Of a DNA stretch of 64,000 nt, positions 1-64,000 are shown piece after piece; the first letter of the stretch is position 1; each line of letters begins with the position of its first letter. The position numbers and the translations under genes were made by a program. This DNA comes from Schizochytrium sp. TIO01 (lineage: Eukaryota; Protista; Bigyra: Labyrinthulomycetes). Under the pieces are notes generated by a model that worked only from the letters and a program-made list of their open reading frames with translations, did not search any database and had not been told where the DNA came from. The stretch covers positions 1,855,648-1,919,647 of the forward strand of contig SMSO01000014.1 in the NCBI GenBank assembly GCA_004764695.1, written 5' to 3'.

Positions 1-230
1 ATTCAATCGATCGAAATGGACAGCGCGGCGCTGGTGGGCTCCTGCCTCGTCCGGAGCGAGTGTTCCTCTTCTTCCTTGCCCTCTTTCCTTCGAGGTGCTT
101 CCTGCAGCCCGCACTGCGCTGCTCGCCCTGCTGCCAGCTCCTGGGCGTCTATCACCAAGCGCGGCGCCTCCGTCGGCCTCGCGAGTTCTCCATTCCTCTG
201 TTCTTTCAAGAACCTGAACGAAGATTTGGC

Positions 231-261
<31 letters not shown>

Positions 262-262
262 T
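231..262. repeat. (ATTT)n microsatellite
   Basis: About 8 perfect ATTT units read directly. Confidence 0.95.
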
Positions 263-629
263 ACATGTTACAGTGCGTATGATGAACGTATGTATCCCTA
301 CGATATGATGAACCAGTAAGTACGTGCTTAGTGTTAGTTGAAGGAAAGGAGAAAGGCTTCGAAACTATTTTCAATCTTTTCTAAGCCAAAATTCGATTGG
401 AGCCTCTTTTTTCTTCTTCTTTCTTTCTTTTTTTCGACGATTAAAAAGTACAATCCTAAACTAAATGAGTAAATAAACACAGGCAAAAGGCAAGCAAATA
501 AACACCAGCGGCGAACCTTGTTTCCGAGCGCTACTCATTCTTCACGTAGGAGGAGGAACATTCCCTCATAAAAAGCGAATGAAGAACTTGCGGGAGATTA
601 GCGTGTATAAAATGGAGAAGAGCCTCGCA

Positions 630-870
630 AGAGTAAGAAAGAAAGTAAATAACTAAATAACTCACTAAGTTAGTAAGTAAGTGATTAAGTAAGTAAGTAA
701 GTAAAACTAAGTAAGTAAAGCTAAGTAAGTAAGGGCTGCAATATAGGTAGGTAGGTACCTACTGACTGAATGGCGGCTTAGTAATGAGTGGGTAAATAGA
801 GTCCAGAGTGAGTGAGTGTGAGTGAGTGAGTGAGTGAGTGAGTGAGTGAGTGAGTGAGTGAGTGAGTGGA
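630..870. repeat. Compound tetranucleotide satellite (AAAG/TAAA/TAAG/TAGG/TGAG)
   Basis: Successive 4-mer arrays: (TAAG)n ~671-732, (TAGG)n ~744-757, (TGAG)n ~807-868. Confidence 0.9.
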
Positions 871-2399
871 TCGAAGAGGGACCAGTATAGCGACTCCAGG
901 CCACTTCACATTAGGTGCTAGTTTCTAACGTCTTAGGCGAAGTCCTTTTCCAAGCTCTTCTTCTCTCCCGCTTCTTATGTACCTAGGTATCTATTTCTTT
1001 TATGTTTTGGTTTGTATTTAACTTTTTTATTATTCTTTATGAATAAAATACCCTTTTCCATTGTAACAACGAAGAATGGGATGGAGGAGTTGGCAGAAGC
1101 TAGCTAGCTGGATAGTTAGTAGTTATTATAGGGGTTCGGGTGTCAAGTTCTCTTCTCCTTCCCTGCTAAACTAAGTTATTTTTCAAGGTTGCCTTTGCTG
1201 TATTGAAAGTTCTGCTTTGGCTCCATCCATCAACGGAAGCCGCGAGATAGATGCGAAGTTACGAGCATAATTTGCATTTCGCTGCAGTTCTGCGAGAGGA
1301 GCGGCGGCAATTACGAGTCTAATTTTGAGCCTCACGAGGAACTTGGATGACTGTTTGTGCTGATTGTAGCTGATCATTCGCAATCAGTACCAAGGTTCCT
1401 CAGTGTTTCTGTTCATGGTTTTCATCTTTTACATAATCTTTAGCTATCTTAGCTAAACAACAATTACTATAAAATAATCAAGAAATAGGACTTGTAATTT
1501 ACAATCCTTCGATAAACTCATCAATGATTGCTATTGATTGATAGATTGATTGATTTATTGATTGTTTCATTCAATTTGCCTCTCCGTTTGTAGAGAATCA
1601 ATCAGATTCGCTTGAGAGTACTTAGGTACCTTCCACTTCCTCAAATCTCGATGAGCTCGTTTTCGATTAAACTTGTTCACATTCCTGTTTGTCTGTCTGG
1701 TCTGTCTGAAAGTCTACCTCATCAGCGTGGGATGGTATAAGAGTACCACGTATGTCTTCAAACAAACAATCTGTAAGTCTGTCTGTCTTTTATTCTTGTA
1801 CCTCCCTCCTAGCTAGCTGGACTCTTTCACTCCCAGTTTCAACTAAACACATTCATACGTCACTTTCCTATCTCCGTCTGTCTTTGTGTACCTAGGTAGA
1901 AATGTGGATGTATTCACATATACAGAGAGATACTGGGAGAGATAGCTATCGCAAAACATTCCTGCAATGTAGAAGAATTGATTGATTGATTCATTGATTG
2001 ATTGATACATTCATTTGTGGTTGACTAACTCATCAATTGATTAATTGGAGGTACTGGCTCAACAAACAGAGTTCCATTTCTGAAGACGGGCTTTGCATCT
2101 CGTCCCGGGTCCCTCAAAAAGGAAGACCCTCCCGCGTTCGCTTTTTGAGTGCAGAGATCCAGGTCCATACCATAGCCCAACAAACCCTTCGTCGCAGCCA
2201 CCTTTACCACCACCGCCTTCGCCGCTCTTGGTTTGTTTGTGTACTTATTTATTTATTTATTCATTCATTCATTTATTTGCCTTTTGATTTGTTCATTTCT
2301 CGTTGTTGTCCTTTGCTCTCTTTGCCTTCCACCAGCGTCTCTCCATTCAAGATTCTTTGCCGCTATTGCTCAGTATTGTCCATTTACAACTTCTTCTGT

Positions 2400-2492
2400 T
2401 CTTTTCTACTCTGTTCTGTTCTGTTCTGTACCATTGTGCTGTGCTGTGTTCTATTATGCTATGCTACGCTATGCTGTGCTATGCTATACGCT
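2400..2492. repeat. Compound pentanucleotide repeat (TTCTG -> TGCTG -> TGCTA)
   Basis: Period-5 array with drifting unit: ctgttctgttctgtt...gctgtgctgtg...atgctatgctacgctatgct. Confidence 0.85.
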
Positions 2493-5400
2493 GCTCTTTC
2501 GTTCTTTCTGCCTTTTCCGCGCCACATCGATTCCCGCGCGCACTACGGGAAACGATAGGTGTCCCGTAGCGGCAAGTACCTTCTAAAATGGCGATGTCTT
2601 TTATTTACCTTTAGTATTCAATTTTTATTTTAAAAATCGGCTTGTCTCTAGCAGGTCCTAAGCAGTCATTAGGGAGGAGACTGAGAGAACAAACCAAACC
2701 CTCACAACATTCCTTTCTTTCAGTCTACGTGCCTATTTCCGTGGTTAGAAGTAGTCGCTTCTTCGCCAAATTCACAGAAAGAAACAAAGCGAACTCCCGC
2801 ATTTAACCGGAGACCTTTCTCCCCTCGGGGCAGGCCGAGCTGCCTCGCATTCCTCCTCCCGGTCCAGGTCCCTGTGGATTTGATGGTGCTCAGTCTTATC
2901 GCCTCACGTCGGCTTGGATTGCGGGAATCCACCCATATCTTGCTTGGACAGGGCCTCTCGCTGTCCACAACGGTACGTATACAGAGACACGAAAATCACC
3001 AAAATACATAAAAGAGCGAAGAAACAGAATAAACGACACTCTTGCTTCTCTTTTTTCCTTCCCAAAGAAGTTCAGCTGCTTGGCCTACGACGGCACCTAC
3101 CGTAAACACTACCCCTTTGCCTAGTTTTCTACCCGGCTTCTGAGAAGCGCTTGAATGGATTTTCAGTATCTTACCCCTAATAACTCATAGCAGCGAGACT
3201 ACGGGGACCAGGGACGTCTTCTTTGCGTCTCCTCCATACGTCTGTCTGTCTGCCTCACTTTCCGCTTTTGAGGAGACAGCGTGAAAGGTCCTTCTCCAAG
3301 TTGGGAGGAGAAAAGAAAGAAAGGTGTGAAATCGAAGAATTAGAAGGAAAAAAGAACGAAGAGGGCTATTCTCCCTCCTATTTTAGATTTATTAGTCATG
3401 ATTATATTTTTAAAAACAAATATTTGAGACTCCATTTTTTGAGCTTGAGGCAATCAATCTAAGAAGGGCGCGCGAATTTATTTTAAAAAGAATCAAATTA
3501 CTAATAGACGTAATAGGAGGAAACAACAAACTATTAAACGACACAGCTAGGGAAAGAAAGAAAAAGAAAAAGAAAAAGAACACCTGAACCGCGGAAATTG
3601 GAGATTGGAGAGATTCGGAGGTACAAGTTGAATCAATTGGTCGCTCTTTCTTGCTCATTAGCTTTCAAGTCGATTGATTGAATGATTGAACGATTGCCTC
3701 GAAGCTGAGTTCCAGCCGCTGAGGAGGGTGCCTCCTCGTTCTTCCGCCTCGTGGCTGGCCGCCCGCACGGGTTTGGTGGCGTTGAGAAGACCCGCGGGAC
3801 TTGGCTCAGGCGCCGTGAAGAGCATTTGTTATTGCTCTTTTTCATTCATTCATTCATTCATTCATTCATTCACTTGTTTCATCGACCTTTAAGGAGGTAC
3901 TTATAATAGGTTGAACCACTTCATAAAAAGAGAGGTTTCCGCAGAAGACGAAGATGAAGATGGATGTGGATGGTGGATACGCTAAGTCAGGTTCATTTGA
4001 TCGTGGATGGAATGAATGAATGAATGAATGACTTCACAAGAGCCTACGAAACGGCGACGGAGAGGGAGAGCATCGAAACTTTTGGTGCTCTTTCAGCCTC
4101 TGAGTACTTACGTACTTACCTAGCTAGGTGCTGCTGGAGTTTGATTGACAGCAAGCAAGAGTTCTTCTTTGAGGACAATCAATCCCATTTTCCAAGTGGA
4201 AAGTGCTTCGATTTACTCCCTTCACCTGTTCTACCCTCAGGTACCTTACCTATCGATGATTCTTCTTCTTCGTCGCATTAGTCTCCTTCAGTTAAAGGAA
4301 AGTGTTTCTTTAATAAACGATGCTTTCCTTTTAAAAATGTTTTATTAATTAATTTAATTTAAAAAACAATTAAAGATAAAGGTCTGGGAAAAGGATTTTG
4401 TTTCCTGAAGCACCCATATAAAAATCGTCCGTGACAATCTTGAACTCGAACCCACCCGAGGATTGTATGCATGTCATGCCGACTGACTGATTGACTGCTT
4501 GACTTATTATTGACTGACTTCGTGGTGGCAGGCCACGGAGGGCTGGAGGTCGACGGGAAGTCCTCCAGTTTATGAGGATCCCAGAGCAGGTAAGTCAGCC
4601 TGAGCTCAGTCTCGCTACTTGAACAAGATGTGGATTATGGAGTCCTGCGGATTGAGATGGACTTCTTCTATGTCACAAATAGTCTCCTTTTAAATGAAGA
4701 GTTTATAAAAACCAGTAATGATAAATAAACATACATATTTATATACCCCAATAAAACCTTTTTTCATCGATGATTTATGAAACATTTTAAAAGTTATAAA
4801 TAAAATGTCTTTTCCCTCTCAAGCACAATAAATGAAGAGGATGATGGAACTGGGATGAAACGATCTTCGCCTTCTGCTCGCTGCACATTCGTTGTGCTCC
4901 AACTCGAGCTGGGCACCGACCTGATCTCGCGGTAGTTGCTGCTGCTGTTGCTGTTCTTGCTGCTCGCCGAAGGCCGGCGGCCCCGCTAGTCGAGCCTTGC
5001 TTCGATGATACCGGCCAGCGCCTTGGAGGTTCGCGCGGCTGACACGGGGACCTGACTCAGGTCTCGCGAAATCAATGCAGTGGTTCGCGCAGTCAGTCCC
5101 TTGAGACGCCTGAGGAGCGCAGGCGAGCCAGCTTCTGGGTACGCAAGGTTCGCGCTCGCGGCGCGGATGGGGTTGATGGCCGCACAGATGGCAGGCCAGC
5201 GGGGAGTCCTTCTTCCTCCGCGATGGAAAGCAACAAGGAGCGGCCGTGATAGGGCCCCCGATTTCATGTCTCTGCGAGAACTGTATACAATTACCCATAA
5301 TTAAGTGGTTTTCATCATGTTCGAAGACAAGAAAAGGGGACTCGCAAGGCATAATCCATGTTCATTTTTGATGGCAGAAGAAAGAATGCGAGTCATCGAC

Positions 5401-7736
5401 GCAATCTCGAAAACCGATTGCTACAGACTCAAGCACCCAATCACAGCTTACGCCGCGCGGGAAGCCGAACTTGGCTGACTAACTCACGAGTTCTCCTCCC
5501 CAAAGAAAGAAAGAATATGGGCAAATGGCTGACAGACTGACTTGACAGGCAAAACGAAAGCCAATTTCCGTCTCTTCCCTTTTTCAAGTTCGCCATCGAG
5601 TGGACTCGCCAGCCAGGTCGACTCCCTCCACTCCACGCCTTTGCGAACGGAGGCACTGATCGTAACGCTGAAAACTTCGGTTATCTTCCTGTGTAATCTC
5701 AGCGCTCCACCAAGGCTGCCTTGCCTCCCCGGCGAGCGAGTCAAGCTGGGCCAGAGGCTCGGACTTCTTGATTGAACCAAATTCCTGTCACAAAGCGCTC
5801 TCCCTGGTACAGAAATCATGCACCGTCTTTGCCTCGCTTCTGCACCAAGCCAAGCCAAGCCAAGCCTAGCTAGACAAGCATGCCTGGAGCGTTGTCAACG
5901 GCCAGCAAGTGCCTCGACACGACCACACTCCCAAGAATATATAAATAATCCAACTCCACCGAAGAGTTTACCACGTCCAAAATCCAAGCACTTGTACACT
6001 AGGTCCACTGTCTCCACCGAAGAGGGCCTTCGAAGAAGCGAAGCAACGAGCAAGTTTTACGAGGTAGCAAGGCACGCAGGCAACTTGACACGCACGCACT
6101 CTCATCCTAGTCCTATACATTTACACATTTCTTTATTATTTATTCATCGCTCTTCGTAGTTCCCCTGGAATTCGGGGTACGGCTTCTCTCGACTTTCCTT
6201 TGGGCCAGGCAGCCCCTTCTCTCGGGGCCCCGCGCAGCGCTTCTCCAGTCCACGCTCTTGCTCTACAGTCTACAGCAGAGCGCTTGCTTGCTTGCTTGCT
6301 TGCATTTCCTGCGTACGTTCACAGCTGCGTCCTCGCGTTCCCAGGCTTGTGACTCGTGGCCAGACGGCGCGAGAGCCCTGGCAAGAGGTCCCACCCGCTT
6401 GCCCGCGATAGGCAGTCGTGCCGGAGCTCGAGAAAGACGCCAACTCCTCCGCTGCGTTGGCTTTGTTCGTCACACTTGTGTGTCACGAAGCTGGCCGACT
6501 CGCTCCGCCTAACTCCATCGCGACTCGCTCTTTCGGAGCAGGCCCCGAGCACACTGCCGGCGCCACAGGCATCCACGGCAGCTCGCGAGGTTGCTCCCTG
6601 CCGGTTCCCAAAGAAGCCTGCGCGACCTCGCCGCTTGCCGGCACGTCCTCCTGCGAAGAGGCGGCCAAGTCCAAGTTCCGCACGGTCCCCGAGTTCTTCG
6701 AAGTTCTTGGCGCTCTTGGAGTGAAAGAAATCGATCCTCTGTCTCTTTTTCATTCGGCCCAAACATGGGAAACGAAGAAAATATGGGAAACGAAGAAACT
6801 CAGAAAGAACGTTCGGAAAGAACGTGAAGAGAGAGAAAGGCACCGAGAGCGAACGATAGACACCGCCTTCTGCATCCATGCAGACATAAACATCGTTATT
6901 ACTAGCGCATGATGGAGCCCTGGTTGTTCTTCGGCTGAGTTTTTTCTGGTTTCTTTGCATTTATTTGTTTATTTATTGCCAACTTTCGATCATCGTCACA
7001 CTTCCTTAGCCCTCGTTTACTCTAGCTGAGGATAGAATACTCCTACCGTGTCTCGATGTTTTGGGCTCTTTCGCTTTAGTCATTTTGTATTTTGTTCACT
7101 TTTTCTGCTTCAAGAAAAGGGCAAAAGGGGTTTGATGTTAAAGTATTTTAAATAAAAAGTAAAAACGTTTTTAAACTAAAAGACGAACTGGTAGTAAAAG
7201 GATTAGAAGACAGGAATGTTGGCTTTGGAAACGTTGAAAGAAATTGATTACATTTAAAATTTATAATAGATAAATAAAAGAAAAAGAAAAAAAGCCATAG
7301 GTCGCTGAGAAAGAGGAAAAAGAAACTCCGACGGTTCACACTTGTGTTTCGCACATTCTCATGATAGGGATGATCAACATATATTGATCAATGTCTGTCA
7401 CTCTTTGCTACTACCCTCTTCAACAAGTTCGCATCGAATTGCGGAATTGGGCCCAGAAGACCACTTCGCTCAGCGGCAAGAACTGCGAGGTGGCGTGCTG
7501 CACGACCACCTGCCGACCCTGGGTCGGAGGGTCGTGGAGATCACAGCACAGGAGCTCGGACGGATGCCTTGTGTCAGCCTCTGGTACTCTTACTTACACC
7601 TTACTGACTTGATCAACTTGCCAGTAGGAATGGCCAAAGCTCGAGAACCTAATGCAAAGTTATATATATATATACATATATGTCTACATATATTGAGAGA
7701 AACATGTACTCCAGGCAAACAAACGTTGCCAAAACC

Positions 7737-8215
7737 TGGCTTGCCCTAAACTGCGTTTGCAGAAATACATTTCCAGACATTGCATTGGAGACTGAGCTCG
7801 GGGTCTCTTCTATTGCAAGCAACTAAATATTAGCAGCTGCTGAATGATGAAATACGCGATCCTGCATCCATCAATGCAAAACTAGCGTCCTTCACAGCGT
7901 AGGTTTCAGAAGAATGACGGTCAACTCCTCACTTTTGTTTCTAGGCTTTGATGAAATAAATAAAGGCATTATTCAGCCGAAAGAAAGGAAAGTGCCCTGC
8001 TTCGAAATTCTGCAGCTCGTTCCTTCCAGACCGCATTGCATTTTAATCCATCGCAGTGCATACGCATACAGCGCAGCACGTACACTTCATTGTGCCTTTC
8101 ACATCCTGATCAACCTCGAGCAACCAGTCAAAGCATTGTCGGTTGCTTTTAATTGTTTCACAGGCAAACAATGTCAAAACTGGACGGCAAGTCCAGGAAA
8201 AACGTTGATCGATTG
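7737..8215 (+). mobile_element. Decayed Ty3/gypsy-type pol fragment (RT thumb/connection to RNase H)
   Basis: WLALNCVCRNTFPDIA (7737-7784) resembles FLGxxNyyRrFIPdfA. It is followed on the same strand, at plausible spacing, by GFDEINKGIIQP..P.F...LI..SAYAY.A...EQPVKALSVAF...KQCQNWT, resembling the gypsy RT_RNaseH consensus (AFeelK..l...PvL..PdF...l.tDAS..g.gavL...e.Pvay.S..l...q.NW/Y). Frame-broken; catalytic DAS not preserved. Confidence 0.45.
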
Positions 8216-9280
8216 GCTTCCCAAAAGTCGAAGCTTTCGACACTCTTCATTCTCGCGACTCGGTCTGTCAGTTGGCGCTTGCAATGTGTGCAGGCAAGCA
8301 AACGGAGGAACTGAAGCTACTACGACGTGGCAAATGAATGAACGAGAGCTCGCGAAGGGTTGTCGACCTCGGGCCGACTGACGCTGCCGAGGTACCCTAC
8401 TACTGCACGGGCCCTCGTCGGAGAGGTCCTGGTAGCAAACCTTCCTTGTGCCCGAGCCGTCTCCGTGCTCTTTTGTATGTATGCTCTCTCTTGCCCTGTT
8501 TTGCAGTCAATTTACTTTTCATTTTGTTTAATGAATTAAAACTTAAGTTTTACAGTAGAATAGTAAAAGTTTATTCTCTTAACAAAAAGTGCAGCACGTG
8601 GATGCAACAAACCCATCACAGCTACATAGGTGCACCTAGCTAGGTCCCATATAGGAAATACGAGCCCTCGTTTATCTGCGTCCCTTTATCATTTCCTTTT
8701 TCCTGATTTCTTCTTTATCTGGGCAGCTCTTCTTATTTCTAGCTTAGTATTGGCAGTGCAAAACAATTTATTTTACCATTTTAAATTAATTGTTGAAATT
8801 AGTTGATTTTTATTTTATTTTAAAAGAGCATGTGCTGCAATGATGGTCACCTCTGCACACGTTTTCGAAGCTGATTTCGGAGGAGTTGGTTTTCCTAAGT
8901 GTTGCGTTAAAGCGGAACTTGCGAAAGCTGCTCGGTTCGCTGATTTTGGTGTGTTTCACCACTCGCAAAGAGTGTCGTCTTTCAAGCAGTATGTGTGTGG
9001 GCTACGTGTTTAATGTGTACTCCAAAGTACTGAAACCATCACCTTTCCATTTTCCTTCTCAACGACAAACAAAAATGTGAGGAAAGCTGCGCTGCAGATC
9101 TGCGAAACCAACCTATCGTCTGGTGGGCCACGCACGCATTACGCAGATAACGTTAGAACGCAATGCTTCACCCTCGCGCCTCCACAAAACACTTTACTCC
9201 GAACAAAACAAGACCCTCTGCATGTGACACTAGAATGACTGAGTGCTGCAGCTTTCACACATAGCCTGGAGAAGCCCATA

Positions 9281-9330
9281 GTTCTTGTTCTTGTTCTTGT
9301 TCTTGTTCTTGTTCTTGTTCTTGTTCTTGT
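9281..9330. repeat. (GTTCTT)8 hexanucleotide microsatellite
   Basis: Perfect array read directly. Confidence 0.95.
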
Positions 9331-9607
9331 CCCTGTTGTTAATCCCCTTGCATGGATTATACACCTAAAACAAATACACATCCATCTGCCTCTTCGCTAG
9401 CAATTAAGTAGATAGTGCTATTGTAGGCTACACTAGAACTGTTGTTGGTGCACAACTTTTCGAAAATGAATTTGGAAAATAGGTGGCGTCTCGTCCATGT
9501 GCAGGGTGCAATGAAAGCTCCATACCGCGGACAGAGTTGGTGCCTTTGTGGGTGAGGCTAGCAGAGCGTGAACGACGTACCCGGACAATCGCGTACAAAT
9601 GGAAAGC

Positions 9608-9655
9608 CTCTCTTATAAGTAAGGTCACTAAGTCTCTCTTATAGGTAAGGTCACT
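9608..9655. repeat. 22-bp direct duplication, 26-bp period
   Basis: ctctcttataagtaaggtcact (9608-9629) vs ctctcttataggtaaggtcact (9634-9655), one mismatch. Confidence 0.9.
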
Positions 9656-10429
9656 CATTCAGGACATGCATATGCTATATTAGGAAAGCACAAGAGATCT
9701 GATCTGAGCTTATTATTATTAGTAAACGGTTCACAGTAGTGAGTCAGCGGGGAAGAAAAGATGAACTTTGCAAGTGCTTTTTTTTTCTTTCCTTTTTTTC
9801 ACTTATTTTATTTATTTATTTATTTATTTATTTATTAAATAAATAAAAGATACGCAGATTGATCTTAATTGAAATAAATATGTGCACTGCTTTGATTATG
9901 ATCTCTGGAGTGCGCTGCCGAGGAAGGCCTGAGACAGGCTGGTGCCGGAAAATGGACTATATACATTTGACTAAGCATCAACGCTCGAGCCTTCTAGTAT
10001 CGAAGCGAACCGAAGGTACCATACGCACATGTCCAGATCGCGAAAGTGGAGCGAGCAATTCATATGCAGCGCTATAATTCGTTTTCCTCCAAAAGCAACC
10101 ACTAAAAAGAGCGACGTGAAAGTTTGAATAAAAGCAGGCTCCAAAAAAAGAGCGAGGAGGAAGACGACCGACGAAGTCATTTCTCTTTATAAACATTTCT
10201 CTTATATAATTAAATATTATTTTACTTTTACTTTTATTTTAGAATATTAGTATTACAAACAAGCACCTTAATCTTATTATTATTTATTTTTTAGTTTCTG
10301 GAATACGTAACGTGACATTTCTTTTTTTACGACTTTAAAAATGTTTTTAAAACACTTCGTGCAACAATATATAGTGGTTTTCATAAGTGAGTCCACTTTC
10401 CCCCACAGCGGCGAAGGCCAGCAAAACTC

Positions 10430-10565
10430 TAAGAAGTTGATCTCGCCCTTTGTGAGCCTACATTTAGTAAAAACTCTTTTAAAGCAAGAAGTGCAATTAC
10501 TCGTGGCGAAGAAGACTTTCATTGACCTTCGAGTGCAGCCAACCAATACTTGGAGGATATTGGAG
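10430..10565 (-). mobile_element. Possible decayed gypsy RT C-terminal fragment
   Basis: NILQVL..C.R..MKV...KCRLTKGEINFLEF resembles hL..Vl.rlr..gl.l...KC.F...ev.FLGf. Needs an extra ~12-aa gap to align. Confidence 0.25.
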
Positions 10566-13500
10566 GAGAAGCAACGCACCAGGCGCTGACATAGCCTTAT
10601 CTGTCTCTTTCATTACACGCATTAGCTTCAATCCCTTTTTATGCATATGCTTTACTTGGAAAATTGTAGCTAACATTTTAAAAGCGCAATCAGGAGGATT
10701 GGGCTACCAGTGGCATGTAGGACAACAGATAGCAAGCAACCAAGTTGTCGCGAATCTTCATTTCGAATCAACTGTGCTATGGGTGTACGCTCCTTATTTA
10801 TAAATAGGGAAGCATTACAGACCAAAGATCGTGATCTGCACTAAACCATGTTGTATTCGGGGCATCTGTTTTACTCGCAAGTCGTAGCCGTGCAATGTGA
10901 AAGAACCAGAGCCCAACAAGAATGACAGAATGTGTGCAAGTCATAAAAAATACCTAACATAAATGATAGGCATGATGAAATAAGTAGCAAAGTCCACAAG
11001 ATTGTGATTACATGTTGAACAGGCGAACTCATATGAAAAACAGAAAAAGTAAAAACGTGCTTGCTTACTTTCTTGGTTGCCAAATTGCCTTTAGAACACT
11101 ATTTCATTTTCCTATAGCTTTTAAGACTCCCAGTATTAAACTTAACGTGTTTGAGAACAAGCTCACAACGTCATCGTTCACTTCGTCCTTGCCGCACCTG
11201 TTTCTTGTTGCTGTTTTCTTGTTGCTGTTGTTGTTGTTTGCAGCACGTGGAGCCGGATAACCACCATCCATACATTCTGGCCGTGTAAGCTTCCACAATC
11301 TTCAACAAAATGTTTTCCATCTCACAAACTTATGAAGTAGAAACTCTTTTCTTTTCTTTTCTTTTTCTTTTCCGAATTAGAGGATTGTCATTCTTCTAAT
11401 AAATCAATTCTTATAATTTAAAAAGAAATTACAAAATAGTCTCGACACTATTACGCTAGGCTTTAATTAGGCCTCTCCTATGATACTAAATCTTCAAAAT
11501 TGGAACAAGCACTTGTGGAAATGAGTACTTGGAAGTAGCAATTTAAAAAAGCGAACAAGGCGACCATAAAACTGCGACGCTACCTCAAATTGCAATTTCC
11601 AGCGCTCCTGAGGCAGATCCCATCTCAAACAACTGATTTCATGCGCCTCTCTCTCGTCAGCCGCCTATTTGAACTCACTGAATCAACCCGCTATCCTTTT
11701 TAGGTTCGAATAAACGCTGATTCCTACCTTGGTACTGCTGCCTCGCTGCACGTCCCTTGGCCCGCGCTGCGCGCTTCTTTGTTTGACGCTGAGTTCGTAT
11801 TATTATAGCAGAATAGTATTATTCGAGTTCTTCCCCCTTTTTTTTCTTTTTTTAAATTAAAAAGATCAATTTATTTTCATCGTCAAATTTGTAGGCTCCT
11901 TTTAATCAAATCGATTGTACTCAGTTTCCAGTTTTTTATTTTTAAAATAAATTACCCTTGTATGAATGGATGACCGCAAGTAGGACAGGGAAAAGCGGTA
12001 CAGGCAGCGTGGCCATGGGGAGGCATTGGTTGTTTCCAGATAACAAAACGCAGTATCACTGCTGCCTCAGGGTCCTAACTTTATGATATCTATGCCTTAA
12101 GATGCTGATTAAGTGTCGAGTCTAGCTTTGGGAGAGGCTACTCTTCTTGAAGATGTCGGTGTTCCCATGGGCTATATATCCTCTATACCAGTCTCCTATT
12201 CTTTTCCTTCTCTTTCTTTGATTCACATAGCGAGTTCAACAGTCGAGATGTAAAAGAACTCGGGTGTGGACTGAGCAATTGTTGGTGTTCCTGTGCCTTC
12301 CAGAGAAACGTTGGATTGATCTTCGTTCGGAAGCGGCAAGTCACAGCTCGAGCCCCGCAACCGAATGGTTTCCGATGAATGGTGACCTTTTGGCTTGTCT
12401 GAAAACTACTGAGCAAATAAAATGAATAAATTAAAACTCAATGCCTGTAGGTATAATGACGGAGTGGCGAAAGCTCTACCCATCTGCACTCATACATATA
12501 CACACACGCTCTTCGCGCATTCATTCTACTCACGGAATGCTTTGAAAAATCACTTGCACCCACTGGGAAGACCTTTAAAACCACGCCTTCCACTGCGACT
12601 TCACTGACTATGATGAGCTTTTAGATCTACACATTTGCTTAGATTTTAAGAGTTTTCAGAAAAACTTGTGTAGTTTGTGGATTCCATAATGAAGACGGAT
12701 GGGAAAAGACAACATATCAACTTAGATGCTTAAAGTTTTTTGCTCAACAAATCGCTCATTTATTTAATCCAATGACATACAGCTCTCACAAGGCAGAATA
12801 GCGCTTCCTTCGAGCGAGCATTTAATTGATAATCTTCAACTGTTTCTATAGTAGAGACGCGATCAAAACGTGAACTTTCAACAGCGTAGCTGGAACCTCG
12901 AACCCTGCACAGCTTCAGACGAGGCCTCGAGTCCATTTTTTTATTTTTTATTTTTTTAGTTTCCATTTTTCTTGTTAGTTTGTACACCTTGTGGTGGTAC
13001 TACCTAGCATGATTAATGCTGTACGCCTAATTTTGATATTTGTGCAGTGACTTTTAGATAAAAGGGCTGCACATCCACTCATTCTCGCCGTGTATTCGAA
13101 GCACCGTCGAGCGTTCAAGTGACTTTTACTCGTCCAGGACTTAGCCACAGCCTCCGCAAACATCTTCGATCTTCCTCAAAGTTCATGTTTGCTTGTTTGT
13201 CTGTTTGTTCATTTTCTGCGCAACTACTGCTACCGCCCTCGATTTGCAGAAGTGGCCAAACTTTTGAGTGAAGAATCTGTTTTTTTTTTTTTGGCGCAAA
13301 GATACTCATGCATTACACGAGTCGCACCATAATGATGCCTGCTTGCTTCTGACCTTAGAGGGCTCGCGCAATTTGCTTTTCTATGCGAAGAAGAAAAAGA
13401 ATAAAATAGAAATTTGGATACATCAAATTTAGGTTACGAGCACAATCCATTTAGCCTATTTTCAAGGGCGCATTTGCCAGTGTTGCGAGTTCAAAGAGCG

Positions 13501-15059
13501 AGTGCTGCTTAGAGCCCTTTCTCTCTCACACACGCACGCGATCCACCTTTGTATGACTGGTTGTCGAACCGCGATGCCCTGGACGCCCCTTTGCAGCATT
13601 ATAAGTTCGCGCCTTTAAAGGGGACGCTGGAAATGTCCTCCGGGTTGGCTCTTCTTGTCAGCAATGCGATGCGATGCGAAGTAGCTTGTTCATTCCTGTC
13701 TCGTGTGCCTCGTGTGAAGCAAGCGTTGCGCTTGTCGGAGTCACCGCATTGCCAACGCCTCGACCTTGGTGGGGCCCATTGGCTGCTTTCGAGCCTGCCA
13801 AATCGCCCTTGATATCCGCATTGTGTACCACCGTGGTCCAAATCGTGTGCCCTAAGTCGCGCGAATTTTGAGAAGAACTCGACGGCCGCTACAAATCGAG
13901 GGCATTCATGAACGAATGAATGAATGAATGAATGTATAGACAGGCAGGCCGAGACTGACCTGAGTGCCTCGAGTGCAGGTGGACGAAAGAGGGATCCTTG
14001 CCATCCTTGTGCAGCGCGACGGTGCCTTTTCGTGACAGTGGATGGATTTTATGTTCGGGTACCCTCAACGGCCCTGTGAGAGCGGTCCTCCATTGCAGTA
14101 ACGCAAACCAAGATGGCGCTCCGTAGCCACGTTTTCGTCATCAACGAAACGATTTAATTTTATTTCTAAGTTATAATTTTTAATGAATCTATTTTATTTC
14201 CAGAATGAATTAAAATTAATTGATTAAAATTGTAAACCAGGTATGAAGCGGTGGGCGAGCTATTATCTCGGTTGACGAGCCAGCTTCCAGGGGGTGTTTT
14301 TGCACTTGTTACTGCCTTTTGAAGTGTTAATGTTTGGTAAATAGTAAAAATTGTTGTTCCCCAATTTGTTTGTGATTTTGCTTTTGCTTTTGCTGCTGTT
14401 ATCCCGTTCTATTAATTTTAAAGAACAAAAAGTAAAAGGAGTAAAAAGTAGAAAAAAACGTGTTAAAATTTTATTTGGTCGTTTCGAAGGGACACACGCT
14501 CGCGCTACTATTGCTGCCTGAATCCATCGCGGAATTCTGCGTACTCGTGCGCAACAGAGTGAGCACTGCGAGTTTGCGGGTGCGAGTAGGAAACCAATCA
14601 CGGGACTTCTGCTATGCATGCTTCGAGTAGCACGTCAAATAGCCGCCCTTCAGAGCTGGCTGCGCCTGAAAGACGCCGTGAATTGATTTATCCATGTCCA
14701 CCGCTGATTCTTTTTTCTTTCCCAACCGACTTTTCCCGCCGCCTAAGGCTACTTAGGCAGCGTTGTAGTAGGGGTATCAGATCATTTATTTATCCATGGT
14801 CCATCGCACTTTTCCTTGCCTCTCACCTGAAAGCACGGAAAAACCCTTTTTCCTTTTTCCCTTTTTTCTTACTAGTACCTCCTCGCACATTTACGAGTCT
14901 CGTCTCAAGGGAGGGAGGCTGGTTCGAATGGCAAAGTAGGCCATCTCGAGGTTTCCGGGCCTTTTCATACTCGTGAGCACGGTTCAACTCGCTCTCGAGC
15001 GGAGAACATACCCGTAGCAGCGGCCTGTTCGCCAATTGAAGTGCGTTTTTTTACTGCCA

Positions 15060-16790
15060 ACTCGTAAAGTCGGCAGGCAGGACATTAGGAAATCCAATTC
15101 TCGATGTCGCACTTTGACAGGGAGCAGTACAAGTTAATGTGCGATCTTCAGTTACCTTAGATAGATATAAATACGGGCAGAACGCAACAAGAGGGCACAA
15201 TTGAAGGAGAGAGTCATAGCTCAACTTATCAAGAAACAACAGGCTGGCGTGTGGCGCAATCGGGTACGCCACCGAAGGTTGGCCAAAAGGGTGAAAAGTA
15301 TATAGTTCTGTCGTAGTCACACTCTTTCAAGAAGCTCTCAGCGCGAATATTACGACGATCCCAAAATCATGGGAAGGCGGTGCTGGTTGCTCAGTTTACC
15401 TCATTTTTCCAAGAAGAAATTATTCACACATCCCTAATTTAATTTCAATTTATTCATGAAGCTTTCCTTGACAAGAATGAAGTCTCATGTTGATGTAATG
15501 CAAGCAGTTATTCATTTGCTTTGTTTGTGTTATTTTGTCTTTTTAGTATGTCGTCATGCTGGCAATGCAGAGTGCAGTCAGGAGTAAGGAGGACTATCAA
15601 GGACTCCATCAGGACAGAAATAAATGAAAATCTACTCGTGATAACTTAAAACCTATTTATAGGTTTTCTTTGCTTTCCCTTTCGAGGTATATGTGCCACA
15701 ATTATGCAAATTAATTGAGCTTTACTTAATCATCGTCCTCTCTGAAAGAGTCACGTCCCCTGTTCAATTTCTTCATGAACTCGTAGCGCCTCATATGAAG
15801 TACTCTACGCATAACAACCCTACTCTTCGGGCGATCTTGATTTTGTACTAGCACTGCTTGAAAAAAGCTTGCATCTAGAAATCTCTGGGAGATTTATTTA
15901 CCACACCTGGTTTCTGATTGTTGAGCGACACACTTTTGAAAAAAACTCTGGCATAAAGTAACAGTAACGGAGCAACAATTATATGTTCATTTCCAAAGTG
16001 GCTAAAGCAACGATGTGTATTTGATTTACATGCTGACCTATACAAAATCTTCCTTTGGAAGATGTTTCTCGCATAAAAATTGCTATGCGGCTTGGACAGC
16101 TCTTCCATCTCTACATCAAGTCTGTTCAATATATATATATATATATATATATATATTCCTTCTTTCCAAAATAGAGAGCCCAGAATTGATTGTCAAAAGG
16201 GTCAACCTGAGGGAGGACAAATTTCGAGTTTCTACTGACTGCATGGCGCTACTCTGAAAGAATGCCTTGACTGCACTCCCTACTGAGAACTGCAAGTGGA
16301 ATCTGTCTGCAGGTATCTTTATAGCTGTTTCCGCTTTGAGTAACGAAATATATAATTGATGGAATAACGCGGGTTTTGCTGGCGCCGCGTGACTTACATG
16401 TTCGGAAATCTAGGGCAGGACGTCTCACAGACCTTTCGATCTTCCGGTCTAATGACCGCCTTCCATGTTGTTTCTTACAAGCGTACTCTTAGTGCTTCAT
16501 GCGCGTGAGCCTGGACGACAATGTCCATCGGTCTCTCAGTGGGAGTTCTTCTCCCTCTCGAATGCTGAGCCCAGGCTTTCTTTCTCCAGTCCATGCAACA
16601 GCGTCAGCCTCGACATGGCGGCGCCTTACACAGAGAAACAGCTTTTGCATGCAATCCCAGCGCTCCTGCCCTTTACGCGAGGTTTGTCTGCCGCGAGCAT
16701 CACAAGATGAGTTTCAGGTCAGAGCTTGGAAAGCAGTTTCGATGCATCCAACAACAATGAAAAGCACCGCCAAGATCGCAGTTTTGCAAT
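15060..16790 (-). mobile_element. Possible decayed Ty1/copia gag-protease relic
   Basis: Minus strand, in copia order: gag/UBN2-like ..KGQERWDCMQKLF....GLSIREGEEL (~16550-16790); degenerate zinc knuckle LYRSACKSNTH (~16013-16045); protease-region-like LFLDK.. and IGFPNVL (~15080-15245). Interrupted by stops and an (AT)n tract. Confidence 0.3.
16129..16156. repeat. (AT)n dinucleotide microsatellite
   Basis: About 14 AT units read directly. Confidence 0.95.
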
Positions 16791-17256
16791 TTTGGGGGAG
16801 TCTTGTTCGCTATGTATCTTCCGTAGCCAAACTTCAGCTGCTAATTTATGAATGTATGAATAATACTGAATGTGCGAGCGCCTCTGTAGAGGGAAATCCG
16901 AACTTTCTCCAAACTAACGAACTTCGATGCCAGAAACAGGTCCTATAGTCGTGTCATTCATTTTTAGTTCTCTACGCTCGTAGTTTCTTCGCTTCGAGCA
17001 TCCGTCCACTCACTCGATTGCATTCGGACAATTTAGCGCTAGCCCAAACCCTCTCATTGTGGAGATGACAAGTGCCCTCCATAGTGCTGAGGGTCAGGAA
17101 TTGATTTGCCCAGCATAAAGCGAACCACCTGCTACTATGGCTCCTCTTTTGGTAACCAATCCCTTTTTGGTTTCTTGTTCAACTAGGCTGCCGAGGCACC
17201 TGCTCATTTCCACAACGGTGAAACATCCTTCTTCTCAGAACCGGATGTGTGTCCTC

Positions 17257-17320
17257 GTATCATTGTATCATTGTATCATTTGTATCATTGTATGTATTTT
17301 TGTATGTATTTTTGTTTTAT
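17257..17320. repeat. Octamer repeat (TATCATTG)n grading into (TGTATGTATTTT)n
   Basis: gtatcattgtatcattgtatcatttgtatcattgtatgtatttttgtatgtattttt read directly. Confidence 0.85.
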
Positions 17321-18257
17321 TGTACCATTGCGTGTATTGTTGTAAGTGTTATTGAATATATGAATGTATGTAAGTGTATCTGTGTGTCAATCATCGCCTG
17401 CTGTAGACAGAAAGTCGAATGCTTGTTCTCGCCTTCGTGCGCGCATTCGGAATGCCAATATTGCCCATGTCAGCGTGACGGAGAAGTACGAAGTTCTTCG
17501 CTTTCCTCCTTCGTGACGCCGACTGACTGCTGCCTGACTGCCTGAGTGAGCGAGTTAGCGAGTTGAACCTCCACTGCGCCGCAGTGCTCATAAGCGCCTT
17601 CGCCACTGCCTGCGATCTTCGGCCTGGCTTGAAGCAGGCCCACGGACGGAGATCTCTCTCTCTCTCTCTCTCTCTCACTCGTTCACTCACTCCTGATTTC
17701 TTGTTCTTAGTCTCGCTGGCCAATCATCCCTCGAATTTGTAGTTTCAGGACGGCCACCAGAGTTGAGCTTGAGGTTGAAGGCTATTGATTGATCTGTTGA
17801 TTGATTCATTCACTTGTGCCGCTGCGCAGAATGCTGCCTGCTGCTTGCCTGTAAGAGCCCACCATGAATGGATGCAATTGCCACGATTTCGAGAGCGAAG
17901 ACTGCGATGACGGACGAGATGAAGAAGAAGAAGAAGAAGAAGTAGCAGAAGAAATGGTAAGTAGGCCTGCTGAGCTGTGATTTCTTCGACTTTGTTGGGC
18001 TTCTTTTGTTCGCCTCAGTCGAATAATTAATGTCCGAGGAATCTGAGGCTCTCTCGTTCTTGTGCAAACTGTCGTGGCTCCTCAGAACTCACTCACTCAC
18101 TCACTCACTCACTCAGGCTCCTCGGAAGGCCGCTGAGAACGAACGGCCTTTGCAGAGGAGGAGCTCTGAAAGCAGGCGACCTAATTGCCGCGGGTTTAGC
18201 GAGAATAACAGCGACAGCGCCACAACTTTAACGAAAGGTCTGTCTCATTCATGACCA

Positions 18258-18315
18258 GATCAATCGATCGGTCGATCGATCGATCGCTTGCTTGCTTGCT
18301 TGCTTGCTTGCTAGC
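18258..18315. repeat. Compound (GATC)n-(TTGC)n satellite
   Basis: gatcaatcgatcggtcgatcgatcgatcgcttgcttgcttgcttgcttgcttgctagc. Confidence 0.9.
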
Positions 18316-20586
18316 TTTGCCCTATTTATGTTATTTAACTTTATTATAAAATAAGTCAAATTGGAGTCTCCCTGAACAACTTGTTTCATAAAAACTATGA
18401 AACAAGCAAAGCTCACCAGGCACCTTCAATTTGATGGTGCTGCAGGCAAATGAATAATTATAAACAAACAAATGGATGCGTAAAGGCGGCGCTGTTGCAA
18501 GAACCCCAGGCTCGCAGGCCTTTCCGCCGTGTGCCGTTTACATTTCTTCATTGATTCAATTCTTCACTTCATTCATTTATTTCTATATTTATTTATTTAT
18601 TCATCTGAAAGCGAGCTTTCTCATCGCTGTATTGCTTCCAAGTGTCGGTAGCAGCGATTAAGTAAGTGCTAAGAGGAACGGTGAGGGTTGAAAAGGAAGG
18701 AGGGCTCGCTCAATCAGGGCGGCACAACTTCAACTTTTCAAGCACCGCCACCCACAAACGCAGCGATCTTCGGCTTTGGAACGAAGGTCCCTGAAACCCG
18801 CAGCACTGATCGGAGTGGCGACTTTCTGATCCTCTTCCGCGCCAATGCCTTCTCGTTTCACAGCCTTTCGCTCGAGTTCGCTCGCTCCGCTAGAAAGTCA
18901 AACCTCATTTTCCGAATATAACCAAACAGTAATCGCCAAACAGAAATAGTAATAATAAGTTTTTTGTTTTGTTTTTAGTGTTTTTTTCATTAAAATTAGT
19001 TATAGTTAATAAACGTAGAATAAATAAAGGGCGAGCGGTTAGTTAAGAAGCTGCTGCTACCTAGCTGCCCCGGTAGGAGTCGCTAGGAACTCCTCCTTCC
19101 TGCTCTTTCGATCTTTGCTTTTCTGTTCTCAAAAAAGAGAACCATCTTGTTTGCGCCAGATTCTTCGGAGCTCGTGCAAGAGGCACGAGGAGAGATCGCG
19201 CCACACGCCCGCGCTAGCTAGACGCCGGTGATGAGCTTCTCGCGAGGCCACGATGCTGCCATCAGTTAAGCCTGTGTGGCTGGGCTCGAGCCATCTCCAC
19301 TCCCTTCCTGCCTGGAGGAATGAATTGCCAACCTGAGCGTCTGCCGCCCTTTGATTACCTTCCAAAGGTATCCCATTCCATTCATTCATTCGTTCATCAT
19401 TCATTGCCTATTGGGCGAGTGCGTTAGCGAGTGCGTTAGCTTGAAACAGGAAAGGCGCTCGAAGGGTGTCAGTGAGAGGCCTTCGTGAGTCACTCAAGCG
19501 ATTGATCGCAGGAAAGGACTTGGGCAATGGACAGAAATACGAATGAATGGATGGATACCTCGATCAATTTATACTTGAACCCATCGATCGATTGTCAACT
19601 GATTGATGGTCCGCCAATTGGTGAAAGCTGCTGATGAATCAATAATTGATTGATACTTCGATCAATTGGCCAATCAATCAATCAATCTTCAGCAGTGGTG
19701 GCCGACGCTCGAAACGCTGGCCTGGCAGATAAATGAGCATGATTTGATGATTGATGATTGATGCAAACAACCAAACAAGCAAGTTGGTTGGCAGGAGCTT
19801 TACAGATGGTGCTTCCTGGCGACCCACCAAAGATGCATTCGTAGCTGGGTGTGGATACCAGGCATGCTTTGATTCGACTTGATCGCGCCTTCGCGGTTAC
19901 GGCCTCTTTCTTGAAGGCGCAGAATTGTGCGCTGCTGCAACTTGAAGACCAATAATTCTTACTATAAATGAGCGATCGATGAGAGTGATGACTGCGAGAT
20001 CGCTCTTTTTTGTTCCCTCTTTGGTTAGTTTTTTTAAAAGTGATTTTCAAGGTAACAATCACTCCTCCAATTCTCTCTTACTTTATTATTTTACTCTGTA
20101 TGTTATTCAAGAACAAGAAATCATGATAATAACACGTATAATACGTCGAAACAAAGTAGTTTTGATGCATTTATTTATCTACCTGCTTATTTCTGTGGAG
20201 CGCTCCATCTTGCCTCGCGTATTTTTTTTCGCTGCAGCTCATCAGCGGCCGTGCAACTGTAAGGTAATCTCGCGCAGAGCCTGCCAAAGGCCCCGGCCCG
20301 GGAGGGATAGGGCACATACGGAATGTGACGAGGGGGGCGCCGCAGCGAAGCAACCAACCCGAGCGGCGCTTACCTATCGCGGTTTGTCTTTCCGTGGCTT
20401 TCTCGTGTGCAGGCAGCAAGCAGGAAAGGCCAATCAATACATTAAAATTAAAAAACATTTTTTTTTTTAAGGATTAAAAACTAAAAATTCACGATCATTC
20501 ATCGTTGTCGATTCGGGACCCCTTTTTTTTCTCCCGCCTTTCTCTCAACTTCCTTGCGTGATTCCACTTCCTCGAAGGAAAGGCCG

Positions 20587-20587
20587 T

Positions 20588-20647
<60 letters not shown>

Positions 20648-20648
20648 T
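20587..20648. repeat. (TTTC)n microsatellite, ~15 units, ~1 kb upstream of the TRP gene
   Basis: Perfect polypyrimidine array read directly. Confidence 0.95.
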
Positions 20649-21666
20649 TCCTGTTTTGTTTTTTTTCTTTCCTTTCACTTATTTATTATCTATCATCCAT
20701 CTATCTCTGGAGATGCAGAGCTAGCTAGCTGCCCACGTCCTCGATTGTGCTTCGGCAGAAGTAAGTTCCCCTTTTCGCGAACTTGACGCTGACCAGGTAG
20801 GTCGATAAGCACACAGGCAGGCAGGCGCCTTGTTGATACTATTTCTTCGGCGCCTGCTTATTGCTTGGCCCTATTCGTTTCCCCATCGTTGGCCTTTTTA
20901 TGTGAGGCTGAAAGAAAGAAAGAAAGAGAGAAAGAAAGAACGAGAAAGGGGAAAAAAAGCGAGGATCTGTAGGGCCTATGAGTAGTTAAATGACTGCTAG
21001 GCGGCTTCGCATAAAGAACGATGGATTCACTCCGCGCGTGCGCAAGGGGGTGCGCGGGCACCCCTGAGAGGTGTGCATGCGCTGTCCCTTTTCTCTTGCG
21101 GGGTTATTGTTCTCAAGGGAACACCTAAATCCCAGAAAGCCCAAACGGTCATCTGCGAAGGATCTCGTTAATAAGTGTATGAGTATTCTATAAGGTCTTG
21201 CTTGGGGCTTAACATCATCAAAAGTACTACGAACCATAGAAGGCTGCAAAACTCACAGCGAGGCTGGTTCAATTACGGAAAGCGCCGAGACATTGTCAGA
21301 GTCTCTTGCAGCGGAGCCTGCTTGAGTGCTCTGCTTGCTTGCCTGCGTCGCAAGCTCGCTGGCTGGCTGGTTGGCCAGCAGGCGAGTCAACGTAAACGAG
21401 GATTTTCGCCATTCTGGTGTTGAATGGACCTATAAATTAGCTGCGGTCAAGGCATTGCAATCGCAAATCTATATATATTTGTATATATATATATTTTTTA
21501 CAACTAGTAGGCCGCTCAAAGCGTCTTTCAATCAAACACTATTTGCGCACGAAAAGGCAATTGGCTTGTCTAGTGTAGTCTTGAGCAGAAGTCTTGGGTT
21601 GAATAGTACCCCAACTACGTGGCCAAGAATAGCCAACTACTTGCGGACTGCGTGCTGACTGGAGAA

Positions 21667-24600
21667 ATGCGAAAATTCCCTCTTCCTCCAGGGAGTAGTC
21701 CTCTCCCACCGGGGAGCAGTAATACGTCAAGTACAAAGGTATCAACAGCTAATATTATCGTCGAGTTTCAGGACAAGGGGCTTGTCCAACCTAGAAGCAT
21801 TCGGGTTTGTAAAGCCGGGGATGAATGTGATGTTGAACAAATTTCCACTATTGTCAAGCAACGATGCTCAACCAGTCGCGTTGTCCTTGAAACCTCTCAG
21901 CTAGAGCACAACTATGAATTGCGTACAAATGGAGAACTCTTCGAATATATCAACGACCAAGTGGAGCACGAGCATAAACGTTTTGATGAAGAAGAACACC
22001 AGCCTGTCACCATTGTTCTTAAAGCCAGGTCCCTATCTGGGCCTCATACAGGCCGAAAGACAGGCAGTCAGAATGGAGGGGGGAATAAATTGTCATCTTT
22101 TACCAGGAAGCCACTTTCTAGTTCGGCTACATCACCAGCTCGTATTAGCGCCGTCTCCACCGCAAGCGAAACTATTGGAAATGAGATTGAGGATGAGTTT
22201 CAGGATGAAGACGAACATGAAGATCTTAGCACACTTGGAAAGCTTAAGCAACTTTTTCCTCACGATCGATCAAATCTCACACTATCATATCTTGAGGATC
22301 AATTGAGTGCCTATCGCATTAGCTGGGGAAGCTGGAACGTAGAAAGCTCCAACAAAACTATTGAAGATCTTTTTGAAGAAATCCGTAACAATTCATGCGA
22401 TCTGTACACGGATGACTTGGGTGTTATTCGAATTGTCCGACTTGTCCGTGTCAAAATTGTTGAACCAGACTCAAAGCATATTCTTGTCAATATCATGAAG
22501 ATGATGGACCAGAAAAAACATCACAGTAAAGTTCACTCGTTACCGGCATATAAATGCAAACGCGGAGAATCTCCATATCATGCAGCCTTGCGCAATGTAC
22601 AACAAGAACTTGGTCATGGTCTTTGGGGGCCCGTTAACTCAATTGAGTCAATGTATACATCATCGAAAAGTGCAATGGCTGAAAGCATCACCAGCACTAT
22701 CTCGCGAGACCCACATGCTCGCAGGGCAAATGTTGTACTACAATCGACAATTCTCGACCACATCGAGCCAACAGGTTTTGAGCGCCCAACACATGAGTTT
22801 CGGGATAGCCGATCCTTCCCTGGCCTACGTACTGCATACTATATTCATACTCTAGCTTTGTACATGAAAAGCACAAGAGTGCCTCGGAGAGGATCTTTCA
22901 CCGTAATAGACCAACAACGACCAGGAGTCATTCGTCTGTGGCAATGGATGCCTCCTGATCATGTCAACAGGACCATTCTCGGCAACCAAACAACAACAGA
23001 AGTATCAACTAAACAAGAGAAGGCTACGAGTCCTACCGGTCCTGGTTCACCCCAACAGGCCTCTATGCACCAACTTTTTGATGATCCTAAAAACTCACCT
23101 CCAGCTGAGCCCGCGCTACCTTTTCAAGATTCGCTTCGTGGTAAACACTTACTTGAATACAGAGCTGCCCGTTACCGCCAACGTCTGGCAGCTATGGATG
23201 GGCCTCTAGCTTCTTCAATCTTCTCTAGAATTTCAGAGTTTTGGTACAAAGAAAACGTACAGCCTACCTTGAGTGAGCGACACCAGCAAGAGGCTGAGAG
23301 AAACCTCGCCTATCATTACACTCTCCCCGTCCCCAGTGAGCTCACCGACATTTCTCTTGGAAACTGGCTTCAATGCTACGGCGTAAATGTTTCACTCTGG
23401 GGCAAAGGTCAAGCGAAAAAGGTGCAACAACTCGTTGATGAGGTTATTAACGGTGAATCAAGCTTGCACCTTACAGAGGTCACTGAGCTTGCACAAAGGC
23501 CAAGCGCTGCTTCGCCTGTCTTTACGCAAGGGAAAGATCTCCCAGTTCGAGCTGCAGTGCAAAATAAAGCACTGCGAAAGCAGCATGCTGTAATGTCCTA
23601 TCATCAGCCACGTCTAAACTTGGCTAAAAAGCCGCTTCGAGTAATTCATGTTGCAAAGGTCGAGCTTGTTCACGAGAAGAACCCAAACTTAGTTCTTGTC
23701 GAGACGCATCAGAGACTGGAAGATAGTCGTCTTCGTGTCCGCTTCAAGTCTCTTGCTGAAAAGTTCAAACCCAATGAAACAGCACGTGACGCGACTTTTC
23801 GAGGCATATACGAGGAGCTTATTGCTCCAAGCATTTATCTTGTAGACCAAGATGGAAACAAACTTATCATCCAGCGACCATCTCATGAAGAATCTAAGCG
23901 GTCTATTCGCGTCCTATCAATACATGCTCCAAAAGTTGAAATTCTTCAGTCTCCTTCTTATCCTGGTCTGGAGACTCGCTATCACTTGCATGTCTTTCGT
24001 TGCGTCATGTCCTTTCTACCAGACGAACCATTTTGCACTGAGGAGCCACGACCTCATAATGACGGTGCAATTGTGCATTTCTGGCGATGGGAAACACGGC
24101 AAATAATCAATGCAATGACGAACTCCCTGATTAACCAAGTTCGTTTCTATTTTCATCTTGTCCCACCCGCAAAGCGAGATTTTAACGTTCTTAAGAACTG
24201 GTTCTTCGAAGCGGCGGAAACAGATCAAGTCGACGTTATCAAACTTTTGTGTGCTCCACAAAATGCGAATGGCAATCAAATAGAGGATCAGGATGATTTC
24301 ACTCGTCGTTTTGTTTCAGTAGACCACAATCCACCACATGAAGAAGAGGAAGAGCAAGATCAATGGGAAAAAGAAGGTTACGCTTCCCAGCCGAGAAGAA
24401 ATAGCTCACTTGCAAAGAAACGGCTTGGGATTTTGGATCCTTCCTCCCCTGACGTTAGAGATACACAGGGTCGCAGCGCTGTCCGCGTTGCCGCATTGCA
24501 CAAAGCATACAATGCTGTGGATGCTTTGATTCGAATCTGCCTTGAAAATGCGCAAATAAAAGCTGAAGAGACACCAAAGACACCTCGGAATGAAAAGCTA

Positions 24601-27003
24601 CAGCAACTCGATGCGGATGCTATCAATCAACCAGAGATTGTTTCTTTTGATAGTGAGGTTCCCTGTACACTGATTTATTATGCTGCAATTGCTAATAAGG
24701 TAGAATTAGTGAAGCATTTGCTAGGCTCCAATAGTGTTGCGGTCAACTCAGTTTGTTTACATTCGTGTGTTTCATGCGGATCTGTAGATGTACTGGAAGT
24801 ACTCCTTCCGCGTCTGAGATACGACCCTCTAGCAAGGTCAAGCACTGCACGCAGGTTACTATTCGGGGTTGAACTGCACACTGCTCTTAATCTTAATGAC
24901 CCGGAAGTAAGGAAAAATTACTCCGTAGATCTCCCGAGGGCAGATAACTTTCAGTACTTTGAGTCCCTATTGGTTCACATTGAATTGGAGCTCAGTGTAG
25001 CTGCCAAGGCTGGTAGCAAGTTGATCTGGAAGAGCGAATTGGAAAAGGACACCAGGGCAATACTGGCACCACCCTTGAAAGCCTTGGAGGTAGTTTTGCA
25101 GTACTGTAACCCTACAGCATCCTCATATCGAACCTTTCTACTTCTCTATCTTCATAAGGTCATTGAATTGGACGACCAGAGCGAAGAAACGCGGATTTTT
25201 CGTAGGTTTGTAGCCCGATCTCGATTCCCTCTACATATTGGACTTATGTGTGCTCATGTTCTTCGCAGTGTCTTTGGGTTGGAGAAGAGATTTTGGGATT
25301 CCTACCAAGCCCATGCAGATAGCTTTCAGGATCTTGTTTGCGAAATTCTAGACTGTTGCGAAGATCAAGACGAAGCCGAGGAGCTTCTAAGAGAGCGTGC
25401 TGATATTCCAGCTTGGCGGCGTGACAATGGGGAATTCAGCAGTCGCTCAATGGCGCATCGCCACAAAACAACATGTGCCTACCTGGCTGTCAAGTACCGT
25501 TTGAAACGAGTTGTTGCTCACAAGTTTTTTACGACACAAAACGATTCAATCTGGTTCAATGATGCCCACGATAGCCTTTACACACGTGGGCTTGGGAGCC
25601 TCGCCAAATTATCTGCAAGCGTGTTTCCATTGTTTAAGCAAGGAAACCATAACGAGACGCCAATAGGAAATTATATTCTTGCAAGAAGTTCACAACGCTT
25701 CGAGGTTGATCGAAAAACAAATCTTGAGGGGTTTGTTTCGTATATTTTACGTGTTCCCGGGTTTAAAACGGCCGTACAAGGCACCTATCGTGTGTGTGTT
25801 AGCATCGGGCTTTTGGTGTTCTTGGTACTTCTTACACCTGTATTATGGTTCTTGCCGTTTTCACCGTCTCTTCGAATTATCGTAGACATACCTCGTACAG
25901 AATTTGCTTGCTGCTATTTTAAATGGTCTGTATGGAGTATGTCTTATGTTACGTATTTGTTTGCATTCGCTTATCTTGCTATAGCGAATTCGAACGGCAA
26001 AGCTTCGACCATGTGGAACGCTGAATTGGTGCTTTTCATATTCTTTCTCGGCAACTTTGTTGGTATTATCGAGCAAATTGCAGAGATTGGGTTTGGCCCT
26101 TTCATGCAACACAGTGTAAATCTCGTTGATCTTATTTCTTGCTTAATGATCACTGCCGCTTTTTGCGTCGACAAATCTTCAAGCGCGTATGACATTCTTA
26201 TGTCGATTGGAGCTATTCTCTCGACTTTTCGATTGTTTCACCTCTTTAGTGCCAGTAAAGAACTAGGTCCATTATGGATTACTATGCAATATGTGGTGTG
26301 GGATGTAATCAGATTCCTAGCGTTCCTTGCTGTGGTTCTAATTGCTTTCATTTTGGCCTTTGTGTTCCTTCTTGGAGGAGCAGGAGTTCCTGGGTTTGAA
26401 ACAGCGGGGGAGACGTTTTCTTCTCTCATTTGGTCTGTGTTTGAAGCTTTTACTACATATGACCCAACTCAACCGTATCGTACTCAATTGTACCAAGTAT
26501 TTCTGTTTGGATTTTTGCTGATTGCTGCGGTCCTTCTTACAAATTTACTAATTGCAATGATGACACGTCGGTTTGAACAAGTTGCACAGACAGCACGAGT
26601 GCAATGGCTCTATGCACTTGCGCAACTCATTGAAAAGTATAGTTTGATGCCAATTGCCCCAAGTCCTTTTAATCTTCTGACGTGTGTCCCAAATCTGATT
26701 TTTCTGCTTCGCAATAGGAAACAATCTTTATATGATCCATCACACACAGGTAAAAAGCCAGATAAGAAAACTGCTGTTGTGCCTATGCCTAGTGAAGATC
26801 TTTGGACTGATGTTCTTAAACGAGAGATTGAGCAAGTCTTAAGCTTTCGATGTACGCGACGGGCTGTCGTGACAAGGTATATTCGCCAAGAAAAATTGCG
26901 TGTAGCAAGAAACCGTGCTACTGAACATTCGCTTGAGTATCTTACGAATGCCGTGAATCAGATACTCTGGTGGCAGCAAGATCCCGACTACGGGACGATC
27001 TGA
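21667..27003 (+). CDS. TRP-family (TRPM/TRPC-like) cation channel with two N-terminal Nudix-like domains and ankyrin repeats
   Basis: Uninterrupted ORF; first ATG 21667 (the ORF track start at 21619 is GTG). C-terminal 6-TM block with S4-S5 FRLFHLFSASKELGPLWITMQYVVWDVIRFL, S6 VLLTNLLIAMMTRRFEQV and TRP helix QWLYALAQLIEKYSLMPIAPSPFNLL. Pre-S1 TCAYLAVKYRLKRVVAHKFF..Q..SIW is TRPM/TRPC-like. Ankyrin-like DTQGRSAVRVAALHKAYNAVDALI and TLIYYAAIANKVELVKHLL. Confidence 0.9.
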   Translation: MRKFPLPPGSSPLPPGSSNTSSTKVSTANIIVEFQDKGLVQPRSIRVCKAGDECDVEQISTIVKQRCSTSRVVLETSQLEHNYELRTNGELFEYINDQVEHEHKRFDEEEHQPVTIVLKARSLSGPHTGRKTGSQNGGGNKLSSFTRKPLSSSATSPARISAVSTASETIGNEIEDEFQDEDEHEDLSTLGKLKQLFPHDRSNLTLSYLEDQLSAYRISWGSWNVESSNKTIEDLFEEIRNNSCDLYTDDLGVIRIVRLVRVKIVEPDSKHILVNIMKMMDQKKHHSKVHSLPAYKCKRGESPYHAALRNVQQELGHGLWGPVNSIESMYTSSKSAMAESITSTISRDPHARRANVVLQSTILDHIEPTGFERPTHEFRDSRSFPGLRTAYYIHTLALYMKSTRVPRRGSFTVIDQQRPGVIRLWQWMPPDHVNRTILGNQTTTEVSTKQEKATSPTGPGSPQQASMHQLFDDPKNSPPAEPALPFQDSLRGKHLLEYRAARYRQRLAAMDGPLASSIFSRISEFWYKENVQPTLSERHQQEAERNLAYHYTLPVPSELTDISLGNWLQCYGVNVSLWGKGQAKKVQQLVDEVINGESSLHLTEVTELAQRPSAASPVFTQGKDLPVRAAVQNKALRKQHAVMSYHQPRLNLAKKPLRVIHVAKVELVHEKNPNLVLVETHQRLEDSRLRVRFKSLAEKFKPNETARDATFRGIYEELIAPSIYLVDQDGNKLIIQRPSHEESKRSIRVLSIHAPKVEILQSPSYPGLETRYHLHVFRCVMSFLPDEPFCTEEPRPHNDGAIVHFWRWETRQIINAMTNSLINQVRFYFHLVPPAKRDFNVLKNWFFEAAETDQVDVIKLLCAPQNANGNQIEDQDDFTRRFVSVDHNPPHEEEEEQDQWEKEGYASQPRRNSSLAKKRLGILDPSSPDVRDTQGRSAVRVAALHKAYNAVDALIRICLENAQIKAEETPKTPRNEKLQQLDADAINQPEIVSFDSEVPCTLIYYAAIANKVELVKHLLGSNSVAVNSVCLHSCVSCGSVDVLEVLLPRLRYDPLARSSTARRLLFGVELHTALNLNDPEVRKNYSVDLPRADNFQYFESLLVHIELELSVAAKAGSKLIWKSELEKDTRAILAPPLKALEVVLQYCNPTASSYRTFLLLYLHKVIELDDQSEETRIFRRFVARSRFPLHIGLMCAHVLRSVFGLEKRFWDSYQAHADSFQDLVCEILDCCEDQDEAEELLRERADIPAWRRDNGEFSSRSMAHRHKTTCAYLAVKYRLKRVVAHKFFTTQNDSIWFNDAHDSLYTRGLGSLAKLSASVFPLFKQGNHNETPIGNYILARSSQRFEVDRKTNLEGFVSYILRVPGFKTAVQGTYRVCVSIGLLVFLVLLTPVLWFLPFSPSLRIIVDIPRTEFACCYFKWSVWSMSYVTYLFAFAYLAIANSNGKASTMWNAELVLFIFFLGNFVGIIEQIAEIGFGPFMQHSVNLVDLISCLMITAAFCVDKSSSAYDILMSIGAILSTFRLFHLFSASKELGPLWITMQYVVWDVIRFLAFLAVVLIAFILAFVFLLGGAGVPGFETAGETFSSLIWSVFEAFTTYDPTQPYRTQLYQVFLFGFLLIAAVLLTNLLIAMMTRRFEQVAQTARVQWLYALAQLIEKYSLMPIAPSPFNLLTCVPNLIFLLRNRKQSLYDPSHTGKKPDKKTAVVPMPSEDLWTDVLKREIEQVLSFRCTRRAVVTRYIRQEKLRVARNRATEHSLEYLTNAVNQILWWQQDPDYGTI

Positions 27004-27963
27004 TTTTGAATTTGGCTTTTCTTTCTTTCGTCTTGAAGCCAGTCGGGAACATTGAATGAAGAAACTAATAGATAGAGTATTGCCATAAATCCAATATGTC
27101 CTACTCATATTAAAAAATAAATAGTCTAATTCAAAGTGTATTGAAATAAGAGACTGCCGTTGCAATTCTTGGCTTTTCTTTCTTGAGTTTGTTTCATTGG
27201 TAATATTCTTCCATGGACCCAAAAGCTAGTTCCATAATCAGGGGTTTAAATGTTTTGCTTTATTCGTTAGATTTTATGAATTGCTGCAAATGCTAAGCAA
27301 TGGGGAAAAGGTTAGACGAAGGATTAAGGAGTGAAGAAACTAGAAGCTTGGGAATTCTATGCGCATAATCTTTGACATGAGCGGATCTTGATTCTCTCAC
27401 TAGCCCTACTATTCCTATTGTATCGCAAATGCACAGGCAATCTTTTGTAGCAACGATTGAACGTGAGGAAGGACGAGTCCCAAGGAAATGATGCCACGCA
27501 TGGTAGAGATCTTTATTTTACTTGCCCTTCTGTCGCGTCCTTTTTAGAAGTTCTGGAACAGTGGTTATTGGAAAAGAGAAAATCTAAGTGCACAAGAAAG
27601 ATCGAGATCATTGGACAATGAATAGATGACGTGAGGAGCAAAAGCAAGACGAAACATATCAATTTCACTCTAGTTGGTAGGGAACAAATTCTTAAATTGG
27701 TGAGCTCGGGTTGAATGCAGAAAAAGGAAGAGAAGAGACAACGTCGAGGAGTTTCAAAAGTGGGACATATTGGACGTAGGGCATAGAAGTTTGTCTATGT
27801 CCTCATATGTTCTTATTTCTACCAAGACATGACAAACATGGTAACTTCTGGCCCTCAGATCACACTACATAACCCGCTATAGTTTGTATGGTTTCCAGTA
27901 TCGCATTTATGTGCCTTACGGGATTGCAAAACTTCAGAAGATACATCTATCTGAAATGCTGAT

Positions 27964-29200
27964 TTAGCCACTGAGGTGATACACCGGTGTACCATGAACT
28001 AAGGTCTTCAATCCAGCGGCACTTTGCAGGCGCGCCTTGATTTCAGTGTTGCCAATGGTACCAAACGACCAGGGCGGGGCTTGGCGAACGCAACGAAGGG
28101 CAACACTGCGGAAGTAATCCTTTCTCATAAACGCAAGGCGGCTCGAAATTGGTGCATTTGGCTCGTTGTAGATATTGTAACCCAAGAGGTGGATTGGACT
28201 CGTCACGAGTTGGACAGCAAGTGGCAGGAAGACTTGCGCATAGTAGTAGCCCTTATCTGTGTAGTCATTAAGCATGTTGCCCACGATGGGAGGAAGAGTA
28301 AAGAAGCAACTCATAGACACAGCATCGCGAGTGAGCCAAGCAGCATAGGCGGTCATAGGAACTCCAGTTGTAACCGAAGCGCCGAAGAGCTGTGCAAAGG
28401 CGCGATCTTTCATCATTGAGGCAACAGTGTTGATACCGGTAGTCGTGACAAGTTTTGGCATTGCAGGTTCAGACTGTTATGATGACGTTCCAATAAGATC
28501 CATTTTTGAGCCATGCATGCATATGTGGTACGCGCATAGATCATATGTAATTGAAGGTTGTGAGTGTATGCATTTCTGAGATCAGTGAGTTGACCGCAAC
28601 TCGATTTTATTATGACTTACCTTGCGAAGGCCGCAAATCGTATCCACTACATTGGCGGCACAATATGTGCCACCGTACACAGCCCACACATAAAAGAATT
28701 GGGGTCCTTTCAAGTAAGTAATTGGGCGTGTGGCGTACTCACGCAGGGCGCCAAAGAAGCTCGGCCAGAGGCTACGTTTACCGGAGGCGTTCTCTGCCAA
28801 CGCACGATCTACTGCGCTGATAATTGGAGTAACTGCAGCTCCTGCTATCGCGCTGTAGTCATTCAGAGATAAAGGGTAAAAAATGAATATTATCACAGTA
28901 TTGAATCACAACAGTCCATACGTTCAAGAAGACGTGATAAGACATTCGCCATTAGAAACCCATTTCCCCAAAGTTAACATGACATTCCATAGCCGTTTCG
29001 TTGGGTGTCACGCACAGTATTTATGGCAATCCGAGAAGACCCATCAAAATATACATGATTATTCAGAATACGAGCAACAATATTGTCGTTAGTAAGCCTA
29101 TCTTTAACCACTCCAAAATTCACTCCATAGACAAAAGTTTGCTGGTTGCATCCTCCCCTATGCTGCTGGGCTGCTGCTTTATGAGCAACACAGATCTCAT
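27964..29200 (-). CDS. Spliced putative mitochondrial membrane protein, sideroflexin/Fsf1-like
   Basis: Exon 27964-28473 (SEPAMPKLV..KDRAFAQLFG..RDAVSMSCFFTLPP..QLVTSPIHLLG) and exon 28621-28852 (AIAGAAVTPIISAVDRA..YGGTYCAANVVD) join in frame across a GTAAGT...ACAG intron at 28620-28474. A tentative first exon 29124-29200 (ATG, phase-2 GTGAAT donor) fits the frame but is uncertain. Motifs match the fungal/protist sideroflexin-related family from memory. Confidence 0.65.
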
Positions 29201-29341
29201 CGTCTAGGACATCAGATTTATTAATATATGTGAGTATCTATCTTGTACCTCACTGCTAATGGAAGCTGAGTCTCTTTGGACGGGGTCCACGCGCGTCGAC
29301 CGCAATTTTTGACTAGATTAGTGTCCGTGACCAAAGCTAGT

Positions 29342-29612
29342 CTAGCATATCTCCCTTACCCCCACGCATGGAAAGGCCCCATCCGGGAGGCCCAAGAATG
29401 ATATCTCGGTAAACATTCCATGCTTACCAGCTGGTAAGTAGTAGCAAGTGACGACGCAGTCGTCCACGACGAGATTGACAACCAGCAGGAGAGGCGATAA
29501 GAAGATGATCCCCGAGTAAAGACCAGCAAACCTTAGGCAAAGAGCCAACCTACCCAGCAGTAGCATCGCAGGCGAACCTGGTGAAGACCTCCTTGAATCC
29601 GACTTGGTCCAT
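29342..29612 (-). pseudogene. Frameshifted 5' fragment of a membrane protein, possibly Aa_trans/AAAP amino-acid transporter
   Basis: ATG in good context (caccATGG, 29612) giving MDQVGFKEVFTRFAC, then a frameshift into MLLLGRLALCLRFAGLYSGIIFLSPLLLVVNL..C. This resembles G.LaLP..f..aGl..Gii of Aa_trans TM1-2. C-ending codons enriched; ends in a stop after ~90 codons. Confidence 0.3.
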
Positions 29613-31075
29613 GGTGCTGCGCGTAGTCTGTGTCGAGTCTGTGCTGCTCGATCGGTTATTGAATGACCATCATCACCAAGTGAAGTGAATCATTCCACTA
29701 AGAAAAGAAAAACTATTAAAAATAACCTTAGTATGGCTTTCTTTTACTGTATGTATCTTCAAGGTGCCATATTGTTAAACAATCAAAAGAGTGTACCTCA
29801 AACTTATATCTCCATAACAGCCACTGCAAAAGCTCAGTGGAGCAAAGACCACATATCATTCGATCTCCTCCTACGTAGCACAGAATTATCCACCTTTTTA
29901 TATCAACACGGAAAACACCAACATTAGCTAACGATTAGGCACTACTACTGCAACAAAAAAATGGTTTCTAACGTTCCCTCCCAGTTTAAAAATAAAACAT
30001 ACCCCTACCGTTAACAGTAAATACCCAATAAGAGCCGAGGGGATTCAGGCATAGGAGTTAGATATGAGATCATAGTGGAGGCCAACTTACAGAAAGCAAG
30101 CAAGCAAGTGAAAGAGGCGAAGTCCTATCGCAGCCTATAGAATCAGATAGCAAAGCATTAGCACTTTCTCGAGAACAACTCTTTTTAAGCATGATAACTT
30201 TTATTTTAAAAAAAATGCGAAATAAAAGAATTACAAAAAACTTTGCAAAAAAAAAGGGAAAAAAAGCAGTTTTTAAAGGTTCTACTAAAAGCGGTAACAG
30301 TATATATACGCAGGTATAGCAAGATCTTTTAATCGAAAACTTGAGAGAGACCCTGATTGGTGTTACAAGACGTGGGGTGATACGTTTAGTAACAAGAAAG
30401 GGGAACAGCGATTTTAATACATCAAGTATAACTCAGATTTTGTGCATGGTTTGGATGATAATGATGATGATAACGATGATGATGATTGCAAATCAAAGAT
30501 ACAGGTTGGAGAGGGATTTCGTGGAGGCCCAAAGCATCTATAGCTGCGTCTCCAAAGGCAGCCAGTAAGATCTTTGTTTGGGGGAAGAAGGATTCGATTA
30601 TTATTTTTAATTTTTTACATTGGCGATAGGGGCTCGCTTTAGAGTTTCGCAAACTCCCATCCCATGAGAACGAGAAATTGAATGAAAATCGGTGCCCACG
30701 TTTCGATGCCGGCTGCCAAACTCTGTCATTCATGAATAAAGCTGTGATCGTTACTTGCTCCAATGGCGTGAGGAAACTGAAGATGGTCTATGATCTTACC
30801 CTCCAGCGAATGTGGAAGAAACTAGGACAACCTCAGTTCTCTGTCGTGCTCATTAAAGAATAGCACGAGAGCAGAGGATCTCTTAAAAAGACAGTTTGGG
30901 TGGTGGTACCAGGTCAAAGAAAGAAACAGCGCAAGGAGCTGAGTGGCTTGAACCCTTTCGAAAGAATCGGGGCAGGCTGGAGGCAATGCAGATTCCCTCT
31001 CAATTGCACGAATTTATGATCAAACACGCTGGCGGGATGCTATTTGCAGCTGCATCGCACAACGTGAAGCGATGA

Positions 31076-33310
31076 CTACAGAAGATTATTGCTAAGTAAA
31101 ATGAGGTACCTATGGCCGCAATGATCCGCATGAATTTGCAGCAAATCTTTCTCTTCTGAAAATGTATCGATATGGAAATAGGCCGAGTGCGATCTTGTTT
31201 TGCTGCAATCCATAGCGACAGATGGAGAAGCGAAAGCTGAGCTGGTCAGAATTAATTTAGGGCCTTGGGCAAAATGAAAATCAAGCTCGCCACGCCACCG
31301 GCTCCTCCTCATTTGTAGCAGTACCTAGGTACCTACTTGCAGAAAATATTGCAGAAAACAACGAGCCAGTGATCAGCTCTTTCGCCACCTCAACTACGTT
31401 TGCCTTGCGATCCCTCAATTGGGGGTTGTCCAGAGGCTATTTGGTGAGACGGTGCAAACCATCTTCCGCTTGTTTTAGTCAAAGTCAAAGCGTCAAAGGC
31501 ATGCCTCGATCAAATCTACAGCATTCGGCACGTTTGTGGCACCGCAGAGCCTTCCCTATTAAAATGAAAACCAAGGCCATAACATAATCTCAGTCCTAAG
31601 GAGCAAGCATACCTGGCAGAAGCCGTGTTAGATAGGGTCCAAGTTTTCAGATTGAAAGAGTGAATCTCGACAACCAGCTTCATTTTGGAGATAATTTACT
31701 TTGCTGATCTATGATTATAATAAGCGATGAACCCGTGAGAATGATGACTCCGCGAGAATGATGACGACATCTGGCCGTCGAAGTTTGCTTCGGCCGTGAA
31801 TGAAAAGGCGATCTTCGAAGCCGAGTTCCTCATATTGGATCTGGAGACGGTGGTGGTGGTAAGAATAGCACTCGAAATTCATTCCTCTTGCCGGTGCACT
31901 TTTGGCCTCCAGACTGCAGGTCTACTTTGCTGCAGCAGCTGGAGCGCAACAATTTTGCACATGTTCACCTTCTTCACCTAAGCTATCTCCGATCGCCTTA
32001 GGATCTTGCGGTGTCTGCAGCAGCGGTTTCGCTGTGTCATATCCACCAATCAGTGACCTGCCGATAAAGAGCGTGGAGCGCCAAGATGGTTTCTGTAAAG
32101 TTCTAGTCCATGCGGTGCTTTTTGCCGATGCGAGTCTTCGATTTGACGGTGCTTAATGCCCTAACAAGCAAGGCTCCAAGCTTTGATGATCCCTGCTTTC
32201 GTGCATGCGCACGTATGTATTTGCATAAGCCCACGGGTAGCATCTGTTACTACTACTCTGCTTGCCGCGGCAGTGTCGAGCGGTCGAGATGTCGCTCCTT
32301 TCCATCACTTTCTTCTACATCTTCTCCAACAAAACACAAAGCTCACTCACACGTCACGGATTGAACAGATGCAAACAAATTGTGCCGGAGCTGTCGCTGC
32401 CACCAGCTTGGGGCTGTTCGTGAGCCGCTTCAATGCGAGTTACTTTCTCATGTGTAATTCATTGATTCCTTTCGCCCCCAGCGATTTCGATCCGCAGGTC
32501 GGCTCCGGCGCAGCGCAGTGTGAGTGTCTGTCACAAGCTCAAGTAGCTAGCTGAAAACCATCTTGTGGCAGCAGGAGAGAAAGTCGCAGCCGTTTCCGTT
32601 TCCGTCATCGAGCTCGCTTCCGACACCATACTTCGGTGCCTTCACGCCAGAAATCATGGAGACTTTGGCGTGGACTTGCTTGCATTCCTTAGGCGATTCG
32701 ATTGCTTGCATATCGGTGAACACCGCCGCCACATGGGCTGAGTGAGCTATTTATATCGTAGAGCTCTGGTCCCCGCCCTCGCGAAACTCGAAGTTGTGCT
32801 GCTGCAGCTTGCCATGGAAGCTGCTGGCCAGTGCACAAACCATCGATGGGCATCGATGAGCTTTCTTTAAACGTCGAACACAGCAGTGGCTAGAGTAGTA
32901 TCAGGTCCCACGGCTTGGATGATGACGATGGCGGTGACGCAAGTGGACTTTGCGACCTGTCAAAATTGCGATTCACAGATTCACACTCCCAAATTCATTA
33001 CACCTGGAGCGCAGGAACCTATTTCTCCACGATTTGGGGAGATGAACTCTGAGTCTCCATCGATAAAAGGAATTTATTAATTTATTAATTAGTTCTGCCA
33101 ACAACCACAAAACAAACAGTGAGTGGGTGGGTAGAAAGTGGAAAAGGGAGCTAGCGCATTAGATGGCGCCGGTTCTGAGGTTTTCGACCATTTTTGGCTT
33201 GCCATGTTGCTCACGCCAGGCCTGTCCAAAGTTGGGATTTGCAGCGGTCCAGTTTCCCAAGAAGAAGAGTTGAACGTGGGTTTGCATGCAGCCAGGACCT
33301 TAGGCGCCAT
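31076..33310 (-). mobile_element. Decayed Ty1/copia LTR-retrotransposon relic (gag, zinc knuckle, protease, integrase N-terminus)
   Basis: Collinear on the minus strand: UBN2-like KLQQHNFEFREGGD..AAVFTDMQAIESP..KVSMISGVKAPKY (~32625-32822); zinc-knuckle remnant GKERHLDR..HCR (~32267-32320); protease-like WWI/DTA (~32030-32048); integrase start IC..DCSK..H..YF.....LLQIHADHCGHRYLILL (~31094-31225). Many stops and frameshifts; no LTRs recognised. Confidence 0.55.
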
Positions 33311-33649
33311 TCAGTCTTGCCACCTTCCCTCTATTAAAAAAAATGAAAAAAAAGAAGTTAGAAAATATTAACTTTAAAAAATTGAAAAAAAATGTTGAAT
33401 ATCATACAGAAGAATGATCTTTAGTCTCGTCGAAAAGTATAACTCTAGGTCAACAAAAGAACCAAAAGAAGGTCGACTATTTAATTTGACACAAGACAGG
33501 TACTTACGTTGGCTTTTATAACTATCAAATCAGTTTTGCGGCCAAGCAAGATTAATTAATTGATCGCTGCCTTTGGTGAAGGTCGTGAACGCTGCATCCT
33601 GCCGCTTGGGGTTCTCCATGGTACCGGACTACGCGCAATAACTCTGTCC

Positions 33650-33675
33650 TTTTTTTTTTTTTTTTTTTTTTTTTT
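33650..33675. repeat. Poly(T)26 tract
   Basis: 26 consecutive T. Confidence 0.95.
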
Positions 33676-34419
33676 ACCTTTTGTAACTTTTAAGTTATGA
33701 CGCACAAGGGGGGAAGAAAAGGGAGGAATCGTCCTATCATATCACGCTTCGACGTTTGACCTTCTCACAGCACTTCTTCGAGCACCATCAAGACTTGAGC
33801 ATGATCATTCATCCTATAGGTTATCATCATCGCTACACATCACCAAAACCATCTGCAAAAGATATACTCTAGCTGCATGGACCTAGCTTGTCACAAGGGC
33901 AGGTATTTAAGAGAACCTGCGAGTATAGATGCTAGGTTGCATTCAACATCAACGCCAAACCAGGACGATAAATGGTACATACAATTTCATCCATAACTTG
34001 GTGAGAAGTGGGGGAGGTCAGGCCCGTGAAGTTGGTCGTGTGATCAGAGCTGCCAAAGTCTCGGACGTTTGTCTGCAGTAGCCACAACCTTTTGCAGGAC
34101 AGTGCCTATAGCGTAGTTTTCAGGGTGTCTTGAGCTCGTAGCACCAATTGCGCCTTCAAGTCGATGGCAGCATACATTTTAATCAATAACTTAGAATTAC
34201 CTTGTCATTGCTGGTCAACGCTTCTTTGATTGAGGTCTCAAGAGCTTATGTAAAGGGCATTATAGTTTTCTTAGGCTTGCAGTTTGGTCGTAACCTAGGT
34301 TGGGCACGAGCGTTAGACTGCTGAATCAGTATCCAGTTGATGACTTGTAAGGCGGCGATACTGAGAATGTAGGAACCGATTAGACCCTCTGCACTGTGCA
34401 AGAATTTGCTCGGATATCC

Positions 34420-34930
34420 GGTTGTGTGTGTAATTGAAGGTACGAAAACAAGCCCAAGTATACTTTCCTGTCAAAGTGCGAGTCAAGCTTAACAAGCAAC
34501 GATTAGCCCTATCAGTACAACCGCACACACTGTCCGAAACTGCGGAAGAGTTACTACCTGAACGCCGCCCGATAGCAAGGTGGCGAGCAGCCTTGTGATA
34601 TTTTCGGCACTGTAAAAATAGAATATATGGTTTCTACATCAGGATGAGCTTTTATAGTTTGCACGTCACTGTAAATTGGAGCCCACTGCCTTCTTCACTG
34701 GGAAGGATTTTTCTCTCTGTATTCTCGGCAGCAAGTAAAAAGCGAAAAGTCATTCATAGGAGATTATCTCAGTTGGGAAAATCATACCTGTGTCAAACGG
34801 AGAGAGCAACGATAAAGAATAATAACATGCCTTCTGTTTTGCAGAAACCTTGGCATCAACAGTACACCCGCTCCCATGGTGATTACCGAAGAAAGAAAGA
34901 AGTTGCCTCGATTCTGATATCTGAAAATCA
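34420..34930 (+). mobile_element. Second decayed copia relic (protease C-terminus to GAG-pre-integrase)
   Basis: Plus strand, in order: CPKLRKSY (34531; cf. yvPelrkNLlS), FYSL (cf. gLY.L), IHRRLSQLG (34752; cf. wHrRLgHl), FCFAETLASTVHPLP (34832; cf. fC..C.laK.hr.pF), LDSDI* (34907; cf. vHsDi.gp). Confidence 0.4.
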
Positions 34931-35530
34931 TACAATAGAATATCACAATCAAAGTATCATCTTAAATTCAATAAATCATAGCCTGCGGGAGCCAGCCTCT
35001 TGTGAAATCCGGTTCTACAGCAATCGGCATGAACAAGGACAGAAATGCAAAATGAGCAAAAATGACTAATATTATAGAGATGCCAACAAGGACGGACACC
35101 TTGATAGCATTGCGACTAAAAAACATTGGCAAAATCTAGATTTGCTGCACGCAGAGTAGAAAGTAGGCATTTTTTAGAGAATATCTATCTCTTTCGCACA
35201 GCTTCCACGCTCCAGATAGGTAAGGGAAGAGAGAAATACAAATTGCACGCAAAATAGCGTTCTCCGTGTTTTGGTAGGAATAGCACCATAACCTTCGAGT
35301 ACAATCCTGAGGAAGAACATATCATCTTTAGTTTCAAGAAATCCTCGAAGTACCAAGGTTGACAAAGATGCCACGCGAAGGATGATTTTTACGAGGTCGT
35401 ACGTACAGACTCGCACAACATGGAAATCCATACTCTATATCTGAGCTAATATCTCCCTATCGGGTGAAGGTTCTATCCACCTTAAATAATCCCAATCCCA
35501 AAGATTGGAGGGAGTGACCCTTTGGGGAGT

Positions 35531-36370
35531 TTAGTCGAGATGAGCTCCGTATCCCAAAGAGCGTGGCTTCCTAGAGGAAGAGAACGTGCGACGGCACCAA
35601 AGAAGAGTGTTTGCAAGCATGCCAAGGATTAAGAACACTCCAGCAAGTGCTATACCCTTAGTGAAAGGCGAAAGTGCGATAAATCTAGAGGCCCCTAACT
35701 TCGCGCTCTTGACAATCCATCTCTGCCATGTTGCAAACGCTAAAAGTGCCCTTTCTTGGGCAGAAGTAGAAGCCGACGACGAAGACGAAGATCCACTTGC
35801 ATCTTCTCTGACACCAAAAGCACTAGGATCTACAGACCCATCGTAGCAAACATCCGGGCTGAGTGAAAGACCTGCATTTGCACATAACGCTTTTCCAGAG
35901 GGTACAAAATCTTCAAGTTTCGAGCACACAAGAGCATTGTCAAGACACGGGACGAGAGAAGCCGTTGAGCTCTTAGAAACTGGCATAGATGCGAAGAACT
36001 CCCCTTTGCAAGCCTCAAACCACGTCTCGCATGTGCTCGTGCAGATGGATCTCTTCTTACCTAAACCTACCTCAGGATCGCATGCCATGCACAACACAGT
36101 TTCGAACATAGCAGAACATTCAGGTTTAAAATTTGCACGTTGTGTAGCAGCCCATAAAGCATACAATGCGTCAGTGTCGGTCCTTGAGCAGCATGTTTTG
36201 CGCTCAAACCTTGAGCACAGGGGAAGGCCACGCCAGCGCCACTGTGGCGGAAGACCATTTGAGCACAACTCGGACGAGAACTGCTCAGCGGAAGCCTCTA
36301 GCGCTACAAGCGATAGAACCAAAGCTAGCAGCACTACCCTAGCAGCTGCCGAGGCTATCAGCGGAACCAT
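35531..36370 (-). CDS. Folate-receptor-family (Folate_rec) cysteine-rich membrane protein
   Basis: Signal peptide (VVLLALVLSLVALEASA); Cys pattern LCSRFERKTCC...C..MFETVLCMACDP.VG....IC.STC..WF.AC..EFF; C-terminal TM GIALAGVFLILGMLANTLLW. Confidence 0.8.
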   Translation of the reverse strand: MVPLIASAAARVVLLALVLSLVALEASAEQFSSELCSNGLPPQWRWRGLPLCSRFERKTCCSRTDTDALYALWAATQRANFKPECSAMFETVLCMACDPEVGLGKKRSICTSTCETWFEACKGEFFASMPVSKSSTASLVPCLDNALVCSKLEDFVPSGKALCANAGLSLSPDVCYDGSVDPSAFGVREDASGSSSSSSASTSAQERALLAFATWQRWIVKSAKLGASRFIALSPFTKGIALAGVFLILGMLANTLLWCRRTFSSSRKPRSLGYGAHLD

Positions 36371-37246
36371 ATCTAAAAGGTCTGGCAGAATCTGTAGAGC
36401 GACTCCGTTTTGCCAAGCAACTCTTTGACGTCAATGATCATCTTCATGTTGATGTTATGGTAGTTTCCATTATATCTATTACTGGTTTAATATTGCCAAC
36501 TCACTTGGCACAATAGTCGTCTGCTCTACTTGTTTATTTTTATAACTCACTTTGTTGTCACTATACTTCACTTTTATGAATCGAGCACATTGTTTGAACA
36601 AATGAACTTATTTTACTATTCTATCAAAGCTCGAGCGAACCTCGGTTAGCATAGGAAACTTGGCTCCGGATAAATATCCAAAGAATCCCCGCTCATCGAC
36701 CTCAGTACCTATAATACTTTGAGATTTTCATAATACCATGGTGAGGTTTTCACCGATTTGGGTAGTAAAATATCCGATTTCATAATTAAATCACACTCCA
36801 ACCCCTTCTCACCATATTTCTCTAGTTTACTAGCAAGGAAGTCCTCACATTCGTGCTACTTGGGCTGCGCGGTAGACAACAATTTCGCTTTAATAAAACG
36901 TTTGCGTAGGGACATATGTCTAGCAGGCGAGACGAAGCGCTCTTCACCGCGGGGGTCATTGATTGCCACAATGCGTATAGTTAGTTATAAATAGATTTCC
37001 ACAATTCGTATAGACTCCCAATGTCTTGAACTGCCTAATCATGAAAAGAATATACCCTCACATAAAATGGTATTATACACTAGGATGTACATCAAGTTGA
37101 TATGGTGGCTCAAAGAATTTGGGGTGTATATAAAACCTTATTGCAAAATCGTGGCGAATGCAATGTGTGGCACTGTGAATTGCTAATGCGATGCCCGTGT
37201 GGCGTGAATTCTTTCGCGTCATCGAGGGCGTCTGAAGACTAAAAAT

Positions 37247-38656
37247 ATGGGCGGGGCAGAAGAACACCCTCTCGGCGTGAAGCCCGCGTCAAATGCGCTA
37301 ATTCTGAGCTCTGAGGAGGCCTCGAGAGTGCTCTTAGGACGGTTTGGACTTGGTCGGCTGGCTGGCGTGCCTGAGGACGTTTTGCTGAAGGTGCTTGGAC
37401 TTTTGGACGTAGCGGACTTGGCGAGGTTTTCGATATGCTCAAGACTTGCATATACATTCGCTTCAGCAGACTTTTTATGGAAAGATTTAGCTCTTGGCTC
37501 TTGGAACCCTGCAGAGGATTTTGACTTCAGAGGCTCCTGGCGACTTAGCGTTCTACACTCGGATGCAAAATACACCTCAGACCGAGGAGCAATCGTTCTC
37601 AGCGATGCACTGTTTAGACCATTCCATTACGGAAACCTTGACCCAGATTCTAATTGGCTCAAGCGTCAGGAAATTGAGGTTCGCGATGCTGATGAGGGTT
37701 TCTCTGTGGATGACTTCGTGCGAGACTTTGAGATCCCGAACCGTCCAGTTCTTATCAAAAATGCCCTGCGAAAGTCATGGAAGGCATATGAGGCGTGGGG
37801 TGACAAACCCTTGTGCTCCGGACGCAGACCAAGTCTTCGCGTGCTGGAGGGCGAGAGCAAACCCTTTCGCGTAGGCCCTGTTGATATGCGCTTATGCGAT
37901 TTCCTCCAATACTCCGAGCTCCAGAGCGAAGAAGATCCCCTTTACCTCTTTGATTGCAAGTTTGCTGATCGAGTCAACCGCCTCAGCACAGACTATGAGG
38001 TCCCTATTTACTTCAGAAACACCGAGACACACCCAGCAAGAGACATGTTTGAGGCCATGGGATCAGAGCGACGACCAGATTATCGCTGGCTCATTGCTGG
38101 AGCAGCTCGCAGTGGGAGTAAGTGGCACGTGGATCCTAATGGCACGCATGCCTGGAATGCCATTATCTCTGGCTCGAAGCGTTGGATCATGTACCCTCCG
38201 AACTCGCCGCCGCCAGGTGTAACGCCAAGTGATGATGGCGCTGATGTAACGCAACCAGTCTCGCTCATGGAGTGGTATGTACAATTCTACGATAAGCAGT
38301 GCGCCCCCGTGGAGTTCACAGCCGAAGCTGGGGACCTTGTGTTCGTACCTTCAAGATGGTGGCACTGCGTTCTTAATCTTGATGCCTGCGTCGCTATGAC
38401 ACAAAACTATATTTCAAGCTCTAACTTGCGTTCATCACTTCGTCTGATGCGGGATCGCCCTCACCAGGTTTCGGGATTAGCTCAAGGCCGCTCGCGCAAG
38501 GAGCTCTATGAAGAGTTTCGGAAGGCTCTGGAGAAGCATCATAGAGGTCTTTTGGAGGCGTTTGATGATGATGAAGCCGAGCTTGAGCGTCGTAAAAAGG
38601 CACGTACCGTCTCGCGGGCACCTGAAGACTTGGCCTTTTCCTTCTCGTTCTTCTAA
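37247..38656 (+). CDS. F-box + JmjC domain protein (JMJD6-like 2OG/Fe dioxygenase)
   Basis: F-box LAGVPEDVLLKVLGLLDVADLARFSICSR..LWK. JmjC motifs PLYLFD and RPDYRWLIAGAARSGSKWHVDPNGTHAWNA, with HxD and the distal His (WWHCVLNL) intact. Confidence 0.93.
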   Translation: MGGAEEHPLGVKPASNALILSSEEASRVLLGRFGLGRLAGVPEDVLLKVLGLLDVADLARFSICSRLAYTFASADFLWKDLALGSWNPAEDFDFRGSWRLSVLHSDAKYTSDRGAIVLSDALFRPFHYGNLDPDSNWLKRQEIEVRDADEGFSVDDFVRDFEIPNRPVLIKNALRKSWKAYEAWGDKPLCSGRRPSLRVLEGESKPFRVGPVDMRLCDFLQYSELQSEEDPLYLFDCKFADRVNRLSTDYEVPIYFRNTETHPARDMFEAMGSERRPDYRWLIAGAARSGSKWHVDPNGTHAWNAIISGSKRWIMYPPNSPPPGVTPSDDGADVTQPVSLMEWYVQFYDKQCAPVEFTAEAGDLVFVPSRWWHCVLNLDACVAMTQNYISSSNLRSSLRLMRDRPHQVSGLAQGRSRKELYEEFRKALEKHHRGLLEAFDDDEAELERRKKARTVSRAPEDLAFSFSFF

Positions 38657-39187
38657 GACATCCAACGCAAGATTTTGTTACCTAGCTAGCTAGCAAGCTA
38701 ATTTGACTAAACGAGTACATTGTGGAGTACAATGTTCAGTTTGTGTTACTACGATCGCTTGTTAGTCTCCTCAAACATTTAGCCATTTGGGTTTGAGCGA
38801 CCTTGCACCTAGCAACATGATCTAATGAAAGAGACTTTGGACTAAACAATACATAACAACTAATAGACATACTTTTTCATGCGCTGTGCTATACCGATTT
38901 GTCTTCAATAAAAGAATGTACAGAGTCGATAAGTTGGTTAAATCAAACACAAAAAACTGCATGCTGCTAAGAAAGTTCAAGCAATCTTTACAACCCCCCT
39001 AAAAGGGATACTATATCATGTTTCCATACGCGTTATTAACCTGCATAGAACTTCAGTTCACTTGAGTAAAGGAATTTCAAGAAGCAGCAGAGATACAGGA
39101 TGACTCTCCATACATTGGGAATATCTCAGGAGAAAAACCTGGGTATGGGAAAAAAGATCACGATGAAGAAAAGAAAGAATAATTAAA

Positions 39188-40132
39188 TTAGCAATCAGAG
39201 ATGTCGGCGGCAGTGCGGTACAGCTTGGCCATATCATCCTTCGCAAAGGGCCGAAAGGGGTCGGAGCAAACAGCGAAGCGGACGTTGCGACCAGGAGCGC
39301 CAAGGTCAACTGCGCTTTTGATATAAGTAGCTATCGTGGTGCGAGAAACAACTGGCGCCAAGGGGATGTGCTTGAAGTTGTCGCAATGTCCCACCTGAGT
39401 ACCCAAATGCAAATTTTGATCCGTCAAACCGCACGGTTTGATGATGGTGAAGTAAAGCCCTGATTGCATAAGAACTGCTTCCGCATTGAGCTTGTAGAAT
39501 AGTGTATGTCCGTCACCAATCTTATCCAACATTCCATCAGGCACGGTGGTGCCCATGGAGGACACCAATACGATATGCTTGACGCCCTGGGCCTTCGCCT
39601 CGAGTATTTGGTTTACAGTACCACGCCAATCAATATCTTTGGGCGTGGCACCATCTGGGTAGTAGTAATGTCCCTTGCCATCTTGTAGAGGGAAAGATGC
39701 TGTGAGAATAACAAGCCCTGAAGCGCCCCGCAGGGCCTTAGAGAGAGTTTTCCTGGACGTCACATCTCCAATGAAGATACCGTCAGCCTCTGTGCAGTTT
39801 CCACAGTTTAACAGCGACTTAGCTTTTGTAGCATTCCGTACAAGAGCCCTTGTTTGCACATTCTGCACGCTCTCAAGTGCCTCAAACGCCAGCTGTCCTG
39901 TACGGCCTGTTGCGCCGCTTACAACCCAGATGCCGGCATCCCCGTTTTCTGGGTTGGCTTCGAAATCATTTGTCATATCCAAAGCATCGAAGGAAGCCTT
40001 AGACCCGAGGATCTCCAGCGCCTCATGTCCATGGTCCGATAGCTCGCCGCGAAGAACTTTGGCGCCGGAGCTCGAGGCAGGCAGTGACGCAACCGCCAGG
40101 AACAGCGCCAGAGACACTGATACGACCTTCAT
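39188..40132 (-). CDS. Atypical SDR / NAD(P)-binding Rossmann protein (NAD_binding_10-like) with signal peptide
   Basis: VVSGATGRTG dinucleotide-binding loop; DIDWRGTVNQI..AK..GVKHIVLVSSMG; YK..AE..L..SGL.FTIIKPCGL; hydrophobic leader MKVVSVSLALFLAVASLPASS. Confidence 0.85.
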   Translation of the reverse strand: MKVVSVSLALFLAVASLPASSSGAKVLRGELSDHGHEALEILGSKASFDALDMTNDFEANPENGDAGIWVVSGATGRTGQLAFEALESVQNVQTRALVRNATKAKSLLNCGNCTEADGIFIGDVTSRKTLSKALRGASGLVILTASFPLQDGKGHYYYPDGATPKDIDWRGTVNQILEAKAQGVKHIVLVSSMGTTVPDGMLDKIGDGHTLFYKLNAEAVLMQSGLYFTIIKPCGLTDQNLHLGTQVGHCDNFKHIPLAPVVSRTTIATYIKSAVDLGAPGRNVRFAVCSDPFRPFAKDDMAKLYRTAADISDC

Positions 40133-41184
40133 CGGAGTCTTGCGGCGGATCTTGAGAGCGGAGTGTTTATGGTACTCGAGATTCAGGTTTGGATTCAGAT
40201 TGTTTAAGACCTGATTTTCTAAACACTCAAGTATTAATTAACAAACCTTAGCGAGTTTTACTATACCCCTGTCGGCAAAACATTAGAGTTTGATTGATTA
40301 TGCAGAGTATCTCCGCACTAAAGCGTGACGAGGGTAGTCTGACAAAATTGCCCAATGTTTCTCCTTTATCTGAGGATCGAGGTCAACACGGTACGAACGC
40401 GACAAAGCTTTGAGAAATATTCACGAAACCTGCGATGAAGCGAAGAGGTGAGAACATTTAAAAATAGAATGTTAGCAAGAACATCCATTGATTCCGGAAT
40501 CACCATCATTGACGATCTAAACCTGCTAGGTGGCATTTCAGTCCGCTGTAGACGTCAAAGCAGTTTAACTCTGAAGCGAAAGCTATGTGAATCTCCATGT
40601 TACGCAGACAGATAAGCTCTATCTGGAGCACAGCAGCGTCAAGCAATCATTAGCGTGTGCTGCCCACTATCTCTGTGAGATAATGGGCAGGGTGCGAATT
40701 GCTAGTAAGTCGCATTCAAGGTGCGCTCCTCCCATCTATAAACTAGATTTTAAATACGGGCTAGCGTATTTTTACCAAATTCGCAATGTTGAACTCTCAT
40801 ACAAAAAGATTTTATATGTTTAGAAGCATTGTTTCTTCTTTCCGAAAAAATTTAGGGAACTAGGTAGGTATCTTTGAGCCTTGCCTAATTTCATAGCCGA
40901 TAAATGGATCAACCTTTCAAGGAAATCGAAAATAACAAAATTGGAATTTACTCCTTACAAATAAAAATAAACTCAAGAGGACGTGTCTACAGATAAACTC
41001 TTGCGCTTTGTTCTAGAAGGATGAAGCACGTAAGACATTGCTATTTATCTCTGCACGAATGCCTATGCTCTGAACAGCAAATAGCAGTAAATAAATGGTG
41101 ATATAGGGAGGTAGTTGGATCTTAATACTATATGATAGAAACTGCCAAACTTTACCTTTTACAGGGTCAAACCCTCCACTAATT

Positions 41185-42324
41185 TCATTTTTTAGTAAAA
41201 CGCAAGGGGTTAAAGGGAGTAAGATCAACATCTGTGGAGTTCTTCAACAGAATATCTGCAAGTACTTGACCTGTAATTGGACCCCAAAGAATGCCCCAGC
41301 AGTTATGGCCAGTGCCAATGAGAAGATCATTAGACTTTGGGTTTACGGGGCCAATCATTGGAACGGCATCGTCCGTGCAAGGGCGTAGGCAACACTGCAA
41401 TTGGGTTTTATTATCCTCTCCAGAAAGGCCTAGTGTAATGTGATCGAACGACTTCTTCACGAGCGGGATTCGTGACTCGTTAGGCTTGACGTCATCAGGG
41501 CCAATGGTCTGCAAAACATCCTTTGAAACATTTGGGCTTCCACCAAACCCACAAACATAAACAGTGTTGTCAGGGCGCGGGTACAGTTCCAAATGGCATC
41601 CTTGCGCATCTGAACCACAAAAGCATGCAGTTGGTTTAATTTCCTGGCCTTCAGCTGCATGAACAATCATGCTGCTACTGGCAATACCCACCATTGGCAC
41701 CCGCAGGCGGTTTTGGCCAACCCAGTCCTCAGCATCGACTGCCCAGGGACCCATGGCAAGAACTACCTTAGCACCACATATATCTTCGGCATCGCCTTCA
41801 AGACGAACCTTGAAGCCACCACTGTCAAGGCGTTCCAGCCCAGAAGCCTTTGCAATAACAAGTTTAGCCCCGGCCTCTTCAGCCTTACTCCACATTTTTG
41901 TGACAAGTTCGTGAGGAGTGACTTGCGCAGTGTTTTCATCCATCATTTTGCACTTTGTAGTGGCAGCATCGAGCAAAACCTCCTGCACGTTATACTTGAA
42001 GGGCGGCACGGACGATTTTGCAGCGTTATCTTTTACGCTGACCTCGACTGTTGGGAGTTTGCGGTATGAGCTGAGCATAAGATCGGTAGCGAGCTGTTCA
42101 TGAAGATCAAATCCTCGTTCATGAAGTTCTTGAGTCTGACCTGGTTGTCCCCAGTCGCGAGCAAGGAAGCCTCCAGCTTTACCCGAAGCAGCTGCAGCGA
42201 TTCGGGCGCGTTCCACGAGCACGACACCGTCTGCAAGACCGTTTTTGGCCAAAAAGTACGCGGTGGAGACGCCAATGATACCTCCACCGACAATAATTAC
42301 TTTGGCGTGTGCTTCTTCACTCAT
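41185..42324 (-). CDS. FAD-dependent oxidoreductase, DAO family (yeast TDA3-like)
   Basis: VIIVGGGIIGVSTAYFL; AAASGKAGGFLARDW; LELYPRPD; CLRPCTDDAVPMIG; GTGHNCWGILWGPITG. Confidence 0.9.
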   Translation of the reverse strand: MSEEAHAKVIIVGGGIIGVSTAYFLAKNGLADGVVLVERARIAAAASGKAGGFLARDWGQPGQTQELHERGFDLHEQLATDLMLSSYRKLPTVEVSVKDNAAKSSVPPFKYNVQEVLLDAATTKCKMMDENTAQVTPHELVTKMWSKAEEAGAKLVIAKASGLERLDSGGFKVRLEGDAEDICGAKVVLAMGPWAVDAEDWVGQNRLRVPMVGIASSSMIVHAAEGQEIKPTACFCGSDAQGCHLELYPRPDNTVYVCGFGGSPNVSKDVLQTIGPDDVKPNESRIPLVKKSFDHITLGLSGEDNKTQLQCCLRPCTDDAVPMIGPVNPKSNDLLIGTGHNCWGILWGPITGQVLADILLKNSTDVDLTPFNPLRFTKK

Positions 42325-43645
42325 CGTTGGTACTTTTAAGCTTTGTTGTGTTGCACCAGAAACTATCCAAAACTTTCAGTTACCTTTGGAGATGCAAACA
42401 GACGTGAACTCAAGCTTAAAGATCTTAACCGGACTTATAGAAGCCCAGTTCTCCTTTGCACCTTGGGGTCGCGTGAGATCTGTCCTCAGACTTTCCCTTC
42501 TGGCTATGGCGCCTACAAGGTACCACTTCGTCCTTGGTCAAATCTAAGTCGTTTGGAACGTTTCCTGGTAACGCGGGCTTTCGTGAACTTTGGTTATAGC
42601 GTCTCTACTCCTGTATGGCGGATACTCTTCGCTCCGCCTCACGTCACCAAGTCCGTCTGGAGGATCACTTTGCGTTCTATATTTGATTGATCCATCTCTC
42701 AAATTCGTTATCCAAGCGTTGACTCTTCCTTTCTGGCATATTAAGTTGGACCTCTTTACCTCATTTTACTTACATGATAAAAAGCCAATCAATGAACTGC
42801 TTTACCGATAGACATACTATACAGTATAACTCTCTATAACCTACTTTCCAAGTCTATAACTCTCTGTATCTCCGCGCTGCTTTTCCTATTCCCTCTAAAC
42901 AAACCCTCTCATTTGTTATATCCTCGTTATTATTACTTTGCTCCTAGGATATAGCTTAGCAAGTGCCTACTGGCTGGCCAAAACATGTATGACTCAATAG
43001 GCACTATTATCACTACTACGAAGTCCTAAGAGAGTGTCTTTGTCACAGCCATACTGAAGAACCCGCTCTTGATACACACTCAATGGAGCAAGCCATCCTC
43101 CACGCACATCGATTCATAAAATACACGGGAGCAGCACTTGGACCCTACAAGCAACGCATTTTGGTGAAATAACCGTTGATCGCTATGGCTTGAGGTTCTG
43201 CCCAAGTTTAATCAAAAGATGGAGAGGATTTGCCTCTGGTTGATTGTAGGCCTAATGTGATGATAAATGCGAAGCTCCTTTTGCTAGTACCTCGTTAGGC
43301 AGGGCTAGTAGATAAGGGGAATAAGAGGAAGAGGGAAATAAATATGAATGACAAATCAGTTATATATAAATGAAGCAGTGTTTATTTAGTTGCCTACCCA
43401 ATTAACTATGTAATGGTAATGCGACTACAATTGATGAATGAATGAGAAGCTATGATAAAGAAGTGAGGTGATAATAAGATAAAATAAACAGATGAGCGAA
43501 TCGATGAATATAATTGAAGAAGAAGAAGAGGAAAATTGATGAATTGAGCGATTGAACTTCGTACGTCAAAAAAGTTCAATTCGTGATCGATCTTGCCGCT
43601 TGAGCCTCTGTTGTTCGCTCGCGGCTGGGTTGGGCGTGAGAGAGG

Positions 43646-46600
43646 ATGGAGGTCGTCGAGCAGCGGCTCGCCGTCCGCGTGGACCTCGCCCGTGAGCGTC
43701 TTGAGGGATGCACTGAGTTGCTCGTGTGCCGGCGTCGCGATGGATTCCATGCAGCGCTCGCGACGGCTTCGATCTCAGCGCAGAATTTGCAGAAAACCGC
43801 TACAAAAGACAAAGTCCCATCTGCGGACTCTGCAAACGGGAAGCCCACAACTAATGCTGGCAATTCTTCTTCAGCGAGCGCGACGTCTACGCTGGGATCG
43901 TCAAAATTCCAGACAAGCCAAACTGATGATTGGGATTCAAGCAAGAAACTTGTCATGAACTGTAGGCAATGCTCAATCGAAAACATTTACGTGAATGGCG
44001 TTTCCGCTCGGTGGAAACTGCACGAGTTCATGAAGAAGATTGTGGTAGAAGGTAACGTTCGTGACCTCAAAACCTTTTATGCATTCATGACCGAAAATCT
44101 TCTTGCCAGCAAAGATGGAGAACTATCCATCGAGATTCCAGCTTCAGAAATCTCCAAAGATCGTCTTACTGTTCGGATTGAGTATCATCTAGAGAGACCC
44201 AAAGCCGGCCTTAGATTTTCAGGGTGCGGCCCACACAATGCGGAAGGAAAGTGGTCGTATGAGCGCGGAAGCAATGATAAAAAACACCATTCGTATGTTT
44301 ACTCGTACTCCTCGATGTGCTCAGCAGAAACGCTGGGAGCGGCCTGTGGAGCACGGTGTTGGTTCCCGTGTGTGGACACGTTGCAGGCAAAATATCCCTT
44401 TGAACTTGAGGTCACTGCTCCGCTAGGGCTCACAGTTATCGCGAGCGGCGAGCGTGTGGAAACAATTGTCAATGAGGCCAATAGCGAGCAGACCGTTCGG
44501 TTTGTACACAATGACCCTATTGCGCCATACAATATCGGCTTCTGTGTTGGCCCCTTTGTAGAGCGACCTGCGCCTAATGCCGAGTGGATTAGGATATACC
44601 ACTTTCCCGATGCTGCAAGCAAGACTGCGCTCCGCAAGGTCACTGCGAATCTTAAGGCGGCACTTGTGCACATGATTCGGTACTTTGGCGTGGATAAATT
44701 CCCATACCCGACATACTCACAAGTTTTTATCGCTCAAGAAGACGCATTTGCAGATGTCGTGCCCTTTGCTTCGATGGCATTTATTTCTGAAGGAATCTTG
44801 CGTACAGAAAGATCGCCCACTCCAGACTCTTCTGCAGGTGCAGGCCTCATGTTCGGCAAACATTTGCATTACGAACAAGCACGAGGTGCTGCCTATAGCT
44901 TTTTTGGAGGTCGTGTGGGTCCCAAGAGCGAAGGTGATGTTTGGCTTGTTGCTGGGCTTGCTGGTTTGCTCGCCTATAGATACGCCGAGGCAACCTGGAA
45001 GCAAGCCGAGTACACCCCTCCTCAACCAACGAAGCAAGGAAACAAGATGGTTAAGCCTCGTGTTCCACCAATGAACCCGCCCCTTGCCTCAAAAGCGCGT
45101 GAGGAACATGTTTTTGTTGGTAGTACTGATCCAAGAGAATTGCTTACTCAACCATTTACTCGAATGAAGCAAGCTAAACGTCGCCATGAAGCTGTGTTGC
45201 AGTGGCATGGACCTAGTGGAAATGTGTTGCAGCGGCCATTGCAGAGGCCCTCGCCTGTATCAGATCCGGTCAACAGCTGCCTCTGGGCTGCGCGTGGCAT
45301 TGATTTTGATTGTTTGCTTTCTCAACGCGCTACAACTACTATTCACATGCTTGATAAGGCAGCTAATATGGGTGGCCTTGAGGAAGACGACCTTGGTCGG
45401 GATGATCCATTTGCTGGTGTACTTCGCCATTATCTGACTACCGCACTTGAGGAAGATGCGCAGCATCGTGAATGGGTCAGACACGGCACCATACCTACCG
45501 TGGAGTATGCAAGACCTGTCACGAGCGAATTTGGTGATGTCGATCTTGGTGACGACCTTCAAAGACAACTGAATCGGGAGTATGGATCAACTGGCATTAC
45601 AGAATACGACTTTTTGCTTCATATGTGCCGAATTTCAGCTTTCAAGCCTGCCGATTTCCGAGCTGGTGACAAAGATAACTTTGCAGCATATTGGTTGCGA
45701 AGATGCACTTTTATAGAACTTCGTGCTGCTGTTGAGTACAAGTCGGGTACCAACGAACTTGAATTTATGTTTGCACAGCGTGGTGATGATCGTTTACAAG
45801 CCGTGAAGTTCCCCTTAGCTATTCGTGTTGTAGAGGAGGATGACACCTGGCAGTATGAAAAGCGGATTACCAAGGGCACTGCTCGTGACCCCCAAAAGGA
45901 AACTATTGCCATGCATACTTCCCGCCAGCGTCAAAGAGGTGGTCGTAAAGCACGAACTGAAAAGGAGCGTATTAACAAGTGGGAAAATCCAGCTACTCTT
46001 ACTACCAAGGAGCTTCTCACACTCATGGGCCTTGAAGGCGATGACCGTGTCTGGCATAATGAGAACCCTGTGAAGTATGTTGTTCTAGATCCTGAGTTCA
46101 TTTGGCCTCGTCAAATTGCTTGGAGGCAGTCTGAAATCATGAATCTTGAACTTCTCAGCGATTCTAGCCTCAGCAAAGATGTACTGGCTCAAACCCAAGC
46201 ACTTCGTGACCTCAGCTTGTCTCGCTCCGCGACAGATCATTTGGTATCACGCCCTGGCGGCCAGTCACAATCTGGTGGTGGCAGCGGCACAGCAGCGGGT
46301 ACTGCAAGTACAACTACCGGAGCGAGTGGAGGAGGGGAGAGCTCGTCCTCCATGTCTGCAGAGGCCGCCTTTGACCTACGTAATCTTTGCGCAATCTCAG
46401 CATGCATTCTTGATTATCAACGACCCGCACGGGTGCGTGCGGAGGCCATGCTATCGCTCGCGGAGTGGCAGTCACAGCATGCACCTAAGGTAGCCTATCA
46501 GCCTCAGTATGCCAACTTGCAACTTGAGCAACAACCAGGCTCGCACCCTTGGGTTGCTCTGAACCTCGCACTGCTTGCGATTCGTAAGATGTTTTTTCAT

Positions 46601-47863
46601 CCTAAAACGGGTAAACTTTTGCCTAATGACTTTGGCGTCCCTGGAGAGTATGCAATGAAGCGTGCAACAGTTCGTTCTTTAGCACGCATGCGTGCGTGTT
46701 CATTGAAACCCCCTGATGAAGTTTGCGACCTCATTCTTACATTTCTTCGAGACAATGACAATTCTATCAATAACTACGATGATGGTGACTACCTCAAGGA
46801 TCTCATGGTAGCAGCTGCCGAAGTTGTTGTAAATTTTGTCGCAGGAACTTACAACGAGGAAGAAAAAGCGGGCAGCGATGTCGCTGAAAATATTGGGTCT
46901 CGCCGCACCATTCGACAGGTTCTTGGCAAGTACTACGAGATTATTGACCACATTCATCGTTATCTGCACTATGATGCTATTGAACCCAGTACCCAACATG
47001 CTGTAACGGTTGGTTGTTTGCGTGCATTGAGCTTGCTGGAAGCTGAAGGTATTTTAGAAGCTAGCACTCCTTACTTTGCTTACGCTGTCTTTAAGGCGCC
47101 TGTAAGACCGGAAAACAAGGCTGCAGCTGTAGTTGCTGCTCATGATTGGGGCCCCAATGTTCGCGAAGAGGCTTTCAAGGCCATTGTAGTAGCATACGTG
47201 AATCAACGTGGACGCCCTTCCATCTTTAAAGCGTCGGCAGCTGTAGATTGTAATATCGAATGGCTGCATGTAGTGAAGTGGATCATTGACTCGGTGGTTG
47301 CGGATCCGTGCCCTCAGCTGCGTTGGAATGTTGTCAAATTTATGCTTAAGATGCATGCAGACACTATCATGCGCACGTACCCAGAACTTGCTGACCATAA
47401 TTCGCCATCTGGCCTATTTTATCCCTTATCCGATGCCCCAGGTGACATTGACCAACGCGCTCGTGTTCCAACCACTGATATTGTGGCATCCTTGTGGGTA
47501 ACCATAAACGAATCTACAGAATACGATGGTCGCATGAGGCTAGCATGGGCACAGCTTTGGCGCGCCATTTGGCGGTTAAAAACACCGCCAATTGTAGAAC
47601 ACTCTATGACAACTGTTTCGAATTTAGGAAACTTTCTTGAAGGTTGGAGTGATGATGTTGAATACTTCTTGCAAGGGGCCCGACAAAAGATCCACGGAAA
47701 TAAAATGCGCAATAACAAACGACCGGCAGGTATTGGCTTCAACGCATTTGGAGGTCTCCCACCACCGCAATTACGTAGTACAAACAACGGAAGTCAAAAG
47801 CGTACGACCATCAAGTTGAAGTTCCGTACTCAGGTGTTGCAAGCAGATCAATTGAAATATTGA
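43646..47863 (+). CDS. TAF2: Transcription initiation factor TFIID subunit 2 (M1-aminopeptidase fold, non-catalytic)
   Basis: NCRQC.I..I.VNG; GELSI; VRIEY.LERPKAGLRF; GARCWFPCVD; YP..TYSQVF; LTFLRDNDNSINNYDD..YL. No HEXXH motif. Confidence 0.88.
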   Translation: MEVVEQRLAVRVDLARERLEGCTELLVCRRRDGFHAALATASISAQNLQKTATKDKVPSADSANGKPTTNAGNSSSASATSTLGSSKFQTSQTDDWDSSKKLVMNCRQCSIENIYVNGVSARWKLHEFMKKIVVEGNVRDLKTFYAFMTENLLASKDGELSIEIPASEISKDRLTVRIEYHLERPKAGLRFSGCGPHNAEGKWSYERGSNDKKHHSYVYSYSSMCSAETLGAACGARCWFPCVDTLQAKYPFELEVTAPLGLTVIASGERVETIVNEANSEQTVRFVHNDPIAPYNIGFCVGPFVERPAPNAEWIRIYHFPDAASKTALRKVTANLKAALVHMIRYFGVDKFPYPTYSQVFIAQEDAFADVVPFASMAFISEGILRTERSPTPDSSAGAGLMFGKHLHYEQARGAAYSFFGGRVGPKSEGDVWLVAGLAGLLAYRYAEATWKQAEYTPPQPTKQGNKMVKPRVPPMNPPLASKAREEHVFVGSTDPRELLTQPFTRMKQAKRRHEAVLQWHGPSGNVLQRPLQRPSPVSDPVNSCLWAARGIDFDCLLSQRATTTIHMLDKAANMGGLEEDDLGRDDPFAGVLRHYLTTALEEDAQHREWVRHGTIPTVEYARPVTSEFGDVDLGDDLQRQLNREYGSTGITEYDFLLHMCRISAFKPADFRAGDKDNFAAYWLRRCTFIELRAAVEYKSGTNELEFMFAQRGDDRLQAVKFPLAIRVVEEDDTWQYEKRITKGTARDPQKETIAMHTSRQRQRGGRKARTEKERINKWENPATLTTKELLTLMGLEGDDRVWHNENPVKYVVLDPEFIWPRQIAWRQSEIMNLELLSDSSLSKDVLAQTQALRDLSLSRSATDHLVSRPGGQSQSGGGSGTAAGTASTTTGASGGGESSSSMSAEAAFDLRNLCAISACILDYQRPARVRAEAMLSLAEWQSQHAPKVAYQPQYANLQLEQQPGSHPWVALNLALLAIRKMFFHPKTGKLLPNDFGVPGEYAMKRATVRSLARMRACSLKPPDEVCDLILTFLRDNDNSINNYDDGDYLKDLMVAAAEVVVNFVAGTYNEEEKAGSDVAENIGSRRTIRQVLGKYYEIIDHIHRYLHYDAIEPSTQHAVTVGCLRALSLLEAEGILEASTPYFAYAVFKAPVRPENKAAAVVAAHDWGPNVREEAFKAIVVAYVNQRGRPSIFKASAAVDCNIEWLHVVKWIIDSVVADPCPQLRWNVVKFMLKMHADTIMRTYPELADHNSPSGLFYPLSDAPGDIDQRARVPTTDIVASLWVTINESTEYDGRMRLAWAQLWRAIWRLKTPPIVEHSMTTVSNLGNFLEGWSDDVEYFLQGARQKIHGNKMRNNKRPAGIGFNAFGGLPPPQLRSTNNGSQKRTTIKLKFRTQVLQADQLKY

Positions 47864-48457
47864 CTCTAGCCTACTCTATATGGTCCAGCGAATGCTGCAC
47901 CCTTTTTAACTTATCTGTTTGCCCTTCAATATAAATCTTCTTCATAGAAGGTGGTTGGCTAGAAGCCCGTGGCTACTATATCCTCGGAAAAATAAAATAA
48001 AATAAAACGACATCATATTCAAACAATTTGGCAACTTGCAATGCTTGCAATAATCTCCTTCAAACTCATATAGATGCAATTAGACAGCTTTTGATACTCT
48101 CGGATTATGCGAAGAAATGACCCACGTATGTCGAAGAGAACGAATTCATAGTTAAAGAAGCAGTACTCAAAATATTTTGATTATTTTCTAAGAAAACCCC
48201 ATACCCTTTTTTCATCACGTTGAGAAGATTTTTGGAAAGAGGGTTGTGGGTGTTTACCATGTCTGGTTTGCGATTCATTCGAAATTTAACATGCATCAAC
48301 ACTACACAGAAGAATGAATATAAGTATATCTAACTCCATATATCTCTCTAGCTTGGGCACCCTTCCACGATAAAAAGAAGGAGCAAAACTCTCGTTTGAA
48401 GTTAACTTGGCAGAGCTTTACCAAGTAACTATCTCCAGTACAACAAAAGGCTTATTA

Positions 48458-51400
48458 TTAAGCGAGGTCGCGCATCCGACGCAGCATGAGGTGAATAAAC
48501 TGGCTGCTTGAGGAGTTAGATTTGACGACCTCTTCCAGCTGCTCAATCGGTGACTTTTCCTTAGCAGGATCAAAATAGTTTGCTAAAAGTTTGTCGTGCG
48601 CTAGCCAATTACGAACAGTACTAGGAGCTTGCGATCCAAAGGTTGCTGATGTAGATCCTTGACTCTCCTCCTCTGCGCTACTAATCTGCTTGAGGCGTGC
48701 AAAGAGAACAACCAGTGAACCTTCAAAGATAAATAAGAGCGTCGAGCAAGACCATTGTGCATATTGCGGGTACTGACTCCATGAGGCAATACTATTGGCC
48801 GAGTTTGCATCAACACTACGCTGAGGTTTACGATGTTCAGACAGAGCATCAGTGAAGCTGTTTGGTGAGCTGCGTGAAAGAGCAGCCAAGCAATGAGCGG
48901 TATAGTCAAGGCACAGAATGAGAGCATGTACGCGGGGATCATTACGACCCATGGACATATCCTCCTTCAGCTGAATCGCGTCCCTTCGAGCACGGGCATA
49001 CATAATAGCATGCTGCAGAAGTCTTCGCTGCTGAGAAAAGACATCAAGTTGGAAAAGAGAGACACTGTCAACACGCCGCATTAGGGAAAAATCGGGTGGT
49101 GCCGTAACAACTTCAGAGCGTTGTTTGGACTCAGGCCCTTTGCCAGGCTGAATAATATCTTTCCATTCTCCGCGTTGAGGTTGAGGGCTGCATATTTCGC
49201 GGATGAGGTCAAAGACAAGAGTATCAAATTCATCTGCAATAGAACCAAGTTCGCGAACTGTTGTATGGTTGTTATCACGCATGGCTTGTGCCAAAAGAGA
49301 AAGGATCAACGAAATCTCCTCGATGTCATTGATATAAATTGGAGAAAAGCCAACACTAGAAGCTACCATACGCTTTTGGACTCGAAAGAAGCACAGCACA
49401 TCCTTTTGTAACTGGGCTAAATCTGCAGTGCCAGTATTCCTACGGCTTGCTCGGAGAGTAGTGAACAGCGTCGTAAGGAAGCGAAGCAAAGGAAGCACCA
49501 AATCGTGACGACGCTCCTGGAGACTCTCGCCTGATGGAGTTGTGCCATCAGAATCAGAATTCATGTTCATCTCGCTATCATCGCTCATTGTATTAGCCCA
49601 GGCGTCAAGCGAGCGCTTATCGCATAATACCACAAGAGGTCTGTTGCTTAGGCGCTGCAAAAAGTCACTCTTGACAATTGCTTGGGCGCCGAGGGGAGAA
49701 CGTGCAGCAGTAGTAAGAACAGCCATAGAGAGCTCGTAGAACTTGTCGATTTGGGCATTGGCGATAAGTCGATCAGCACAGATGCGGTCTACAACACCAG
49801 AAAGCAACTGGCGCAAGACGCCGCGTTGGCGTAAGCGGGACAACCAAATTCCATCGTCAGAGTCACACTCAAGAAGAATCTTAAGAGTTGCCAAGCCAGT
49901 AACACGAGCCATTGGGGACTCAGACTCGAGGGCATCTGGTACAACAATCTCAAGTAAACTCAGGCGCTCACCCACATGCAAAGTGTCCAAAGTCGACCTG
50001 GCGCGCTTGCGAAGCTCTTGAAGTTCGTCGCTGCTCTCGAACTCTTCGGCGCTGGACAAGAACTCACGCTCGGAAATCCACTGCGGGAGCTGACTGAATT
50101 GATTTGCGAGGTTGATAGCGTAGTAGCGACGTTCTCCATTCACCAAAACACAAATTGCCGTGTACAAAGCAGCGCGAAGGTCAGGTGAAACGGATTCGGC
50201 ACTAGTGCCCATCCGTGCACGACTTCGCAAGGCCTCAATGATGCCCTCCAAGAGGCTGCGTTGCTCCTCGCGAGACAGGCGTGCTAAGCCGCGAACATCA
50301 CGAGAAGAATTCTTTAAGTGTTGCTGCTCACCACAGGAAAAGGAGGCGTTAAAGCTTCCTGTAGCCGCTGCTAGTGCCATTTCATTTGCTGACATTGGAC
50401 TCTGTGGGTCTTCATCACCATAACGCATCTGCGCAATCAATGAAGGTACCAGAGATGCCAACGGGTAGGCGAGGGCAACATGGGCGTCAGGGGTCCGCTT
50501 CAGCTTGGTAAGTAATGCCATGCAGAAGTTCACGAGGAGTTGATGATCTCCAGAGCCAAGGTTACAGGCACGGATCAGCTCCTCGCGGCAATCCACAAAC
50601 GAAAGCTTAACGATTGCGCGCCAAGCAGACACAATCTCCGCACGAGCGACGAGCAAATCGATGGCTCGGTTACGGCCTTCTGCCCATTCAAGAGCATTTT
50701 CCAGATCAAACCTCGTGCGTTTCTTATTCATATCATCAGCCTGTGAATTGATGAGATCCCTAGCCTGAGCACGAATTAGATCTTCGTTCACCTTATACAG
50801 CATCAGGCCGTGGTACTCCTGAAACGGAATCCAGAGAGGCCGGGCGTTCTGTTGCATAGAACGGCAAATATCTGGTACATGAGCAGATAAGGAAGCGTTC
50901 GAAGGGAAAGTTGTTGAAAGATTCATGAGTACCTCATGGATTCGGGCATCTGCTTCATCAACCTCGCCACGGCCTAGGTCACTAGAGAATAGTCCTTCGA
51001 GCATATCGTTGAGAGTCACAGAGGGAAGGGTTTTCAACCGAGCAATGCATAGATCAGAATAAACTCCGTTCATAACCCACGCAACACACTGCACAAAGTT
51101 TGCATCATCGCTCTTTGGGCCATCTGAGGCCAACAACTTGAAGTGGCGAAGCCAAAAATTATTGCGCTGTGTATTCAAACCAAAAGACATAGCAATCTCT
51201 GTAGGTTTGCTGCGGCACAATGAGAGGACCAGACGGTACATCAGTTCGGTAAGGCTGGTATCATTATCCGTGTCAAAATCGACTTCCTCAAGAACATCAA
51301 CTATGGCATTCAAGCAGCAGAGCCGGTTTGGGCGCAGGTCAATGGAATGATATGGCGAACTACGCGTGGCAATATCGTGTAAACCAAGCACAAGCTCAGA

Positions 51401-54400
51401 AACATTTCCCCGAGATAATGTAAGACCTTGAATCAACAGAATAATGATGCGTTTTCGCATCTTCATTCTTGCTACTTGATCTAAGTTAAGCACCTTATCT
51501 CCATCCGGGGCAGTCACAGTCTCATCTTCGATAGGTTCAAAGATGTTCGGGTTGAAGTTCATGTTTTCCGTGGCTTGGTTAGCCTCATCCCCGAATGAAT
51601 TTTTAAAGCACCTTGTGAGGTTTTCCACAAGCATATCTTGATTGCGATGTAATGCCTTGACGACTAACCCAGTGGGGGACTGTTCAGAAAGACGGAATAA
51701 CAGTTCGATAGAATTCATGCGCATTTCCGCAGAGTATGGGTATCCACAAAAGGCAGCAATTGTCGGCAAACGATCCTTCTGGTGGGTAAAGAGACGATGA
51801 AGACGCTCCAGACGGCTCTCAAGAGAGACATCCGAACGATGAATACCCTCAAAGAACCATTCTTCACGTTCTGAGACCTGCTTGAGAAGACGCAAAGCCA
51901 GACGCACGGCGTGTTCGCGCCAGCGACCTCCAAGATCGCCATCATCCCAGCCATACCATTTGCCCTCAACCTGCTCGTAGGATCTCACTTGAGAAGAAGT
52001 CTGATCACTTGCTAAGCGGAGTGCTGATGACCATCCAGCTGCATGAGGCTGAGAAAGCCATGAGGCGAATCTGCCACCATCGTAGAACTTCATAGGAGTA
52101 GAGCCGCTGGCCTCAGAACGCATGGCAGGAACACCATATTGCGCACCTGGTGCTTCACCTTGTGCTACGCTAGAGTTCCGAACATCTGAGTAGGCACGGT
52201 GTGAGGTCACAACAAACCATGGTTTTTTGCCCTGGCTACTTTGAGGCATAGAAAATGTTTGCTGGCCAAATTGGCCCATAGGCCCAGTGTACTGATTTGT
52301 TTCAGGCATGAAGGAATCGATTTCTGAAGCATATTGTTGAAGTTCAGCTGTAGATGTACTCTCCCGGCGTTCACGGATCCCTTCTTGGCCACCTGCCTCT
52401 TTAATGAGGTCAAGAAGCTGACGAAAGAATGCACTACCCTCGAGAAGTTTGGCCATAACCCAAAACCCAGTACTGTAGGTCTGGGAAGCATTGAAGTCAT
52501 TCTGAGCAGCTTGACTGTTGACAGTGTACTCACTCAGAATCTGCACAAAGATGCGCAAACAACCGGCTGCAAGACGCCACTTCTCACCAGAATCCCGAAA
52601 CTTGCGGTGATCAAGTTTCAAAAATACCTCAAAAAGAGTATACTCTAGGTATGGGAGCATTCCAGACCTCTGGTTTGGGACTTGCGATGGAGCAGCAGTA
52701 TTGTTGTAAGTACCATTACTATAGGGGATAAATGGCTGCGACATACCCCCAATCTGACCACTAGAATTCATATAATCCACACGGGACTGTTCGTTTGCTT
52801 CAGATCGGTGACCTTCGAGGTAACGATAGTTGTCATCCTTGACATCAGTGAGAAGCTTCCAGATAAGGTGAAGGTAACTGTTTGTCAGGGGATAGACATT
52901 ATTAACAGCCTCGCTGTGGTTCAAGTCGAGGCGAATGGCTTCTTGAATAGTTGGAATTCCAGTAAGAAAGCCCACTGCTCCATTCTGGATCCCGGTTACA
53001 GCTGGCTGCAACATAGAGCTGTTGACAGCCATTTGCATTCCAGGCTGACGAGCATTCATTCCCCAAGATCCATTGTTCGTGTTTACCTGTGCATCAGAAT
53101 CGAGCCAAGTCCAGAGGTTGCGATCGGCCGGTAGACTTTTTGCCACGAGCGATAGTGAGCGGATGATCTGGCCCTTGAGCGCTGGCTCCAGGCGACAACG
53201 AAGCATCGTTGTCACATAATTTACGAATTGGTTGAGCGGACACTCATGCAACACTTCAATGGCGGGAAGGTAAGTGAGGCAAGAATTAAGAGCTTCAAGC
53301 CAGCACGTCAGAACAAGCTGGTCTGCCAGAGGCATAAGCTCCTGCTGGTTCAAATGACTGACACCTGACTGTTGCTGTTGTTGCTGCTGTTCGGCGAGCT
53401 GATTAACAAAGGTTTCAAGAACAGAAAAGAGTTTGGAGAAGTCTAGAGGAGGGGCCGTGCTACCGCCGTGAGGATGAAGAAGAAATTTAGCATCCTCCTT
53501 GGACTGAGCAATGGTGCTGAGAAATCCCAGGTAAGCCACGTACAGCGATGTAGGATCATTGTCTTGTTCAACCTCCTGATTGACCTCGGTAAGAAAATTC
53601 CTCAGCAGCTCACTATCGTACCAAAGACAATAGGAACCATTCGATTCCAGCACACGAATTGCGCGAAGAAAGCCCAGGAGATCCTCCAAGGTATCTGCAA
53701 AGGCTTCCTTATCTTGGACAAATGGTCGCGAATTGGAATTGTGTGAAGTGAGCTGGCCATACTGGTTAGCAGGAGGGCGGCCGTATGCGCCAAGCATGGT
53801 ACTGGACGAAGGCGCATTGTTGGCAGAATAGTTGCTCCTTTCTTCCCGCAAGCGCAAGGCTTCGCGAGAGCGTGTTGAGTAAAGATCTTTGAGCATCTCC
53901 GAACCAAGAGCAGTTTCAACATTTGCAGTGACAAGCTTTCTTGCGAATGAGCAAAGAATACTAATGTAAGAGTTACGAAGATCATCCTGAATGAACTCGG
54001 CGCTGCGAAGGAGACCACGAAAGTAGGCAAGGCCACGGAGTTTATATCCTTGGTTCAGGGTATCGTTGCGATGAGTCTTGCTGGCAATATCTGAGCGTGG
54101 AAAATCCTCAACTCGAAGATCACCAATAAAAGCACCCCACAAGAGAATTGTCGCTCCATGAACACCTTGGTGCTTCCATTTAGCTGCCACGCCAGATCCG
54201 TTGCGTTGAGCATTTGCACCAGATGTGACAGTGGTGAGTGATGTTGCTTGGTGTCCACCCCACATCAAGGCTGGCGTGCCTTGCGGGGGCTTGGAGCCTA
54301 AACTAAGCGCAGAGGATGCGGCACCAGTTGCGTTAGTGTTTGCATCACGAAGCAAGTCAAGCTCGAGTTCGCAGCGCTCAATAAATTCTATGGATTCGCT

Positions 54401-55645
54401 CCGTACCGGCTTGGGCCCAACCTTCTGAGTAAATCGGTCGTACAGGTTGTCAAGGCGATCTAGTGCCGCTGCCAGGGCAAGCATGAGGACAAAGTGAGCT
54501 TCGTAGGAAGCCATTGTCTCCTGTTCATGTGAGCTTACTTGTTGGTCTTCCAGCCAGCGGACGGACATTTCGCGAACTAAGGAAATGAGACCAAGCGTTT
54601 CTTCGTTTGTTGCAATTACACCATTAAGCAATGCAAAGATGGTTTCAGCAATATGGCGTCGCTCTTTTTGAAGATACTGAATTTGCAGATTCAAGCTTGC
54701 CAGGTTGCGGCTCTGAGGGGCAAGAAGCACAGAGATTCGCGTGTTGTGCATGCTGATCCGCTTCAGCATAACCTCGCCAAGTTTGTGGTTGATGAGAAGT
54801 TCCCCTGTGATCTCACGAATTCGGGTTGAGCCAATTTGATCCTCGGAATTAGATGAGAAAAACGGAATGAGATTCTGAAGCAATGAGAGTTCAAGATTAC
54901 GCTTGTGATAGAAAAGGTGCACAGCAACTGAAAATGTGTTTGAAGAATCAAAACTAACCCCGACCTCATCAGGAAGTTCATTCTTTCTATACGCGCAGTC
55001 CCACAAGTTGAGGGCTTCAAGTTCTGCCAGTTCAAGTTCATCCGCAAGTCTAAGCACACTGATCACATCCACAGCTTCGCTGTCCATGTTACTAACCTTT
55101 TCCTTTTGTGCAGTATCTCTCTCGGGGTGTCGAAGTAAGTTGGCAATTTGAGGCACGAATCTATTCATGAGTGCGTCCTCAAAGCTGTCCAATTCCTCTT
55201 CATGCCCATCCATTTCATGGACATATGCGAGGCTCAAATTCCACGAAGTAAGCTCTTTAAGGACATCGCCAAACCTTTGCACGCCTTTCAAGGCCTCAGA
55301 AATTTTGCTACGCGCTGCCTGCGTTGTCGGATTCGCTGACCTAGATGCAGTAAAGCCACTCTGCTGATTCTGTGGAACGAGAGCTGTCTGAGTCTGATTT
55401 TGAGTTTGCTGTTGCGCAAAGCTGCCACCGAAGCCTCCGTTAGAGGAGCCCGGATTCTGGGCTCCAAAGCCACCTCCGAAGCTTCCATTGTTCGGGCCTC
55501 CGAAGAGGCTTCCTCCATTGCCGCTGGTTTGGCCTACGCCACTATTCTGGCCTCCAAAGAGGCCTCCATTGCTGCTCTGAGCATTGTTTTGACTGCCAAA
55601 AAGGCCTCCGTTGCTGCTCTGGCCACCAAACATGGCTCGATTCAC
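48458..55645 (-). CDS. NUP205: Nuclear pore scaffold protein Nup205/Nup192 with N-terminal FG/GLFG extension
   Basis: LRLADELELAELEALNL; YPLTNSYLHLIWKLL...PYLEYTLFEVFLKLDHRKFRDSGEKWRLA..CL.IF..IL; GFWVMAKLL. These parallel the NUP205 blocks YPLTRAFCQLI..PYLQFLRDSVF..AEKWEVA and GFSLMYHLL (recalled). Intronless 2395-aa, largely helical ORF. Confidence 0.85.
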   Translation of the reverse strand: MNRAMFGGQSSNGGLFGSQNNAQSSNGGLFGGQNSGVGQTSGNGGSLFGGPNNGSFGGGFGAQNPGSSNGGFGGSFAQQQTQNQTQTALVPQNQQSGFTASRSANPTTQAARSKISEALKGVQRFGDVLKELTSWNLSLAYVHEMDGHEEELDSFEDALMNRFVPQIANLLRHPERDTAQKEKVSNMDSEAVDVISVLRLADELELAELEALNLWDCAYRKNELPDEVGVSFDSSNTFSVAVHLFYHKRNLELSLLQNLIPFFSSNSEDQIGSTRIREITGELLINHKLGEVMLKRISMHNTRISVLLAPQSRNLASLNLQIQYLQKERRHIAETIFALLNGVIATNEETLGLISLVREMSVRWLEDQQVSSHEQETMASYEAHFVLMLALAAALDRLDNLYDRFTQKVGPKPVRSESIEFIERCELELDLLRDANTNATGAASSALSLGSKPPQGTPALMWGGHQATSLTTVTSGANAQRNGSGVAAKWKHQGVHGATILLWGAFIGDLRVEDFPRSDIASKTHRNDTLNQGYKLRGLAYFRGLLRSAEFIQDDLRNSYISILCSFARKLVTANVETALGSEMLKDLYSTRSREALRLREERSNYSANNAPSSSTMLGAYGRPPANQYGQLTSHNSNSRPFVQDKEAFADTLEDLLGFLRAIRVLESNGSYCLWYDSELLRNFLTEVNQEVEQDNDPTSLYVAYLGFLSTIAQSKEDAKFLLHPHGGSTAPPLDFSKLFSVLETFVNQLAEQQQQQQQSGVSHLNQQELMPLADQLVLTCWLEALNSCLTYLPAIEVLHECPLNQFVNYVTTMLRCRLEPALKGQIIRSLSLVAKSLPADRNLWTWLDSDAQVNTNNGSWGMNARQPGMQMAVNSSMLQPAVTGIQNGAVGFLTGIPTIQEAIRLDLNHSEAVNNVYPLTNSYLHLIWKLLTDVKDDNYRYLEGHRSEANEQSRVDYMNSSGQIGGMSQPFIPYSNGTYNNTAAPSQVPNQRSGMLPYLEYTLFEVFLKLDHRKFRDSGEKWRLAAGCLRIFVQILSEYTVNSQAAQNDFNASQTYSTGFWVMAKLLEGSAFFRQLLDLIKEAGGQEGIRERRESTSTAELQQYASEIDSFMPETNQYTGPMGQFGQQTFSMPQSSQGKKPWFVVTSHRAYSDVRNSSVAQGEAPGAQYGVPAMRSEASGSTPMKFYDGGRFASWLSQPHAAGWSSALRLASDQTSSQVRSYEQVEGKWYGWDDGDLGGRWREHAVRLALRLLKQVSEREEWFFEGIHRSDVSLESRLERLHRLFTHQKDRLPTIAAFCGYPYSAEMRMNSIELLFRLSEQSPTGLVVKALHRNQDMLVENLTRCFKNSFGDEANQATENMNFNPNIFEPIEDETVTAPDGDKVLNLDQVARMKMRKRIIILLIQGLTLSRGNVSELVLGLHDIATRSSPYHSIDLRPNRLCCLNAIVDVLEEVDFDTDNDTSLTELMYRLVLSLCRSKPTEIAMSFGLNTQRNNFWLRHFKLLASDGPKSDDANFVQCVAWVMNGVYSDLCIARLKTLPSVTLNDMLEGLFSSDLGRGEVDEADARIHEVLMNLSTTFPSNASLSAHVPDICRSMQQNARPLWIPFQEYHGLMLYKVNEDLIRAQARDLINSQADDMNKKRTRFDLENALEWAEGRNRAIDLLVARAEIVSAWRAIVKLSFVDCREELIRACNLGSGDHQLLVNFCMALLTKLKRTPDAHVALAYPLASLVPSLIAQMRYGDEDPQSPMSANEMALAAATGSFNASFSCGEQQHLKNSSRDVRGLARLSREEQRSLLEGIIEALRSRARMGTSAESVSPDLRAALYTAICVLVNGERRYYAINLANQFSQLPQWISEREFLSSAEEFESSDELQELRKRARSTLDTLHVGERLSLLEIVVPDALESESPMARVTGLATLKILLECDSDDGIWLSRLRQRGVLRQLLSGVVDRICADRLIANAQIDKFYELSMAVLTTAARSPLGAQAIVKSDFLQRLSNRPLVVLCDKRSLDAWANTMSDDSEMNMNSDSDGTTPSGESLQERRHDLVLPLLRFLTTLFTTLRASRRNTGTADLAQLQKDVLCFFRVQKRMVASSVGFSPIYINDIEEISLILSLLAQAMRDNNHTTVRELGSIADEFDTLVFDLIREICSPQPQRGEWKDIIQPGKGPESKQRSEVVTAPPDFSLMRRVDSVSLFQLDVFSQQRRLLQHAIMYARARRDAIQLKEDMSMGRNDPRVHALILCLDYTAHCLAALSRSSPNSFTDALSEHRKPQRSVDANSANSIASWSQYPQYAQWSCSTLLFIFEGSLVVLFARLKQISSAEEESQGSTSATFGSQAPSTVRNWLAHDKLLANYFDPAKEKSPIEQLEEVVKSNSSSSQFIHLMLRRMRDLA

Positions 55646-57173
55646 TCCGATGACGTATCGACTCGCCGAACTTGCTTTGCAGAAACCTTGTCAAAGATTC
55701 CGGGGCAATGGAAACACGTTTTTCGTGGGTTGCTGCCGCTAATCGGTGTAGCTGTCAATCGATAGCGAAGCCGGGCCGCTACTCCGTGTCTATGACTTTG
55801 GTAGCAACGCCTACGATGCTGGATTTCGATGTTTCAAACTGCCGCAAAAGCTGGCTTGGCTGAAGACGCCGCCACGGTTTCCACAGCCGCAGGAGCCACA
55901 GGCCTCTGGTGTAGCTGTGTCTCAGTCCCGCTGCGAAATCGCGGGCTCCGCGATACCGCTGCGAGCGAGGTCGGCTGGGCGCCGGTCGTTTGAAGTCTGT
56001 TTCTCCTTTGTTTACTAACTACTATCAATTGCGATTCATTCATTCAACTAAAATATCATTTATTCAATCGAGACCTTCAATCCAATCAAAATCAAAATTT
56101 TATTCCCAACTTGAACACGTTCGTTTTTATCAAAACACCTACCGTCACTGCCTTGGGGTCAGAGAGCATCACTCTGCAAGCCAAAATTAGACACACTCGT
56201 CAGCTCCACGCTAATGCTCTTGGATGAGATGCATTCGCCACAGGTATTCATTATCTTTCTTCTGTGGCTTCGAAGTTGTAACCGCGCTTCATCTCCTCAT
56301 AGGCTCTCAAGAAGAGTATCTATCCTATCTATCTATCAATCTATTTGTTACCTATCTGTACTAATACTGCCTGCATATGTTTATATGGCAGATATTAGTG
56401 GCGAGCAGGATTCGCCAGTGGCCCTTCGAGGAGAACTTTGGCGCGGAGTGGCGCCGGAGTCAGGACTGAGCACTTGAGGCGCATGAGGGAAAGATGAGGT
56501 ATCAGAGGCTTCAAGTTGTGAATACAGCGGAAACTAACTGACTTTTCACGGTGCAATGTAGAAAGAGACAACGTTAAGATGTGATGTATGTATGTATCAT
56601 TGTATATCTGCTTATTGTGATTGCAAAGAGCACATGGGTTGTGGAATCATCCAGTTTGAGAACTGGAATTGATTGCAGGAGTGGAAATAATTTGTGAATG
56701 TTGCTTCCTTGGTTAGCTTCTGATTTAGATTCCACGCATAGCAGTGTTTATATAAAGTTTATTATTAGGTTTTGAACTGTGGATTGTATAAATTTAACCA
56801 TTAATTGGGTAGAGATAGGACTCTGCCAACCTTATCCAACCCTTCCTTCAAACCATTCGTTAAACCCCAATGTAACTCTTGACGTGCTTAGCCCCCCCCA
56901 AAAAAAATTCTATGCAATCATCATTTCCTTTCTCATCAATCCTCAGTGTTTGGCCCTGATTTGAGCAATCCCATCCAGTTATTCTACCATTTATTGTACA
57001 ACGGTTATTTCTCGAGCCCAGTGCTCTTAGTGTGTCTAACCTTTCCACTAACACTCGTAATTAGAACGATAGTACTATTAACTAATAAGTATGGTTAATT
57101 TGTCGTCTCATACGAAGTGAAGAAGAAATTAAGCAAGTTATTACCATACAACGAGGCTGGAGGCGCTCTCACG

Positions 57174-58511
57174 ATGTCTGACTACGATTCAGACGGAGGG
57201 GACCCGGAGCGTGAGGCTAACCAATTCTCGTTGAAGCAAGATGGTGAGCTTTCAGCACCAGTCTCAAAAGACAGTACACACTCGAGGACTTCGACATCAG
57301 CTCTTTCACCTTCATTCTCGCCCACTACCCAGGGAGCTACTTTAATTGCTGTGGAGGATCAACCAATGCCTTTCGTGGATGCATTAAATGAAGATCTTCT
57401 TACTGTGGATAATGCAATTGAAGACGATTCCGCACCAGTGTCTTCAGTGAGAATAGCAGCCGAGCGAATTCATCGTTGGCTGGTGAAATCGCAAGCTGCC
57501 AGGCGCATGGAACTCAACAAATTAGTTCTCGCTAGCACAGCGCGATCTTGGATGGAGCAAGTCGAACGCATTTGGATTTCAATTCTCCGTGTAGGTCTTG
57601 TGGGGCGCCATATGCTTGACACGCCTTTGTTGAGATCAGTGACAAGAGCAATTACAGATCTTACAACAGTTTCTACCACGGAACAGATGAGTCGATTTGC
57701 CATGCGCCAAGATGATGGTGCAGCGGATTTCATCTGTTTCACATTGCAATCCTACCCTCAGGATCGTGTATTGCAGCGCGAGGGGCTGAGAGCTGCGACG
57801 AACTTGGCATGCCTTGAACCAGTGCGTACATTTATGGCAACAAAGGGATGTTATAGGTTCGCAGCACTGGCACTGCGCAACGAAGCACTCAACGACGACC
57901 GATTCCTCGTTGAGGCTGCGTTGGGGGCTGTTGCAAATCTTGCTCATGAGTTTGCAACCCAACCTGCTGCCAATCTTGACCCAAGCATGGAATGCTCTAG
58001 TCGACTTACAGAAGAGGAGTTCTGCATAGCGGTGGACGCCATTCTGGCCAACATGTACACATACGCATTGACAGCTTCAGTGCAAGCACGTGCGCTTAAT
58101 GCACTAGCAAACACAATGTTGGCATGCCCTGGGTGTGGTTGGGAGTATGAAATTTTCGTGAAACGGGTCTTAGGTTCTGTTCGTAACTTTTCGGAAACGT
58201 TAAATATCGTTCAATATGGCCTTATGTGTGTCGTTAATGGGATACGCGCAGAAGCACGTCGGCTTGTGGATCGGCAAGTTGAAAGTAAGCATCTATCTTC
58301 GAGCACTCTGCCGTATCCAGAAGGGGGGGGATATTCTAAGTCTTCCCTACCAGAGTTGCTATTGGTTCGGCTTTTTTATGAGAGTGGATGTTTGATCACT
58401 GTCAAGCAGGCTTCATGGACATTTGATGTAGATAGCACTGTAGAGATCTGGAGTCGCGAGGCGCAAAGCCTGCTTTCCTCAGAGGTTGCACAGTCTCATT
58501 GTAAACGGTGA
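57174..58511 (+). CDS. Armadillo-type repeat protein, function unknown
   Basis: First ATG 57174 (ORF track start at 57117 is GTG). ARM-like helices VLQREGLRAATNLA, LVEAALGAVANLA, VQARALNALAN; disordered S/D-rich N-terminus; IQ-like AAERIHRWL. Confidence 0.65.
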   Translation: MSDYDSDGGDPEREANQFSLKQDGELSAPVSKDSTHSRTSTSALSPSFSPTTQGATLIAVEDQPMPFVDALNEDLLTVDNAIEDDSAPVSSVRIAAERIHRWLVKSQAARRMELNKLVLASTARSWMEQVERIWISILRVGLVGRHMLDTPLLRSVTRAITDLTTVSTTEQMSRFAMRQDDGAADFICFTLQSYPQDRVLQREGLRAATNLACLEPVRTFMATKGCYRFAALALRNEALNDDRFLVEAALGAVANLAHEFATQPAANLDPSMECSSRLTEEEFCIAVDAILANMYTYALTASVQARALNALANTMLACPGCGWEYEIFVKRVLGSVRNFSETLNIVQYGLMCVVNGIRAEARRLVDRQVESKHLSSSTLPYPEGGGYSKSSLPELLLVRLFYESGCLITVKQASWTFDVDSTVEIWSREAQSLLSSEVAQSHCKR

Positions 58512-58625
58512 GGAGAAATATAGGAACTTTCCCTACGAAAGTCCTCTCTGCTTCAAATTATTGTCACAACAGGACTGAAAAGCATAATTCAGGGGCAGCC
58601 AAGAGACTACCATTATATGAGCTGA

Positions 58626-59432
58626 TTATTGCAATCGGTATGGGTTACCGCCGAGATCTCTGTCCAATGGCGTCAAAAGTTTGATAAGTATACGTGTGAC
58701 CTCTTCGACGCCAGTACCGGCGAGTCGAAGTACAAAACCATGTTTGTTAGGCAAATCAGCTGTAGAAACGAGAACTGCAGTGCTTTCCTCAATGTCTGCG
58801 GGCGCAGGGAGTGGCTTGATGGCAGCTGTTGCTCGAGGGCCAACGACGGCAACTGTAGCAAATACATTGACAGAGCCCATCTGTTTGGCCATGCCAGACT
58901 CGAATCGCATGTCTTCAATCAGTATTGGTTCGTTCCCGATAAAAATTTCTGTGCGGTTGCTGTAAAGGTCCATGTTCCAAAACTCTTCCTCGCGGCCACT
59001 GGTGACCCAATCAATAAATACGAGCGAACCTCCATCCTGTATATGGAATCGCTGGAGCTGCCTGAATCGGGAATCTCTGAAACATGCGACCGCTGCTGGA
59101 GCCAAGACCAAAAGTCCTCCGGGGGCGATGAAGTTCCTAGTTTCCTGATACGAAGTGGCGTTATCCGACTTCTTTTTGTATGACTTCGTCGACGCCTGTG
59201 TTGTCAAAACACATGTTGCATCTGGCCCTGTTCGCGTGGTGAATGCCACAGTATCTCCTGAAACAAAGCCTCCTCCATAAGTGATTGCGTAGACCCATGC
59301 TGCTCCAATTTTGCCTTGGCATGGCAAGAACATAAACCGCAGAGGGTATTTGGCATATCTTGAAGTCACCTCCGACACCGTGCCAACATATTGCACCTCC
59401 AAGTTGCCATCAAAGCTCACCTGTTCGCCCAT
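58626..59432 (-). CDS. ureD: Urease accessory protein UreD
   Basis: YPLRF; YGGGFVSGD; LTTQASTKSYK; FRDSRFRQ.Q.F; DWVTSGR. Confidence 0.92.
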   Translation of the reverse strand: MGEQVSFDGNLEVQYVGTVSEVTSRYAKYPLRFMFLPCQGKIGAAWVYAITYGGGFVSGDTVAFTTRTGPDATCVLTTQASTKSYKKKSDNATSYQETRNFIAPGGLLVLAPAAVACFRDSRFRQLQRFHIQDGGSLVFIDWVTSGREEEFWNMDLYSNRTEIFIGNEPILIEDMRFESGMAKQMGSVNVFATVAVVGPRATAAIKPLPAPADIEESTAVLVSTADLPNKHGFVLRLAGTGVEEVTRILIKLLTPLDRDLGGNPYRLQ

Positions 59433-60903
59433 CGCGGCTCAATGCACAGCTTCCAGACCAAATCTTGTGAAGTCAGGTATCGAGAGTACGCGTATTGAGC
59501 TTTGCTCGCACTCGATCGAGTTGATTATCGATCTCCTAGGTATTTATTTATTCACTCTGATTTGCCAACTCTTCTCTTTTTTAAATTAAAAATTAAAATG
59601 TTCTTATAACTAATTTTATTAAAGTTTAAAACTAGTTATAAGAACACACTAGTAGTAGGCTATAGTGAAGTAAATCAAACTAAAAGCTCTTCGGACAGCA
59701 AGTCATCAACTAAATAACAGACACGGAGTACGGCCTTATGGTTGATTCCTGCGAGAGGGCGGAAAATTGAGCATCCCACTGGAGGGAACAAGATCATTCT
59801 GAGGCAGCGTCTTACAAGCCTTTTCGAAGGATATTTCTGGCTTACATTTCGTCAACATGCCCGAGGTTTCCTTAGCGTGCCATCGCTCTGTGGACAAATG
59901 TAGGTGGGTAGGTACCAATCACAAGGCAATTCCAGCTGTTCTCAGTCTGCTCTTTCGAGGGCTCTGCAGGGCCCTTTGTTTCCACACACTTTTATCACTA
60001 CTGCTGTAGCTCTCTGCTAATTATCTACTGCCATGGGGTGGAGTGTGTGCCATGTTGATTGGCGAATGTCTGAAAATAGTCCGGGCGTGTATCTATCTGA
60101 GCACCTGAAGAGTTGTGTGTGCAAAGCTGTCCAAGATATCTAGAAAGCGAAGCGTGTCTTCTGTCTTGGGCCGGCTCTGAAGAATGCAATGTGTATGAGT
60201 TTGTTTGACTGCAGATACGCGAGCGTCAGAAGAGAGGCGGCGTGGTCACGTGGCGGTGTCCTGGCGCCTCCCTTGTCTTCCCTTTTTGCCAAAGATCGGA
60301 TCTGACAAAGATTTTATTATGACTATGAGTACATAAGTATCACTTTTTGTTCTTCTTCTTTTTTGTTTTGTTTTTAATGATAAAAAAATCAAGCAATCAA
60401 TCGATAAAATAGTTGTAAAAAAGCTAATAAAACAAAAAGCGACAGCCAGATTCGTATGCATGATATGGTTGCTTCAGCTGGATACCTCCGTACGTACCAT
60501 CCTTGATTTAGGATTCGACTGCGACTTTTCCGATATCTTCTTAAGATATAAGAGGTTGTCTTGACGACATGCTTATTATTGCCCACTCGGTTATGTTGAG
60601 CGCGGGAGACACTCTGAGGGGCACACACACATACTCGTAGCTACTTTTTTCTCTTTTATTTCTCAAGTTGAAAGTTCAACTTGAAATGAGAAGAATGAGG
60701 AGTAAAGCCTCGAACATTTGGAAAATCGAACTCGAAAGCAGGTGAGCAACTAAAACGAGCATGAATAACCGGGTATACTTATGTGGCACCAGAAGTCTAA
60801 GCTGCCTACAGAAGTAGCTATCAACATATTCTGTCTTGTTGAAATGAAAGTTTTTAAAATAAAATAACTGTAGATGGTCGTACGTATTTCTTAATTAAAA
60901 AAG

Positions 60904-61100
60904 TAACTTGGAAAATAATGTCGTTCGTGTGGGCTCGCTACGAGCACATACGATTTTGGGGTTGCTGGAGTTGCCGTCGATGACGAGCACGGGGTTGCGG
61001 CCATTATTGTATTCCAAGCTGCTCGTATATGCGTAGTGGTAGTTAAATCTTCGCGGGCCTGGATGGCGGCGACGTTGAGGCGTCTGGTGGCAAAGATCAC
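60904..61100 (-). pseudogene. Frameshifted fragment of an actin-related protein N-terminus (ARP-like)
   Basis: PVLVIDGNSSNPKIVCARSEPTR..LFS aligns without gaps to actin [27 protein letters not shown]. Run of C-ending codons (CTC GTC ATC GAC GGC AAC TCC AGC AAC CCC). One frameshift upstream; the fragment ends in AT-rich sequence. Confidence 0.4.
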
Positions 61101-61209
61101 CTCTCACGATAAATGATGACGGAGCTAGAATAAGATATATATTTATATTTGTATATGGTGATGTCTCCATTTCCACGGAGCTATCGAGACGATGATATAT
61201 GCAGGGGTT

Positions 61210-62004
61210 TCAGGACAAGAAGAGTCTTCGGAAGAGGTTATCATGCGTAGAATGCAAAATATCTCCCAGCACAAATGTCTGGTGTGCGTCCGATATACTG
61301 CGATCCTGATACTTTTGCACAAGGGTCTCTACCCGGGTGCTGAGGTACGCTTGCACGCGAACTGCAGCCATAGGTCCGATCAGCGCAAGACGCTTCGCCG
61401 CGGAGAGCATGTCTCTAAGAGCAATAAATAAGTACATCTTTTGTGCCTTGCGGCACTCTACGCCAAGCAGTGCCATGACCTTTCCAAAGATTGGCGCTAG
61501 TAGACCGCCAGCTTTTCCTGCTGTGACCGCATCCCGCATCGCCTCAACCTGACCATGCGCATTCGCACTCGCAGCCAATCCGGCAGCAGCTACGCGTAGA
61601 AACGCAGCGCCCTGAGCTTTGGAAGCCCTGAGAGCAATTGGATTTGATGCAAGTTGCACTTGGAGCATCTTATCAAGATAAAGCCAATCCTGAGATCCAC
61701 AATGCGCTTCATACACGAACGGCAATTCCAAAGCTGCAAGGGATGTGACCTGCGCGTCAACGAATGTAGGAAGGTCCATGGGCTCATCTCGCGTTGCTGC
61801 AATGTTTCCACGCTTGCCTGCAGCCCATGTTGCTGCTTCACAGTGGCCTCGAGCACCTCCAGGAGCTGCTCGTACGCCTTCTCCAGCTCTTCCCTGAACA
61901 TGACCAGAGGCCGCTGCCGCTTCGAGCCCGATAGAGTGAGCAAAGCCTCCCGTGGGCAGACCGCTGTCCACGATCTGCCACGCCATACACTCTGCATCAC
62001 CCAT
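61210..62004 (-). CDS. ureF: Urease accessory protein UreF
   Basis: WQIVDSGLPTGGFAHSIGLEAA; ASKAQGAAFLR; LRDMLSAAKRL.LIGP; C-terminal HDNLFRRLFLS. Confidence 0.93.
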   Translation of the reverse strand: MGDAECMAWQIVDSGLPTGGFAHSIGLEAAAASGHVQGRAGEGVRAAPGGARGHCEAATWAAGKRGNIAATRDEPMDLPTFVDAQVTSLAALELPFVYEAHCGSQDWLYLDKMLQVQLASNPIALRASKAQGAAFLRVAAAGLAASANAHGQVEAMRDAVTAGKAGGLLAPIFGKVMALLGVECRKAQKMYLFIALRDMLSAAKRLALIGPMAAVRVQAYLSTRVETLVQKYQDRSISDAHQTFVLGDILHSTHDNLFRRLFLS

Positions 62005-63803
62005 GTTGGCTCTTGAAAGGTGCAGTTGCCAATGTGTTGAAGGTGCTCGCCCAATTCGTGATTTGATTTAGATGCCAATTCCCTCATCTCAAATCACCAT
62101 CATTTATAAAGTAATATGTTTTCCGCTCTTTTCATTTATCAGCGCTGTTTCTTTGCATAGAATGACTTTCAAGACTCCGAAGCAAAATATGGTTACTCTT
62201 ACTTTTTTGCAAGAATTAGTATAATTAAAACAATTTAAAAAATAAAATATCAATAGAAATGAATTATCTTATTGCGGAACATGATACTCAGGGGTCTATA
62301 AGCTCATATAAAAGCTTAAGTCAAGGCACCTATATAATAGTTCCTTTTCACGTTGTGACCGGGCTATTTGTAGGTCTGGTTTATATAGCCCAGAGCTTTT
62401 CAGGCGCAAGCAAATCAGTCAGAATCGAACAACTAACCTTCCTACCTACCTAAAATATTTTTCATTACCATCCGGATAATGCGGTGCTTATAGTGACAAG
62501 ACAAGGAGTGAGCAACCCTGCGCAACGCAATTTTATTTAATCCAAAGTCTTGGGTTTGAGAAATGTGAGCTTACATGCGCGGCACGGAAGACGAGATGGA
62601 GTAGGCAGGGTCTCGCAGTAGCAACCCACAAGAACAACACTGAGCATGGAATGGGTGGTCCTGAAGAGCACACGGTTGTTTAGCCTTATGTTGTATTGAA
62701 TGTTGTTGAAAAATGCCGAGGCCATCGCAACAAAAACGATACAACTTGCCATGAAGAAGTGTCCCTCTGTGGCTATCTGACAGGTGTTGCTTATAGACAC
62801 TCGAGCACATAGACTAATATGTTAAAGGCCCATATTCAATTTAATAGGTTGTTATGAAGAAGCTTATTTTGCGTGAGCCATGAGGATCACTCACAGAGAA
62901 TCACTAAATTCAATATGAGTGAGAGGTTTGCACCAATGCTATGAAGAGCACAAATAGAAGTCTTTCATATCTCTATGTGGGTAAAACATCGTTCTTGGCG
63001 CGAGGCTAGAGTTTCAAATTTATAATCGAGACAATTCGCCTGCACTGTGTCGTTCCCCTCAGTCCAGCACCTTTTGGGGGCGTCCTTTACCTTCAAACTT
63101 ACTCAAAAGCATTTGTATATTTTCACAATGAATAATAGACGCTTGTAACCTCTATCTCTCGCTTTGGAACGACCAGGAAGAATAATTCGTATCTATCGAA
63201 TTTCCAAACTATGTCCCGAGTATTACTGAGTGGCGGAAATATATATAGAATAATTAGCTACTACTTTGTGCCCGTTCTGATTCTACGCATTCGTACAATT
63301 CCTGTACATGGCATGCCCACGCAGTTCCGCTTGATTTTATGTACACTTAAGCAAGTCTTTACATTAGCTCGCGACCCTTCAAATACTTATCAACTAATCC
63401 TTAGATAATCGCTTTCAGGCAAAAATAGAATATGATCACCAAAACGTAAACCATAATTTCTTCATGTCAAGCAACCGATCTACTGATTTTCAACAACCAT
63501 CCATTCGTGCGGCAGAAAAGGAGGTTCATCATACTCTAGACTTCTACCTCTCAGCAAAATGTGACCCTATATAATATCCTTTCTTTTCTTTCTTCATGTG
63601 TGCACAACTTGACCTCTTTTCTAATAACAAGCAGAGGTGAACCAGCACAACTTTTGCCAAGCAAGCACCATTCTCAGAAGACTTTTCGAGGCAGAATCAG
63701 TTCGCCTCTAGAGGGTTAAGGTGTATCGCAGTGCCAATCCGCGCACAAACCACTACAATCTCCATCCTCGGTTCGTTGGCTCAGCACTGTGACTAGAGGC
63801 GCC

Positions 63804-64000
63804 ATGGACTCGGCAGATAAACCTAGTGTAGCATGGATGGTCTATGCGGTACTTGCGGTCGCAGGCACAGTCCTCTCACAGTACTGCCTTTACGCGTGGC
63901 TTGAGGAGGACAAAAAAGCCATAGCATCCGGGAGCCCATCCGATCTTTTGTCAGTCTTTACGAGATTTTTTAATGACACCGTGAGCAACTACATGGGTGT
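63804..64000 (+). CDS. 5' part of a small membrane protein (DUF2834-like), truncated by the window end
   Basis: gccATGG context; MDSADKPSVAWMVYAVLAVAGTVLSQYCLYAWL...VFTRFFNDTVSNYMG stays open to the window edge. Y..LA.AG.VL and FF.D..N resemble DUF2834. Confidence 0.55.
   Translation, partial: MDSADKPSVAWMVYAVLAVAGTVLSQYCLYAWLEEDKKAIASGSPSDLLSVFTRFFNDTVSNYMG

Follow-up and report, generated by a model that had tools for sequence, protein, structure and literature searches.

A labyrinthulomycete TRP channel gene with two N-terminal Nudix-like domains, a candidate ligand-sensing channel

The gene and its channel half

The window analysed is a 64,000-nt stretch of the Schizochytrium sp. TIO01 genome (assembly GCA_004764695.1, contig SMSO01000014.1, positions 1,855,648-1,919,647 of the forward strand), to which all positions given here refer. 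On its plus strand, an open frame without a stop begins at about 21607-21619 and ends at 27003 (1794 codons, 5.4 kb). The likely start is the first ATG, at 21667, which yields a protein of 1778 amino acids followed by a stop codon at 27001-27003; an independently called protein, P0001, is identical and also has 1778 amino acids. From the N to the C terminus, the product comprises a small conserved region, Nudix copy 1, Nudix copy 2, ankyrin repeats and a TRP pore (Table 1). The Nudix copies thus lie upstream of the ankyrin repeats and the pore in a single open frame, as proposed in the preliminary description of this DNA.

Table 1. Features of the locus, in window positions
Feature	Positions	Strand	Basis
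Nudix-Nudix-ANK-TRP coding sequence, single-exon	21667..27003	+	ORF list, translation, P0001, orthologues
N-terminal conserved region, ~110-130 aa	21667..22050	+	Present in 4/4 orthologues
Nudix-like domain copy 1, degenerate, with insertion after the Nudix helix	22264..22998	+	Pfam, family profile, AF2 model
Nudix box of copy 1, Y-x5-E-x7-R-N-V-Q-Q-E-L-G	22546..22614	+	Sequence, orthologue comparison
Nudix-like domain copy 2, canonical family member	23320..24141	+	Family profile, AF2, Foldseek, key residues
Nudix box of copy 2, E-x5-E-x7-R-G-I-Y-E-E-L-I	23755..23823	+	Family-type box
Ankyrin repeat core, Pfam-matched	24661..24810	+	Ank_2 4.7e-08, Ank 4.1e-06
Six-helix TRP transmembrane domain, S1-S6	25771..26592	+	Pfam, hydrophobic segments, TRPC6 S4-S6 alignment
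TRP helix with conserved tryptophan, then proline motif	26593..26679	+	HMMER alignment to TRPC6 6uz8_A

The architecture is kept whole in three other labyrinthulomycete proteins, one of them from Hondaea fermentalgiana. These orthologues (1550-1809 aa) are collinear, share an equivalent start methionine and display 45-60% identity spread over their full length. With 1794 stop-free codons and collinear orthologues conserved from end to end, the locus is shown by comparison across species to be one real gene, predicted to encode a TRPC-like cation channel of the TRP superfamily that is specific to labyrinthulomycetes. The literature on Nudix-TRP fusions in protists and stramenopiles, on thraustochytrid TRP channels and on Nudix-TCAD9 proteins yielded no description of this architecture. 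The N-terminal conserved region is without match in a Pfam search; a weak lead towards a beta-grasp fold (PB1, ubiquitin-like or CIDE-N type) comes with atlas feature scores of only 0.79-0.90.

In the channel half, the ankyrin region probably extends on both sides beyond its Pfam-matched core. Pfam Ion_trans matches positions 25990-26592 with E-values of 5.9e-10 to 2.1e-11, and YVC1_C matches weakly. A sequence search of the PDB at E<=1 returned 129 matches, the best 60 of which are all TRP-family channels, with chains of TRPC6, TRPC4, TRPC3 and TRPC5 (1.9e-16 to ~1e-12) ahead of TRPM chains. These TRPC channels provide the best sequence matches for S4-S6, and they share with the Schizochytrium protein N-terminal ankyrin repeats, the S6 motif LLxNxLIAM and a TRP-box tryptophan followed by P-x-P-F-N-L. 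The TRP helix reads VQWLYALAQL here and VEWKFARAKL in TRPC6, and the proline motif P-S-P-F-N-L-L against P-V-P-F-N-L-V. A predicted six-helix pore, a TRP-type S6 and a TRP helix together identify the protein as a member of the TRP superfamily. Its distance from TRPC channels is nevertheless considerable: identity is only ~25-30%, Pfam TRP_2 is not detected, EWKFAR is reduced to its W, about 1000 extra residues precede the channel, and the nearest relatives are only the three labyrinthulomycete orthologues. The 64-Mb genome holds at least two TRP-like loci, this gene among them. As one of only two such loci detected (a lower bound), it is likely to encode a major sensory cation channel of thraustochytrids, which are marine protists of biotechnological interest.

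Two Nudix-like domains and their clade

An internal duplication of a Nudix fold had been proposed from two motif series. Both series are in place, at 22291-22947 and 23356-24090, within the one open frame, and the duplication is real. The copies are 22-23% identical (BLASTP E-value of 4e-5 over 181 columns), and a profile made of 55 stand-alone family proteins and copy 2, with copy 1 left out, finds copy 1 at an E-value of 1.4e-22 when the whole 64-Mb genome is searched. Copy 2, itself part of the profile, scores 170.6 bits. A local HMM search places the envelopes at residues 200-444 (5.7e-27) and 552-825 of P0001. Copy 2 contains a low-complexity insertion between its N-terminal helices and its core. 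FastTree sets the two copies far apart; in the AU test, the tree that joins them is not rejected and has the higher likelihood (p-AU 0.751), on which ground separate acquisition of the two copies was dropped.

The Nudix fold is supported by profile searches and structure models. Pfam NUDIX (PF00293) scores copy 1 above its cut-off of 21.1 bits, both alone (26.2) and in the full protein (22.1), and does not detect copy 2. PDB searches with single-copy sequences gave E-values of only ~0.2-0.9 for either copy, so that the family profile was needed; it matches the Nudix proteins NudG (6.5e-5) and MutT (3.5e-4). AF2 models built with the family alignment reach a pLDDT of 81.4 for copy 1 and 85.6 for copy 2. 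The closest solved structures are RppH and DIPP/NUDT3, which superpose on the Nudix core with Z-scores of ~9-10.7 and rmsd values of ~2.7-3.2 Å over 108-133 residues: copy 1 matches RppH (Z 9.3, 3.0 Å over 132 aa), and copy 2 matches DIPP and RppH (Z 10.7-10.2, 2.7-3.0 Å, 108-133 aa). All top Foldseek matches listed for copy 2 are Nudix proteins (probability 1.00, E ~2e-5). According to these models, both copies have the alpha/beta/alpha Nudix fold, and no non-Nudix fold was seen. The copies nevertheless share only ~12-15% identity with RppH and DIPP/NUDT3, which lack the ~60-aa N-terminal helical extension of the clade and whose canonical box glutamate is missing here. An MBT-repeat match to copy 2 (E-value of 0.18) was rejected as chance.

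Both copies match one family of ~478 proteins. Among the matches listed, these are mostly stand-alone, poorly annotated proteins of ~190 aa; the named stand-alone members belong to Chloroflexota (e.g. Promineifilum) and are annotated 'NUDIX domain-containing protein', while eukaryotic homologues are unnamed. The earlier view of an uncharacterised, stand-alone family therefore stands, without its restriction to plants and protists. The Chloroflexota neighbourhoods include a class I/II aminotransferase, adjacent or close, in three of four loci and PdxS in one, and a related-locus search with one bacterial member gave only two Promineifilum loci; this neighbourhood was set aside as an uninformative clue to function, being probably synteny shared among relatives.

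The two copies differ markedly in what they retain of the clade. At 40 key positions, defined by conservation in >=72% of clade domains, copy 2 keeps 39 residues, a count reached in three of the four orthologues, whereas copy 1 keeps 25 (22-25 across the four orthologues); the asymmetry is present in all four. Copy 2 shares with the stand-alone proteins the N-terminal helical extension L..WL...G.D...WG.G.AK and a box of the form E-x5-E-x7-R-[GAC]-U-x-E-E, and its conserved polar set comprises E..Q, D-x-R-x-R-x-R, E-K, E, R, E-E, S-x-S-Y-P-G-L and W-x-W. Copy 1 still has the helical extension, the S-x-S-[FY]-P-G-L motif and W-x-W. Unlike the stand-alone proteins, the domain is here part of a channel, occurs twice, contains insertions and is degenerate in one copy. 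Identity between species is 43-69% for copy 1 and 54-65% for copy 2, pointing to similar constraint.

In the canonical Nudix box, G-x5-E-x7-R-E-U-x-E-E-x-G-U, the helix carries three glutamates, and the first glutamate of REUxEE coordinates magnesium. Neither copy has this box. In copy 1, Y occupies position 1 and only one of the three helix glutamates remains, and the orthologues P0003 and P0004 have lost the box arginine as well; copy 2 keeps EE and lacks the glutamate of 'RE'. The loss extends to the clade: position 16 is Glu in none of 175 family domains (G in 73, A in 52, C in 37), and at position 1 Glu replaces the canonical Gly in 152 of 175. With this glutamate absent from both copies and from all 175 clade domains, canonical Nudix hydrolysis is doubtful. 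The comparable change has been characterised elsewhere: NUDT9 with RILGEE is inactive, and the same EF-to-IL change leaves the kcat of nvNUDT9-H at ~1% of wild type (PMC6461439).

Tandem pairs of the domain are also widespread in proteins other than TRP channels. Pairs of a good and a degenerate copy recur, in reverse order, in unrelated tandem proteins of 600-870 aa, a pattern that fits a domain working as a dimer. Complex prediction for copies 1 and 2 of the channel returned a score of 0.00, with controls not run, and speaks neither for nor against a pseudo-dimer.

Relation to TRPM2

TRPM2 is the textbook TRP channel whose gating operates through an appended Nudix domain. In both systems, a TRP-superfamily cation channel is covalently joined to a Nudix-fold domain. 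TRPM2, a holozoan channel, carries one C-terminal NUDT9-homology domain, whereas the stramenopile channel has two N-terminal Nudix domains of another clade and a pore nearest to TRPC. No NUDT9 or TRPM2 chain occurs among the PDB matches of the family profile (E<=1) or among the top 50 structure matches, and, unlike TRPM2, the whole protein gives no Pfam match to SLOG/MHR (LSDAT_euk) at E<=1. Because the domain is not NUDT9-like, SLOG/MHR is not found and the pore is nearest to TRPC, the fusion is, on sequence grounds, independent of TRPM2 in origin, in agreement with the initial proposal. The two fusions thus differ in Nudix clade, position in the protein, TRP subfamily and eukaryotic supergroup. 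A point of resemblance lies in the box of human TRPM2, RILRQE, which is vestigial and inactive while ADPR is still bound (PMC6461439), and which RNVQQE of copy 1 recalls.

Sensing, catalysis or scaffolding

The best explanation, held at somewhat better than even odds (about 0.55), is that the tandem Nudix pair forms a cytosolic sensor that gates the TRP channel by sensing a ligand. Copy 2 would provide the binding site, given its near-complete set of family-conserved polar residues, and copy 1, which has lost most of these residues but is under equally strong constraint, would serve as a structural or allosteric partner in a pseudo-dimer. Ligand occupancy would be relayed through the ankyrin repeats and the linker region to the S6/TRP-helix gate, in a manner analogous to the gating of TRPM2 by ADP-ribose but evolved independently. 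The ligand would be a small phosphorylated molecule, either a nucleoside-diphosphate-X compound or a polyphosphate. This class is kept broad because RppH and DIPP, the closest structures, act on RNA 5′ ends and on inositol pyrophosphates, respectively. Binding appears likelier than turnover since the whole clade, both copies included, lacks the first glutamate of REUxEE. The fusion partners of other clade domains, described below, place the domain in a signalling context. If this is so, a second, independent Nudix-TRP fusion would mark the pairing of a Nudix sensor with a TRP gate as a repeatable evolutionary solution. The channel would also give a handle on a clade found in bacteria and eukaryotes, whose ligand might be found by recording channel activity with patch clamp or Ca2+ imaging.

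The preliminary description had proposed a nucleotide-gated or nucleotide-hydrolysing channel; its 'chanzyme' reading is weakened by the boxes RNVQQE and RGIYEE, both of which lack the Mg-binding glutamate. A true channel-enzyme, in which copy 2 would be an active hydrolase with a non-canonical box, degrading an activating or inhibiting ligand and so timing the channel signal, is judged rather unlikely. Its appeal comes from the 39-40 clade residues kept in copy 2, including E-E, E7 and R15 of the box, and from other acidic and basic residues that cluster and are likewise conserved. A non-canonical metal site, involving for example the Glu at box position 1, may make copy 2 catalytic, since the small stand-alone bacterial proteins of the clade are strongly conserved, as is typical of enzymes; such members, annotated NUDIX, are most simply read as enzymes. 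In invertebrates and choanoflagellates, moreover, ancient TRPM2 channels are active ADPRases (PMC6461439). Against this stand the missing Mg-coordinating glutamate and the effect of the equivalent change in NUDT9 and nvNUDT9-H described above.

It is less probable still that the copies are pseudoenzyme scaffolds without a small-molecule ligand, serving channel assembly, localisation or protein-protein contacts. Copy 1, conserved despite the loss of most key residues, shows that roles other than catalysis can suffice to maintain the fold, and the neighbouring ankyrin repeats, possibly with a beta-grasp domain, are protein-interaction modules. Copy 2, however, has lost practically none of the polar residues that stand-alone members share across bacteria and eukaryotes, which is hard to explain unless the ancestral binding site is still used.

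A broader proposal, quite speculative, is that domains of this clade serve as receptors for, or process, a nucleotide-derived second messenger of immune-type or stress signalling, with the TRP channel as the cation/Ca2+-influx effector. It would explain why clade domains are fused to such different partners: TCAD9 and NACHT in the Schizochytrium sp. TIO01 genome itself, and elsewhere a Csx3-type domain (P0104), TCAD9 (P0151) and ankyrin repeats (P0005), besides ion channels. In eukaryotes, the channel would then be a TRP-based equivalent of messenger-gated effectors, with an evolutionary origin separate from that of ADPR-gated TRPM2.

A gene-model artefact, with the Nudix and channel halves belonging to adjacent genes or separated by unrecognised splicing or termination, is very improbable: a variable acidic low-complexity stretch does occur in the region that separates copy 2 from the ankyrin repeats, but the 5.4-kb frame has no stop, the domain order is uninterrupted and the junction segments conserved in four species, and independent gene calls on other assemblies, like the NCBI annotation of Hondaea, give a single product. 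A further protein, P0034, has matches to the end of copy 2 as well as to the ankyrin region, and looks like a fragment of another orthologue spanning this junction.

Duplicated Nudix-fold domains in a TRP channel

We class the thraustochytrid protein as a TRP channel coupled to Nudix domains that arose independently. The two N-terminal motif series reported in the preliminary description lie where they had been placed (repeat 1, or copy 1, from 22291 to 22947; repeat 2, or copy 2, from 23356 to 24090), and the internal duplication proposed from them is real: the repeats align with each other by BLASTP (E 4e-5, 23% identity), and a family profile built from 55 stand-alone relatives and repeat 2, with repeat 1 left out, recovers repeat 1 in a whole-genome search at E 1.4e-22. 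The two copies stand apart in a FastTree tree. Since the AU test (IQ-TREE) does not reject a single clade of both, the constrained tree being the likelier (p-AU 0.751), the duplication may have taken place either within the channel lineage or earlier than the fusion.

Location of the channel gene, its Nudix-like copies and related sequences (plain coordinates, window positions; L, retrieved loci; G000, host genome assembly with contigs C13 and C31)
Feature	Location	Strand	Remarks
Channel gene open frame	21619-27003	+	1794 codons; one uninterrupted frame
Copy 1 domain	22264-22998	+	HMM envelope
Copy 2 domain	23320-24141	+	HMM envelope
TCAD9-NACHT paralogue	L005:3705-7445 = G000:C13:1648704-1652444	+	1246-aa open frame; domain at about residues 135-335
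Fourth, more diverged copy	L004:1318-2220 = G000:C31, around 243137-243634	-	E 2.9e-11; 300-aa open frame
Tandem-copy group (P0031, P0036, P0049, P0059, P0063, P0066, P0072, P0093, P0100, P0137)			600-870 aa; contigs about 1.9-2.9 kb

The N-terminal region, used as query in an exhaustive HMMER search, retrieves 478 proteins (E<=1e-3), mostly of about 190 aa; with these stand-alone proteins each repeat aligns over its entire length. The shared domain comprises a ~60-residue helical extension (L..WL...G.D...WG.G.AK....L..E...GE), a core with E..Q, D-G-R-x-R-x-R and a Nudix-like box, and the motifs S-x-S-Y-P-G-L and W-x-W. Its Nudix fold, first read from the motifs, is recovered by several methods. 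Copy 1 (26.2 bits versus 21.1) and several relatives exceed the curated Pfam NUDIX threshold, and the family profile matches the solved Nudix enzymes NudG (6.5e-5) and MutT (3.5e-4). AlphaFold models are confident (pLDDT 85.6 for copy 2, 81.4 for copy 1), and their best structural matches are nearly all Nudix proteins, including DIPP/NUDT3 and RppH for copy 2 (Z 10.7-10.2, rmsd 2.7-3.0 Å, 108-133 residues) and RppH for copy 1 (Z 9.3). No NUDT9 or TRPM2 chain occurs among the profile or structure matches listed; as had been proposed, the domain is therefore not NUDT9-like, and the fusion in thraustochytrids is independent of that in TRPM2, the animal TRP channel with a C-terminal NUDT9-H domain.

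Asymmetry of the copies and proposed function

The two copies differ markedly at 40 key positions, defined by conservation in 72% or more of 175 family domains. Of these, copy 2 retains 39 in three orthologues out of four (P0002, the exception, is only partly aligned), and copy 1 retains 22-25 in every orthologue. The losses in copy 1 comprise E..Q, the R-x-R pair, the E of E-K and one box glutamate, together with the box arginine in two orthologues. Despite this, identity between species is as high for copy 1 (43-69%) as for copy 2 (54-65%), and the selection acting on copy 1 therefore concerns something different from the ancestral site.

The Nudix box of copy 1 is R-N-V-Q-Q-E, and that of copy 2 is R-G-I-Y-E-E. 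Throughout the 175 clade domains the first glutamate position of REUxEE is occupied by G, A or C, never by E, and the canonical first glycine of the box has become Glu in 152. NUDT9 shows no activity with RILGEE, the corresponding EF-to-IL change lowers the kcat of nvNUDT9-H to ~1% of wild type, and the human TRPM2 box, RILRQE, is inactive with ADPR binding retained (PMC6461439). By analogy with these boxes, copy 1 would serve for binding alone or be purely structural, and canonical hydrolysis by copy 2 is unlikely.

The architecture, folds, conservation and asymmetry described here are established directly. As to function, we infer, with a probability of roughly 0.55, that the tandem module senses a phosphorylated small molecule in the cytosol and would regulate the TRP gate via the ankyrin and linker layer, copy 2 serving as the working site and copy 1 as its degenerate partner. 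A true chanzyme, a channel with its own enzyme activity, seems rather unlikely given the TRPM2 analogy for copy 2 and the clade-wide absence of the first REUxEE glutamate, but the conservation of the clade as small bacterial proteins leaves room for a non-canonical catalytic mechanism, which copy 2 might therefore use. It is quite improbable that the Nudix-fold domains are ligand-free scaffolds.

Integrity of the gene and its channel half

The gene is single-exon, with its first ATG at 21667, and its product is identical to P0001 (1778 aa), an independent call from other assemblies. The labyrinthulomycete orthologues P0002, P0003 and P0004 have their parts in the same order (45-60% identity, conserved over the full length). 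A gene-model artefact, in which the Nudix and channel halves are really separate genes, is very hard to sustain against an open frame of 5.4 kb without a stop, three collinear orthologues with conserved junction segments, and a 345-aa fragment (P0034) whose matches cover the ankyrin region as well as the end of copy 2, as expected of a junction-spanning piece. Public databases already contain P0002, the protein of Hondaea fermentalgiana (Thraustochytrida), under the automatic annotation 'Short transient receptor potential channel 3', and NUDIX is among its precomputed Pfam hits. Full-text literature searches found no paper on the Nudix-Nudix-ANK-TRP architecture or on the Nudix-like clade, and to that extent the architecture is, as first supposed, not already described.

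In the channel protein Pfam recognizes Ion_trans (5.9e-10) and ankyrin repeats, and neither a TRP_2 nor a SLOG/LSDAT domain. The C-terminal 501 residues match TRPC6 best (1.9e-16), followed by TRPC4, TRPC3 and TRPC5, then by TRPM5, TRPM4 and TRPM2. The alignment with TRPC6 spans S4-S6, and the two channels share an LLxNxLIAM-type S6 and a TRP-box tryptophan followed by a P-x-P-F-N-L motif. Once the three orthologues are set aside, the closest sequences are TRPC and TRPM channels of animals and a single unnamed protein with ankyrin repeats (all 25-30% identity). The 64-Mb genome holds at least one other, distant TRP-like locus, L016 (G000:C31:8378764-8382306), which matches the pore region at 23% identity (E 2.4e-9) within a 1255-aa open frame. 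The N-terminal ~110-130 aa of the channel (21667-22050) are conserved and have no Pfam match; weak Atlas feature matches (0.79-0.90) are to beta-grasp oligomerisation domains (PB1, TDP-43_N, CIDE-N, ubiquitin-like).

Range and fusion partners of the clade

Tandem copies are common in the family, with two matches in 27 proteins and three in nine. In the tandem-copy group the first copy is canonical (32-38/40) and the second degenerate (22-29/40), an order opposite to that of the TRP channel; the C-terminal 200-350 aa of these proteins have no Pfam match at all. In P0005, a haptophyte-like ANK protein, both copies are canonical. The repeated evolution of pairs with one good and one degenerate copy suggests that the domain may work as a dimer.

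Other fusion partners point to signalling. On the contig of the window, ~227 kb upstream of it, the paralogue's frame has one Nudix-like copy, then a TCAD9 kinase-like domain (4.6e-30) and then the beginning of a NACHT NTPase (2.3e-06); since this frame stops within the NACHT domain, the gene probably has an intron or additional exons. The open frame of the fourth copy has no Pfam match. In P0151 (576 aa) the Nudix-like domain precedes the start of TCAD9, and in P0104 (586 aa) a Cas_csx3 domain (3.3e-18; residues 303-380) stands directly before the Nudix-like domain. P0037 (2697 aa) and P0161 (4071 aa), Prorocentrum cordatum / Polarella glacialis gene models, combine two full copies and a partial third with Cys-loop receptor ligand-binding and membrane domains. 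Dinoflagellate gene models frequently merge tandem genes, and this fusion may therefore be such a product.

The range first given for the clade, plants and protists, is too narrow: those stand-alone members found that carry a name come from bacteria, as 'NUDIX domain-containing protein' entries (Chloroflexota, Ardenticatenaceae, Promineifilum), and language-model clusters provide a lead to Streptophyta, Chlorophyta and Bacteria. The stand-alone gene occurs in 4 of 151 genomes sampled from the class of those Chloroflexota members. A class I/II aminotransferase gene adjoins it or lies near it at three of four bacterial loci (L006, L012, L013), and PdxS is adjacent to it in one Chloroflexota locus.
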